Below, one piece after another: positions 1-64,000 of a stretch of 64,000 nt of DNA. Each line of letters opens with the position of its first letter. Position 1 is the first letter of the stretch. Under the pieces are notes generated by a model, which did no database searches, was not told the origin of the DNA, and saw only the letters and a program-made list of their open reading frames with translations. The stretch lies in NCBI GenBank assembly GCA_904063045.1, contig CAJFCJ010000027.1, forward strand, positions 124,001-188,000. Reading direction: 5' to 3'. Origin of the DNA: Dimorphilus gyrociliatus. Its lineage: Eukaryota; Animalia; Annelida. The position numbers and the translations under genes were made by a program.

Positions 1-65
1 GACTAATTATATCAACGAAATTGTTCGAATTGCCTATAATTCTTTATTCTTTTACTACTACTATT

Positions 66-3000
66 TTAAAGTGAAAAACTTACGGGATAGAGGAAAGTCG
101 ATTGGGAATCTTCCGAGAAGCTATTCTTGGCAATACATTTGTATGATCCCATATCGTCGAGAAAGTTTGCATTCCTTATTATTAAATCCCCGTTTCGTAG
201 AAGCTAATTTCGTTAAAATCATCATCAATATTAGTATGTTGCATCATTTATCTTCTTCATCTTACCTTATACTTTGACATATTTTCAGTTATTTTCTTAT
301 TAATCCTGTTGTACCATGTGACGGTTGGCTTAGGGAAACCGGAAACCCTACAGAAGAGATGGGCATCAGTATGCTCCTCCTCCATTTTATTGGGACTCCA
401 CATCGTTACTCTTGCTGGGATTTGATCTGCAAAAATTCAATTATCGTTATTAAAATCACCATAATCAATTGCTGAATTCTCCATTTATTTCCTTATTAAT
501 TCTTCTACTTTTTTTCATTCGACAACGAATATAATATAGATGGCGCTGATGGTTTCTAAATGCGCTTTATATACAGAATATTTTATGGGAAAAACGCCCA
601 TTTTAAAGGAAAGACTTTTATTAAAAAGAATTTAGTTGAAAGAAAACAAGAAATTGCTAAGGAAAACATGATTTATTTGACTATGGAAATTTTTCAAGAT
701 CAAAGAGATTGGTGACGTCATAAAAGTATGAATGAAGTTTATCACTTCTAAAGAGGATATTGGTATTGTTATCTACGTTATTATTTGTATATGCTAAATA
801 AGTTTGAAGGAAATTTATAAAAAAAAAAGAATTTAGTGAAAAAGAAAGGAAGAAGAAGAGAGACTAAGCAACGAGGGAAAGACAGATAGATAGAGAAGGA
901 AGGATGGAAGAAGGGGAGAATAAATAAAAGGCTGAATGATTGATTGAACGAACAAAATGACAGAACAAACGAACGAAAGAAACGAATGAATGAATGAATG
1001 AATGAATGAATGAGTAAATAAATATATAGATGAACGAATAAAATTGAAATAAAAAAGAAAGTCGACAAGTACTTACGTCTCATTTCAGAGATCCTTTTCC
1101 CCTTATTCAACCTAGTACAATAGTTGTCTGCAACCTCTGTAATTGAGAAATATGGTTAATTAAGTTTATCGTCTATTCTTCATAGAATAAAACAGGCAAA
1201 CATAAATAAAGGTTATTAATTTTTTTACCTCCGTTAAGAGTGACGTCGAAATCTAGACGCTTTCTTTTGACTGGAGATTGAGCTACGCAAGTGTAGGAGC
1301 CAGCGTCTGTTTCATCAGCACAATCTATGAATAACTTTGATTCGGTGACGGCTAATGACAATTTCTTCTCTTCATAGATTGCATCATCATCAAGAACGGT
1401 TAAGGTCGAATCCTGGTAAAAAAAGAAAAAGATAGAGAAGAGGTCAATAAAGGTTGTAGTAAAAATGTTTAGAAATTTTCTCAACTATTTCCTCTGTTTT
1501 GCAATTATAATTAATAGAAAATGGTACGTAACAAACACCTAATAGATGGAAATGAGACGAATAATGTCTGTCAAAGACTCTTGGACACGAGGCAGTTGTA
1601 TATATACACCTAAACCTATATATAATCATTCCCTCTATTCTACAAGCACAGGGAATATTTTATATTCTTCTATGTCCATGATTTGGACCGAACTAATTGC
1701 ATTATTTGGTTGATTTTTGGGGTTTCGTAGGTTATAATTAGTTCCTTTTGGTCATTGTTTTCGCTTAATAGAAGAGGAATATAGAAAGAGACGCATAAAT
1801 AATTTCCCCGATTCGTACATTTTAAATTGCTCAGAGGTTTTCTTTTGGATATTATGCAGATTTTGCAGTTTTTAACGATTCCCTTAATTCTTGGGATTTT
1901 GTTAAGAGAAACCGAGAAGAAAGAGAATGAGAAAAAATCAATAAATTTCTTTGATTGCTACTAAATGAACAGGAACATAAAACAAGTTTTCGCCTTTTTA
2001 GAGTCATTACTGTCCAACATTTCGCGATTCTTAATTGACGTTAAGTTTGTCAACTGAAAAAACTGTTTGTTTTTACCTTAATGGCTTAGTAAACGATCTA
2101 TTTAGAATATTCTCTAGAGTATTAAGCTAAACGTTGTCTATTGTTACGAGTTTTCATTTCAGAATGTCTAATACAAAGCGTTTAAAATGTTGGATTTTTA
2201 CGGCAATGGAAATAGTACACCTACGCTATACTCGCCTAGTCGTTAGCGAATGTATACATACATACATACATATATAGATAAACTGCTAGTTTCTGGTATA
2301 CGTAATAATAATGGCTTAACTACCTCCCTTTTCCCTCTATTCTATCTCTGTTAGTATCAGTCTTTCCCCCCTTCTCTTTGCCTTAACAGCCTTCATTAAT
2401 AAACTTGCATATATTGAATATATAATACAATTTTTCTACGCTTTGTTTTCATTTCCAAGTAGAAAATTTTGCAAACGTTACGCAAATCTCGGAAGTTGAC
2501 AATAAAGAATATAAAGTTACATTAACAATCTAGAAAAGTTTTATGCCATTTTCACAATGAAAACAATTAGAGTTTTAGATAGGAAAATATTCCTAGAATA
2601 GGCAAAAACAGCGTAAAAATATTATGGAAAACTTATTGAAAACTCTACAGTTCGCAGGCGTCTAATTTTTTCAATAATATTTTAAAAGCAATCTTTCGTC
2701 AGTGTCCTTGTTTTATAGTTTGTTTTCTCTATTTAACCTACATCTCTGTTCATTCAGTTCAATACGAGTACGATAGCTTTAAGTTTTATATGTAATTACA
2801 TTCCTCCGTTTCTCTTTTTCTTTCTCTCTCTCTCTCTCTCTCTCTCTTACTCTCTCCTCCCCCTTTTCAGTTTCCTACTTTCTTCCTTATATCAAAACTA
2901 TCTACATTCTGTCTGTCTATCTCTCTATTTATCTATTTATCTTCTCATCTATCTATATCTTTATCCGTCTCTATCTTCTTAACTTTATATGTTAACAACG

Positions 3001-3309
3001 TTTTAGCGAATGCCGTTAATTAAGCGTCTTAGGGGCAATTTTATTTCTCAAGAAGCGAACAAATTGAATGGAGGATAAAAGTAAAACATATAAAGCAACT
3101 ACCTGTACGATCCGTTGACCTTTAAAGAGCCAGTGAATAGTGGCTGGTGGTGAACTCGTAACTTTACATTTAAGAACCAGATTTTCACCAATTTGACCAG
3201 TTACGGTAGTTTTGGTTTCCATAAAAACAATCTTATCTTCTGGAACTGTGCTGCCCACTCTGCAATTAAACAGTAGGCTAATCAACAAAAAAGAGTAGTA
3301 CTTCTTCAT
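66..3309 (-). CDS. Secreted two-Ig-domain protein of the ImpL2 / ZIG (insulin-binding) family
   Basis: Five exons with GT-AG sites and consistent phases: 3309-3103, 1412-1229, 1136-1077, 426-266, 203-66. Signal peptide MKKYYSFLLISLLFNCRVGS. Ig1 has LVLKCKVTSSPPATIHW...SKLFIDCADETDAGSYTCVA. Ig2 has PARVTMWSPNKMEEEHTDAHLFCRVSGFPKPTVTWY...GDLIIRNANFLDDMGSYKCIAKNSFSEDSQSTFLYP. The terminal TFLYP and the two-Ig layout fit ImpL2/ZIG. A GTAAGT after FLYP could alternatively splice to an exon outside the window. Confidence 0.8.
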
Positions 3310-3559
3310 GCTGCCAAAACAAAGTCTGCTACTAAGATGCTGTTTGGGTGCTCTTTTATTCGCTTCTGATGAATATTTACAATGCAAATGCATGATGATG
3401 ACTCACGACTCTTCAATATTCATTGGATGCGCAAATGAAGTAGTATTTGTCGTGTAAAGTGTTACTAGAGCGTATTTAAATGTAAAAGTAGTAGAAATGA
3501 TTATTCATAAGAAAATTTTTTGATAATTTGCCAAAAAGATCCATATAGGTTGCGCGCGC

Positions 3560-3591
<32 letters not shown>

Positions 3592-4364
3592 GTGAGTGTG
3601 TATGTGTACGTACGAAAGTATGTATGTATGTACGTACTTATGTATGTGTTTATAGAATGTAAAGCATTAATTCTATTGTTATGAAAATTCATTCTAATCT
3701 AATAGGATTTTAATAAGATCCGAATAAAAATATGTTTAATTTTATACACTGTTTCTGTTTTATAAAGAGAGAAGAACTATTAAAGATTTGTAATATAAGA
3801 TTCCTTCTTTTTTTATATGAATGCTATAAAAAAAGAGGGAAATATAGATCGAAGGAATAAAAAAAATTGAAAAAGAAGAAGATTAGGAAGGTTATGTAAA
3901 AAGTTACATAACGTATAAATATACACAATTATATAGATTTATATATGTATGCACATGTATATACATTTCGTTTTCTTATAGTATACAGAATGATAGAGTA
4001 TATAAGCCAGACAAAAATTAAATTGATTGATTAATTACCAGGTGCTTAGCGCTCAATTGTCACTGATTTATGTTTCATTCTTTTATTAATAGAAGAAAAC
4101 TTTAAATAGGCAAGTTTTCTTGTCCCTCTCTCTCTCTCTCTCACTCTTTCGCTCTTTCTCATATTATTTTTTTAAAACAAAAATTTAATTAATAAAACAT
4201 TATAAAAGTATTTTATTAAGACAGCGAAGACGATTTATTATTGGTGATAGTATAAAATTACGTACCAAACTTGAAACTAATAACTGAATCAAAGTGCGAT
4301 CTGTCACGTGATGAGCAATTCCTACTATAGAGGACCACACGGGTAAAAGTCCAAAGAGGAAGAA

Positions 4365-4402
<38 letters not shown>

Positions 4403-7199
4403 CTGTATATGTATACGTGTACATTTAAGTAAGCGTACAAATATGTGAATATTATATAAACGTATTACATAAAAGGGAGAATAACAAGGTTGGAAACGTT
4501 TAAACGCATTCTTAATTATTAATATTATTAGAAAGGATGACGATGGATGAAAGCATTATTTCTAGCTGATAAGCAAAAATTTACTTAATTATCTTTCTTT
4601 GTTTTTATTAGTTGGCAATCTCTCAAAATATTTCGAATAATATAGGAATAAGAATTTTAGAAATTTATGCATAAAATATTCAAATCCTTCCTTCTACTTC
4701 TTCTTCTTCATCTCCTTATTCTTTATTCTTTTCTTATCTATGTATATCTTTAATAAATGACAAGGTTTCATTTTAATATTTTAATTATTTCGAATGGAAT
4801 GTCTAATAGATGATGTAAGGAAGAATGAACGAAGAGGGAAAGTGATCGAGTACATTTTTTATTAAACTTTTAATCGAACGGAATTTTATCATTGTACGAC
4901 TTTTTTGCTTTGTATTTGTTTTGATTTAGAAAGTTTTTATGCAAATTAGATAAGAGTAAAGTTGAATGAACAATAAAGAAGTAGAGAAGGAAGTACGAAC
5001 GGAAAAGATGACTATGCATATGTATAGATACGCGTATACTTGTTTACATATGTATATGTATGCATGTATGTTTGTATGGTATACAACACATTCCTAGATA
5101 CGCTCGTTGGAGAAGAGATGGAGATTAGTAGAAGACACAACTTAATGATAAACTGAAAGAACAATGATAATTAAATACGTTCTTATTAGTTTTTAGAAGG
5201 TTTACCATTTACTAGTTGATAATTCTGAAAACGCAATAAGAGAAATATAATGAGATAATATTTGCTATAGCCCATTATGTAATAACTTTATTTCCGGTTT
5301 TTGTCCGAAACAATCTTTTTCCTTGTACAAAAAACATGTTGGAAAATGAGATTGTGTACAGTTTGTAATGCAGTCAGAGTCAAAGCGAATTTATCAATTA
5401 GCTTACAGCTACAAACACCTGTTTTGATTACATGAGTCACATAGAAAGAATTTCTATCGTCTTGTTGAGGTCTTAAGTAAACTGTTAATCTCTTACTTTT
5501 ATCAAACAACTCAGTAGGCTTTTGTTTTTGTTGAAATAATCCCAATCGTCAAAGTACTCTGTGACCTGAAGAGGAATTGAATGGTACTCTGGCGAATTTC
5601 ATCATTTTCTATCTAGTAGTTTAACCACTCGGCTAACCTTCTACTAGTGCACGCCGATTGATATGAGTGGTCATTTTCCTTCCGCATTCTTAAAGCTAGG
5701 AGGGGGTGTGTACCGAGGGTTAAAGTTTAGTCAATACTTATCACCTTACGTATTTTCGTTTGTTTTTTCCTTTTTTAGGGTTGGGGGGAAGTAAAAAAAA
5801 TAGCGCCACCTATTCCGTAAACATAAACAAGAATCAAATGGAAAGATGCCGGCCACTTCCTTCTTTATTCTTCCCACTTGTTATGAATGGAAAATGAGTA
5901 CACACGAGCAGATAAGAGAATAGGCTTAATAAACAATTTCTCATCGCTATTAGTAAGCGAAACAGGAAGACTACAAAGACAAAAGATGTGTGAGTAGGGG
6001 TTAGGGAGGGAAGAGAGGGAAGAAAGGTTTTGAGACAGAATGAGACATACAAGCAGACAGACAGAGAGACAGACAGACCAGCAGAGGCAGAGAAAGTCGT
6101 AAGAGATAAATAGATAAATAGTTAGATAGAACAAACGATAATAATTACAATAAAAGGAATTTAATTGGTTTAGTATCGAAAGAGAGCGAGAAAGCTAGAA
6201 ATAGAGAGAGAGAGAGAAAGAGAGAGAAAAGATGAGTTTATCTAGATTTATCGCCAAAAATGAATTATCCGAAACATTAATTAATATGAATATGTGACAT
6301 TTGTCTTGTATAAAAAAATAGTTATGTCCAATTCTTAATAAGATAAGTTGTTTTATATTTTGATTTCTACCAAAGTAATATTTATATAAATACTATAATT
6401 CTTATTACATTATTTCACCTTCAAAGTTTTTTGCTCTTAGTTTACTCAGGCGGTTAATAATAGCATTTTTAAACGGACTAATGTACCCTATGTAGTGGCA
6501 AAACTATTCAATGCCAAAGTAATTAGGTATCTTATGAAGCGTATTTATACTTCAGTATATATATATATATATATATACTGTATATCATGCATGCTTATTA
6601 TATTCTTTTTATAGTATATACACACACATATATATATAGATTGTTACAAAAAAGACCTTATAATAGAATCGTTCTCCTTTATTCTCATAAACTCTTTTCT
6701 CTTTATTGTTTGCCTAATGTTTACGTAGATAAATTACATTCATTGGGTCAAGGTTAATTATAGTGAATCTGTCACAGTTTTACTTTTTTGTTCATAGAGC
6801 GGACTATATAGACGCTTAGTATAAATATATGAAAATACTTTTTCACGGGTCTTACTACAATCAACAGTATTATATTTGTCCAAATTTAATCAGTAGGCAG
6901 TGCGCAACTTTTATAAAATTAGGAAGCTTTGAGAGAGTAGAGTTTTTGATTACTTCCGGTTTTTATATATAATAAAAAAACAAAATTTTTTTGGCCATGA
7001 AAAGATTTAAAGATGAGAATTCTATGAGTATTGATAAAGATAACTATTCGTAAACAGTGAGAAAGAGAGAGAGAGACAAATATATGTGCAAGTTAGCAAC
7101 TAAATGAGAAAAAAAGATGTACAGTGTCAAGTATATACCATAGATAGTTAAAAGAAAAGAGAAAGGTTCTCCTCCTCCTCCATCTCTCCTACTCCTTCT

Positions 7200-7234
<35 letters not shown>

Positions 7235-10200
7235 CTTTATTTATGTTTGTCGTAATCCTTGATAGCTTTTTTTATATGAAAGATCTATTTTTAAAAGACT
7301 TCAACATATTATTCTTGGATATTGTTGTAACGCCCTTTTCTCCTTGGAACAACTTTAATGATAGAGTAAAACACTTCTTTTTTCCTTAAAAAGTAGAGGA
7401 ATATTTTAATTTATGCATTTATCTTAATTAAGATGCAAAACCTAATTAAGTGGTAGATTTTCTATTGATCCTGATAGAGAGATCTGATAAGATGGTGGTT
7501 GGCAATTATAATATGTATGCGTAATGCACTCGACGACCTACAACCATGTAAACTAATAAGACGGAAAAGTTACAAGTGTTGCACTCTTCTCTTTTCAAAT
7601 TTTTGTCCATGAATTATCTATTTTTTTTGTTGCAAGTTCATAGAAGAAAGCGACATAAGAATTAAGATAAAATATGCGTTGAAGATGCCGTAAGGTAATG
7701 TTTTATGCAGTTGAAAAATAGTAGAAATGAGAGAACAGCTTGCTTTATCGGTATTTATACAATAGACATACTGCATTTATATATAAATTTATATGTCATA
7801 ACCTACAATAGAACATGAAATAGGAAGACTACAGAAAAAAAATAAAAAAAGAGCAAATTGGAAAGAAATGTAAAATTGGCGGTAAACTATAAAGCAATTG
7901 CTCATATTCAACGTCTCGTTAGACTAATAAAACTGGGTTAAAAAGATCAAAAGTAAATTTATGTTACCATCTAACTACGCACAATTTCTTTGGAAATCTG
8001 GTATAATCTTTAATTCCAAACTATTGGCTATAAATTGTTAAAAAGCCAGACATTCTCACTCGTTTAATCGACGATCATAGTCGACCGGGTCAAGGACTTA
8101 CGGATGCTAATGGACAGTAAGGGCATTTTTAATGTCAATGGAAATATTTTACAATAAAAAATAAGATTTAAAAGAGTCGATGAAATCAAAATTCATTCCA
8201 AGGTAAAGGAGGTTGACGAGGTTGAAGGGATAGAGTAAACGTTGCCGAAATTAGCCTTACTGAGGAAGTGGGGAATGATAGTGAATGGACGAAGGAGACA
8301 GGAGGTAGGCAGATAAGGAAGGAAGGAAGGGAATGTAAAAGCTTAAGAACTAAACAGAGACAAGAAGACTGCCGAAGGAAGGGTTTAATAGGGAAGGAAA
8401 TTAGTAGGATATTGTGCTATTAACGGAAGAAAAAACTTGTTTTATCAATCAGCTTTGGCTTAAAGGATTATTTAAACACGGGCGACAAACAGAAGAGAGC
8501 AAAGCTGACTAAGGAATTTTTCAACTGGTTTGATTAATACTGAGAATTGAGTTGTCTTTCAAAGGATGCTTAATTTTGTAAAATTAACTATTACCTGCCA
8601 AGTTGGCGTTTGCTTTTATTTAAGTAGGAGTATTGTCTAGAATCTATGCCAGACATACGCCTATAGATTGAACACGATACGTCTCTTTTCTCTTTTCAAC
8701 AAATAAAACATTCTATATCACTCAAGAGTTTGCCTCGTTAAGCAAACATTTGATGATTATTTGCCGACAGAAAGTATTAATAAACTAATTGAATTTAAAT
8801 AAAGACAACCTTTCCAGTTTGCTTCTAATTAATGTTAAGTGTTCTGGTTCAATTCTTTTTGATATTTGGAAAAAACCAACAGTTTTTCTAGACGCCAGAC
8901 GCCTGTACCGTTAATTTTTTTTAGTTTACTTGATTAACATTTGGAGCACCATTTGCATAAAAATTTAATTTAATGCGAAACCTAAAGAGAAAGAGAGAGA
9001 GAGAGAATATGTAATCGTTCAGGAGTAAAAAGTTAACCTTGACTAATAGGTGTTGTTAAATGTCGCATCTTTTAGGGAGATAGGGAGAGAGCAAGGAATA
9101 TATAAATGTATATATAAATATATATATAAATCTAAATTGAAATACAAGTTTCCCTTTCTCCCCTTCCAAACCCTGAAGGGAAAAGAAACGCTACCTAATT
9201 ATTCAATTCCGCTACATAGTCGACATCTATTTATTGCAATGCCATATCAACTCTTTTTATCATATTGTTACAAATCTATTGGTACGTTAAAAAAGAAATT
9301 AGAATGATAAATATCTATAAATTATCCAACTGCAGATATATACAGTATATATGGTCTTTAATACGAGAAGAATAATAGCAGGCTAACCCTGATTAATTAG
9401 TATTAATTATTCATAATTATTAAATGTATATCAATAAGCACACACATATAAATATATATATACATATTATCAGCATAATTATGCACTTTAGATTCGTCGT
9501 TTAGCTAATTTCTTTTCTTTAGTACTTTTGTCATGTTATCCTATTCGAGCACAGTCCATCTCTCTCTCCTCTTTCGTTTTCGAACATAAAAATAAGGGCA
9601 GAGAAGAAAATAATGATAGAGAGAGAGAGAGAGAGATAGAGATAGAAAGAAAATGACAAGAATAATTAACAAAAAAAAAAAGTTGGAAAGTTGTCAACTA
9701 TTATAATATGGAAAGAATGAAAAAAGACTAGGTTTAAAGAAAATTGGCTATAAGGCATTAATTTCTATGCATTTTTTCTCCATATTAGATCGACGTAAAT
9801 AAACTTTTAGTTTATATTACGCAATCAAAAAATAAGATGGTTTAGGTTGAAAAAATTTCAAGGCTACTGCTAAGATTTCTTACTGATTTTGTTGGTTTAT
9901 TTATTTAACGGGAATTTTCTCACACTACAATTTATCAGTTTGATACTTTTATGTAAATTTTACCAATTACTCACTAAGTCATTATGATGTTAATCAATAA
10001 TATAAAAAATTTCGCTTTATTCATTTGGTTTCATTTTCCTTCTACTCTCTCTATTCCCCTTTTTTCTGTACAATAAGATAGATAGAGAGCGAGAGCAGGC
10101 TGGTGAGAAAGAAGGAGGGAGGGACAGGCGGGGAGAGGAGAAGATTATTGTTCGTTTTTTGCATTCGTTCCATTTTACAAATGAAACAATAATGGAAATG

Positions 10201-12146
10201 AATATATTATTTCTAATAAATGCCACTAATCTCATTCTCTTTCTCTTGTATCTTTTTTTGGTCTAATTAGATTCTTGACTATTTTTGAACTACTTTTTAT
10301 TTACTTAAACATTCCCGAATTAACAGTTGTTTGTGTTTTCCTGTTTTTGACTAAAAACATAAGAAAGACGAGTAAGAAAAGAGAACTAATAACGGTACAG
10401 TAGAATTCTAAAAATATCCTCCTTTTCTCTATTTAAAACTATTACAAAAAAAAGGGAAATATTCACTTCTTCTTGGTTTTCTTGCTAAAAACTGATTTTT
10501 TTCTTCTTCTCTTTCCATAAAATGTCCTCAAAAGCGGATAAAATTGTTTTTACGGCCATTCTAGACGACTTTTATACTTAAAATGCTCTTTTCTAAGAAT
10601 TGCTATCCGCAATTCAATCATTTATCCAATTCAATACAATACAAGCAAGACAACTACGCCCTATTTCGCTTGCTATTAAATATACTATATACAGTGCATC
10701 TATATTATTAAATATTGTCTGTACAGAGATATCTTATTTATCTATATGAGTGAGCATTCATCTCTCTATTATATTTGATTGCAGAATCATACAAGAACTG
10801 TTCTTTCTCTCATTCTCTTTCTCTTTCGGTTACCCTCCTTCTCTCCTTTCTCTATCAGACAATAAGTATTAACATATAAATTCATAGTTATGCGTAACTA
10901 AGTAATTTAATAGGCAAAGGATATCACTAAGGGCAATAATTCATCGAAAACCGATGCTGTTGACGTCATTCAAGGATAACTTGGGTACGACTTTGAGCCT
11001 TTCTATTCATCAAAAAACCATTTTTCCTAGTTTTTCTCCCCATTTTGTTGACTTTAATTAGTGACGTAAGCGAAATTCTATTTAAATTTTATTTTAGCTG
11101 ACGGAGTGAAAAAAAAACATTTATACGAAGAAAAATCATTTAATTGTTGTATTTAGGCCTATCATTAATAATTCTAATAATCGGCGAGAGAGCAAAAAAG
11201 AGGTTCAGGGGTATGGATAGGAGGGAATAAGTATATAGAGATAGAGAGAGAGAGAGAGAAAGAAAGAAAATGAGAAAAGAACTATTTCTTCATTCTTAAA
11301 AGACAAAGAGAAATAGAAAGTAATTAAATCATCCTTTAGTTTTTATGATATTAAAATAGTTATTCTATATATGGAATAGATAGCGTATTTAACACGGTTA
11401 AAATAATTAAATAAATGAAATTAAGCAATTAATCCATTTGTTTCTTCTATAAAGAACAATAATAATAATAACAATGATAATTACTGTATCTATACAGTAT
11501 ATACAGTATATACAGTTTATATATATATATATATTATCTATCTATATATATATATATATATAGTATTTACATTTATATAAGTTTAATAACAATAATAATA
11601 ATAAAACAACTATAGAAAAAATGGTAATTTCACTTCGCTCGAGAGAAAATTCTACCTAGTTTTTCTAAAAAATTTTAACAATTTTTCGTGGAATTTGGAC
11701 TTTTAGACAGCAAAAAACACTTGCACAATATTCCGTTTCAATCTGGATAGAATTAATGAATGAATGAATGCATTTGTTAATTCCTAACTATTTGAATACG
11801 ACGATTGAACGAGTAAATGAGAAAAGTAATACAAGAAACAATGAGTAAAGTAGACAGATAACTAAATAGGACATTAGCTATAAATCGTGCACGTGTATGG
11901 CCTTCGAGTTGAAGTAAGGCTGACAAAAAGTAACATTACTTATATGTAATAGATGGCGATAGTTACATGTACCATTCTAGATCGATAAATAAGAACAGTT
12001 ATCTAATCGGTAATCGTCTGATAAACCATAGATAGTTGCTTTTTAGAGAAGTTTTAACAAAGATAACGTGTCATTTTACCTGAAAACGTGCTAACGGATA
12101 ACAATAATAAAAAATACCTAATCATTGTTACAGAACGAATAGTAGC

Positions 12147-12634
12147 ATGGATAAATTAACATTCTCTTGTAAAGGCGTCATTTTTTCGATAGTTTTCCTT
12201 CTCCTGGAAATATGCCTGTCGGTTAAAGGACAAAACATTACTACTCCCGCTACCGAGTCTTCGAAACTTTCCCGAACGGATAAAATTATTGTAGGCAAGT
12301 AAAGGAGGCTAATAACTAAATAACGAAACTTTGATGTTCATCTTTTCTATCTTGCACACTGTAGGTGTGGTTTCGGGGGTTGTTGGACTTTTGCTTATCT
12401 TAGGTATTGTGTTAATGTGCAAGAATAAAAGAGAGTAAGTATATTCGAATATAGAATTATCTAATTATCCATTCACTTTTCATTCATTTTAATATTGAAT
12501 ATTCTTGCAGTTCCAGTGCTAAGAAATCAGCTGCATATAAAAATTATCTTGGACAAAGCTATATCAATCATCAGCCTCCCCAACTAGGCTCCGAAGACAA
12601 AAAACGCTTCTACGACAATAAGGGATATATATAA
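12147..12634 (+). CDS. Small (113 aa) type I single-pass membrane protein, uncharacterised
   Basis: Exons 12147-12294, 12365-12434 and 12511-12634 give 342 nt in frame. Intron 1 is AG|GCAAGT...TGTAG (GC-AG) and intron 2 is GT-AG. Translation: MDKLTFSCKGVIFSIVFLLLEICLSVKG-QNITTPATESSKLSRTDK-IIVGVVSGVVGLLLILGIVLMC-KNKRDSSAKKSAAYKNYLGQSYINHQPPQLGSEDKKRFYDNKGYI. This shows a signal peptide, an NIT sequon, a TM helix, a basic stop-transfer and a Tyr-rich tail. Confidence 0.75.
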
Positions 12635-13179
12635 AAGAAACAACGGGGGGAAAACTGTCTAGAATGACTGTAAGCTATTGAAAGTATGAAGATAAAAATC
12701 TTAAAAAAAAAGAAAAAACAGAGTTCAACGCCCTCTACTACTTTTTGTATTCTTAGTACATTTTATAGCAGTGTTCCTTTTTTTTATTAGCTAAAATATA
12801 CATGTAATAGTTATTTTCAATTGATAAATAAATTAACTAATTAATTAATTAATTAATCAAATTTAAAAAAATCTTTAAATCTGGATTAGAGAAGAAGTGG
12901 AAAAAAAATTGTATTATATTTTAGGAGATTTTAATGCTCTCTGTTTCGTAGACAGCAAATTTATACATTTCTCTTTTAAGAGAAAAGGGTTTTTTTTTCT
13001 TTTATACTGAAATAAAGACGACAGTCAAGTCGATTTTTTTTCTTTTTAAGATGACAATTTCCTACAGTTTACAACCTCAACACTTGAAACAATTGAACAG
13101 AAATTTAATCAAAAATAGCGATAATCAATAAAAGTATAATCTTTACTTCAGATACCATTTATCCTTATATACGATAATT

Positions 13180-14291
13180 TTAGGCTATTGCTGCATTTAG
13201 GCTTGTGAACGAGGATAATTCATCTTCAAGGCGGTTGTAGTTCATCCTTCTTGCGAGCCTTTGAAAAGATTCCTCCGATAAGTCATTTATATATATTTAA
13301 TAGTAATTGCGAAATGGAAAATACTTACGCTCTCCTCTTTCTCACGAAACATATTAAACCACCACCCACAGCACCAATAACACCCAACACCATAATGCTA
13401 ATTCCAAACTTTTCACCTCCTGATAATCCACCTCCTCTATCAGTTTTCTTTTTTCTCCCATCATCTGAGGGAGTTGTTAGTACAAGTTCAGGTGTTTCTG
13501 GTGCAGAAGAGGTTGTGACTTCTGCTGTTGATATTCCTCCACCAGTAAGGCTGGTTCTTGTTGTTCCTCCATCAATAATGTTGGATGTTGTTGTTTCTCC
13601 AACAGTAAGGTTGGATCTTGTTGTTCCTCCATCAATAATGTTGGATGTTGTTATTTCTCCAACAGTAAGGCTGGATGTTGTTGTTTCTCCATCAATAATG
13701 TTGGATGTTGTTGTTTCTCCAACAGTAAGGCTGGATCTTGTTGTTTCTCCATCAATAATGTTGGATGTTGTTGTTTCTCCAACGGTAAGGCTGGATCTTG
13801 TTGTTTCTCCATCAATAATGTTGGATGTTGTTGTTTCTCCAACAGTAAGGCTGGATCTTGTTGTTTCTCCATCAATAATGTTGGATGTTGTTGTTTCTCC
13901 AACGGTAAGGTTGGAACTTGTTGTTCCTCCATCAGTAATGCTGGATCTTGTTGAGATTAATTTTTCCTTTGTTGTTTTGTCAGAAACGTCCGGTGACGGG
14001 CTACTATGTACTTTCAGTTTCACACTTATTTTTGAATCAGTAACGGTTGACTGTGAAGTATTTTCCAGTTGGTTCTCTCTACAATTTAAAATTGATTTTG
14101 TTCAATTGTTAAAGAGGAAGAAGTAAAATTGGAGAGAATATACAAATAATGATTACGTTTTAAAATTAGAGGTTAACTGATTAGCTCTACTTTTATAAGC
14201 AATTTGACACGTAAAAATATATAATATACCCTTTGACTGGCAGACAAGTACTAATCGCCAACGACAGTGTTATTAAAGAGTAGATATTCAT
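13180..14291 (-). CDS. Mucin-like type I membrane protein (296 aa) with Ser/Thr tandem repeats and a YxxL tail
   Basis: Exons 14291-14230, 14078-13329 and 13258-13180, all GT-AG, 891 nt in frame. Signal peptide MNIYSLITLSLAISTCLPVKG. Ectodomain repeat SSLTVGETTTSNIIDGETTR. TM FGISIMVLGVIGAVGGGLICFV. Tail RKRRALARRMNYNRLEDELSSFTSLNAAIA. Confidence 0.85.
13545..13950. repeat. Coding minisatellite with a 60-bp unit (two related 30-bp halves), about 6.5 copies
   Basis: Successive 60-nt sequence lines from 13561 to 13940 are nearly identical (ttgtttctccatcaataatgttggatgttgttgtttctccaacagtaaggctggatcttg). They encode the 20-aa Thr/Ser repeat. Confidence 0.95.
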
Positions 14292-14905
14292 TATTGAAGA
14301 TATACAAGTTGATAAATGCTATTATGAAATGACTCTTCTTAAACCAATGGTACATGTATGGAACAAAATTTTGTATTAGTATTGATTTTATTTATACAGA
14401 AATAGCCTATGTATTGATCTGGTCACGCTTTGATTAGTCGTATCGAACAATATTGTCGATAGCCGATAGAGGGCGGGTAAACTAATTCTAGTAAGGAAAA
14501 TAATAGTTTTTATTGTTCATATACCCTTTCAACGAGATAATAGAGGTATGTTAAATGCGTAAGATGGCGCCAAGGGTTGATATTGTCGAGAAAAAAAATT
14601 GTTAACAAAGAGAGCAATATTTCAGGCCAAGGATTTTTATTTATCAAAATGGAATAAAAGTTGGTTTTGCTTTGCAATTAATAAAAGAACGATAGAGAGA
14701 ACCGAAGAGAAAATCAGGGAAAGAGAGAGAAAGAGTGAGTGGGTGAGAACGAGGAGAAAAAAGCAAAACAGAGAAGGAGAAAGAGGGAAAGAGAGAGAGA
14801 GAGAGAGAGAGGTCTATGCAAAAGAAAGTATATCGTTGTATTTCAAGGCTAATTGTTCAAACAAAAACTCAAATTTGAAAAAGTTAAAAGAATTTAGTAA
14901 AGAGT
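14292..14905. promoter_or_regulatory. Probable bidirectional promoter between the mucin-like gene and the GH35-like gene
   Basis: The two ATGs are head-to-head and 614 bp apart. The interval contains AAGATGGCGCC (14561-14571, CTCF/YY1-like) and a GGGCGG box near 14471. Confidence 0.5.
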
Positions 14906-17041
14906 ATGATAAGGTTGAAAAAATTAAGAAATACAATAAGAAATTTATTGGTGTTTGCTGTGATTATTCTATTAATTGAAATGTATATTGATAAAAAAGA
15001 GAATGAGAAGGTAATTCAAAAACCAGTTGTGCCAGCGTGGATAAGAAATAATAAAGCTCCACAAGGGGGCAGAAAATACAAAGCTGGATTCGATAGTGTC
15101 CTTGCAGAACAAGATGTTACGGATAATCCAATTTCTTTATCGACTGTAAGCAAACGAAACGTACGAAAACAATTTAAAAAAATTAGAGAAGGATTAAAAC
15201 GATTCAGAAATAAATTTTACTTAAACGATAGACCATTCCAAATTCTTGGAGGAACTTTTCACTATTTCAGGGTTCATCCTGCCGCTTGGCATGATCGCTT
15301 AATTAAAGTAAAATCTGCCGGTTTAAATACGGTTGTTATTCCTGTACCTTGGAATATTCACGAGGCTACAAGGGGTACTATCAAATTCACTAACATTAAA
15401 TGGGATCTTCTTAAAGTGCTAAACATGACAAAAGAATTGGGTCTATACACCATACTGCAAGTTGGACCCTTTATCAACGCTGGATTAGATTGGGGTGGTC
15501 TTCCTTCCTGGCTCTTACACGAAAACATTAAATTACAAGTTAGGTCTTCGAATGAATACTTCATTAATCCAGTAAGGAATTACTTTGAGCATCTTATTGA
15601 GACATTAGTACCTTTTTGTTATACGACTCACGCTGGTCCAATAATTGGCTTTCAAATAGAAGATGGGTTTGGTCAATATTATCAAGAGGATAAAATGTAT
15701 ATTAACTTTCTTGCCGTACAGTTCCATAATTATCACATAAACGAAATGCTCTTTCTATCCGATTCTGTCGATGTTTTTGAAAGAGATATGATTCCAAATG
15801 TTCATAAATCTGTTCTGTTGAAGAATCCCGACGAGGATGTTACCCAAGCAATCCTAGCCGCTAGGGGTATCCTTAAAGATTCAGAGTACCCTATCCTTAT
15901 TATGAACTTCCCAACGGCTCCTAAACAATGGTGGTGTTATAAGCAAGACGAAGCAAAGCCAGACAAATTTCGAAAGCGTTTAGAGAGGGCCCTTCTCCTA
16001 GAGGTATCCATAGTTCTTCATCCGTTTATCGGGGGGACGAATTTCGGGTTTATGGGCGGAACGTTGAATTCGACAAGTGAAGGAAAGAGAGTTCTAAAGC
16101 ACGAATTGACAAGCTACTTTCCAGACGCTCCAATACTGGAAGGTGGCGTATACGATGAAAAATATTTCATAATTCGTTCCTTACTAAAGGAGATGAAGCT
16201 AACTGCGCCTAATTTACCTCCTCCGCCCCTTCCAAATCCTCCTAGAAAGTATGGCGATGTGAAAATAAATGATTTCGCTGGATACGATCAGTTATTAGAT
16301 ATAACCGACTCTCAGTCAATGCAATATCGAGATGTAAGGCCTATGGAGACTTTAGATATGCATAACGGCGGAGGTCAGAGTTTTGGTTATGTTATTTATA
16401 GAACAGAATTTATAAGAGGTCAAGAAATGTGGTTCATAGGGGCGGTTCACGACTATGGCCTCATTTTGATCAACAACCAAACTTTTACAAAAATCCAATC
16501 AAATGTTACTTACAAAGAAGAACACATAGACTTTTCAAAGGTCAAGTTAATTAAGGAGAATAATTTAGATATATTCTTAGAAAATGCTGGAAGAGTCTAC
16601 GGCGATACAAGATTAAACGATCAAAGAAAAGGATTGCGAGGAAGAATCTTAATCAATTTTGTTCAATTGTTAAACTTCAAGCATGTACCAATTGAATTTT
16701 CCGACAAGTTCTGTAAAAGTTTAAATACAACTTTACAGTGGGAAACTACAAACAAAACAAGCTTTGAGCTGAAAAGTCCTACGTTCTTTAGAGTATTTCT
16801 GGAAATATCAGGAACGCCTCATTACACGTTTATTGATCTGACTAAATGGGGTAAAGGACTAGTTATAGTAAATGGTTATTTGATTGGCAGATATTGGAAT
16901 AAAGAACCCCAAAGAAAGCTATACATTCCATCTGAATTATTGAAAACTGGTAGTAATGTTATCATCATCTTTGAACTTAGCAAAGCATATGAAACTGTTA
17001 TTTTTTCAGAAAAACTTGACACCAAATTTTACAGATTTTAA
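14906..17041 (+). CDS. Intronless GH35 beta-galactosidase-1-like protein (711 aa), type II membrane anchor, predicted catalytically inactive
   Basis: GH35 motifs FYLNDRPFQILGGTFHYFRV, VPWNIHE, GGLPSWL, GGTNFGF, IFLENAGRV, WGKGLVIVNGYLIGRYW and PQRKLYIP. N-terminal anchor LLVFAVIILLIEMYI. Both catalytic Glu positions are substituted (see findings). Confidence 0.9.
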   Translation: MIRLKKLRNTIRNLLVFAVIILLIEMYIDKKENEKVIQKPVVPAWIRNNKAPQGGRKYKAGFDSVLAEQDVTDNPISLSTVSKRNVRKQFKKIREGLKRFRNKFYLNDRPFQILGGTFHYFRVHPAAWHDRLIKVKSAGLNTVVIPVPWNIHEATRGTIKFTNIKWDLLKVLNMTKELGLYTILQVGPFINAGLDWGGLPSWLLHENIKLQVRSSNEYFINPVRNYFEHLIETLVPFCYTTHAGPIIGFQIEDGFGQYYQEDKMYINFLAVQFHNYHINEMLFLSDSVDVFERDMIPNVHKSVLLKNPDEDVTQAILAARGILKDSEYPILIMNFPTAPKQWWCYKQDEAKPDKFRKRLERALLLEVSIVLHPFIGGTNFGFMGGTLNSTSEGKRVLKHELTSYFPDAPILEGGVYDEKYFIIRSLLKEMKLTAPNLPPPPLPNPPRKYGDVKINDFAGYDQLLDITDSQSMQYRDVRPMETLDMHNGGGQSFGYVIYRTEFIRGQEMWFIGAVHDYGLILINNQTFTKIQSNVTYKEEHIDFSKVKLIKENNLDIFLENAGRVYGDTRLNDQRKGLRGRILINFVQLLNFKHVPIEFSDKFCKSLNTTLQWETTNKTSFELKSPTFFRVFLEISGTPHYTFIDLTKWGKGLVIVNGYLIGRYWNKEPQRKLYIPSELLKTGSNVIIIFELSKAYETVIFSEKLDTKFYRF

Positions 17042-17553
17042 TAAAAGCATATTAACAACATTCCACAAATAGGAAAATTGTATTGAGAGCATTTATCTTT
17101 CTCTTCTTCCCCTTCTCATTATCCTCTATTGTTTTTCATTACGTAACTTGTGCAAATTCATCCTAGTACCCTCATATTTTTTTATTTCGTTGTTTTATCT
17201 ACCTTTTTCCCGATCATAATCTTTTGACACATAGATAACATAGATAACCCCTATGGCCCCCACTCCTGCCGACTAAAGGTTATAGAGTCAATGGAAACTG
17301 TCTAAACGCTGCTAGGAATTGATTATACCGATAGAATAAATGCAGATAGAAAGAGAAGAAATGGAGATTTTCTCAAATCCCTTCACTGTATAGATAATCC
17401 AAGATGATTATAACCTATGGTTGCGTGTTTGTTTTTTAAAAAAAAAAAGATTAAAGCAATTTAAATATTTTGTTTTTTTTTATTTTCATGTCAACGTATT
17501 ACATCTAAAGGCCTATTTTAAGCTTATAGTTTTTTCTATATATATATATACTG

Positions 17554-17585
<32 letters not shown>

Positions 17586-17709
17586 AGGAAACGTTTGTCT
17601 CATTACCAACTGTATTACTAATTTTAACATCGCCATCATTATCGGATAATGTTGTTTTTTATGTTTCTTTTAAACAACAGTAAGGAATTATTACTTTCAC
17701 CGATTTGAA

Positions 17710-19113
17710 TTAATATGTTTGGATTGGCCTAATGGTCAGTTCGGAAACCTGGAAAATAATAGTAATTAAGTGTAAAGTGTGCTATAGTATTGATAAGGGA
17801 ATGCTTACCTCAGCGTGAAGAGGAGAAGATAAAGCGTAAATGACGTAGTCAGCGACATCACCGGGCTTAAGAGCCTATTAAATAGGTTAAGTTAGAAGGT
17901 GAATTCATGAATACTTGGAGAGTTTTTAAAAGCTTACTCTTGGTTCCTCGGAATTGTAGATTCCTTCTCCGGTCAAGTCAACTGGGTTCTTCTTGGGAAG
18001 ATTCTCTTCCTTAACACCAACTCTTACAGCGAATTTCTATTTAAAGAGAAAAAGAGAAAATATGACGATAAAATTGCCAAAGTATTTATTTTAAATGAAA
18101 TAAAACCTTAAATTCTTCAAAATCCGGGTCGAATGGCATCATCTTTCCTTTTAAAAAGTCAGTTTTGGTGTTGCCTGGACTGATGTGCTATTAGTTGAAA
18201 AGAAATACGTATAATATGTATAAGAGAGAGAAAGAGAGAGATAGAATGATCTTATAAATTGGCAACACTTACGGTCATTTTGATATGACTCTTAAGAGAT
18301 TTCAACTCCATACTGAAGCCTTCAGTCATTGATCTCAGACCATATTTTGTGGCGGACCAAAAGTGATGTGAAGGGTAAATAGAAATGTTATGGCTTGATG
18401 TACTAGAGATAGGAAAAGGAAATTCAGTTGGGGATTTGTATTAAATAGCTTAAATCGCTAGGGTTTAGGTAACTTTTACTTACGCTCCAATGTTGATAAT
18501 GTGTCCAGTATCGTAATCCTTTTCCATCATAAGGTTTATAGCTTTTTGGCAAGTGATTGCAGGAGCAACAACATTTACCTGATTGGAGTTAAAAAGTAGG
18601 ATAGTTATTTAATGCATTAACAAAATGTTTTATGCTAAGTGCTTTTTACCGCGAGCATGTTTCTCCAATCCTTGGTTTCGCCATCCATAATACTGGCAGA
18701 TCCAGAAACGCTTGCGTTATTTACGACGACATGAACTAATCCGTGCTTCTTTTCAATTTCAGTGAAAACATCCAAAATTTGTGATTTTACTCTTAAATCG
18801 CATTTTTTAGCAATCAACTGTCCTTTTTGGCCTTTAAGTTGATCAGAGAGAGCCTGAAATAACAAAACGTCTAATTCCGTATCTATGTCACCGTTATATA
18901 CATTAAATACATGTTGATTTTTGTGTTTTTGCCTATTCAACAAAAACCTATTTACTCAATAGAAAACATATTAATACTTACTTGAATTAATTCAACAGAT
19001 CTAGCAATTCCGTAAACGATCATTCCAGATTTTACTAATTCTATACAGATGGCAGCTCCAATTCCCTTGGATGCTCCGGTTACGAGGGCAACTTTTCCTT
19101 CCCACTTTTCCAT
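17710..19113 (-). CDS. DHRS11-like short-chain dehydrogenase/reductase (281 aa) with WxxxK in place of YxxxK
   Basis: Eight GT-AG exons in frame (846 nt): 19113-18982, 18853-18650, 18578-18484, 18402-18273, 18187-18107, 18036-17938, 17874-17809, 17748-17710. Motifs are [47 protein letters not shown] and [17 protein letters not shown]...ELTIRP, the last being a DHRS11-type C-terminus. Confidence 0.9.
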
Positions 19114-20654
19114 TTCGTTTTCTTTTTACAGATGTATTCTTTTTGCAGACAAATAAAACAAAATTCTGTAAAACAAGGAGGAAAAGAGATTATAAGAGCC
19201 TTCCGAGTTGATATATGTATATATACATATATGTATAATTTGCTTTATATGTCAAAAAAGGGACTGTTAGCTACTCACAGATTAGTGAACGCTTTCCCGG
19301 TTTAAGCGAAAATGATCAAAAAATGAAGTGGGAACTATTTATGAGGAATTGTAAATTGGTTGAACACGTGTTCATCTATTCAAAACATCCCTTATCTCCA
19401 TTTCAATATAGATGCAACAAATTTTTTCAGCATCCTTTAGTGTTGCCGTTATATTTTATCGATCTTTTCAATCGAAAAATTTAGCTTTTAATTCATTTTA
19501 TATCTTTATCCCCTCGCATCCGATTAGGCGTCATCTGATACATTCCCTACTAGCGAAAAAAGTCTGAAAAGAACTAACAATTAAGATTGAAGTATGGGTA
19601 GAATAAGAGGAAAGAGAAACTAGTCAAGTAGAGGAAACAAATTGATATTTAAGCAGAGCTTAGAAGAGAGAGAGAGAGAGAGAGAGAGAGAAGAATTGTG
19701 GGGTATTGTAAAATAGTTAGAAAAAGCATACACCTAGTTACTTTGTGAGAAGGAATAGAAAATACAGGGATGGTCTATTAGTGAGTAATATACATACAAG
19801 TATCAAATGTTATAGCGGTTAGACACAACATCATATTTGCGTATTATTATCTTTATTGGAACACGTGGAAGCGGTAGTGCCGTTTGGTAACAGCTTTTCA
19901 ATAGTTGTTAATTACTGAAATAACCCCATTATTCGCATTATACAGGCTCTATTTAATAAATTTCCAATTAATTTCGCCACTGCTTTTCAAAATAGTTTTT
20001 TTGTTTAATTCTATTAGAAAGAATAGGGCGTGCGCCGACTTAATAATTTCTTATAACGAGTATATAGACGTTAAACTACTTATTTCTAGTTAATTATTAA
20101 TTAATTAGTTAATCTATTTATTCAGTCAACTTTCATTTGTAATAATCTCTTTGAATTTAATTTTTTATTTTCTCATTTTCATATAGAAGATAACATCAGA
20201 GTAAAACATGGAGGACATTTATATATAAATATTCTTCGTATTTAACAATTTTTTCACTTTTGAAGCATTATTTAGGCACTTTTCTTGTCTTGTACAAAAG
20301 ATAAAAAGCCACAATAAATTAAATAGGCAACAGAGAGAGAGAGAGAGAGGAGAGAGAGACAAAGAGATAGATTGACAGACAGCGGCACATTATGTGTCTA
20401 CAGATTGACTCTATAACTGAATGAATAGGTGAATACATGAATGAATACATATTTAATTGAATAAGCGAATGAATGAACAGGTAATTACTCAGGAATATAG
20501 TTTACATTGAATTTTCTCTTCCGCAAAGAGAATTAAGGAAGAGGAGAAACTATGTTAGAAAGATTAGCATGATAGACGAACATATTGCTAAAGCGATAAA
20601 TAAAATCTCTCTATCTGTTCACATACAGTATATAGTATATATATTATTTATTAA

Positions 20655-23481
20655 TCATAATTGAAATATTTTTAAAGCCGCTCTATCTTCTCCACTTTCA
20701 GTGATAATTAACCTATTTGTTGAACTATACGCGATTCCATATGGGAAATTTATTCCGTCGTAACGAGTTAAAATCTCCCTTAGAAACTTTCCGTTTCGCG
20801 TAAATTTGCAGACTCTATGATTGTTTCTGTCGGCCACTAGAAGATTATCATCGCTGTCGAAAGCGACACCTCGCGGATATAATAATTGTCCAGGTCCAAC
20901 TCCTTTCGAACCAATTTTACCCTGATAATTACCATGCGAATCAAAGACTTTAACGCAGTGGTTGTCAGAATCCGACACGTAAATATAGTTTTTCTCCGAT
21001 GTTTCGACATAGAGAGGATTTTTAAAATCTTCTCTTCGTCCTCCCATCTTTCCAAACCTGACCAACTCCTTCTTCTCGCTCTGTTTAATACATTGTTTTT
21101 TATGCTCATTTGTATGCTTAGTTTAGTTCGAATAGTGTTTTTTGATTATGTAATTAATACTCAAAAGAAAGACTAAAACACGTCAGGCAATGGTCTATTA
21201 CTTCGTAACTAAAAAAAACCTACAGCTAGCATTAATACAAACCTCAAAAATGCTGACAGAACATTCAGCAATGTCGGTGATAACACAGTTTCCATTTGAA
21301 CTTACGGCTACACCGCAAGGCTGAACAAATTTTCCAAGTCCCCATTTACTAATAGACTTTCCAGTTGGACCAATCGGTGAAAAGGCCTCAATTCTTTTAT
21401 TTTTAGCGTCAGATACTAGTATATTACCTTTTCTAGTACAACTGACATCCTGAGGTTGAATAAGACCAGTTCCAATAACTGACAAATGTTTTCCATTAGG
21501 GTCGAAGACTTGAACCCTTTCGTTTCCCCATTCGGAAACGACTATATTACCGTTAGCTAGGCAGGTCACGCCCAACGGATCTTTTAATTCACCAAGATTC
21601 GAGCCCTGCTTATCGATTTTAAAAACTAAAGTTGGTTTACCGCCTCTTTCGTTGGAAATTTGCCTTGTTGGCGTTTGCCTAATAAATTTGGGAGGGTCGT
21701 CGGTTTCCCTAAGTTCTCCAATAGACAAAGGAAGGATACTTTCGGAAAAAGACACGAAACGGTACGGACTAACGTCATCTTGATTGATTTCCGTTTTGGA
21801 GATCTGAAAGAGAATGCCATTGAACAAACAAGACAAAAGATAGAAAGAGGAAAGAGAGAGAAAAGTAATAGCCGATAGTTATTATCAAATATGTATATAT
21901 ATGTAAATGTATATATATAGTATTTCCTTACAGTTTTCATTCTTTCTATTAAATCTTCAAACATTGCTATAGCTCGAACACTTTTTGAAGTTTCCATGGC
22001 AGATGAGACAAAACTTTGAAGGCCGTGGGCTTCCGCAATAATATAATCAAGATTTTCTTTATATTGTTCAATAGTAGCTAATTTTTCATCCTTTTTAATA
22101 GCCAATTCCTGGATAGTAACGGAAAGTGGTAAATAGTTTTCATTAGTTTGTGCTTAGTTTTACCTTCATTAAAGCTTCTTGACATTTCTTTATTTGATAA
22201 ATAGATTTCTCCGTACACGTTTTCAATAGTTTTTCAGCCGAATTGCAAGCGAATAAATGTTTTTCGCGAAGTAAATCTATATCTTTTCTTTTGCCTTTCA
22301 TCTCTGACAATTTAGACAGTATAATCTCTTTTAGATTGTTTATCTTATCTTGATTCTCACTGTTGGAAAAGGGAATAGAGAAATGAGAGAGACGGATAGA
22401 TAGACAGATAGGGAGAAATATATCATAACAATTTAATATGTATTTATAAAAAAGTTGTAATATTACCTAAATATTTTATTCAACTCAACAAACTCGTGAC
22501 CTTCGTGGTCGTGAATAGTGCAAACTACGCAAACAACCGTCTTACAAGTTTTGCATAGAAACTTTACCTGAAAACAGTGAATACTTTAAATGAAGTCATT
22601 AAAGGGTTAATTAGTGAGTACTTTAAAAGTTACGTTTAGGTACATAACTGCAAAAATATCTATGATTACACTGTATTAACTGTAATATTAATATGTGTAA
22701 TTAATTGAAATAAAGTATTAACCTCTTCTGGCGAGTGATTTTTACAAATTTCCCCATTCCTATCCGGATCGTTTATGATATTATGGCCAGATAATATAGG
22801 GCTTCTATTGTGCTTTTCAGCGCACGACTTACAGTATTTCATACCGCAATCATTACAATAAAACTGGGACTTAGTCGTTCTCCTTTCAGCCTTGCACGAA
22901 TCGCATACTTTTCCTCTATTTTTTTTTCAATTTATAATTTGAAAGAAGAAAAAGATGAGCAAGAAAAATATAATGATAATAATAGTAACAAAAATAGCAA
23001 CAACAACAACAATAACAACAACGATAACTGCTATAATATATTAATTTTACCTTCTAGAAACTGTTCTAAACATATCTTCCATTCTCTTTATTTTTTCTAT
23101 CTTAAAATCATTTTTCAAACCGCTAATTCCAACTTTTGGAAGAGGAGTATATTCCCTACATGTTGGACAAGGTAATTGTCCAGGAACGTGCTTCTTCTGT
23201 TGGACATAGCTATTGTTATATCCGGCAAGACAGTCCTCGCAGAACGTATGTCCGCAAGTCAACATTTTGGGATTTGTATAAGAATCAAAGCAAATCATGC
23301 AAGTGAGCAATTCTTCGAAATCTTCGTTTGGACTATCTCCCATTGCTGGTGATTGCTTTGTCATTTTATCGTAATCCGATGCAATAAATATTCCTGAAGA
23401 ACTTTGAGTGGATAATTTTCTTTGAGAGGGATCTGAATTTCGTCTCGGTCTTTCCCTTACTTCCGGTGGCGAGTTAACCAT
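20655..23481 (-). CDS. TRIM-NHL family E3 ubiquitin ligase (RING, B-box1, B-box2, coiled coil, NHL propeller), about 694 aa
   Basis: Seven GT-AG exons in frame: 23481-23051, 22915-22723, 22567-22467, 22359-22164, 22108-21932, 21803-21243, 21080-20655. RING CMIC...CGHTFCEDC...CPTC. B-box1 CDSC...CNDCGMKYCKSCAEKH...H. B-box2 CKNH...FLCKTCKTVVCVVCTIHDHEGH. NHL repeats such as GQLLYPRGVAFDSDDNLLVADRNNHRV. An upstream exon ending at 24089 may add MFSS from an ATG at 24096. Confidence 0.92.
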
Positions 23482-26400
23482 TGATCTGCCGGAGATATTG
23501 ATTTTTATACAGAATATGTAAGGGGGGTTGGGGGTGTAAAGGATAGGAGAGATTTCAATATTGAATGTAAGAGAGACATCTGTAGTTGGGCAGATAGTTT
23601 AATTATCTCTATTTTCAAAATCAACGTTGGTTGAATTCGAATTTTATTCAAATTTTAATATTTGCCGCTGTTGAATTCAGCTTGAACAGTTGTGTTGAAA
23701 AAATATAGAAAGAAGTAAAACAACAAAAAAGGATTTATGTAAACGAAAGAAAAATGGAATTTCCTTTTATAGATAAAAGAGTTTACTTGTTTTTCAATAA
23801 GCAAAATGTATGAATATTATCTCTATGTCCCATAGAACCTGTCTACGTATAGATGCAGATACAGATAGAGATACAGATATGGAAAATATGCAGAGAAGAG
23901 AAAGATATAAGAGGATAAGAAAAAGAGTAGAATATATATATTGGTGTTAGTAATAGGAGATTTCAATATGTTTTTTTTTTTAAATGTTCAAGAGACATCT
24001 AGTGGTGTAAGAGATTCTAGATGTCAAGAATGAAGCTCTTCCCAATGAAAAGAGTAAATAATATAAATAGAATTATTTACAATCTTACGAAAACATCTTC
24101 AAACAATTTGAAAATATCAAAAATAAACCTTAGATATTTATCGACCATAAAGTTAGACGACAGATGATGAACAGGACGAGAGTAGATATTCTGCGGTAAA
24201 ACAGCTACTGGTTGCGTCGAAGGAAGTTGATTCGAATGTGCCTTATACAATTTCTGGTGTGACATTATTTTGCAGTAGACTGATGACGTATTGCAGTGTT
24301 TTACAAAAAAATATCGACTAAAATCACGCAGGTAAATTGTCAATCGAGTACGCTGACGATTATTATAGTCTGACAAGGCGAACTGTATTTGCCCTTTTGT
24401 TACAAGTTCTCCTATTGAGTTGTAAACACCTAAAAAGAGCGACGATAGGGTAGCCAGTCTATACTATTTATTATAGTCTTTATGAAAGGCTTGAATATTA
24501 AAAATATATATGAAAAAACTAAAAAAAACCACACACACACACATACATATATATACAGTATATACATACATACATCTGTACGGGAAATAAAGAGTTAATT
24601 TTTAACCCGTCTATGCGTAAAGAGTCAAGGTTATTTCATTTTTTCCCAAGTTTACTCTACATGTTCATTTTATCGAAAAAAAATATTCATTCTGTTCAAA
24701 CCAACAATTTTGTTTTTTTTTTGCTATTTAAACATAAAGAGAGTAGGCTTTTTGTCTTGGTTGAACAGTTGGATGAACACGACCATATAGATTTTTTATC
24801 TTTGTTTCTCTCTCTCTCTCTCTCTTTTGCGCTCCCCTTTCATAATTTCTATTTATAAAGTAATACTGCTGCGTCCCTTTTTTAGTGTTCATTTCATCAC
24901 TTCTCTGTGTAATACTTGAAAAGAGCAAGAAAAAGAAATATATAAGGATAATTATATTGGCAGAAGCCTAAATAAATAAAAGTTGGAGGCTCACCTATAG
25001 CTTTTGAGCAGAGTTATGTTGATTGTCCTAAAGGCGGAGAAGAGGGCGGAAGACGAGGAGGAAAAGAGTGGAGGGAGGGGGTCACGCGGGGGCAGTGAAA
25101 GGGTACGGCGGTGATCATATACAATATAATATAACCAATAGACTTGACTATTACTACTGTTATAATTAGATTTATTAGTCGTATTTATTGTATTATTATA
25201 GTTGGTTTAATAGTAAAAATATAGTAGTTTAGATTGTTTGTATCAAGTGAATTGTGGTGGATTTTCTCAATCGGTCTGGGAAATATAAATAATTGAATCG
25301 GGGAGCGAAAAAAAAATACGCAAGAAGGAAGGACGATGAGCGACAGCAACAAAAAAAAGGGGGGACGCCATCTACTTAGTTATTGTTTAAGCATAACGTC
25401 CTACCTTCAGGAAACAGGCTATAAATCATACAACAATTGCCCTAGTTTGCAGGGAAAGCTATTGTTAATATCACCTGGCTCAGGCCCCAAAACTGATATA
25501 AAGTTAACAAATTTACTGATCAAAAGTGAAAATTGCAGATAAGCAGTAATTGTACACGTCCGTCAATAATTAAAGGCAAAAGAAGATTCTGTGAAGAGCG
25601 TCACGTTTCGACTGTCTATAGCTACCGGGCTCTCATCGACAAACTTTACATGTTTTTCACTCAGTCGATTCTCGAGCGTCGCTCAACAAGAAAACAACAT
25701 CTATAACGACCGCTATACAAACTCTCCTAACAATTCATCTATTGTACGTTTCTTTTTCTCACTTCTACTCACTCTTCTTTTCCCGATCCCGCTCTCAAAA
25801 TACAGATGGTCATGCCATTGATTTTTACATCCTCTCTAATATCGGCTATCGCTATTTCGGGTTTCCGATCAATAGGAGAGCGCGAGAAATGAGCATGCGA
25901 CGGTTAAAGGGGAATTAGCGTTCGAATAATGAACAATTAATAGAGGGGAAAAAATCGTAATTTTTTCAATTTCCACCCGAATTTCCCACGCTCAGCCTCT
26001 TTCAGAAACGAAATAGAAAAATGCAATGAGAAATACGGCTAAAGAGGCACATAGGAGAGACCACAGAGTGATCGGAAAGTGGCAGAGGGAAAAATCTCAA
26101 CTTGGAAGGGATGCAGATTTATAAGGAAGAGAAGGTAAGTGATAGAAAGCGCACAAAAAAGAAGTAGCCAAAGAAAAGTATATCTTTAAAGTATCATTAA
26201 AACTTTAATTAACGCAAGACAAAAAGTGAAAAGAGAGTGAGGGAGGGGAGGAAGGAAGGAGAGAACGAGGAGGAGTGAGACTCAAAGAGGGAGGGAAAAA
26301 GAGAAAGAGAGAGAAAAGTGACAAGTACGAGTAGAAAAGGTAGAAGAAATGCTTTTATTTCTAATTACCCTGTTAATCTCGAACGATTAGATTGCCATCG

Positions 26401-26866
26401 TTGTCGTGAAAATGTCTCCCTCGACGACTCTATACGTAAGAGATGAGGAGAAGACAGGAAAAATAGAATGGTTAAGAAAAGATTTTGAAGGTAATTAAAA
26501 TCTGTAAAAAATGATAAATAGACTAATAGACTTACTCATTTTTCCAAATAATAGGCAAGGAACAAATATAGAAGGAGATGAAAGTAGAGATAAACAGATT
26601 GACTGGCAGACAAACATGTGCGTACGAATAGATATGCACATTCATACTGTTCATTTATAGAAAAAAAAATGCAGATAGACAGATAAACGGACAGACGGAT
26701 AGTGCAGATAGACAGACAGAAAAATTAGAGGGAAAAAGGAAAAAAAATCACACTTATCATCGATGCCGATGAGAGGGTAAAAAAAAGCAGCGCCACCCCT
26801 TGTCGGCTACTATTTGCACTCGCTCGATTGCTGAGTCAGTTAGCGATCGAATGGAGAAGAGTGAAC

Positions 26867-29800
26867 ATGTCGTTGTCGCCATGGGATTTGAACGCCATCT
26901 CATTTGATTTTACTTTATACAGGCCTAGAAGAGCATCTTATGTCTATGCTACCCAATTGCGTCAGAGGTCAGAGTCTTATAGATCCGCGACTAAATCGGA
27001 TTCGACTGCTGCCTCTGGTGGTGATTTCATCGAAAATTTCGTTCAGCAAAAGAGAAAGGATTCTTACAAAATAGCCAACGAACATTACGATTTAGATGAA
27101 TTTTCGTCAGCCGTATCTGGTGCGGCGACGCCGATCACACCAATGACGCCAATGACGCCGCGTGGCTCTTCCGTAAAGATTACCGTAGAAGATACGAGTA
27201 AAGGGCACAACTGTATTGAAACTACAATTAATGGTAATGACACTCCGATAAATACGCCAACTACCAAGTCGGAAAAAGTGCACGACTTTGAAGATGATGT
27301 TGTATTCGCCATCAAATGTCACTCAGGAGAACCTTTGCACAAGGAATATTGGTATAAGAAAAATCTTATTATTCTCTCGCTTAGTTTTATTCTTGTATTT
27401 TCGGCTTTTCGTTCAATACAAAATCTACAATCAAGTTTGAATAAAGAATCCGAACTCGGTATGATAGCAATGACATGCATTTATACATCGATGTTTCTCA
27501 CGTGTCTCTGCGCACCCGTCCTTATAGGAAAACTTACGTCTAAATGGACAATTGTACTAGGATTACTCTTCTACCTCTTTTGGACTGCTGCCAATTTTTA
27601 TCCCCATTTTTACACACTAATACCTACTAGTATAGGAGTTGGATTCGGTCAAAGTTTGGCCTGGGGAGCGCAGGTTTCCTATATGGAAAAGCTTGCTTCC
27701 GACGCCGCTATAGCCTCCAAAACTCTAACTCAATCGGGATTGTATAGATATAATGGAATCTTTTTGGCATGTTTTCAAACATCACACATTTGGGGAAATT
27801 TAGTGTCTTCCATTTTATTGTCATCTGATCAATTTAAACGTGTTAAATCATCGAATCACACAGACACGGAAAGAAGTAGAGATTGCGGAGTTTTCGAAGT
27901 TTGCGGAGAATTGGCATACAACTACAACTCAACTGAATATCAAGGTAAGTGTTAAAGAAATAAATGAAAAAAGAAAAGGTCAATAATTTTAGGGTCAAAG
28001 AGAAATAAAGTTAACCTTGTTAAAACGATACGCGAAACAAGCAGAAAGCGGTAACTGGTATATATACAGTATATATTTCGTATATAAAGTATAAAGATGA
28101 ACAAAACAACCAGAATGAAACAGCATGAATAATAAAACAAACCATAAGAATTTATCTGAAAATATAGCTGTCGAATAGACAAAAGGAAAAACAGTTAGAC
28201 AGATAAAGCAATAAAAAAGAGGGGAACTGCGGCTAATCGCAACGGCTGTTGCGCTTTTTTAAGCCCTCAATTTAAATTCCCATGGGAATTTCTAACCATT
28301 AAGATTCTCCCCGGAAATCAGCAATTATCTCCAACTGCAATTTTTCTCAAATACCCTCAAATAATAAAAGGCATTGGGAAAATAGATTTGGGATATTTTG
28401 TAATGTTTTCTTTCCACCTATTTCTGCATTTTCTCTTCCCTTCGCTCCTCTTAAATTCGTCTTTTCTATTTTCTGTTTGTTTTTATAATTAAGAATATAA
28501 GTAGAGAAAGAAATAGAGAAAGAAAGCAAGAGAGGGAGATAGATAGATAGAGAGTGAAAGTAAAAAAAGATAGAGGAAGATAGAAAGATAGATAGAGTGA
28601 GTAGATGAGTGTCCAGCTAAAGTTTCCGGTATGTGACGACCATTTCTGATATAAATCAAGTTAGGGTCTTAATCATCTTTATTAATATTCTATGGGATAC
28701 ATCAAATGATTGTTTTTTTCAACTCTCTGCTTTTACTCTCTTTCTTTCTCTCTCTCTCTCTTTCTACGTTTGTGTAGAGGAATTTTTTTCAGAAATAATG
28801 ACTCCTAATTTAGGGAAAATTGACTAAGAATACTAATTTAGACGAGAGCTTGAGTCATTGTTTAGCTAATATTATGCAAGTAGGGCTCGTCATTGATTAT
28901 CCCTTAGTGCATTCTTTAAGACTACTGACCGATAACAATCCCACGAGATGCTTTTTGACTACCACAATAAAGAATCAGGAAAGGCCAAGGAGAAAACACA
29001 CCACGCAACTTTTTATAGATTCATTAATCAAATCCGTTTTGCGATTGTGACTGCAATAACGATTAGACGCGTTTAACATGAAATGTTGCCCAGATGTTTG
29101 TAAAGACTGTCGAGACTTCTTGTCTTCTGACAAACGTCTCACTTACAAGTTTTGTATAGAACTTAACAAAGTCGAATTCTCCTGGGAGACTGTTGATAGA
29201 CGAAGGGCGACTTGAGGATGAATATGAGTACTGCTTTAATGATGAAGTATAGATATTTTTAGCCAAATTGATATTGATGGTAAAGTAATATTCAAACGAA
29301 AGATGGCATATACATTGACGCTATCTCTACTCTTTAATTTTCGTTCCAAAAAGTACCTAATTAATAGGTTTTATAGGCAACAGAAAGAATCTTACGTAAT
29401 AATCAACTACGATCTATTATACCTTTAGAGAAATAATTATCAATATAGAACTAAAGAGAGGCAGAGACAGAGCGAGAGAGACAGAATGAGGGGAGGGGGG
29501 AACCAACCTACGTTACTAAAAATAAAAGTCTATTTTCGGTTTAGAACGTTATTTTCACTTTATATCTTTCGTTTCGTAAGAAGTCAATATCTTTTAAATT
29601 TTAATAGAAATTAGAAAGAAGAGTAAAGCACGGCCTGTTCTTCGCATAAAGAATTCCTAGTTTACTTTTCCTCTTTTTCGTCTGATTCTTTCCTCTCTCT
29701 CTCTCTCTCTTTCTGTATTTCTTACAAAACACAAAATATTAATATAGAAAATTAAATGTAAGTAGCTAATGTTTTATGATCACTTACAATATTATATAAA

Positions 29801-30107
29801 TATTTTAACAGGAATTTTCTTAGAGTTAACTCCGCACTTATTTAATAGTTCTAGTACCGTAATTTAATGTACAATGTTTAACTTGCATACGTGTTGACCA
29901 ATTAACTCTAATCTTTTCTCTCGTTCTTTTCTTTATTCTGTCTATCTGTTCGTTGAATTTCTGCTTTCGTATTCTTTCTTTTACTCTTTTTTTTTCTCTT
30001 TAAGTCGATGAAATCGAAGAGCAAAAGCTGTTTGAAACGTTGATTGTACAATGCGTAAGATATTCTTCTATCGTTTTCATCGTCTTTTTTTTATAGCAGA
30101 CTCTCTT

Positions 30108-30143
<36 letters not shown>

Positions 30144-33100
30144 CCTCTTTCCATCAATATATTAATAAAAACAATAAATAAAGAAAATTATTTATTGGAA
30201 GAAAAACGAATAAGTAAACAATTTTTGGAATTATGCCAAAGAAATATTTATTTTATAAGAAATAAGAGAAAAGAGGGAGAGAGGGAAGGAGGAAGAGAGG
30301 GTGACAAGGGTGAAACGAGGGTGGAAAAATGGATTTAATGAAAGTAATAGGCTGGATTGAGTGTTATGTGCCATTAGTTTTTAATGTTTCTATTATTTGT
30401 TGTATGCTAATGAAGATTGATTATTTAGAATAGGGCAGAAAATCAGGGTTAGAAAAAATAAGGATGAAAGTAGGCTTTAGGAGCAGTAGTTTTTTCTGGT
30501 CATGAGAGTTTGCATAATTAATCCTCTTCATGGCTGAGATCTGTACCATGGGAGACTAGGACGTAAATCTTTGTTATCTTTAATCGAAAAATGTTATTAT
30601 GGGACTATGGCTTTGAAAAGAAATTAAAAAAAAAACTACAAACAGACGACAAACAAACATAAGTTTTCTAATTCTCTATAGTAATTAAGTTATTTTCGGT
30701 TCATGAATAGTATTAATAGAACGGAGAAAAAACAGGCGACAAAGTCACGAATAAGTATGAGTAGGGCTATAATAATAGACGCCTACCCCGCTAAATTAGA
30801 ATGCATAGCCGGACTAAATATGCTAATTTAGGAGAAATAGGCTTACTTTAGTCAGTTAATTATTTGCTGCAGCCTACTGCAGTCTAGTTACACATGTAAA
30901 TGTAATTAGTTAACCTCACGAGCCATGTTTTAAATAAGCAAGGTGTACAAAGATAATCCTTCATTTCTTTCTCCCATACAGTCTTTTATTCGCTTCGTTT
31001 ATCTGCCTACTCTTTTTATTATCCTATTATTCATTAGTAGCTCTTACTCTTTCTCTTTGCTAATTCGATCAAAAATTCGAAAGCGCAAACGGCTGTTAAG
31101 ATTTTTAGTGAGAGAAGCTTAACGATTTCAGCCAAGTAACATCTGCAGAGAAAAGTTTTGCCTATAGATCTTAGCCGTAGGATAGCGAACAGTTTCTTTT
31201 GTTTCCATTTGAAAGCTTGTTTACTGAATTCGAATAATTAATAACGTAAATATTGCTTTATCGACAAATAAATAAAAGAGAGACGGATAAATAGATAAAT
31301 GGCATCGGGTGGAAGAGGGGCGAGAGGTGAGAACTTAAGTTTTTTCTCGCTCGTTTAACAGCTTATCCCAGCAATTAAAAGGCTTAAGAGTTTAATTGAA
31401 ATCTTGGAAAGAATCTATATAATAAAAAAAAAAGACTTTTGGATAATTGAATTTCAAGTATCATATACTAATTAGATGAGAAATTCAATATTCTTTTAGG
31501 GACGCTCTTTTACTTGGCCTTTAAAGAAATTTACCATCTATTTTCTCTTTTTACAACACATTAGACGAAAAGTATAGAGTATACAAGAGAAAGGAAGGGT
31601 GCGAGGTAGGTAGGTAGGTAGGGAGAGGGAGAGAGAGTGAGAGAGAGCGACGGCGAAAGAAACAGAAAAAGTGGACAGGGAAGCAGACAGGCAGTCGGGG
31701 AAGGAAGGAAGGAAGAAGGAAAAGACCATACGTACCTTTATTTATCAATCATTCATAACAGGTTGTTAATAGCTCTGCTTGAATAGAATTTATTCAAATT
31801 ACAAAAAATTTCATAATTGATTATCAGCTTATTAAGCGTTCAGTGTAATTATTAACAAATCAACAATTAGAAGCAGATAATGGACGGAAAGAGAGAAAAA
31901 TACGAGAAAGAGATAGACAGATAGATAGTTTAATTCCCTTGGACGGTAGATTAGACGGCTCGCATAATTGATAAAGCTATTTTTAACACTAATAATTCGT
32001 GTGTTAGTGACGTCACGTGAGTAGAAGGGAAGGACGTTTTTAAAGGAGGAGAAAGAGAAATAATGCATGATATTTCTTCGCTATCGTCTTCCCCCTTCGT
32101 TTTTATTTTCTGCTTCTTTTGCTTGTTAAAGAGTACATTTATATTCCATTAAGGAGATTTATATATCCCAGATTTAGGTTGACACTAGAAGTATTTAGAT
32201 CGACAAAAAATATATAGTTGGTCTATTCAAGGGGATTACATAGCCTCATTCATTTGCATATGTAAATTTACAATAGCAACGTAGTATATATCGTATTGCT
32301 GACAAATTGGCATTATAATAGCAATGAATATGTTAATATAAAAATTAATTGATTCATTTCAATACAATGAACTTAATATTATTCTTCTTCAGATGACTCA
32401 TTAGCACCTCGATCTATGGTTAAATTAATGGCGTCCTTTCTCGTATTCGTTTTCATTGGCTTCGTTTTTATTTTGTTCTTCTTGGATAAAATTGGCGCTA
32501 AAACGGATCCGGAAAAGCCTTGTTTGCAGGTTTGTCATTAGCGTTTCCGTAAATAGAACAAAAAACACTTATTTTTTTTTTCATAAAGCGTCTTTCTTCC
32601 CCTTTTTCTTTTCAAAATATTTTTCTTATTCAATCAAATCCGCCAATGTTCTCTTTCTTCTTTTCAAAGTGGAAAAATAGGTGTGAAAATTCTAATATTC
32701 TCCCTATGTATGACTATTATAATTATTAAAAATAGTATGATTAATATGATTATTAGTACTATCATTATTATTATTAATATTACTAGTATTATTATATTAT
32801 TCGAAGGGACAAACATATGAATATTATCTGGTATACAGTATAATAAAGTTGGGAGAATATCGTAAATAAATTCTGAGACAGGTACTCGTCTTGCCCCGAC
32901 GCCTACCAATTTGTTTTGTGTGACAACTTGTTCGCTTCCGTGGGAGAAGATGCAATTAAAAGTTGACCAATTTCACGACTAACAGCTAATTACATACACT
33001 TTAGTAGATCAAGCTAGATAGCTTGTGCATTCGCCTGTCTTCGATAGATTGTAGTTTTTTTTCTATCTCCTCAACCCTTGTTGTATGATAACCTACCTTG

Positions 33101-36100
33101 TCGATTAAGATTGGAATGAATCCCTTTAGGATCTTTAAGAGACGCCAACCAAGACACTGGAGGCGTTTCGTTAGTTCAATGAAGGGAATAAAGTGTACTA
33201 GATAGCTCTACAAAAAAAAAGGAAAAAAAGAGTAGTTGAAGCAAAGCGTTGTGCGTTATATGCAACGAAGAATGAGGATTTTACAGTATATATATATACT
33301 GTATATAAATGGCTAGTGGTATTTAACGACTAAAAGAGTATACTGGTGAAAAGTATTGATTAGAAAATATCAATTAAGGACCGTCTAAAGTTATCTGGAG
33401 ATGAAAAGAGTTCTCTTAAATATTATATTCTATTACATAAATCCATCTCAAACCAGATATTCTATATAGTTTTCAAGCTTGTTAACATTTATGATTTAGC
33501 CTCAATTTTTTTGTAAATAAAATCAAGAAGGAAAAAATATTCTACGCCGGCAATCATTTATAATTTCCTTCTCGTTGTAATGAAGTAAGTTGGTGGGGCG
33601 GAAAAGCTGTTGATTTATGCGACGTTAAGGTTGGGAAGGGAGGAAAGATGAAATAAAGGAAGAAAACAGATGACAAGAGGAGAAGGAAAGACGAAAAATG
33701 TATAAAGTGGTTTATAGGTTTACCAAAGGGAAGGAAAAATGAGAGAACGGAAGAGAGAAAATGACGGAAAATTTTCTTCTGGTAGCCAAACGACTATTTA
33801 CTTTTGAAATAAGACTTTCAAAGGCTTTTTCTTATCCGCTAGAGTCGAGTTTTTCGCTAAGAACTCTTTTTCAGTGGGCAAAAAGTCTTGTTACCGGCTG
33901 AAAGAAGGCGAATATCAGTAATCCAGGTAGAAAGAAAGAGTCTCAATTTTAAAGGTCATCAGTAAAAACGGAGCATTGTATAGTCTTCGTATTTCATATT
34001 ACGCGAACATTAGAAATTGTTTTCAAAGGCAAGCCATACGAAATTTTATCCAATTTTTCTCTTTCTTGCATTTCTATATCTACTATGACAAGACCCAATT
34101 CATATGGGTTTGTCATCGTTGTCTTTCTGTCTCCCTCTCTCTCTCTCTCTTTTCCCCTATCATTATATTTCTTTTTCTACAATTAATTCGTCAACCCTTT
34201 CATTCTTTTTAACATTGTCTAATTTTTTTCCCTTTCTCCTCTCTCTTCTCGTCTCTCTTTTCCTTCTAGCTCCTTACTACCGATCTCCTCACCACCAATT
34301 TTACAAAACGTAATAAAATTATCTCTGTCCTAATTCAATTAATCAAACGTAAGCATCTCGTCAAAAAACCAAAATACAAACAATTCTATACTACAAAATC
34401 AATTACAACTCATTTTTTAATCCATTTACAGTTGGGCAAATGAGGAGACTTATTCCTTCGTCGCTAATCATAGCATTCTTAATCGATAATCTTCAAATAA
34501 AAAATTAACCAAAATGAAATTTCTCTTAATCCCCACCCATCCCCAAATCAAAAATCGATTTAAGACGAAGAGTTGTTTGAAATTGAAAAGAGAGTGTAGA
34601 TAGAGGATGAAAGATATGATAAGAGGACAAGAAAAGTATAATAAATGAAAAGTGTTGAATAGTAAAATGTTAGACAATTAGGAAGAGAGAGAGAGAGAGA
34701 GAGAATGAGAGAGAAAGAGGGAGAAAAAGGCGGAATGAAAGAGATGAGAGATGAGTAAGGAAAAAGAAGCGGAAGTCTAAGAGGTGGTAAAAAGAGGAAA
34801 TAATAAGGGAAAGGATAAAACGTAAGAGATTATTATCTTTCTCGATTGGAAAGTAAATAAAAAAATTACATAAAAAATATGAAAATTACAAGATATATTC
34901 TGTTTTCATTGTGTATTTAATGGAATATAGCCTGTTTGTACAAACAATTGACAACCGTCTATTTTCGGATAATGATTGAGCGGGATTTATGGCGTCGGTC
35001 CGCCGTTATAATATGACTTTTCATCCGATTTCCTATTGCAAACAGATGTTTGGTGGTGATAGGCCTTTTTGGTCGGTTTGTTATTTGTAGATAGAGAGAT
35101 TTTTGTGCTTTTTAAAACGGAATATTTGTGTTTATTTTTCTCCTACTCTACGGTCCGTTTTTCTCTTAGATATCTCTGTCGGGCTTCATTGGGTGGAAAA
35201 ACTTTGAAAAGCGCCATCTGGCGATCATTTTTAAACTCCTAATCTTGTTAGGATGCTTATCAGCTAGAAATACATAAAATTTAGAGTGTTCTTATGTTTT
35301 TTTCAAGTAAATAAACGTTGAAGGGAAACTATAAGAAAAAAGAGAAGGAGAATATATAAATTATTTACTCTCTTATTGTTGAGTCTACTATTTTATTCGT
35401 TCTAAACAGAACAAGAAAGTAATTTGATGCCTTTTAGCAGAATTGCAGTGTTTACCACCTAAAGAGGAAGCTGTAAAGTCGAATTTTTGGTAACTGGTAG
35501 AAAACGTCTTTTTAAAAGTAGACGCTTAAAGTATATACATTAGTCAAAAACGTCCCTCCCCCATCCCCCTTTTCCTTCTTTCAAACTAGTCATTCCTGTA
35601 CTCACCTACAAAACGTCCCCAGACAGCTAATTTCTTACACTTCCAACTGCAAACGATCAATCTAACTGCTGCAGGAAAACAGCTACATTCCTGACAAGCT
35701 TATACCATGTTAATAATATTAGGCGAAATGGAGCAAACTTGCTTATTAAGTGTGGACTTTGCTCGCAGCAACTGCAACAATTCTTGCAGCTCTTTTCGAG
35801 TACAACCAAGTGTCAACAACCTTTTGACTTTACACTGCAAGGCAGGAAATCAGTAACGAGCGTCTAGCAGTGATAATACTGCCGTACAAAATATCCCATC
35901 AGCGTTACATAGATGTGATGTATTACAGTAGAAAGCGTTTTATTAAAACATATATATATATATATATATATAGTTTATATATATTATATAGACCAAAAAA
36001 AGTCTGCAGTAAATTTCTCACCTTGAGAGAAATTTGCATGCAATTATTGAGCTTATACGTTCCGTTGTTTGGAAATGGTAAATTGAAAATTCGTTTCTCA

Positions 36101-38894
36101 TATTCCCATTTCGCCTCCCTCAACCTATTCAGCCTATTTCTCTCTCTCCCTCTCTCGTAAATGGAAAGAGAGAAGAAAAAATAACTAAATTAACGGCATA
36201 TTGATAAAAAGATAGATACAAAAGAAAAATGAAAATATATTCACTCTTCTCTCATTTTGTTTTTTTTTCCACTCCATTATTAAATTCCGGCATTGGTTGT
36301 AATTAAGGAAGTTGGATTCTACTCTTGAGCGTTGAAGAGTCGATATCCTTTTATCGCACTATCGAATACAGAGTTATTGATGCAAAGATTGCAAAGAGTC
36401 AGATTAATTATTCATGAAAAATAAATACAAATGGATTTGCGGGGTAAAATTTCGAAGGAAAACGATTATATATCTCGATTTCTAAACGCCTCTGAAAACT
36501 ACACCTTCTTCATACTCGTTACTTCGAAATGATGAATGTTTAATGTTGTAGACCACGTGATTGCAAGAGTGCATTAGTGCTGAATGAGGTAGATTAACAT
36601 TGACTTGACAGTTCTGATCAATTATGCAAACAATCGTTTGAAAAAAAAATCATCTTTTTTTTTTCTTAGCAAAGACAAAAATGAAATGATAAGATGAATT
36701 TTCTTCAAATGTAACCTTTCATTTCGCTGTCCTTCCGAAAATGATGTTAATTAAGGATGATGGACAGCAATTCCGGAAGAATACAAGTATTTTATAGTGT
36801 CATGCCTGAAAAGTTAAAGCTAAACATGTACAGTAGATACATACTGTATAAACAGTGTGGAAGTAGGGAGGGAAAGAGGGAGATAGAGAGAGAGAGAGAG
36901 AGAGGGAGAGAAGACGAAAACTGCAGACAAACTAAGAAAAGATGATAAGTGGGTGAATAATATAAAAAGTACAGTAATGATGTACTCTGTTCATAGCGTT
37001 ATAATTAGTAGATGTAAAAAATAATGTAGAAGATAAACAAGATTCCTTAATAGTCTTAGTGTTTATAGAATGTTAAAAGGGATCATTAAAAGAGTTCTCT
37101 ACGTGAGAATTTGTAGATTTTGCACCACTAACTACATTGAAAAAAAAAGAGAAAGAGAGAAATTAATGATTTAAGTTAACAAGATAAAACTTGTAACGTA
37201 TAAAAAAAACAAAGGAAAAAGAATGCTACTATGTTTTTTTGTCTATAAATTCTACATTTGGCATCAAAATATTCGTGTACGAGTATACGCAAATAGATAA
37301 ACATGCTGTACAAGTATTTGTATATTTATATGAAAAATAATATCATCCCTACGGATATTTTGCTTTTTGAACCTTTGCAGTTTACTACTGTAAAATTTTC
37401 GAATAATACCGATTCTAGATAGAATAAACAAGAGGGAAAAAAAAGAAGGCAAAGAAAGGTTTAAAAATGCGACTGCAACGAGTCTATGCCCCTCGAATGC
37501 TATTAACAGCATTGGCCAACTCCCTGTTTGTCAAAGAAATAAGGCCTAGTTTGGCGGTCTACGCAAAAGCTCCTTCGAATGTCTTTAATGAATGTTTATC
37601 GGCAAGACAAGGTTGACAAACAGTTTGCGGCAGCTGTAAGAGTTTTTACAGTATCAAATTGTTTTATCCTGCATTAGATTACAATAGAGAAACAAATTGT
37701 AGACACGTCGAGTTAAAACAAGAATAAAATAAAGATGGGAAAGGAGAGAAAGAGCTAGAGGTATTAAGGAAAAAGGGGCAGGGGGAGTGAAAGAGAAAGA
37801 AGACTGCTAGAATTAAAATTTCAACGACTTCCCAGAAAAAAAAAGTGTTGTATAATTAAATTTTTGCAGAGTGAAGTGACTAAATAATAGCTTGTTTACG
37901 ATAGACTGTCAGCGGTAGTAAGCGAACTGATAGGTGATTGTATCCGCTGAAGGATAAATGTGAAACGGATGGAATTTGTATACAAGGTCCTTCTTTGGAT
38001 GGACTAATGATTGAATTAGTTCTCTCCTTTGTTCAAAGCCAAATAGAAAAAAAAGAAAATATATTAAATCTTATTAAAGAAAATTAAAGGCGTTTCTCAC
38101 CATTCACTCCCTGCCCCCTCTCCTCTCTCTTTTTAATAGAGAATGTATACATTATGAGAAGGAGAAAGCAGGGGAAAGGAAAAGGGGAAGGGGGGATTGG
38201 TAGAATGAGATGAAATAGTAGGTGTTTACCATTCTTTTGAAATGTTAAGAAGGGGGTTGTGAGGAAGGGGAAGGCAAAGAGAAGGGCAAAAGCAGTAAAT
38301 TTACTTGTGACAACTTTGACAAATAATGAATATTATGCATTAATTGAGTTGGAGACAAGTTCATCAATACAAGCTAATTCTTCATAATTGAACCGCTTGG
38401 GGCATTATATAAATTTTGTAAAGAGTAACATGGGTTGGAATAGTGGTACATTTTTTAGCACGTTTTCCCACATATCCCTAACTCTCTCTCTCTTTCCCAC
38501 CTTCCCATTTTCAATTTTTCTCACCAACACTTTATTTTCTTTACTCTGACTGCTATCAGATTAGCGAGTGACGTATAAAATAGGATAACACTGAAAGACT
38601 AACTGACGCAGCTGCTAACTTTGTTTATAAGTGTACATAGGATAACCAAGGTCTTTAGCTGCACAAAAGCTCTATTAGGCGCGTGACAAACTAAAAAATT
38701 TATTCGTTGATTCCTTAAGGATTCAAATAGTTTTCTCCAAGGTGATAAACTTGACAAACTAAGTTCGAAGTAAAATTGTCACAGTTGACTTGAATTGGTT
38801 TTATTCTCGCGTATCTTGTATTATTTACCGATTTAAAGGCGAAAAGGATTTGCTTCGTACGAGTTCAGAATCAGTAGCCAATGTACAAGGAATG

Positions 38895-38932
<38 letters not shown>

Positions 38933-41141
38933 GTAAAAAGAAAGACTATACTTTGATATCAAAGAAAGGGAATGATAAGTTAGAAGACTTTTAAGAGTTT
39001 ACACTTTGACAAACTGGGTAATATACTAATGGTAACCAAATGAAGAAAAACCTAATTCACATAAAGTAGATCGCTGGTAATTGACACGTTTTCTACAGTT
39101 TGTCAAAGAAGTGAAGATTGTTTATAATATTTAATGAGCTAGGCATAAAAAAAGGAAAGAGAAATAGAGGAGTAAAAAGAATTTATTCTTTCTTTCTTCT
39201 CTTTTACAGTTTATGAATAATTTAAATGATTAAAAGAGCGTAAAATAATAATTAAAAGGAACTGAAAAAGACAATTTTCAACGATTCTCTATTTAACCAC
39301 TAAAACCGTGTTATAAGCAAACAGCCTTGGGCAAATTTTTCTCTAGTTATTTTCCCTTTAATTCCAACATAGAGAAAGCTAACACTCAAATGCTTCTGAT
39401 TTGATTTCATACCGAATTATGGAAAGAACTAGAAATGTTCCTCTCCTCTCCTTTATTAATGTATAAATACATTCTCCTCCCTTTGTCCTCCTTTACGCCT
39501 TCTTTTTTTTTCTCGTATTGAGACATTATAAAACATTGTTTTCATGTTAAAATCCCCTTAAATAAAACTATTCGTTGCCTATATTAAAGGAACGCTAAGC
39601 AAACTAGCGGTGGAATCAAGTGTACAGTAGTTTACACATAATACCATACAATTCTCTTTATTATATGATCTCTTGTTTGTATCCAGTCTCGATTGTGTGA
39701 AGTGTATACTTTGAGAGAAAGAGAGGAAGAGAGAGAGAGAGGTTCGATAGTCTCTATATAGAGTATCCATAGTTTGTACTCTATATGTAGTATATAATGT
39801 ACACACAGTAAACAATCTATAATCATTGTGTACTAGTGCACTAAATAAATATGTCCTTATTCCCCTATATTCAAAAGGAAAAACTCTACAACTTTCCCGA
39901 TAACCAGGCGAGACGTGAAGGTTCTAAGGCATTAATTATGTTTCGTTCTTAAATCAGAATGATATTTTTAGACTTGGCAGTTGAAGAAGAAAAAAATATA
40001 TAACAGTCTTTTATCGTTCGAGTCTTTACAAGTTGGAAAACTAATTGGTAAACTAAAAAAAATATTCTTGTAAGCGAAATAACAACTATTAAACGTTTTC
40101 TCTCTCTTCCTCGCAACATTCCCATAAATCGGACAGATTCTTGTATCCGTTATTTCTCACTCAAACGGTCCGTAGTCAGTAAAGCAATAATAATAAGAAA
40201 AATGAATATAGCGTGTAGGCTCGTGAGTGATTCTCGTTACACGTCCCGGAGCGTAAGCATTCCTCACGATACTCGAATGGCTCAACTGGTATTTGGAAAG
40301 AAAAGAACTTGATGAGTAGGAAAGAAATTGATAAATACTCTCTCTATTTTCCTATACATATACAGTATATATATATATATATCTTGAAGAGAGAAAGAGA
40401 GAGAGAGAGAACACATAGAGGATGATATAGATAGCAAGAGAAACAATGAAATATACAGTATATAAGATTGTGATTTTATTCAAATTCAACCAAGAATAAA
40501 TAAAGATAGAGCCAACGACTTGCATTTCTTGAAAATTCAGGTAGAACGCGATAAAGATAATTCTATTCTAGGAACCATCATTCATAGTAAATTAAATTTA
40601 TAGAGATTTCTTCTTACCCTATTTCGAGGTGAAGCTCATCACCTGCACAACTGACAGTTACACAATTCGATTTCTAATCGTTTTTCCATACGACAAACTA
40701 TGGTCATAGCCAATCGAATATTTCTTTCTCGGCGGCTATTTACAGTGAAAATACTACTGCGTGTAGTTAATAAGCGTTTTATTTGTATGGAACATGCGTC
40801 GTATTATATTTTTGTTGGTTAAAATTTTCATGTTTTCCTAATCAAGTCGACTTATTGCAGATGGTATGGAGTAATCTACAGCATTTGTTTGGTCACAAGA
40901 TTTACAGACTTCTTATTCCATTATTGGTTTTCAACGGATTCGAACAGGCGTTTGTCTACGCAGACTATAACAGGGTAAGACCGATTCGCTTAGGCGATCA
41001 GCCCACTCCCCAAGTTATTCTAGTATCAGTTCTATTCCCTCCTCACATTCTTAACACGAACCTAACGGCGCAAGTCTGTATCAATTGGCATTCTAGAGAG
41101 ACTGCACGAATCATAAATGAAAAATAGAAAAGATAGAGATA

Positions 41142-41186
<45 letters not shown>

Positions 41187-42590
41187 AGGGAGGGAGATGA
41201 AATGGATGTATGCGTATATATACGCATGTTGGGATAGAGATAATAAATAGAAGCAAAGATAAATAGAATATATGAAAAGATAGATAGATGTATAGTAAAT
41301 GGAAGAGAGAAGAAAGGATAGGAAAATGATAGTAATGATAATAATGAGAAAAACAATTAACTGACTGCATCATTAATTTTAATTTAGCAAATAATAAAAG
41401 AGACACGTTAATTGAGTGTTTTCAGAGAAAACAATTTTCAGAGCCCTATTTAAAAATAAGAGTAAATTCACTGAAATAGGCTTAAAGATTTTAGATAGTT
41501 AGCCGTTTATCATTTCGCACTCTTATTCCAACGCATTCAAATCCGATTAAATTGACACCAAATTTCCATTAATCAGTATCTTTTTAATTTTTCCATACGT
41601 CATCGTCTATTAAATAATAAACAACTTTTATATGTTTACTTATTTCTCTAATAAAACAAGAAAAATAGGTAAAATGCTATAATTTTGTTTTCTTTTTCCT
41701 CTTTTTTAGAGTTATATAAACTGCGCTATTGGTCCAGAATGGATTGGTTACAATATGATTACTCTTGGAATGTCTAATTGTCTTTTTTCATTTATGGTTG
41801 GTATATCTGCAAAACATCTTCCAAGAGAAGCCATTGTCGGAATTGGAGCTATCCTAAACCTTTCACTTATAGTCTTTCTTCTAGTCTGGATTCCTGATAA
41901 GAACCTGAAGCCAGTCTTTTTTATCCTTAGCGCTCTTTGGGGGCTATCTGATGCTATTTGGCAAACTCAGTGCAATTGTAAGTTGTGAAAGAAAAACGAA
42001 AAATGTAGACAAATTGAAAAATGTGTAATTAAGCAGGGATAAATAAATTAAATAAAGTAGGGATTGTAGAGCAGATGATGATAATGATGATGATGATGAA
42101 GAGGACGAGGGGATTAAAAAGAGGAAACAAACAATTTATCATAAATTAATGATAATTATAATTATCAACATTAATATTAATATTGCCATTACTATAATCT
42201 TCACAAGTAAAAACTTAATAGAGGACAAGAATTGTTTTGAAAGGGTCTATTTAAGCGGGTTTTTAACATTTCACCAATTCCTATTTAGTCTAATCCCTAC
42301 TGGAATCGTTTAATGTCAAACTCAATTTTAAATCATTCTTTTATCCGAAATAAGGCATTTTAATATATATTTTTTTTTGGACAGGTTTAGTAAACATTAG
42401 TTGCTCGGACAACCACCACGTCGCTTTTCAAAACTTTAGAATGCTCCAGGGATTCGGTGCCGCTCTAGCCTTCTTCCTCGGGGCTTTCTTGTGCGTTTCC
42501 GTTAAGCTATACGTAATAATTACGCTTTTATTAATATCTGTCTTATTCTACGCTCTGGCCGAAAGGCAATTAAGGAAGAATGGTCTGTAG
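26867..42590 (+). CDS. UNC-93-like MFS membrane protein (about 600 aa) with a long disordered N-terminus
   Basis: Five GT-AG exons in frame (1803 nt): 26867-27944, 32393-32529, 40861-40974, 41710-41977, 42385-42590. UNC-93 motifs KNLIILSLSFILVFSAFRSIQNLQSSLN, ANFYPHFYTLIP, YNGIFLACFQTSHIWGNLVSS, LLIPLLVFNGFEQAFVYADY and ALWGLSDAIWQTQ. Confidence 0.92.
28820..29215 (+). pseudogene. Possible decayed coding or transposon fragment within UNC-93-like intron 1
   Basis: Three consecutive open segments lie in shifting frames (28820-29050, 28948-29076, 29078-29215) and have coding-like composition. Identity is not established. Confidence 0.2.
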
Positions 42591-42898
42591 AAAAATTTAG
42601 GATATTTCAAAAAACCAAGAACATTAGCTTTTTTATGAAAAGTTAATAGAAGAGAGTAATTTTTATTAATTAATATTAAAATAAGATCATAATTAAGGAA
42701 AACTATAAATGATAACATGTTTGTTTGTTTGTTTGTTTTGTTTGTTTTGTAATAATCTTAAGATGGAAGAAAGAAATAAAGAAAGAAAAAAAGAAGAGAA
42801 AAGAATGACGATATTCATTATGATTTGTTTAATTATTTTTTTAAAATGAACGGTGTAGATAATATATTGAAAATAATAAGGAAAAGTAATGTATTTAT

Positions 42899-42934
<36 letters not shown>

Positions 42935-45900
42935 ATTTTTATGTATTCGATATCAATTTGTATACAAATGGTATTATACTACTTATATATTACCAAATCT
43001 ATACGAAATTTCTATCGCCTGTCAGTGCTGTACTCTTTGTAATATATATATATATATATATATACAGTATACATTATACATATATATATATATAAATGAA
43101 CGAAATTTTGAGTTTTAATAAACGACTGTATATATTTATATACTGTATCTACTTTTACAACACTTACTAGTGCATATATATTATATTCCATATACAAACA
43201 CGTATATAAGAAGAGCAACAACAACAGCCAAATGCTAAGAAATAATGTATAATTATGAAATGTAATGCGGTCGTAATTACTAATCCTAAATCTATCGATC
43301 TCTTTTACGGTACCCCTTTGTAAATATCCATAAATTTCCGCAAACTAGTAAATAGGCTGAAAGCGACTAAAACAATGTTAAACGTTTCCGGCTGAAAAAG
43401 GTAAAAGCTGCAAAATCTAGTTTTATGTTGGGTTATAAATAAAGAGTAATTAAGGGAGATTAATTTTATAAATAAACATATTCTTCAATTGTACATATAA
43501 AAGAAAAGAGACGCTCCCTAAAAAGTTAACTGTCCATTTATCTAAATACTCTTCATTCGAGGTATAAACTCCACACACTTTCACAGATATTATGATTAGT
43601 TTTATAGAGTATATAATTAATATCTTACGAGTAACCTAGACAATTTAGAGAAATAAAAGTGTGGCGTCATCTGTGAAATTGCGATTGGAATCAAAAGCGC
43701 CATGATTTAATACCAGTTGTAAAAGTAGAGTGTCAAATCCTTTCTTTTCAATAAACTGACTTAAATTATATTCTATAATTATTTTCTTCTTTTAATCGAT
43801 AGAAATTATTTTAATTTCGGGAATAGAGAAAGAAAAAAAGAGACAGAGATAATAAAGGCGAAGAGAACGCATTGAGTGGAAAAGACACAGGTAGTCGGAG
43901 AATAAATAGGAATACAAAGGACGTGGGACGGAGACAGAGGAAGGAAGAATTGAAAGAGAGAGAGAAGAGAAGGGATGGGAAAGAATGAGAGACAGAAAAT
44001 TCTCTTGCTTCTTTTCGCTAGTGTTTATCAATTTTCTTTAATTTTTTTCTTCTTATTAAAGACGAATAGGAAGTGACGTGCAATTTAACAGCATCATAAT
44101 AGACACTTCTTTCCACATATGGCTTTCTTTGACTATTCACTTAAATTACCCTATTCAATGTTCCTTACCATAATACCTTTCCTGATAAACCGAGACGCTG
44201 AAAAAAAGCAATTTTTCCCTACATGGGAGATTGTATACACTATCTGATACGACTGTATTAATAAGCGTCACTGGTATTTAAATCTGACTTTAGACGCCCT
44301 TATCAATAAGCAGTATTTCAAGAGAAATAATTCTCTCTCCTTCATTCTTTATTCCTTTCATTTCTTTTTCTTTATTCCGTAGATCGCCTGTTGACGGATT
44401 TTTCTTTTTTAGGTTAAATACAATAACGACGATTAGAAAATCCTTAAGCGTTTCACTCAGATGAGAAGGAGAGATAGTATAAAAAATACTTAAATAAGAA
44501 CTTGGAGAAAGTGTACTATGTTTATTAGAAAGATAGTTGAAAAGCCCTACTCGAGATACAGTAGACGATTAGAGTAAAAATATTGCCTTATACTATTTTA
44601 CCTTATCTATTTATTTGAAATTGTAATTATTAAGTAGTTATCAATTAAAAGTATTGGTACATTTACTTGTATTAGATGTATAAGAGACTAGAGTCAGAGC
44701 CAACAACTTTATTTCCCCTATACGCTACCGTTGTAGAACTTTTCTTGGTTATATACTAGCATTCAATCAGCGTTTGTCGTTGCCTTATAATACCGCCATC
44801 TACCGTATATATTTTCCAATAGACCGTATATCACACAAGCATGTAAATATATATATATATATATATATACTGTATATATATATGTGTGTATGTAAATATA
44901 GTTTCTCTTCTCTCTCGTCCAATAAACATCAGAGAAATGATTAACCTTCTCTACATCTTATTTAGCTAGAATTAGTGTATTTACTTGTCGAAAAGATCAA
45001 TCTCTTTTTATTAAAACAGCAAATAAAATGGTAATAAAGGCGCTTTAATTAAGAGGTTAGAATAATAGAAAAAAGGGATAAAGTGTATAGATGGTTAAAT
45101 ATAAAAATGAATGATAAAGAGAGAGAGAAAGAGAGAGAGACAGTGAAAAAATCTAGATTGAAACGAGTCGGATAGAGTACAAAAAATAAAAAAAATATAT
45201 AGTATAGGAAATCTATTGGAAACGTCCCCGGAGTATCTCTTAATCAAAAGATGTTAGAATGGCTAATAAAAAATTCGCTTTCTTTTAAAAGTTTCTATCC
45301 AATGTACTTTATGATGAAAAGTAGTCAGATTTAATAGAACAATAGAGAGCTAAGCAGTCAATAAATAAGATTCTATTTAATTCTAAAATCATTAAACACA
45401 AAATGTTGTTTGTTAACTTTGTAAAATATAAAGAAACAACTGCAAAACAAAGAGTAAAACTACTGGATTTATAGATTTATAAATTTATATAAAAGAACAA
45501 GGAAGACAGAGAAAATATATTGGAATATATTTTAAACAATTCGATCTTTTCTATTAAACCTAAAAATCTAGACAAAGACTCTCTCTTCAATGAATGGAGC
45601 ATACAAATTAGGATTCGTTGTTCACTATTTGCTCTCCTATCGAATTGAACCAATTCTCTATTTAGTACTAGAAGCAATAAGATTGACTTTAATTAAAGTT
45701 TCAATTCTACTAATAAATTCAATTGTGAAAGGAGGAACGAAATAGAAGAGAGGCGGGAAGATGATATATACTGAATCTCCTTGTAACTAAACGTACATAT
45801 ACAGTATAGTATATTGTATAGTATAGTATAACATGGTAAATATGTGTATAATTCGTCCATGTCATTAGTAACCCACCTTTAAATAACCTTTATAACCTTT

Positions 45901-46040
45901 TTCTGACGGTAAACGACTTGTTAATTTTTACGATTCAGTCGTTACTGATATGAGAAGTGGCGTTATTAGAGGCTCAAACCTAAAAGTTTGTCACCAAAGT
46001 TATTTATCTAGAGGAATGAAAGACAGGAAAATCTGAAAGA

Positions 46041-46082
<42 letters not shown>

Positions 46083-48339
46083 TATTGATGTTTACTTGAT
46101 TTTTAACTGTTAATTCGTTTCATCAAAGAAAACTTGCAATATATTTGTTTCCATTCTGTTTATTCAATGTTTATTCGCGTTTCTATTTTATTCCTTTTCT
46201 TCTATTGTATTGTATTTTGTGTTATTTTTTGAAAATATCTCATTAATAGACTATGAACTAAAAATAAACTGATTTTATTATGAATTGGACCTTTTTATTT
46301 TTATTATATCTTTTTTTTGCCTATTGAAAAGAGAACCCGTTTTTATTATTATTATTATTTTATTCTCTTAATAGACTCTTTTAACCATTTTTCCCCATTC
46401 TCCATTCTCCATTCTCTCCTCTGTCTGTCTAGTCTGTCTGTCTGTGTGTATGTATGTATGTGTGTGTGTGTGTGTGTGTCCCTCTCTCTTTTCTTCTTCC
46501 TTCCATTTTTATTTCTCCACCTCTCTTCTTCTCCCCCAGTCCCTTTTCTCTACCCTTTTCCCTTTTTTTCTATAATACATAATGGAATTGATTCTTTATT
46601 GATAATTATATTTTTACTTTATATAATCAATAGTCATTGATGATTTTTCTCTCCTTGGAAAAAGAATCATACGAATTTCTCATTTACTCGCTCTTTCTTT
46701 ATATACCTTCACCCTTCACCTGGTACCTGATTCTTTCTTTCTTTCTTTCTTTTTCTTTCTTTCTTTCTTGGTAGCCTCTCACTTTTACTCCCCTGCTCCT
46801 TTGATATGTAATAAGTAAATAGGAAAAGGGGAAAATGAATAAGTGACGTAGACGCTATGTACTCCTTTCTTTTCTTCTCAATCCACTTCGTCACTTTTCT
46901 AATTAGCCTAATTAATTTCAGGCAATAAAGATTCTAAATTTGCTTAACCTTTCTCTCTTCAATTAGTCTTCGGTAATTCGTCGAGAAGATATCCGATAGA
47001 TGGCTCTAGTATATGGGTAGCAACGGAGATGGAGAGGCGGGATCGAGAAGGGTGGGGAGGGTGGTGTTGAAGACAAAAGAGAGGTGAGAAAGCGAGGGCG
47101 GTTTCTCGTGAAAATTGAAATAAAAGTAGACGGAAATAACGAAGAAACTAGTTGAAATGAAATTTTTGGTAACGTATTGAGTTAATAAAAAGAAAGGTAA
47201 TGATAAGAAAACTCAATTTGATAATAAAGATTATAGAGTGGGTTGTCTAGATTAGAGGATACGATTAAAAGTAGATAATTTTGAACGATTATTAATTAAT
47301 TAATATGGAAAAAATATGGTGGAGAAAGGGAAATATTAAAGAATTTTGATAACAAATGAAAATCTCCAACAATTAAACAATCAAATGAGAGAGAAAGCGC
47401 AAACATTATAAACGACATTAACAAATAAAAAGGGAAGCACTAATGATTCTCGAATGACAGCAAAATAAAGGAATCCTTTGCAAGTTTTGCAGTCTAATGA
47501 TTCCGTATAAGAGAGTAAATAAAAAAGGACATTCTACACTACATTTATGCTGCTAGCAAACGCCAATTCGTTTCGGCTTCGTCTTTATTAAAAGATTTTC
47601 CACTTAATTTTCTTCTTATTGTTTCCAAGGTAGACATTTTTATGAAATATCATATTCAATTATCGAATAACAAACAATTAAATATAATAAAATGGAAACA
47701 GTAGAAAATAATGTTGATAAACATGGATAAAATTTGCATTTAATAAATTCATTTAAACATCATCAAGTTTTTCATTTCCCTTGGTAATTTAGGTGTGAAT
47801 GACACTATAAAAACATCATTAAAATTCTTACAAAAATAAGTAAAAAAATAAAATCAAAATCCTACCATCTCTCTTTCATTTATTTCGAATAAAAAGGTCA
47901 TGTAACAAACTGTCATCTTAATTAAGAGGTTCTTTTTTAAAAAGTTTCACTTGTTGTGTTATATGGGTATATATCTATCTATCTGTTTTAATACTCTTTT
48001 ATTCTTACGTTCTTCCTTCTCTTTACATCTTCCCCTATATGCGTATACCCTTTTACTTTCTGCTTTTTATCTTCCACTCTTTCCTTTTTTTTTTCAACTA
48101 CAGTTTACTTGGAAATTACAATACAAACTAGTTTAAAACACCCCTTCTTCTCGTTATCATTATCCGGAACAAACTCCTCTAATAGTGCTTTTTCTTCATA
48201 CATCTCTTCCACTCAATGAATGGTTACAATATAAAAAAACAGAAACACTGCAAATCCAACCATCGTATTCTACCTTTCTTTTGATAAATAGGCTTTGAAT
48301 GTTTTAAATTAATATTACGCAACGGCTTCTGCACAATAT

Positions 48340-48600
48340 TGCAGTTTTTTGCAGTAGCTTGTATGTACAGAGAACAACGCGATCAATCGCCGCATCAATG
48401 GCGCTTCTCACCAGCACCGGAAGTTCATTTCTCCTTCTATTCACACGGCTCAGCACGCCGCCCTACAAGCGAGCCTTTTGTCCGCACAATGCGCGCCTTG
48501 CTCGCCCATTGTTCTTCGTCGGACGCCGGAAATTACGGTCTGTTCGACACGCCCCCTAGCGACCGGTTTTCGACGATTAGTAGACTTTTGTTATACTTTT
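48340..48600. promoter_or_regulatory. GC/CpG-rich noncoding island, candidate enhancer or promoter in the SoxB2 gene desert
   Basis: GC is well above background. It contains ACCGGAAGT (ETS consensus), CCATTGTTCT (Sox consensus) and further ACAAT/TCAAT cores. No convincing ORF. Confidence 0.4.
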
Positions 48601-50449
48601 AGTGGTGTTAAAGCTGACAAGCTTACAAGTTATTTGGGGTGGAAAATAAGTAGAAAACTTTGTTTGTTTACATATTTTGAACTGTTTAATTAAAAAAAAA
48701 ATCAATACTTGTTTATGTATATTAGTTTCTTTCATTCCCTTCTTTCTCCTCCTCCTCCTCCTTTTCTTGTCTGCCTCCCCCCCCCCTCCTCCTCTCTCCC
48801 TCCCCCCTTTCTCTCTCTCCTTTTATTTCTACCCATATATGTTTCTTTCTACATTAATTAAGTCTAGTCAGCGGGGAAAGAAAAGAGAAAAAAAAATTAA
48901 CTTCCGGGTCAGAGGAGGGTAAAAAATACAAAATAAAAAAGATAAAGAGAAAAGAATAAGAGAAAGAAAACGAAAAGTGTAAAGAAGAAGGAGGTTATAA
49001 ACGAATAAAATTATCTTTATACTCCAAGTACAAAAGGGTCGCTTATTTCCCAAGTTCAACATGGGTTGAGAAATGCATGTATTCCTGACCTTCGAGTGAA
49101 CAGAAAGGAAAGAATCTGTAGAAATTAGTTTCTTTTCAAAGAGTCTACTCGCAAAGGCTTTTAAATCAATTGAGAAGAAAAGAAATCATTTCCTTCTTTT
49201 TTCTCCCTTTTATTGTTTTTTTTCTCTTTCTCTTTCAAATAATACCATACCACTAATATATTGTTGTTTTATGTAATGAAACAGTAAAAACGAAAAACGT
49301 TTCTCATGAATATTAATGAAGCAAGAAGCGAAAAAATTGGCAAAACGCGAGAGTTATTGAAACAATTAGGCAGCAGATCGCATCAGACGATTGTATAATA
49401 TATACTTATCAATATAATGAATTGAACTGAATTGGCAGCGTTCGCACAAATTGTGTTGGATAAATGCAATTTGCATTATGTTTCGTTTGCTCTAGTTTGT
49501 CAACGCTTTTTACACAAACCATTTGCAGTCACTTTCTTTGTTATAATGAAATTTTTTTTCTACAAAATACTTAGGCCTATAAATTAGTTTCTTTTCTATT
49601 CGACTTTGTTCAAGCAGTGATTATTATTATTTCTTTTTATAGTTTTACCTTCTTTTTTTCATTCTTTTAGTTGTATATTCCGGCATATGTTTTTTTTTAT
49701 CGAACTGGAATCAAAATGTATTAAGAAGGCTAATAAAGGCGTCTTTTCTAAATCCCTTGCCGTCTTTGCCTTATTTTATTTCTTTATTTCTTTTTCTTTT
49801 TCTTCTTCTGCCTCTCTTTCTACTTTTGGTTTTTCTTCTTCATTTGTTCTGCCGCCTTTCCCCATGAGTACAACTACGATTATACGACGACGATGACGAC
49901 GACGAACGTAGAGTGGAAAAACAAACGGATTTTTTTTCATTTAATTGAATAGCTACTAATGAACGTTAAGTAGACAATGAAAGAGACTGAAATAGCCTGT
50001 TCTCGCTAAGATAATGTTATAAAGTTTGTCAAAGTGACATTGATAAATAGAGGAGTGATGTCAATGCAAAAGTGTTCATTGTACAATGATTTAATTAGTC
50101 GTGTAAATTTGTGGCGAAAAGCTGCGTAAAAAACTGTCTGACTTTTTATTGGCAATGATTATTCGCGGTTGGATGGGAAAATTAACGTCTAAACGACTTT
50201 AGTTAAATTTCGATAAAGATATAAGGCTGAAGAGTAGATGGGTTTAGAATTGATCGAATAGGGATAAGAAGGAGGGAAAATAGGGGGAAAAATGATCGGA
50301 AAGAGTGATTTAGGAGAAAATTTGTTTCGTATTAGTAGATAGAAAACGTCATTTAATAAAGAATGTAATGAATGGCATTAGCCTTTTGGCTTGGGCTAGG
50401 TCGGGTGTGAAAGAAAGAAGAAAGAAAACTTTTTTCTATTACATGCCTT

Positions 50450-50454
<5 letters not shown>

Positions 50455-50500
<46 letters not shown>

Positions 50501-50576
50501 TACATATTATTTATAGGATTTATATACATATATATAGATGTACTGTACATACTATATGCATCTGCATATAAATATA

Positions 50577-50620
<44 letters not shown>
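50455..50620. repeat. Long (TA)n microsatellite pair, representative of many (TA)n, (GA)n, (GATA)n and (GAAT)n tracts in the window
   Basis: Direct inspection shows about 21 TA units at 50455-50497 and about 20 at 50578-50618. Other examples are (GA)n at 41135-41180, (GAAT)n at 985-1013 and (GT)n at 3560-3582. Confidence 0.95.
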
Positions 50621-50621
<1 letters not shown>

Positions 50622-51206
50622 ATTGTATATTCTATGTAAATTATTCAAGGTGTTCATGTACCTTTATCGCCTTACTATATCAAATATTCATACTTGTAAT
50701 AAATACGTATATATTTCAGAAATACGATAGATTTTTGAGTAAACACAACTAAAAGTATGTTTAATTCTAAAGAATAATCCTATACATTTCCTATATGTTC
50801 TGTATTGCATTAATGGCTTAATACGTAATATACTGGTAGGATGGAAATGTAAGTATGGAGCAGTTCAATAAAGAGGGTGAGAGAGAGAGAGAGAGCGATA
50901 GATAGATAGATAGATATAAAGATATCTAGAGAAAGAGAAATAAAGAAGACGGAGTTTTTTTTCCATACCAATTTGATCTTTTTAGATGAGTAGATCTCTA
51001 AAAAAAAATCATGCTTGGAAAGTATAAATGACGTTTATTGTTAATATACAGTATTTAATGTCCATTATATACGATACATATCAATAGAGTTTAGATAGAT
51101 TTAATGATAATGATAAAGATAAGTATAAATGTATTTAAATAACATAATTCAGTATAGACAGTATACATAAATTGTACATGCTTATATATATATATATGTA
51201 TATATA

Positions 51207-51251
<45 letters not shown>

Positions 51252-53859
51252 AATATACTGTATTCTCTATGTAATATAATAAATACATTATAGCAATTCA
51301 TAGAATATGTAGTGTATATATGTGGAATTTTTTTCTTAAATTTCCAAGTACATGATTGTGCATAGGAAAATTCTATCAAACAAAAAAAAACGCAATTATA
51401 AACCAAGAGCCGGAAAATTCTCTTCCAGCGTTCCTTTACAAAATGGCGTCTAACAAAATTACTCGCTGTTTGCATTCGCCGCCTCCTATTCGCTGCACAA
51501 TCGAATTTTATCGAAATAAGCGGAAAAAACGCGATTTGATTTGTAGACAGGACGATGGCGCCGCCTATTGGTTTATTGCTCCTAAGGATCTTATCAAAAT
51601 TGACCTGAAAGGTCACACAACCCGAGGCTAGTCATTGAAAAGTTTAAGAAGAAGATAGTATGACTGATTACTGGTCAGTTTAGGTGTTAATTGGACAATT
51701 CGAGGCGTTTTTAGCAGCAGTTGAGTCAATATTGACTTAAACGTATGACTCGAGCTCGTTAGGCGGTGTAAACTATACGATTGCTATTTGCAAGAGTTTG
51801 GTGTTTAATTACACTTAAGTTTATACTTTTTTGTCAGAGATTTTACCTTCTTTTCTTAATGTTCTTCTTATTGAAATATTAAAAAAGTAGAACATAAACG
51901 TATTAAGCGGCAACAGTAACATCGTTCATAAATAAAACTTTTCTTAACAAATCGAGAAATCTTTTCCTCAATCATTTCTATCTTCTTAACTCTTGTGCGC
52001 TCTCCTTTCAGTTATGTTATTTGTTATTAACTGTTTTTTGGCTGAGTAAGCTACTCTATCCCAACAAGAGAAGAGAATCAGACGGATGGAGAAGATGGGA
52101 GAGAGATAAGGAGAAAGAAAAAGTTGTATTTTATACAGAATATATGGATTTATACTCGATATAAATAGACAGCATGCATAAGGATGATGACCAATGCACA
52201 CACAAAAAAAATAAAGATACGCTATTCATTTCCATTGAATTCAATTGCTTTTGTTACCGATTCTTCGAAACGGTTTTTTTATTGTTTAATAAATATTTCA
52301 TGGGCTTTAATAGGCCTTATTTAGTACGATTGTTTTTTTTCTTTCTTTATCTCCCTCCCTCCCTCCTTCCCTCCCTCTCTCTCTCTCTCTCTTTCTTATT
52401 CTTTCTGATATTTACCATATTATTTCTCTTCTTTTCTTTCTATTAAAGTGAGCACTCGAGACAATTGTGCAATATTCTTCACCTGTATTAAAAGTGCCTA
52501 ATAAAAGATTTTTAATATTAAAAAAAACAGGTGATGTTTTATATAAAAAAAATCTTTATTTAAATAGATCAGCTTGTTTAAAATGTACCTTAAGAATATT
52601 CTACTCCCAATCGGCTAGGTGCTAAAAAGTTATTTAACGATCCTAGAAGACAAAAAGGAAAATCTTTACTTTCCGATTTCTCCTCATACTCTAGATTTAC
52701 TTTATCGATAATCTTTCAGTCTTGTATAGTGAAAGATCAAGAAAGTAATTTAACAAAAGACATCTTTGCATTAATCAAATACGAGACGAAAGTCTTGAAA
52801 GAGATACACGTAACTTTTTAATGAGATAATAAGGACTGATTGCGTAATCAATTGAAATCAAGTTAAGAAGTTTAACTTAACGGCGTTAAAATGTCGATTC
52901 ACATGTAAATTACATGCAAATAATGTCAAGAATTCCGTGTGTTTGGTGTATATTTACAGAAAAAATACTCGAGCTTGTTACCAAAGTTTTTCAGGTGTAA
53001 CAAGTTAGTTGAGAAAATACAAAAAGAGAGTTTCAGTTGTTTAATTAATTGTGCATAAGATAAATAAAACTTGAATTAAACAAAATATAAGAATAAAGAA
53101 TCATTTTCCACGTTTGTTTTTGTCTTTTCTCTTTTCTTTTTGCTTGAAGTTATATCTCTTGTTTTATTCTTCTATTTTTCTTCTTTACTTCTTTTCTTTA
53201 CTCTTCTTTACTCTTTCTCTCTCTCTCTCTCTCTGTATGTTTCTTACTATTCTTTTTATTTCAATAATATTAAAAAAAAATAAAAGGTTGACAATTTTTG
53301 TCTATTTTTAATCTCAATACAAATTGTGAAACGAAAGAAGAAAAGAGAAGGAATTTTATTCTTTTCTCTCTTTTTTTTACTATTATTCCTTTTCGTTCCC
53401 GCACTCACTTAGTGTTCTTATTAAGGGAACAGAGAATGGAGAAAGAGAGACAGAGGCAGAAAGAATATGAGAAACGAAAGGCATACTAACGAAAAACTGT
53501 AGCTATATTCAAGCAATAATTGAATTTATGAATTTTCCTATCCTACTACTTGAATACTTTTAATGTTATAGAATTGCAATGTAGAGAATAAAGGCCAGAA
53601 AATATAAATATAGATATAAGTATAATAGAACTATATATATAATAGATCCTAAAATTATGAAAACTACTATAAATACTGGTTTTAGCCACTCAAAAGGTTT
53701 CGAGTGTAATCTATTTGTCTCTAATGTAAAAAGAAAGCCTAAAAAACTTCGTTGGAACGCTCTAAAAGACTAAAAGGTTACAAGAATCCAAATGTTACAG
53801 TATCTTTTATTTTGATGAATGTATTGTAACTGGTAAATAATTATTCGTATAGATTTTCT

Positions 53860-53910
<51 letters not shown>

Positions 53911-56900
53911 ATCTCTCTCTCTCACTCACTCTATCTGTCTATCTGCAATCTACTCCTTTATTGAAATACAGGTATAAAAATACGGAGACAAAAACAGATT
54001 GTTTATATATTCTCTACTTCTGTTAATAGTAAACAGTAAAAATAGAAAAAAAGTAGCGACAAAGTTTTTTTCTAACCCTTTAAAATGGCATGAAATGCGT
54101 ATTAATCCTTTTTGAATAATACTTTGTTCTCTTTATTAAATAGATTTAATCGTTTTAGATTCGCTTTATTCATTATCAATATAAAAACACTCTATTCTTT
54201 TTATTATTTTCAATACAATTAAAACTCTTCCTACGAATCTATTTATTCTTATGTATACTGGCCAATGTTGAATGTTACCGTAATCCAAAGCTTAATAGTT
54301 TAATAAGGACTTGAAGAATACTATAAGAAAGCCTTCTATAAAATATTCTTTCTATTAAACAGTATGTCTAACTTTTTAACACGATCTACAATATATAAAG
54401 AAAAAACAATCATTTTATTAAATTTACTTTTTATAAGAATAGTCATAAATGCCTTATTCATCTATTCATTCTTTCATTCATTCGCTTATTCATTCATTCA
54501 TTTCATTCATTCATTCATTCATACGTGTATTCATTTCTAGTGTGAGATATGTAGAAGCAAGCAAATTTTGTCAGATTTTTTCAATAAGTGTACTGATCGG
54601 GAGAGAAAAGCGTAATGTAGAAAGACTGGTGTAGGGAAAAACAATAAGGAAAGAGAACAAGGGAGGAGAATGGATGGGGAGATGGAGAGATGGTGATGAT
54701 GTAGGGGGGAAAAACGAAATGGTACAAGAGTAGAGTCTTTTAGCTTGATCATTATTAACAAATAGATGGATACGTAATAATCAGGTGTGATGAGGACAAA
54801 GAAAGAAAAAGAGAAGGCTTAAAAGTGAAAAGAAAGTTAAAACACTGGCAATCGGCTTGATGACGAGAATTATAAAGCAACGTATAAAATAGCGACAAAG
54901 CCGTTTTGAAACGCCTATAGAATCGTTGCGAATCGAACGGAAAGGCGGACACAATTAGCGTCATTGTTAGGCGGACAATAGACGAACAAAAGCGCGCGAA
55001 AAACGTTTGAAAAAAGACGGAAGGCGTAATGAAACAAAAAAAGAGTGAAAGAATAGGCTGAGATGAACAATAGAGACGTGCATGTGTATAAAAGTATATA
55101 TTCTTGTAATTCTTTCGATATGCTCCGGTAATAAAGCGAATAATTAACCCTTATGTCTATATTTAGCGGTCCGCCTCACCGAGTGCGAATATCGGGGCGT
55201 CACGTGACCTTAATAATCAAAATTTTCAATTAAGTATTTTACGTATTGTATTTATCTGGTGTGAATAATAAATAAGTAGCCATTTTGATATTAAGTTAAC
55301 CGTGACTGAAAAAGTGTTAACTTGATTCGTTTAATAAAGGATTTCTCTGTTTATATCGCTTGTTTTCTTGTATGTATTGTTTCTCTCTCTCTCTCTCTCT
55401 CTCTGTCTTTCCTTTTCTCATTCTCCCTCCTATCTATTCTCTTTTTTCTGATTCCTTTTTTCTTTTCTATTCTTTAATAAATCTCATAAAAAATTTTCTC
55501 AATGAATAGAAAAAAAAAACAACATAGAAAGATGATTAGCTTAAGACTTATTTAGTTGAAAAGAGAGTGCAAAAGAGAGACAGAGACAGAGAGAAAAGAT
55601 AAAAAAAGAAAAGACAGAAAATATTAACAAAATCCAATTTATCTTTCTTCTCTAAAAAATGTTGAATATATAAAAATAGAAGAAAAAAAAGTAAAAAAAG
55701 ACGACATTTACTCCTAATAGTCTTCTAGTATAAAGCAAACAATAAGCACAAAGAGTAAGTTATATACAATGTATTGTAAAGAAAAAAAATAGTGCAAAAG
55801 ATGCATGCTCTAGTGTAACATAGATACTGTATGTTCATTCTACGAGACCATTTGCAGTTCACCCTGCTTTCTGATAATATTGTTGTTGTTATTACAGTTT
55901 TGTATTTTTACAGCTACCGCCTCTTATTGCTACTTTCGGCAAGTTTAAAAAAGAAAATTCTTCTATCTGCCTTTAATAAAACTGCAAAAGTATTGACGTA
56001 TTAATGCAGATAAAGTTACACAAATAGATAATTAATGTTTTCTTTGCAAAAATCGAAATTTGTTTATTGTTCCAGTCTTCTACATTCTTATTCCAAATAT
56101 TTAACTTTCCATTGTTGTACTGTCTTTAAAGTAAACAAATTTACTTTGTTCCCAGAATTTTGAATACTAGAGTGATTGGAAGAAACTTTGATTTTCATTA
56201 AATTGATAGTCTATTAAATTCCTTTCTTTTGTTGTTTTTTGTTTTAATTATAGAAATATAAATAAGGAAATATATAAACATGAATATATACTGTATATAC
56301 TGTCTGTATTTATACAATACATACATAGAAATCGTATATCTGAAAACAAATAGGGGGAAAAGAAAATTGAATTATCTTTTATTCTTATTCTCTTCTTTTT
56401 GTTCCAAACGCAAATTGATAGATAGGTGGTGAGAATTTATTCGAAGGCGCGTGCAGTAGCTGAAACCGGCAAATGTACCGTATTATGTTTACAGTGTATG
56501 CAGTATACTGTTTCCAATTGTAATAGCGATTGTAGTTCTGGATAAGGTAGTTTGTTGCGGCTGTAGCCGTTTCGATTGTTAGAGGTGGTTGATAGTAGTT
56601 GTAAGAGTTTTCTTGTATTATTGTTAGTATTATTATTACCATTATAATTGGAATTAACGTTAAAATTACAACTTCTATATAAATTTTTGCGGATATCAAT
56701 TGTTTATATAAATGGAATAGTATAGGATTTCCTGGAAAATTGGGTGAGGCTTTTTGTCAAGTTAAAAAGAGAGTGAGAAAAAAAAAGGAAAAAAAAAACT
56801 AGAGAAAGAGTACCGTTGTCATTTCAACAAAAGGTTTTTTCGGTGAAAAAGAAAAATTATAAAATATATAAGGAAAAAAATGTATGGAAGAGAAGAATGA

Positions 56901-59900
56901 TATTAATGAATCCTGGAATATTTTATTGAGCTCTCTTTGTAGTTCTGAAATAATAGAATAATAAAAATTGTTTAGATGAATAGTTCAATGAACGCTTCGA
57001 ATAAATAAATGCATGACTATTTCCTTAACAAAACTCTCTTTAGAAATTAAACCGATTAGCTATCACCTATCCTTTTACCTCCACTTTTCAACAACAAGAA
57101 AGTGAAAGAACCCCCCGACCCAATAACCGTAATTTACTGTAATTCGCATACTGTACGCTTTACTTGTTAACTTCTTGTTGAGAGGTGGTGCGAGGAAGGT
57201 GAAGAGGGCTTGAAAAGGGATCTGAAAGAATACGTAATAAGGGATTGAGGAAACGGATAGAGAAGTAGAAAGGGGAAAGAGGGAAGATTTAGCCAGGGAG
57301 GAAGGAAGCAAAGAAGAGAGACAAATAAAAGACTAAAAAAGGGTAGGATAGGTAAGCAAATCTGATGGATGGATAGATGGATGGACGGTTGGTTTGTTGG
57401 ATAGACAGATAGATAGATAAATAGATAGATAGATATACCAGATAAACGGACGAATAAATAGGTACAGAGTTAGATAGGTGGAATAAGAAAGAATAAGTAA
57501 ATTGATGAATAGATTGCAAGATAGATGGATTTATGGAAAGAGAACTAAAGAGCGCCATCAGCCTCGATTCAATGCTAATAAACGAAGCCAATAAAATAAT
57601 AATACACTTTCCATCATATCTTAGTATAGAGGTATTTCAATAGAAGAATTTTTTATTCAGATATGTTTTCTTCTTATTACCAATTAATATTATATTTATA
57701 TACTATATATATATATATATATATATACAGTATACGTATATATATATATATAGACAGATATACTGTATACAGCATATTTTTATATACACTAATAGATATA
57801 GACATACAGGATGATTATGTAATAAGCACAAATCGAGATTAATAACGACTATTGAGAATTAATTATGTTATAAATATTAATAAAAGAGTTTTATTGTCGT
57901 TGTTTTTGTTACGATTGTGTAGCGTATCCCTAGGTGTACTTATGGGTATTTTTAATATTCTAATAATTGCTTTAGGGTTAAAGGTGAAGGATACCTGCCA
58001 CACACACACTATTTTGTTTGCTATAAGAAGAGTGGGTATATATATCCTTTAACGAAATCTGCCTTGATGAATATTTAAGTCTTTATCGAGAGTATAAAGA
58101 AAGGAACCCTAAAATAATATAGTGTCTCCCAAAGGCCTCGACCCACGGACTCCTAAAGCCCATACAAAAGTAGCATAAAATCGGCCTATCTACACCGTCT
58201 ATTATATCCTCTACAGAATCTCGCAGCGCACGAAAGAAGGGAATGAATAGCCTGAAAAGAAAAGTTTCGAATAGAACGAAGCTTTTCATACCGACTAAAC
58301 GCAATCAACACCGCCTTTATACTTGCCGATTGGCCGCATTGTTCGAAGTCGGATTGAGAACGTTTTCGATACAAAAGTCGGCAAACGACCGTCGAATAGA
58401 CGGCTGATGAAGGGCGAATGAAAAACAATAAGCAAATTCTTCCGCTATTTTCCAGGATAGTCCTTCCAATGTTAAGGCTATTATTGAATTTCGATAAAGG
58501 GCTAAACAAAAAAAAGAAAAGGAGAAATAACTGCAATCTCTTTCGTTGGCGCAATATGAAGAAAAGATAAATTTAAAGGGTAAAGACGTGCATTAAGTGC
58601 GTGTATACATCTGCTAAATCTATTTTAAGGTCAACAACAAATGCTCAAAAAACCTTTTACAACAGTACTATGACATTATTATGGAAGAAAACAAATTTTT
58701 TTCTCAATAAAAATCACCCGCCACCCATTCAATAAAGGGGCGGAGGGGTGAGAGAGAGAGAAAAGAAGGATATGTATTTTTAGAAAAAGAGTAGCGTTAA
58801 ATAAAATACCAAAAATATTGAATGAGCAACTGAATGATTGAGCGAGTGAGGAACCGAGGGACGGAATGAGAGAGAAACAGAGACGGGAGAATTGGAAAAT
58901 AGGCAACGAGTAGTAAAGAGAAATAACACAACAAATGAATTCTTCCGTCATTTTTTTTTTTCAGTAAAGTCCCCTTACATAAAAGAGTTTTTGTTCAATA
59001 TCATACATGAATGGCTGTTTATATTTGTCATTGGCTGCGTTCTATTCAATTCCCCTACTCCTTTCTCTTTATCAACAACAGATTTAGCAATCTAAAGATC
59101 CCCTCTGCTGTGTAAAACTCTTCAGATACCTTCATGTGTACACCATTCCATTCAATGTACCATCAGTCATTAATGAAGTATGTAAATCAATTTGACCCCG
59201 TTCAGGGACGCTTTTTTGTGTTTACTTTACAAAAGAAAACGTGCGACAAAGCGGAATAGTCAGACATTCTTCATACAATTTCTTGTTGTATTCTTTTCTT
59301 CGATTAGTCACACGCGCGAGTATACAGAGACACGTTTGCGTCTGCGTACAATGCATATAAGTATGGGAAGGGAGGGAGAGAGAGAGAGAAATAATAGAGT
59401 AAAAGTGTGTATGTGTGTGAACAGGATATTTGCGTCATAGAGCAACTGTATGATGGTGTTTTTTGGATGTTTATTTAAGCGGCTAAATTGAATTGCTTGA
59501 ATTTAAAAAAAGCAAAAAGAAAGTCTTATGGAAAATGATGTTTCATTTGGAAAGAGATTAATTAAGAGAATAAAAAATTGTATAAGTAAAAATGAGGCAG
59601 CTTGAACGGCTTTATAACCAAACAGCTGCCCTCTTTTGTAAGGATTTTCCAAGTGCTATCCAAAGTACTTTGGAACTGATTACAGATATTTCCCAGTAAT
59701 TACTAAACGATTCTATCTATATCAATCGACTATTCCAATTCCTTTATTTATTCATAAATAATTTATTATACTGACATAAAATAGGCGGCATTTATATACG
59801 TATAAATATATTAATTAAATACGTTAAATGCTCGATGTGCATGCTGTATATTCATCAATATACATATGCATTTATAAAAAAGAAAGAAATATATATATAT

Positions 59901-60073
59901 ATATATATATATACAGTATACAGTATATGTTTATTTTTCATTTTAATAAATATATACTTCCTCTTTTTAGTAAAAGGAACAAAATTAACAAAGGAAAACA
60001 AAACAAAAGCTTGCTTTTAATACTGTACAAATTACAAACACAAGAAATTACTGGAGCAGAGAGATTTTGCTGT

Positions 60074-60120
<47 letters not shown>

Positions 60121-60435
60121 ATATGTATATAAACATATACAAATTCATATTGAAAAATATATATGCATAAAGGGAAAACAATACAACCATTTAGAAGAAA
60201 ATCTCATTCATTCCCTCATTCTCTAACTCCCAATTATTCAAGACAAAAAGAACACAAAAACAACAAAATATAAAAAAATAAAAAACCAAAAAAATGAAAA
60301 ATTGTTACCGTCTGCTAAAAAAAAGTATATCCCCCATTAGTCACATGTATTGATTATTATATCTTATAAAAATGTTTACAACCGAACACCCATGGCACTA
60401 AAAAAAAATTAAAGTTGTTTTGTTTGCTTTAATCG

Positions 60436-61113
60436 TTACATCATCGTCTTCCGTTCCAGTGGTGGTGAATGAGCCGGAGGTGGACTCAGTAAAAGTGGCG
60501 GTGGCTTCCTCTCGGATGGAGTTTTGACTAGGGGAAGGGGCTGGTTGTAGAACGGATATAAGTAATGGGAAGACGGAGGCGGCGGTGGCATATAAGATGC
60601 TAAGGAAAATTGTTGAACAAACTCTTTTTCATGTAGCATCGATCTTGCTTTATCTGCCAACAGTTCCGAAGCAGAAAAGTTAACCGGAGCCATGAGTAAA
60701 GGTGGAGGTGGAAGTTGGTTAATGGGGATCGGATAAGGATAGGAAATTTCTTGCTTCTTAATATAAGACTTGGGCTTCCTACGAGGGCGATACTTGTAAT
60801 CGGGATGTTCTTTCATATGTAAGGCGCGTAGCCGCTTCGCTTCGTCGATGAAAGGCCTCTTCTGCTCTTCATTTAATAATTTCCACTCGGCACCCAAACA
60901 TTTCGATATCTCCGAATTGTGCATCTTTGGATTTTCCTGCGCCATCTTGCGACGTTGCCCTCTTGACCAAACCATAAATGCGTTCATGGGTCTCTTTACG
61001 TGATCCTGCTCCAATTCAGCGCTTTCCATGCTGTCTGATCTGCAAATACGCTGTGAACGACCAGAGCGACCCCTGGGGTATAAGAGCTCTTTTATCGTAC
61101 AAGCGTCAATCAT
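60436..61113 (-). CDS. SoxB2: SoxB2-class (Sox14/Sox21-like) HMG-box transcription factor, single exon
   Basis: HMG box [43 protein letters not shown]...[30 protein letters not shown], followed by a B2-type KPK..KK extension and a Pro-rich C-terminus. It has no introns, as is typical of SoxB genes. An alternative start is the Met at 61029. Confidence 0.9.
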
Positions 61114-62354
61114 GCGTTTATCCCGCCTCTATCGAGTGCTGATTGGACAAGAGTAAATCTTGATATGTCTCGTTACAGCTTTTTTTTGGCAAGTTCGTCA
61201 CCCGTTTTGTTCTCAATTTAAGATGTTACGTAAGTTAACGGTGTCTGCGAACGCAAGTCAATTAAAAAGAGTAGCGTTCGATCTGCAAGATAGCGACACC
61301 TGTAGTAATTAAAGGTGAGTAAATCAGCAAATGGTAGCGATTTTTAAGGATGCACCAATCTTCTACGGTGCAGCATAAATCGGCTCAGAACACGCACGGT
61401 ATAATGCAACTTTTAACAGATTCTTAGCCTCGGACACCTTTTTAAAGGATTCCTTGTTAATTATTATTCAGTGCTCGTTTGTCGTAAAGGTTATTCCTTA
61501 GTAGCATAAGGAAAAGTGAGACTTTCCTTTACCTTATATCTTACCTTTTCTTCACTGTATTGCATAATACGTAACAGAGAAAATAATTGTAAAATAAAAA
61601 ATGATGGAGAGATATTATTCTTAAATTTATATATCCCTTCTTTCCTGTTTGAGACAGTAGAAGGAGAGAGCGTTCGAAAGGATTTTTAGATAGGCAAGAG
61701 GAGGACTAAGAGAAGATATGGACTAAATCAGTATGTGGATAGCATTAATATAAAACTGTAATAGCGAGCGAGAAAATATGAAAGAAACCAATTGGTTTTA
61801 ATTTTTTCCGCAAATGTTCAATCGACTGTAAAATAATAATCAACAATCTGAAGAAGAGGGCAATATCTTTATCGGTAAAACATCAAATATGTAGCCTTTA
61901 TACCTCTATTTGAATGTATAATGTAAGTCTTATACCGCATCGTATGATGTATATAAGAGACGCCTTACAATATAAATTAGAATATATATTGGTATATATA
62001 TATATATACATATATATATATACTGAATATATTATTAATATTTTGCACATCCTATACAAAAATGCTTTATTAAAAAAAAAGAGCGTCCAAGCGTTTAATT
62101 TGAAAAAGACAAATCTTTTTATACAGAGATAGAAACATTTAACTTGTAGGTTTTATGTACTAAATTTACCTTTATTAATTATAGAGCAAGCATTGTATTA
62201 TTAGCCACTAATTAGATAGAATAAATCCAATGAAATTGCGTATACATTTATGTATTAATACATTCTATATGTACTGTATCTATCTTAGAATATATATTGT
62301 ATATTTATAGATCTACATACGTATAGATATACATGTATACACATATATTTATAC

Positions 62355-62391
<37 letters not shown>

Positions 62392-63708
62392 CTTCTATAT
62401 GTACTATATAATATATATTCGACACATAAGACATAAAACTCAGATATATATATTTAGCCGATCCGGCAACCTAATTAATATTCATAAACACCTCCGGGCA
62501 ATAAGCGAATACATAATCAAAGAAGCGAAACTTTATACAGAAACGAATAAAGGCGGACGTCTATAGGAGCGTCTAAAGGCGTCGTCTATATATGACGTCG
62601 AGTGTCGAAAATACACAGAACCCGTATTTGCCTTCCATAATTGCTCTCGCTCCGACAATGCACTTGGAAAGCGCGCTCTCAGCGCCAATTGCAGCCAGCA
62701 ATGCAGCTTGGCGTACTGCAACCACTCCTATTGTCGAGGCACGCATTCGACGATAGTCATACAATTTTCAGACTTTATACGGCCATTAGACGAAGAGCAT
62801 GCACTCGTGGCCCGCGTGTCGTCCGTAAATAGGCCCAAGAATAGTACCAGAAAAGGCTGATTGACAAAACTTGAAACTGGATAGAAAACTCTTATCCTTT
62901 TCCAAGACGAAATTACTTTTAGCTCTATTTTATACTTCAAAATGAGTATAACAATATAAAGAAAGGGAGCGACGTTGAAAATAAGAGTACGGGGCAGATA
63001 GGGGAATAGGACTAAGGAGGCAGAAAGCGAAAAGAGAGATAAATATATTAGATATAGGTAGATAGTTTGATAGAGAGGAGGGTGGGGAGGGGGGAGACAG
63101 AATGAGACGAACAAATAGAAGAGGGTGAAGAAAAGGTAAAAAGAATGGAAGACGAGGGCTTGGATTATACCGAGTATGAAGCTAATTTACCCGGTTCTTC
63201 GATGAAAAGGAAGATATTTATAAAAGAAATTTAATACGGTTTTATAATTATTATTTTGTTTCATTAAACTTAACGTTTCCATTGAAATTTTTTGCACTTT
63301 ATAAAGAAAAACAGAAGTCGTAGGAAAGTTGAAAAGTAAAGACTTATAAAACAATTTATTGTAGTGTATAGACTTTCGTGTCATATAGTTTACAGTTTCT
63401 CCTTTCAAGCTTATAAGTTTCTGGAAGAGTATAAAGTAATAAAGTAAGAAAAAAAAAGTGAATGATACGAGTTCTCTATTACGAAGTGAGGAAAAAAAAC
63501 TTACTCTTTTTTCCTTCTTACAAAAGTCAAATTCCGTAAATCATGTATTACACTATTCTGATTGTGTTTAAAATGTCTAAGAGTTTGTGACGTCATTCAT
63601 TGATTAGTGTCAAGCTACAAAGCGATTAAAGCGATTAGGGCTTAGCGAAGAGGATAGTCTATTAGAAGAATATTTTTTTGTTCTTTAGATATTTTTGTCA
63701 AATACAAA

Positions 63709-63739
<31 letters not shown>

Positions 63740-64000
63740 CTGTATATATACTGTATATACAATATATTGTGTACATTAACTACACTATATATGTAAAAGT
63801 TAGGTTAAAGTTAATTCAGCATAATTGAATATTAGAGTGGATAGAGAAGAAAGAAATTAGATTCGCCTTCATCCACAGTTTATCAAATATTGCCTAAGTG
63901 TTTTGTATTTGTTTACGTGATCGAGACTCGTCAATTATCTCAAGAAGTGTGACGTGATAATATATGACTGGGTAGTTTTTGTGCCTTTAAAGTAAAATAG

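What the first reader, a model, noticed from the sequence alone, without database searches (positions are those of the whole stretch)
14906..17041. Intact but catalytically dead, membrane-anchored GH35 'galactosidase', a candidate lectin or scaffold pseudoenzyme
Seen in sequence: the 711-aa frame is uninterrupted and the fold motifs are kept, yet the active site is systematically rewritten. The acid/base motif QVENEYG reads QIEDGFG (Glu to Gly, codon 15665-15667). The nucleophile motif xxMEF/YxxGW reads LIMNFPTAP (Glu to Asn, codon 15905-15907). The substrate-binding ICAEW reads INAGL, TYVPWN reads IPVPWN, NLYMF reads VLHPF, and TSYDYDAP reads TSYFPDAP. Established: in human GLB1 these positions are E188, E268, C127/E129, Y83, Y306 and Y333. 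Inference: the gene is a maintained pseudoenzyme with a type II anchor, possibly a Golgi or surface glycan-binding or scaffolding protein, rather than a decaying pseudogene.
Basis: partly seen in the sequence, partly recalled or inferred. Interest (0 to 1): 0.75.

Follow-up and report, generated by a model that had tools for sequence, protein, structure and literature searches.

The report
Dead membrane-anchored GH35 galactosidase relative
A tiny marine worm keeps and transcribes a gene that looks like a sugar-cutting enzyme (beta-galactosidase) but has lost both cutting residues and nearly every sugar-gripping residue. It is a conserved 'pseudoenzyme', and it probably works by binding something other than galactose.

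Summary
Window 14906-17041(+) is an uninterrupted 711-aa ORF from Dimorphilus gyrociliatus, a miniature annelid. It has all three GH35 domains and a confident GH35 fold.

- **Catalytic residues lost:** the acid/base Glu is Gly254 and the nucleophile Glu is Asn334. Y83, C127, E129, W130, Y270, W273, Y306 and Y333 (human GLB1 numbering) are also replaced, mostly by Pro, Gly, Ala, Leu or Phe.
- **Not a decaying pseudogene:** a 76%-identical copy in a second species shares the losses, with dN about 0.15, saturated dS and omega at most about 0.17. That species also carries a second paralogue, about 50% identical and with introns, that lacks both glutamates.
- **Transcribed:** contigs of a run that shows spliced neighbour transcripts cover the ORF.
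- **Origin:** the dead clade sits on a long stem inside an annelid-wide family of single-exon GH35 genes with an N-terminal signal anchor. The Owenia member keeps the active site.
- **Pattern of change:** of 116 sites conserved in active relatives, 79 are kept. Of the 28 changed in all dead members, 24 lie in the TIM barrel, in the strand-end motifs that form the catalytic face.

A galactose lectin using the old pocket is unlikely. Interest is moderate.

The parts
14906..17041 (+). Single-exon CDS of the 711-aa GH35 pseudoenzyme (stop codon included)
   Evidence: ORF list. Pfam GH35 + BetaGal_ABD_1 + BetaGal_gal-bd. The public annotation calls the same single-exon gene.
14906..15016 (+). Basic tail (MIRLKKLRNTIR) plus hydrophobic segment NLLVFAVIILLIEMYI: a likely type II signal anchor (residues 1-37, modelled as one helix)
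   Evidence: Kyte-Doolittle best 19-mer scores 2.06 after a net +4 tail. AF2 models helix 2-37 at pLDDT 80-94. The nearest relatives carry an internal N-terminal hydrophobic segment too. Topology is inferred.
15017..15187 (+). Disordered stem, residues about 38-94, the fastest-evolving part
   Evidence: pLDDT is below 50 for residues 37-90. dN is 0.32 for about the first 100 residues (anchor plus stem), against 0.14-0.15 elsewhere.
15188..16195 (+). GH35 TIM-barrel domain (residues about 95-430) with the rewritten catalytic face
   Evidence: Pfam match 104-429. Alignments to solved structures. 24 of the 28 family-conserved sites changed in all dead members lie here.
15665..15667 (+). Codon GGG = Gly254 at the acid/base Glu position (human E188)
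   Evidence: The column is S in P0002 and G in P0125.
15905..15907 (+). Codon AAC = Asn334 at the nucleophile Glu position (human E268)
   Evidence: The column is N in P0002 and S in P0125.
16373..17038 (+). Two C-terminal beta domains (BetaGal_ABD_1, residues 490-596; BetaGal_gal-bd, residues 625-684), with family-conserved sites almost all kept
   Evidence: Pfam. AF2 beta strands at pLDDT mostly 85-98. Only 4 conserved sites changed here.
17040..17045 (+). AATAAA polyadenylation-type hexamer overlapping the stop codon
   Evidence: Sequence. Transcript contig cover ends at 16944, and depth falls from about 230 to 3-30 beyond it. Function is inferred.
14651..14905 (+). Transcribed 5' leader, which includes a GA-rich repeat at 14770-14819
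   Evidence: RNA-like contigs lie at 14651-14769 and 14820-15834. There is no cover at 14379-14575.

Best explanation
This is a conserved, transcribed, non-catalytic descendant of a GH35 beta-galactosidase, that is, a pseudoenzyme.

**Predicted protein (inferred from sequence).** It is a type II membrane glycoprotein with four parts:
- a short basic cytosolic tail;
- one signal-anchor helix;
- a disordered stem of about 55 residues;
- a lumenal or extracellular three-domain GH35 body.

**History.**
- It descends from an annelid-wide family of single-exon, N-terminally anchored GH35 genes. The Owenia member of that family keeps a normal active site.
- On the branch leading to Dimorphilus and its relative, the whole catalytic face of the TIM barrel was replaced. 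Both glutamates and the galactose-contacting Tyr, Glu, Cys, Trp and Asn residues became Pro, Gly, Ala, Leu, Val or Phe.
- The gene then duplicated, and both copies have been held under purifying selection since.

**How it most likely works (inferred).** It cannot hydrolyse galactosides by the retaining GH-A mechanism. It is unlikely to bind galactose in the old -1 subsite. It most likely acts through binding, as a scaffold, chaperone or partner subunit in the secretory pathway or at the cell surface. The binding surface would be the preserved fold and beta domains, possibly also the new hydrophobic, proline-rich former pocket.

**Shown here:** loss of the residues, conservation, selection, transcription and fold. 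**Inferred:** topology, lack of activity and the binding role.
For: - **Residue losses:** mapped on solved GH35 structures and codons verified.
- **Family variation:** the acid/base column is E in 57 of 60 relatives. The nucleophile column is E in 49 of 60.
- **Shared loss:** P0002 (76% identical) has QIENSFG and LIMNF. P0125 (about 50% identical) has QIEHGFG and LIMSF.
- **Selection against P0002:** dN 0.146-0.164 and dS 0.92-2.5. Differences by codon position are 149/83/321. The TIM barrel has the lowest dN, 0.136.
- **Tree:** the dead clade has SH-aLRT 100, a stem of 1.49 substitutions per site and tips of 0.15 and 0.09. It is nested (support 91) among the anchored annelid GH35 genes.
- **Conserved-site census:** 116 sites are at least 85% conserved in 74 active relatives. 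Of these, 79 are kept in all dead members and 28 are changed in all of them. 24 of the 28 lie in the TIM barrel, clustered in the strand-end motifs that carry the active-site residues.
- **Fold:** AF2 pLDDT 87 and pTM 0.85. Foldseek target-normalised TM-scores are 0.87-0.93 to the three-domain GH35 beta-galactosidases, human GLB1 included.
- **Transcription:** run X1 shows six spliced introns with CT..AC ends in the minus-strand neighbour, so it behaves as RNA. Its contigs cover 14651-16944 at depth 134-223 with no mismatches. There is no cover at 14379-14575.
- **Anchor:**. All 6 N-X-S/T sequons of P0001 are kept in P0002.
- **Relatives:** Owenia fusiformis P0128 has active residues and a single exon. 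Paralvinella palmiformis P0127 has a single exon.
Against: - No enzyme or binding assay exists, so lack of activity is inferred from sequence.
- dS is saturated, so omega is only an upper-bound estimate from one pair.
- Transcription rests on one run of unrecorded type, kept as contigs. Strand, ends and level are not shown.
- The former pocket is no better conserved among the three dead members than the protein as a whole. About 8 of 15 pocket columns are identical, against about 50% overall. This gives no positive sign that the pocket is the working surface.
- No binding partner is known.
- The N-terminal segment could be a long uncleaved or cleaved signal peptide. No predictor was available.
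- The identity of the second species is unknown.
Confidence: 0.7

Rival explanations
1. Glycan-binding pseudoenzyme (lectin). The dead barrel still recognises galactose-terminated glycans, as GH18 chitinase-like lectins still bind chitooligosaccharides. The protein would then act as a membrane-bound glycan receptor or cargo lectin.
For: - This is the commonest fate described for pseudoglycosidases (review PMC7828330).
- The fold and the C-terminal 'galactose-binding-like' jelly roll are preserved.
- The predicted lumenal or extracellular position suits glycan contact.
Against: - Chitinase-like lectins keep their sugar-binding aromatic and polar residues. Here Y83, E129, W130, Y270, W273, Y306 and Y333 are all replaced by Pro, Gly, Leu, Ala, His or Asn. 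Further conserved polar residues of the catalytic face (R185, N304, N370, T284) became Gln, Leu, Val and Leu.
- Several former contact columns differ among the three dead members (G/S/G, N/N/S, P/F/A, H/N/H).
- A sugar site elsewhere on the protein is not excluded.
Confidence: 0.12
2. Regulatory partner of an active GH35 paralogue. The dead protein would pair with an anchored, active GH35 enzyme and control its stability, location or activity.
For: - Active anchored relatives exist in other annelids (Owenia P0128).
- Mouse GLB1 works inside an oligomeric complex with cathepsin A (PDB 7kdv; PMC8115914).
- The core and beta domains, where oligomer contacts could lie, are the best-kept parts.
Against: - No active GH35 gene of Dimorphilus was identified here.
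- This is a special case of the 'binding or scaffold' reading, not truly exclusive of it.
Confidence: 0.1
3. Still an enzyme with new chemistry. Other acidic residues (E252, kept in all GH35; D253 in this species; D294, new in all three dead members) or a substrate-assisted route would supply catalysis on a new substrate.
For: - E252 is retained.
- Position 294 changed from Gly to Asp in all three dead members.
- From established knowledge, some GH-A relatives work with one carboxylate missing. GH1 myrosinases, for example, lack the acid/base.
Against: - Both catalytic positions are lost, together with the sugar-binding shell.
- D253 is not conserved (N in P0002, H in P0125).
- Asn or Ser at the nucleophile position, with Gly or Ser at the acid/base position, leaves no pair of carboxylates at the strand-4 and strand-7 ends that define clan GH-A catalysis.
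- The placement of D294 relative to the pocket was not testable.
Confidence: 0.05
4. A recently disabled gene on its way to decay, or an annotation or assembly artefact.
For: It is a single-exon gene in an intron-rich neighbourhood. The neighbouring SDR gene has six 60-85 nt introns. At first sight this suggests a processed copy.
Against: - The 2.1-kb ORF is intact in two species, with dN/dS well below 1.
- A second dead paralogue has canonical GT-AG introns and open exons.
- The gene is transcribed.
- The single-exon state is shared with active annelid relatives, so it is ancestral and not a recent retrocopy.
- RNA contigs match the assembly without mismatches.
Confidence: 0.03

Closest known systems
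GH35 beta-galactosidases (human/mouse GLB1, Bacillus circulans BgaC, Streptococcus pneumoniae BgaC)
   Same: The same three-domain architecture and fold. Pfam matches PF01301, PF21317 and PF21467. Foldseek target-normalised TM-scores are 0.87-0.93. 79 of 116 family-conserved sites are kept.
   Different: Both catalytic glutamates and almost all galactose-contacting residues are replaced. It has an N-terminal signal anchor plus stem instead of a cleaved signal peptide or a cytosolic form. The gene is a single exon.
Annelid single-exon, N-terminally anchored GH35 genes (Owenia fusiformis P0128; P0003; P0005)
   Same: These are the nearest relatives in the tree (support 91). They share the N-terminal hydrophobic anchor, the stem and the size (690-705 aa). 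P0003 and P0128 are single-exon in their genome assemblies; P0005's gene structure was not checked.
   Different: They keep Y83, C127, E129, W130, N187, E188, E268, W273, Y306 and Y333, so they look catalytically competent. The Dimorphilus clade is separated from them by a stem of 1.49 substitutions per site.
67-kDa elastin-binding protein (enzymatically inactive spliced form of GLB1)
   Same: A GH35-derived protein that does not hydrolyse. It works by binding, as a companion of tropoelastin and a receptor subunit (PMC2200028).
   Different: It is made by alternative splicing of the active gene and is not a separate gene. It is not type II anchored. It is reported to keep a galactolectin site, whereas here the sugar site is dismantled.
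Klotho proteins (GH1-like pseudoglycosidases, clan GH-A)
   Same: Membrane-anchored TIM-barrel glycosidase relatives that lack catalytic glutamates. The former pocket binds a peptide 'sugar-mimicking motif' instead of a sugar (as summarised in PMC7828330). This is the best functional analogy for a rewritten pocket.
   Different: A different family (GH1, not GH35) and tandem domains. Klotho is type I anchored (from established knowledge), where this protein is predicted type II. Its partners (FGFs and FGFRs) are known. No partner is known here.
Mammalian GLB1L2, and Paralvinella palmiformis P0127
   Same: Other animal GH35 proteins that lack the nucleophile Glu. The column is L or V in proteins named GLB1L2 from several mammals and G in P0127. 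These losses are independent on the tree.
   Different: They keep the acid/base NEY motif and more of the pocket. Only the Dimorphilus clade has lost both glutamates. GLB1L2 has an N-terminal signal-like segment and no long stem.
GH18 chitinase-like lectins (YKL-39/40) and heparanase-2 (GH79)
   Same: Gene-encoded pseudoglycosidases maintained by selection (PMC7828330, PMC12406646).
   Different: They retain ligand-binding residues and bind the ancestral glycan. Here the binding shell itself is replaced.

Membership tests
Glycoside hydrolase family 35 (sequence/fold family) | Significant match to the GH35 catalytic-domain profile over its full length | tested here: met
   PF01301 E=1.5e-66, profile positions 2-318 of 319.
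Glycoside hydrolase family 35 (sequence/fold family) | TIM barrel followed by two beta domains, superposable on solved GH35 structures | tested here: met
   AF2 pLDDT 87 and pTM 0.85. Foldseek E of 1e-46 to 1e-52 and target TM 0.87-0.93 to 4mad, 8fa5, 7kdv and 3thc.
Active retaining GH35 beta-galactosidase (clan GH-A mechanism) | Acid/base Glu in the Q-x-E-N-E-[FY] motif (human E188) | tested here: not met
   Gly254 (QIEDGFG); the column is S and G in the two relatives.
Active retaining GH35 beta-galactosidase (clan GH-A mechanism) | Nucleophile Glu at the end of strand 7 (human E268) | tested here: not met
   Asn334 (LIMNF); the column is N and S in the two relatives.
Active retaining GH35 beta-galactosidase (clan GH-A mechanism) | Galactose-contacting shell (human Y83, E129, N187, Y270, W273, Y306, Y333) | tested here: not met
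   The residues here are P146, G193, D253, P336, P339, H372 and P406. The roles of the human residues come from established knowledge; the structure paper could not be fetched.
Active retaining GH35 beta-galactosidase (clan GH-A mechanism) | Hydrolysis of beta-galactosides | not testable with these tools
   Needs recombinant protein and an assay.
Pseudoenzyme (maintained inactive homologue of an enzyme) | Homologous to an enzyme family but lacking its essential catalytic residues | tested here: met
Pseudoenzyme (maintained inactive homologue of an enzyme) | Kept by purifying selection after the loss | tested here: met
   dN 0.15-0.16 against dS 0.9-2.5 for the pair P0001 and P0002. The loss is shared by three genes in two species.
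Pseudoenzyme (maintained inactive homologue of an enzyme) | Expressed | tested here: met
   At the RNA level only. Contigs of a run with spliced neighbour transcripts cover 14651-16944. Protein was not tested.
Pseudoglycosidase lectin (for example GH18 chitinase-like proteins) | Retention of the ancestral sugar-binding residues | tested here: not met
   Aromatic and polar contacts are replaced by Pro, Gly, Ala, Leu, Val or Phe.
Pseudoglycosidase lectin (for example GH18 chitinase-like proteins) | Measured glycan binding | not testable with these tools
   Needs a glycan array or ITC.
Type II single-pass membrane protein (Golgi-enzyme-like layout) | Short basic N-terminal tail, one uncleaved hydrophobic helix, stem, globular C-terminal domain | tested here: inconclusive
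   The layout is present in the sequence and the model, and relatives have internal N-terminal anchors. No signal-peptide or topology predictor was available, and there is no experiment.
Processed pseudogene or recent retrocopy | Intronless copy of an intron-bearing parent, evolving neutrally | tested here: not met
   dN/dS is well below 1. The single-exon state is shared with active annelid relatives.

The most novel reading that the evidence does not exclude
The rewritten former active site, now lined with prolines and hydrophobic residues and largely fixed across paralogues, is a new binding site for a peptide or a lipid-like ligand. The protein would then be a Klotho-like membrane adaptor or co-receptor derived from GH35, the first of its kind for this family. 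With the nucleophile-less mammalian GLB1L2 and Paralvinella P0127, it would show that animal GH35 genes have repeatedly been turned into non-enzymes.
Probability: 0.15. Interest if true: 0.7.

Novelty: new variant of a known kind. Interest (0 to 1): 0.45.

Why it matters
Pseudoglycosidases are known from GH18, GH1, GH79 and GH33. For GH35, the only non-enzymatic form I could find in the held literature is a splice product of GLB1 (the elastin-binding protein). A full-text search for GH35 together with 'pseudoenzyme' found no paper.

This case is unusually clean, for four reasons:
- Both glutamates and the whole sugar shell are gone.
- The fold is intact.
- Two paralogues are kept.
- The active ancestor type is still present in other annelids.

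That makes it a good natural experiment on what a glycosidase scaffold can be reused for once sugar binding is given up.

The side observation may matter more widely. Proteins named GLB1L2 in several mammals lack the nucleophile, so their annotation as 'beta-galactosidase-1-like' should not be read as an enzyme activity.

The scope is limited. The clade was seen in only two species of tiny worms, and no function is known.

Tried and rejected
- **Recent retrocopy idea:** rejected. The nearest active relatives (P0003 on L003, Owenia P0128, Paralvinella P0127) are also single-exon.
- **P0002 as a paralogue from the same animal:** judged unlikely. The exact P0001 protein is on record only in the Dimorphilus assembly. 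The contigs of the other samples have lower G+C (0.27-0.29, against about 0.32-0.34 in the window). The species behind SRR23372228 and SRR23372229 could not be named.
- **Orthologue of the intron-bearing paralogue in Dimorphilus:** a word search with P0125 found none. Length limits and gene calling make this blank uninformative.
- **RNA runs:** only one run was offered, of unrecorded type and kept as contigs. It behaves as RNA but cannot give strand, ends or level. One low-depth contig shows odd non-canonical joints (13514 to 15038, 15099 to 15221, 15280 to 15735, with inserted letters). I treat it as a chimera or as foreign, and it is unexplained.
- **Codon models:** YN00 failed on saturation. 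No multi-species codon model was possible with two full-length sequences.
- **Pocket geometry:** model coordinates are not exposed to scripts. Pocket volume and the position of D294 or E252 could not be measured.
- **GLB1 structure paper:** the human GLB1 structure paper could not be fetched by DOI or by a guessed PMC id. The roles of the human residues therefore rest on established knowledge plus the alignments.
- **Literature:** 'GH35' with 'pseudoenzyme' and 'GLB1L2' with 'nucleophile' each gave no paper.
- **Exon handling:** the intron-bearing paralogue on L006 was compared exon by exon (tblastn inside a script). I made no joined model and searched none.
Full report
**What is there.** Window 14906-17041(+) is one uninterrupted ORF of 711 codons. 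An in-frame stop lies 21 nt upstream of the ATG. The stop is TAA at 17039-17041, overlapped by an AATAAA hexamer at 17040-17045. Pfam finds the three GH35 modules: Glyco_hydro_35 (residues 104-429, E=1.5e-66), BetaGal_ABD_1 (490-596) and BetaGal_gal-bd (625-684). The exact protein is on record in one place, contig CAJFCJ010000027.1 of assembly GCA_904063045.1, where the public annotation also calls it as a single-exon gene. A genome paper lists that assembly as Dimorphilus gyrociliatus, a miniature annelid (PMC10212961).

The chain index of 3wez equals native numbering plus one, as the I51T entry shows.

| Human GLB1 residue | Residue here | Motif here |
|---|---|---|
| Y83 | P146 | IPVPWN |
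| C127, E129, W130 | N191, G193, L194 | INAGL |
| N187, E188 (acid/base) | D253, G254 | QIEDGFG |
| E268 (nucleophile), Y270, W273 | N334, P336, P339 | LIMNFPTAP |
| Y306, M307 | H372, P373 | VLHPF |
| D332, Y333 | F405, P406 | TSYFPDAP |

In 60 aligned relatives the acid/base column is Glu in 57 and the nucleophile column is Glu in 49.

**It is maintained, not decaying.**
- The word search found one close relative, P0002 (714 aa, 76% identical). It comes from contigs of two sequencing runs (loci L001 and L002). It has QIENSFG and LIMNF, so it too lacks both glutamates.
- Codon comparison gives dN 0.146-0.164 and dS 0.92-2.5 (saturated). Differences by codon position are 149/83/321. The TIM barrel has the lowest dN, 0.136. 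Omega is therefore at most about 0.17.
- The exhaustive profile search added P0125, a 358-aa exon product about 50% identical, with QIEHGFG and LIMSF.
- P0125 comes from the same two runs as P0002. Its locus L006 carries the rest of the gene in further exons. These are separated by canonical GT-AG introns of about 300 and 200 nt, and all visible exons are open. I compared these exons one by one and built no joined model.
- Those runs are therefore DNA, and P0002 is intronless in DNA too.
- The exact P0001 protein is not on record in those runs, and their contigs have lower G+C. I take them to be a second, related species that holds two dead paralogues. I could not name that species.
This fits a second paralogue here as well, but I could not read that DNA.

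**It is transcribed.**
- The only run offered (X1, type not on record, kept as contigs) shows a contig of the minus-strand neighbour gene with six joints. Each skips 60-85 nt and has CT..AC ends, which are GT..AG introns on the minus strand. The run therefore behaves as RNA.
- Its contigs cover 14651-14769, 14820-15834 and 15805-16944 without a mismatch, at depth 134-223.
- Nothing lies on 14379-14575. Depth falls to 3-30 beyond 16944.
- Contigs cannot give strand, ends or level.

**Fold and layout.**
- AlphaFold2 with a 60-sequence alignment gives mean pLDDT 87 and pTM 0.85.
- The model has a helix over residues 2-37, a disordered stretch at 37-90 and a confident globular body from about residue 98.
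- Foldseek places it on the three-domain GH35 beta-galactosidases with target-normalised TM-scores of 0.87-0.93. These include B. circulans BgaC, Xanthomonas GH35, and mouse and human GLB1.
- The N-terminus is a net +4 tail followed by NLLVFAVIILLIEMYI. A short tail, an anchor, a stem and then a globular domain is the usual plan of type II secretory-pathway enzymes. This is inference, since no topology predictor was available.
- The nearest relatives carry hydrophobic segments starting at residues 12-27, too far in for a cleaved signal peptide. This supports an ancestral signal anchor.
- All six N-X-S/T sequons of P0001 are kept in P0002. That is weak support for a lumenal or extracellular body.

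**Where it came from.**
- In a maximum-likelihood tree the three dead sequences form one group (SH-aLRT 100). The stem is 1.49 substitutions per site, against a median end branch of 0.72. The tips for P0001 and P0002 are short, at 0.15 and 0.09.
- The group is nested (support 91) among anchored proteins of 690-765 aa.
- One of these, P0128, is from Owenia fusiformis. It is a single exon and keeps all active-site residues.
- Another, P0127, is from Paralvinella palmiformis. It is also a single exon but has Gly at the nucleophile (species names from PMC13381798).
- P0003 is likewise an uninterrupted ORF on its genomic contig.
- The single-exon state and the anchor are therefore old features of an annelid family, not signs of a recent retrocopy.

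**What was changed and what was kept.**
- 116 sites are at least 85% conserved in 74 relatives that keep both catalytic glutamates. Of these, 79 are kept in all dead members and 28 are changed in all of them.
- 24 of the 28 lie in the TIM barrel. They cluster at positions 145-146, 185-194, 254, 284, 304, 334-340, 370-373 and 405-406.
- The new residues are mostly Pro, Gly, Ala, Leu, Val or Phe. Conserved polar residues (R185, T284, N304, N370) became Gln, Leu, Leu and Val.
- The beta domains lost only four conserved sites.
- Among the three dead members, about 8 of 15 former pocket columns are identical, against about 50% identity overall. The two former catalytic columns vary (G/S/G and N/N/S). 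The pocket was dismantled and made hydrophobic, but it is not visibly more constrained than the rest of the protein.

**How it most likely works.**
- Clan GH-A retaining hydrolysis needs the two carboxylates at the ends of strands 4 and 7 (established knowledge). Both are gone in three genes, and no substitute acid is conserved: D253 is N or H in the others. Hydrolysis is therefore very unlikely.
- Lectin-type pseudoglycosidases keep their sugar-binding shell (PMC7828330). This protein does not, so galactose binding in the old subsite is unlikely.
- What selection preserves is the fold, the beta domains and a new hydrophobic face. The most likely role is binding in the secretory pathway or at the cell surface, as a scaffold, chaperone or partner subunit.
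- Two precedents exist. The inactive spliced GLB1 form acts as an elastin companion (PMC2200028). The GH1-derived Klotho proteins use a dead pocket to bind peptides (PMC7828330).
- I put the core claim (maintained, expressed, non-catalytic) at about 0.85. I put the whole statement, including the binding role and topology, at 0.7.

**Known or new.**
- Pseudoglycosidases are a known kind, and the GH35 fold is known.
- In the held literature I found no paper joining GH35 with 'pseudoenzyme', and none joining GLB1L2 with 'nucleophile'.
- A paper on mouse Glb1-like genes discusses only the acid/base motif (PMC3103743).
- I rate this a new variant of a known kind: a gene-encoded GH35 pseudoenzyme clade with both glutamates and the sugar shell lost.
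- It was seen in two species only and its function is unknown, so interest is moderate.

[quoted passage not shown] The mammals are Tamandua, Erinaceus, Dasypus, Choloepus, Hippopotamus, Tupaia and Meriones. A direct alignment of the Tamandua protein to B. circulans BgaC confirms this. On the tree, this loss, those in Paralvinella P0127 and metagenomic P0152, and the Dimorphilus clade lie at four separate places.

Noticed in passing
P0007, P0011, P0012, P0013, P0016, P0017, P0018, P0147, P0151 (proteins from searches, not in the window): [quoted passage not shown] All nine have Leu or Val at the nucleophile Glu column. Those checked (P0007, P0147, P0151) also have H, G, D, L, T and S at the Y83, C127, E129, W130, Y270 and W273 columns. 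All keep the acid/base NEY motif. They may be nucleophile-less pseudoenzymes. The alignment to 4mad confirms E to L in the Tamandua protein.
   Followed up: partly
L008:1001-3118 (Paralvinella palmiformis, P0127); L009:689-2923 and L010:162-2396 (metagenome contigs, P0152): Two further anchored GH35 proteins have lost the nucleophile independently (Gly and Leu) but keep the acid/base Glu. P0127 is single-exon.
   Followed up: partly
L006:128-2377 and L007 (same gene): A second dead GH35 paralogue in the other species, about 50% identical to the window protein. Its canonical GT-AG introns lie at about 1196-1499 and 1872-2068. The contig starts inside the gene, so its N-terminus and any anchor are unseen.
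   Followed up: partly
window 13325-14291 (-): The upstream neighbour is a Thr/Ser-rich tandem-repeat protein (repeat unit like TTSNIIDGETTRSSLTVGE) with a C-terminal hydrophobic segment and a basic tail, so it looks mucin-like. RNA-like contigs lie on it at high word depth, but the repeats inflate that figure.
   Followed up: no
window 17710-19113 (-): The downstream neighbour is a short-chain dehydrogenase-like gene (Pfam adh_short in the public call). It has six introns of 60-85 nt and the highest contig depth in the stretch.
   Followed up: no
window 13514-15804: One low-depth contig of run X1 joins 13514 to 15038, 15099 to 15221 and 15280 to 15735. The joints have non-canonical ends and inserted letters, and five mismatches lie at 15769-15804. 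It looks like a chimera or a transcript from a related locus. Unexplained.
   Followed up: no
window 14740-14819 and 17524-17591: Simple GA-rich and TA-rich repeats flank the gene, in the 5' leader and downstream of the 3' end. The read tool skipped them as repeats.
   Followed up: no
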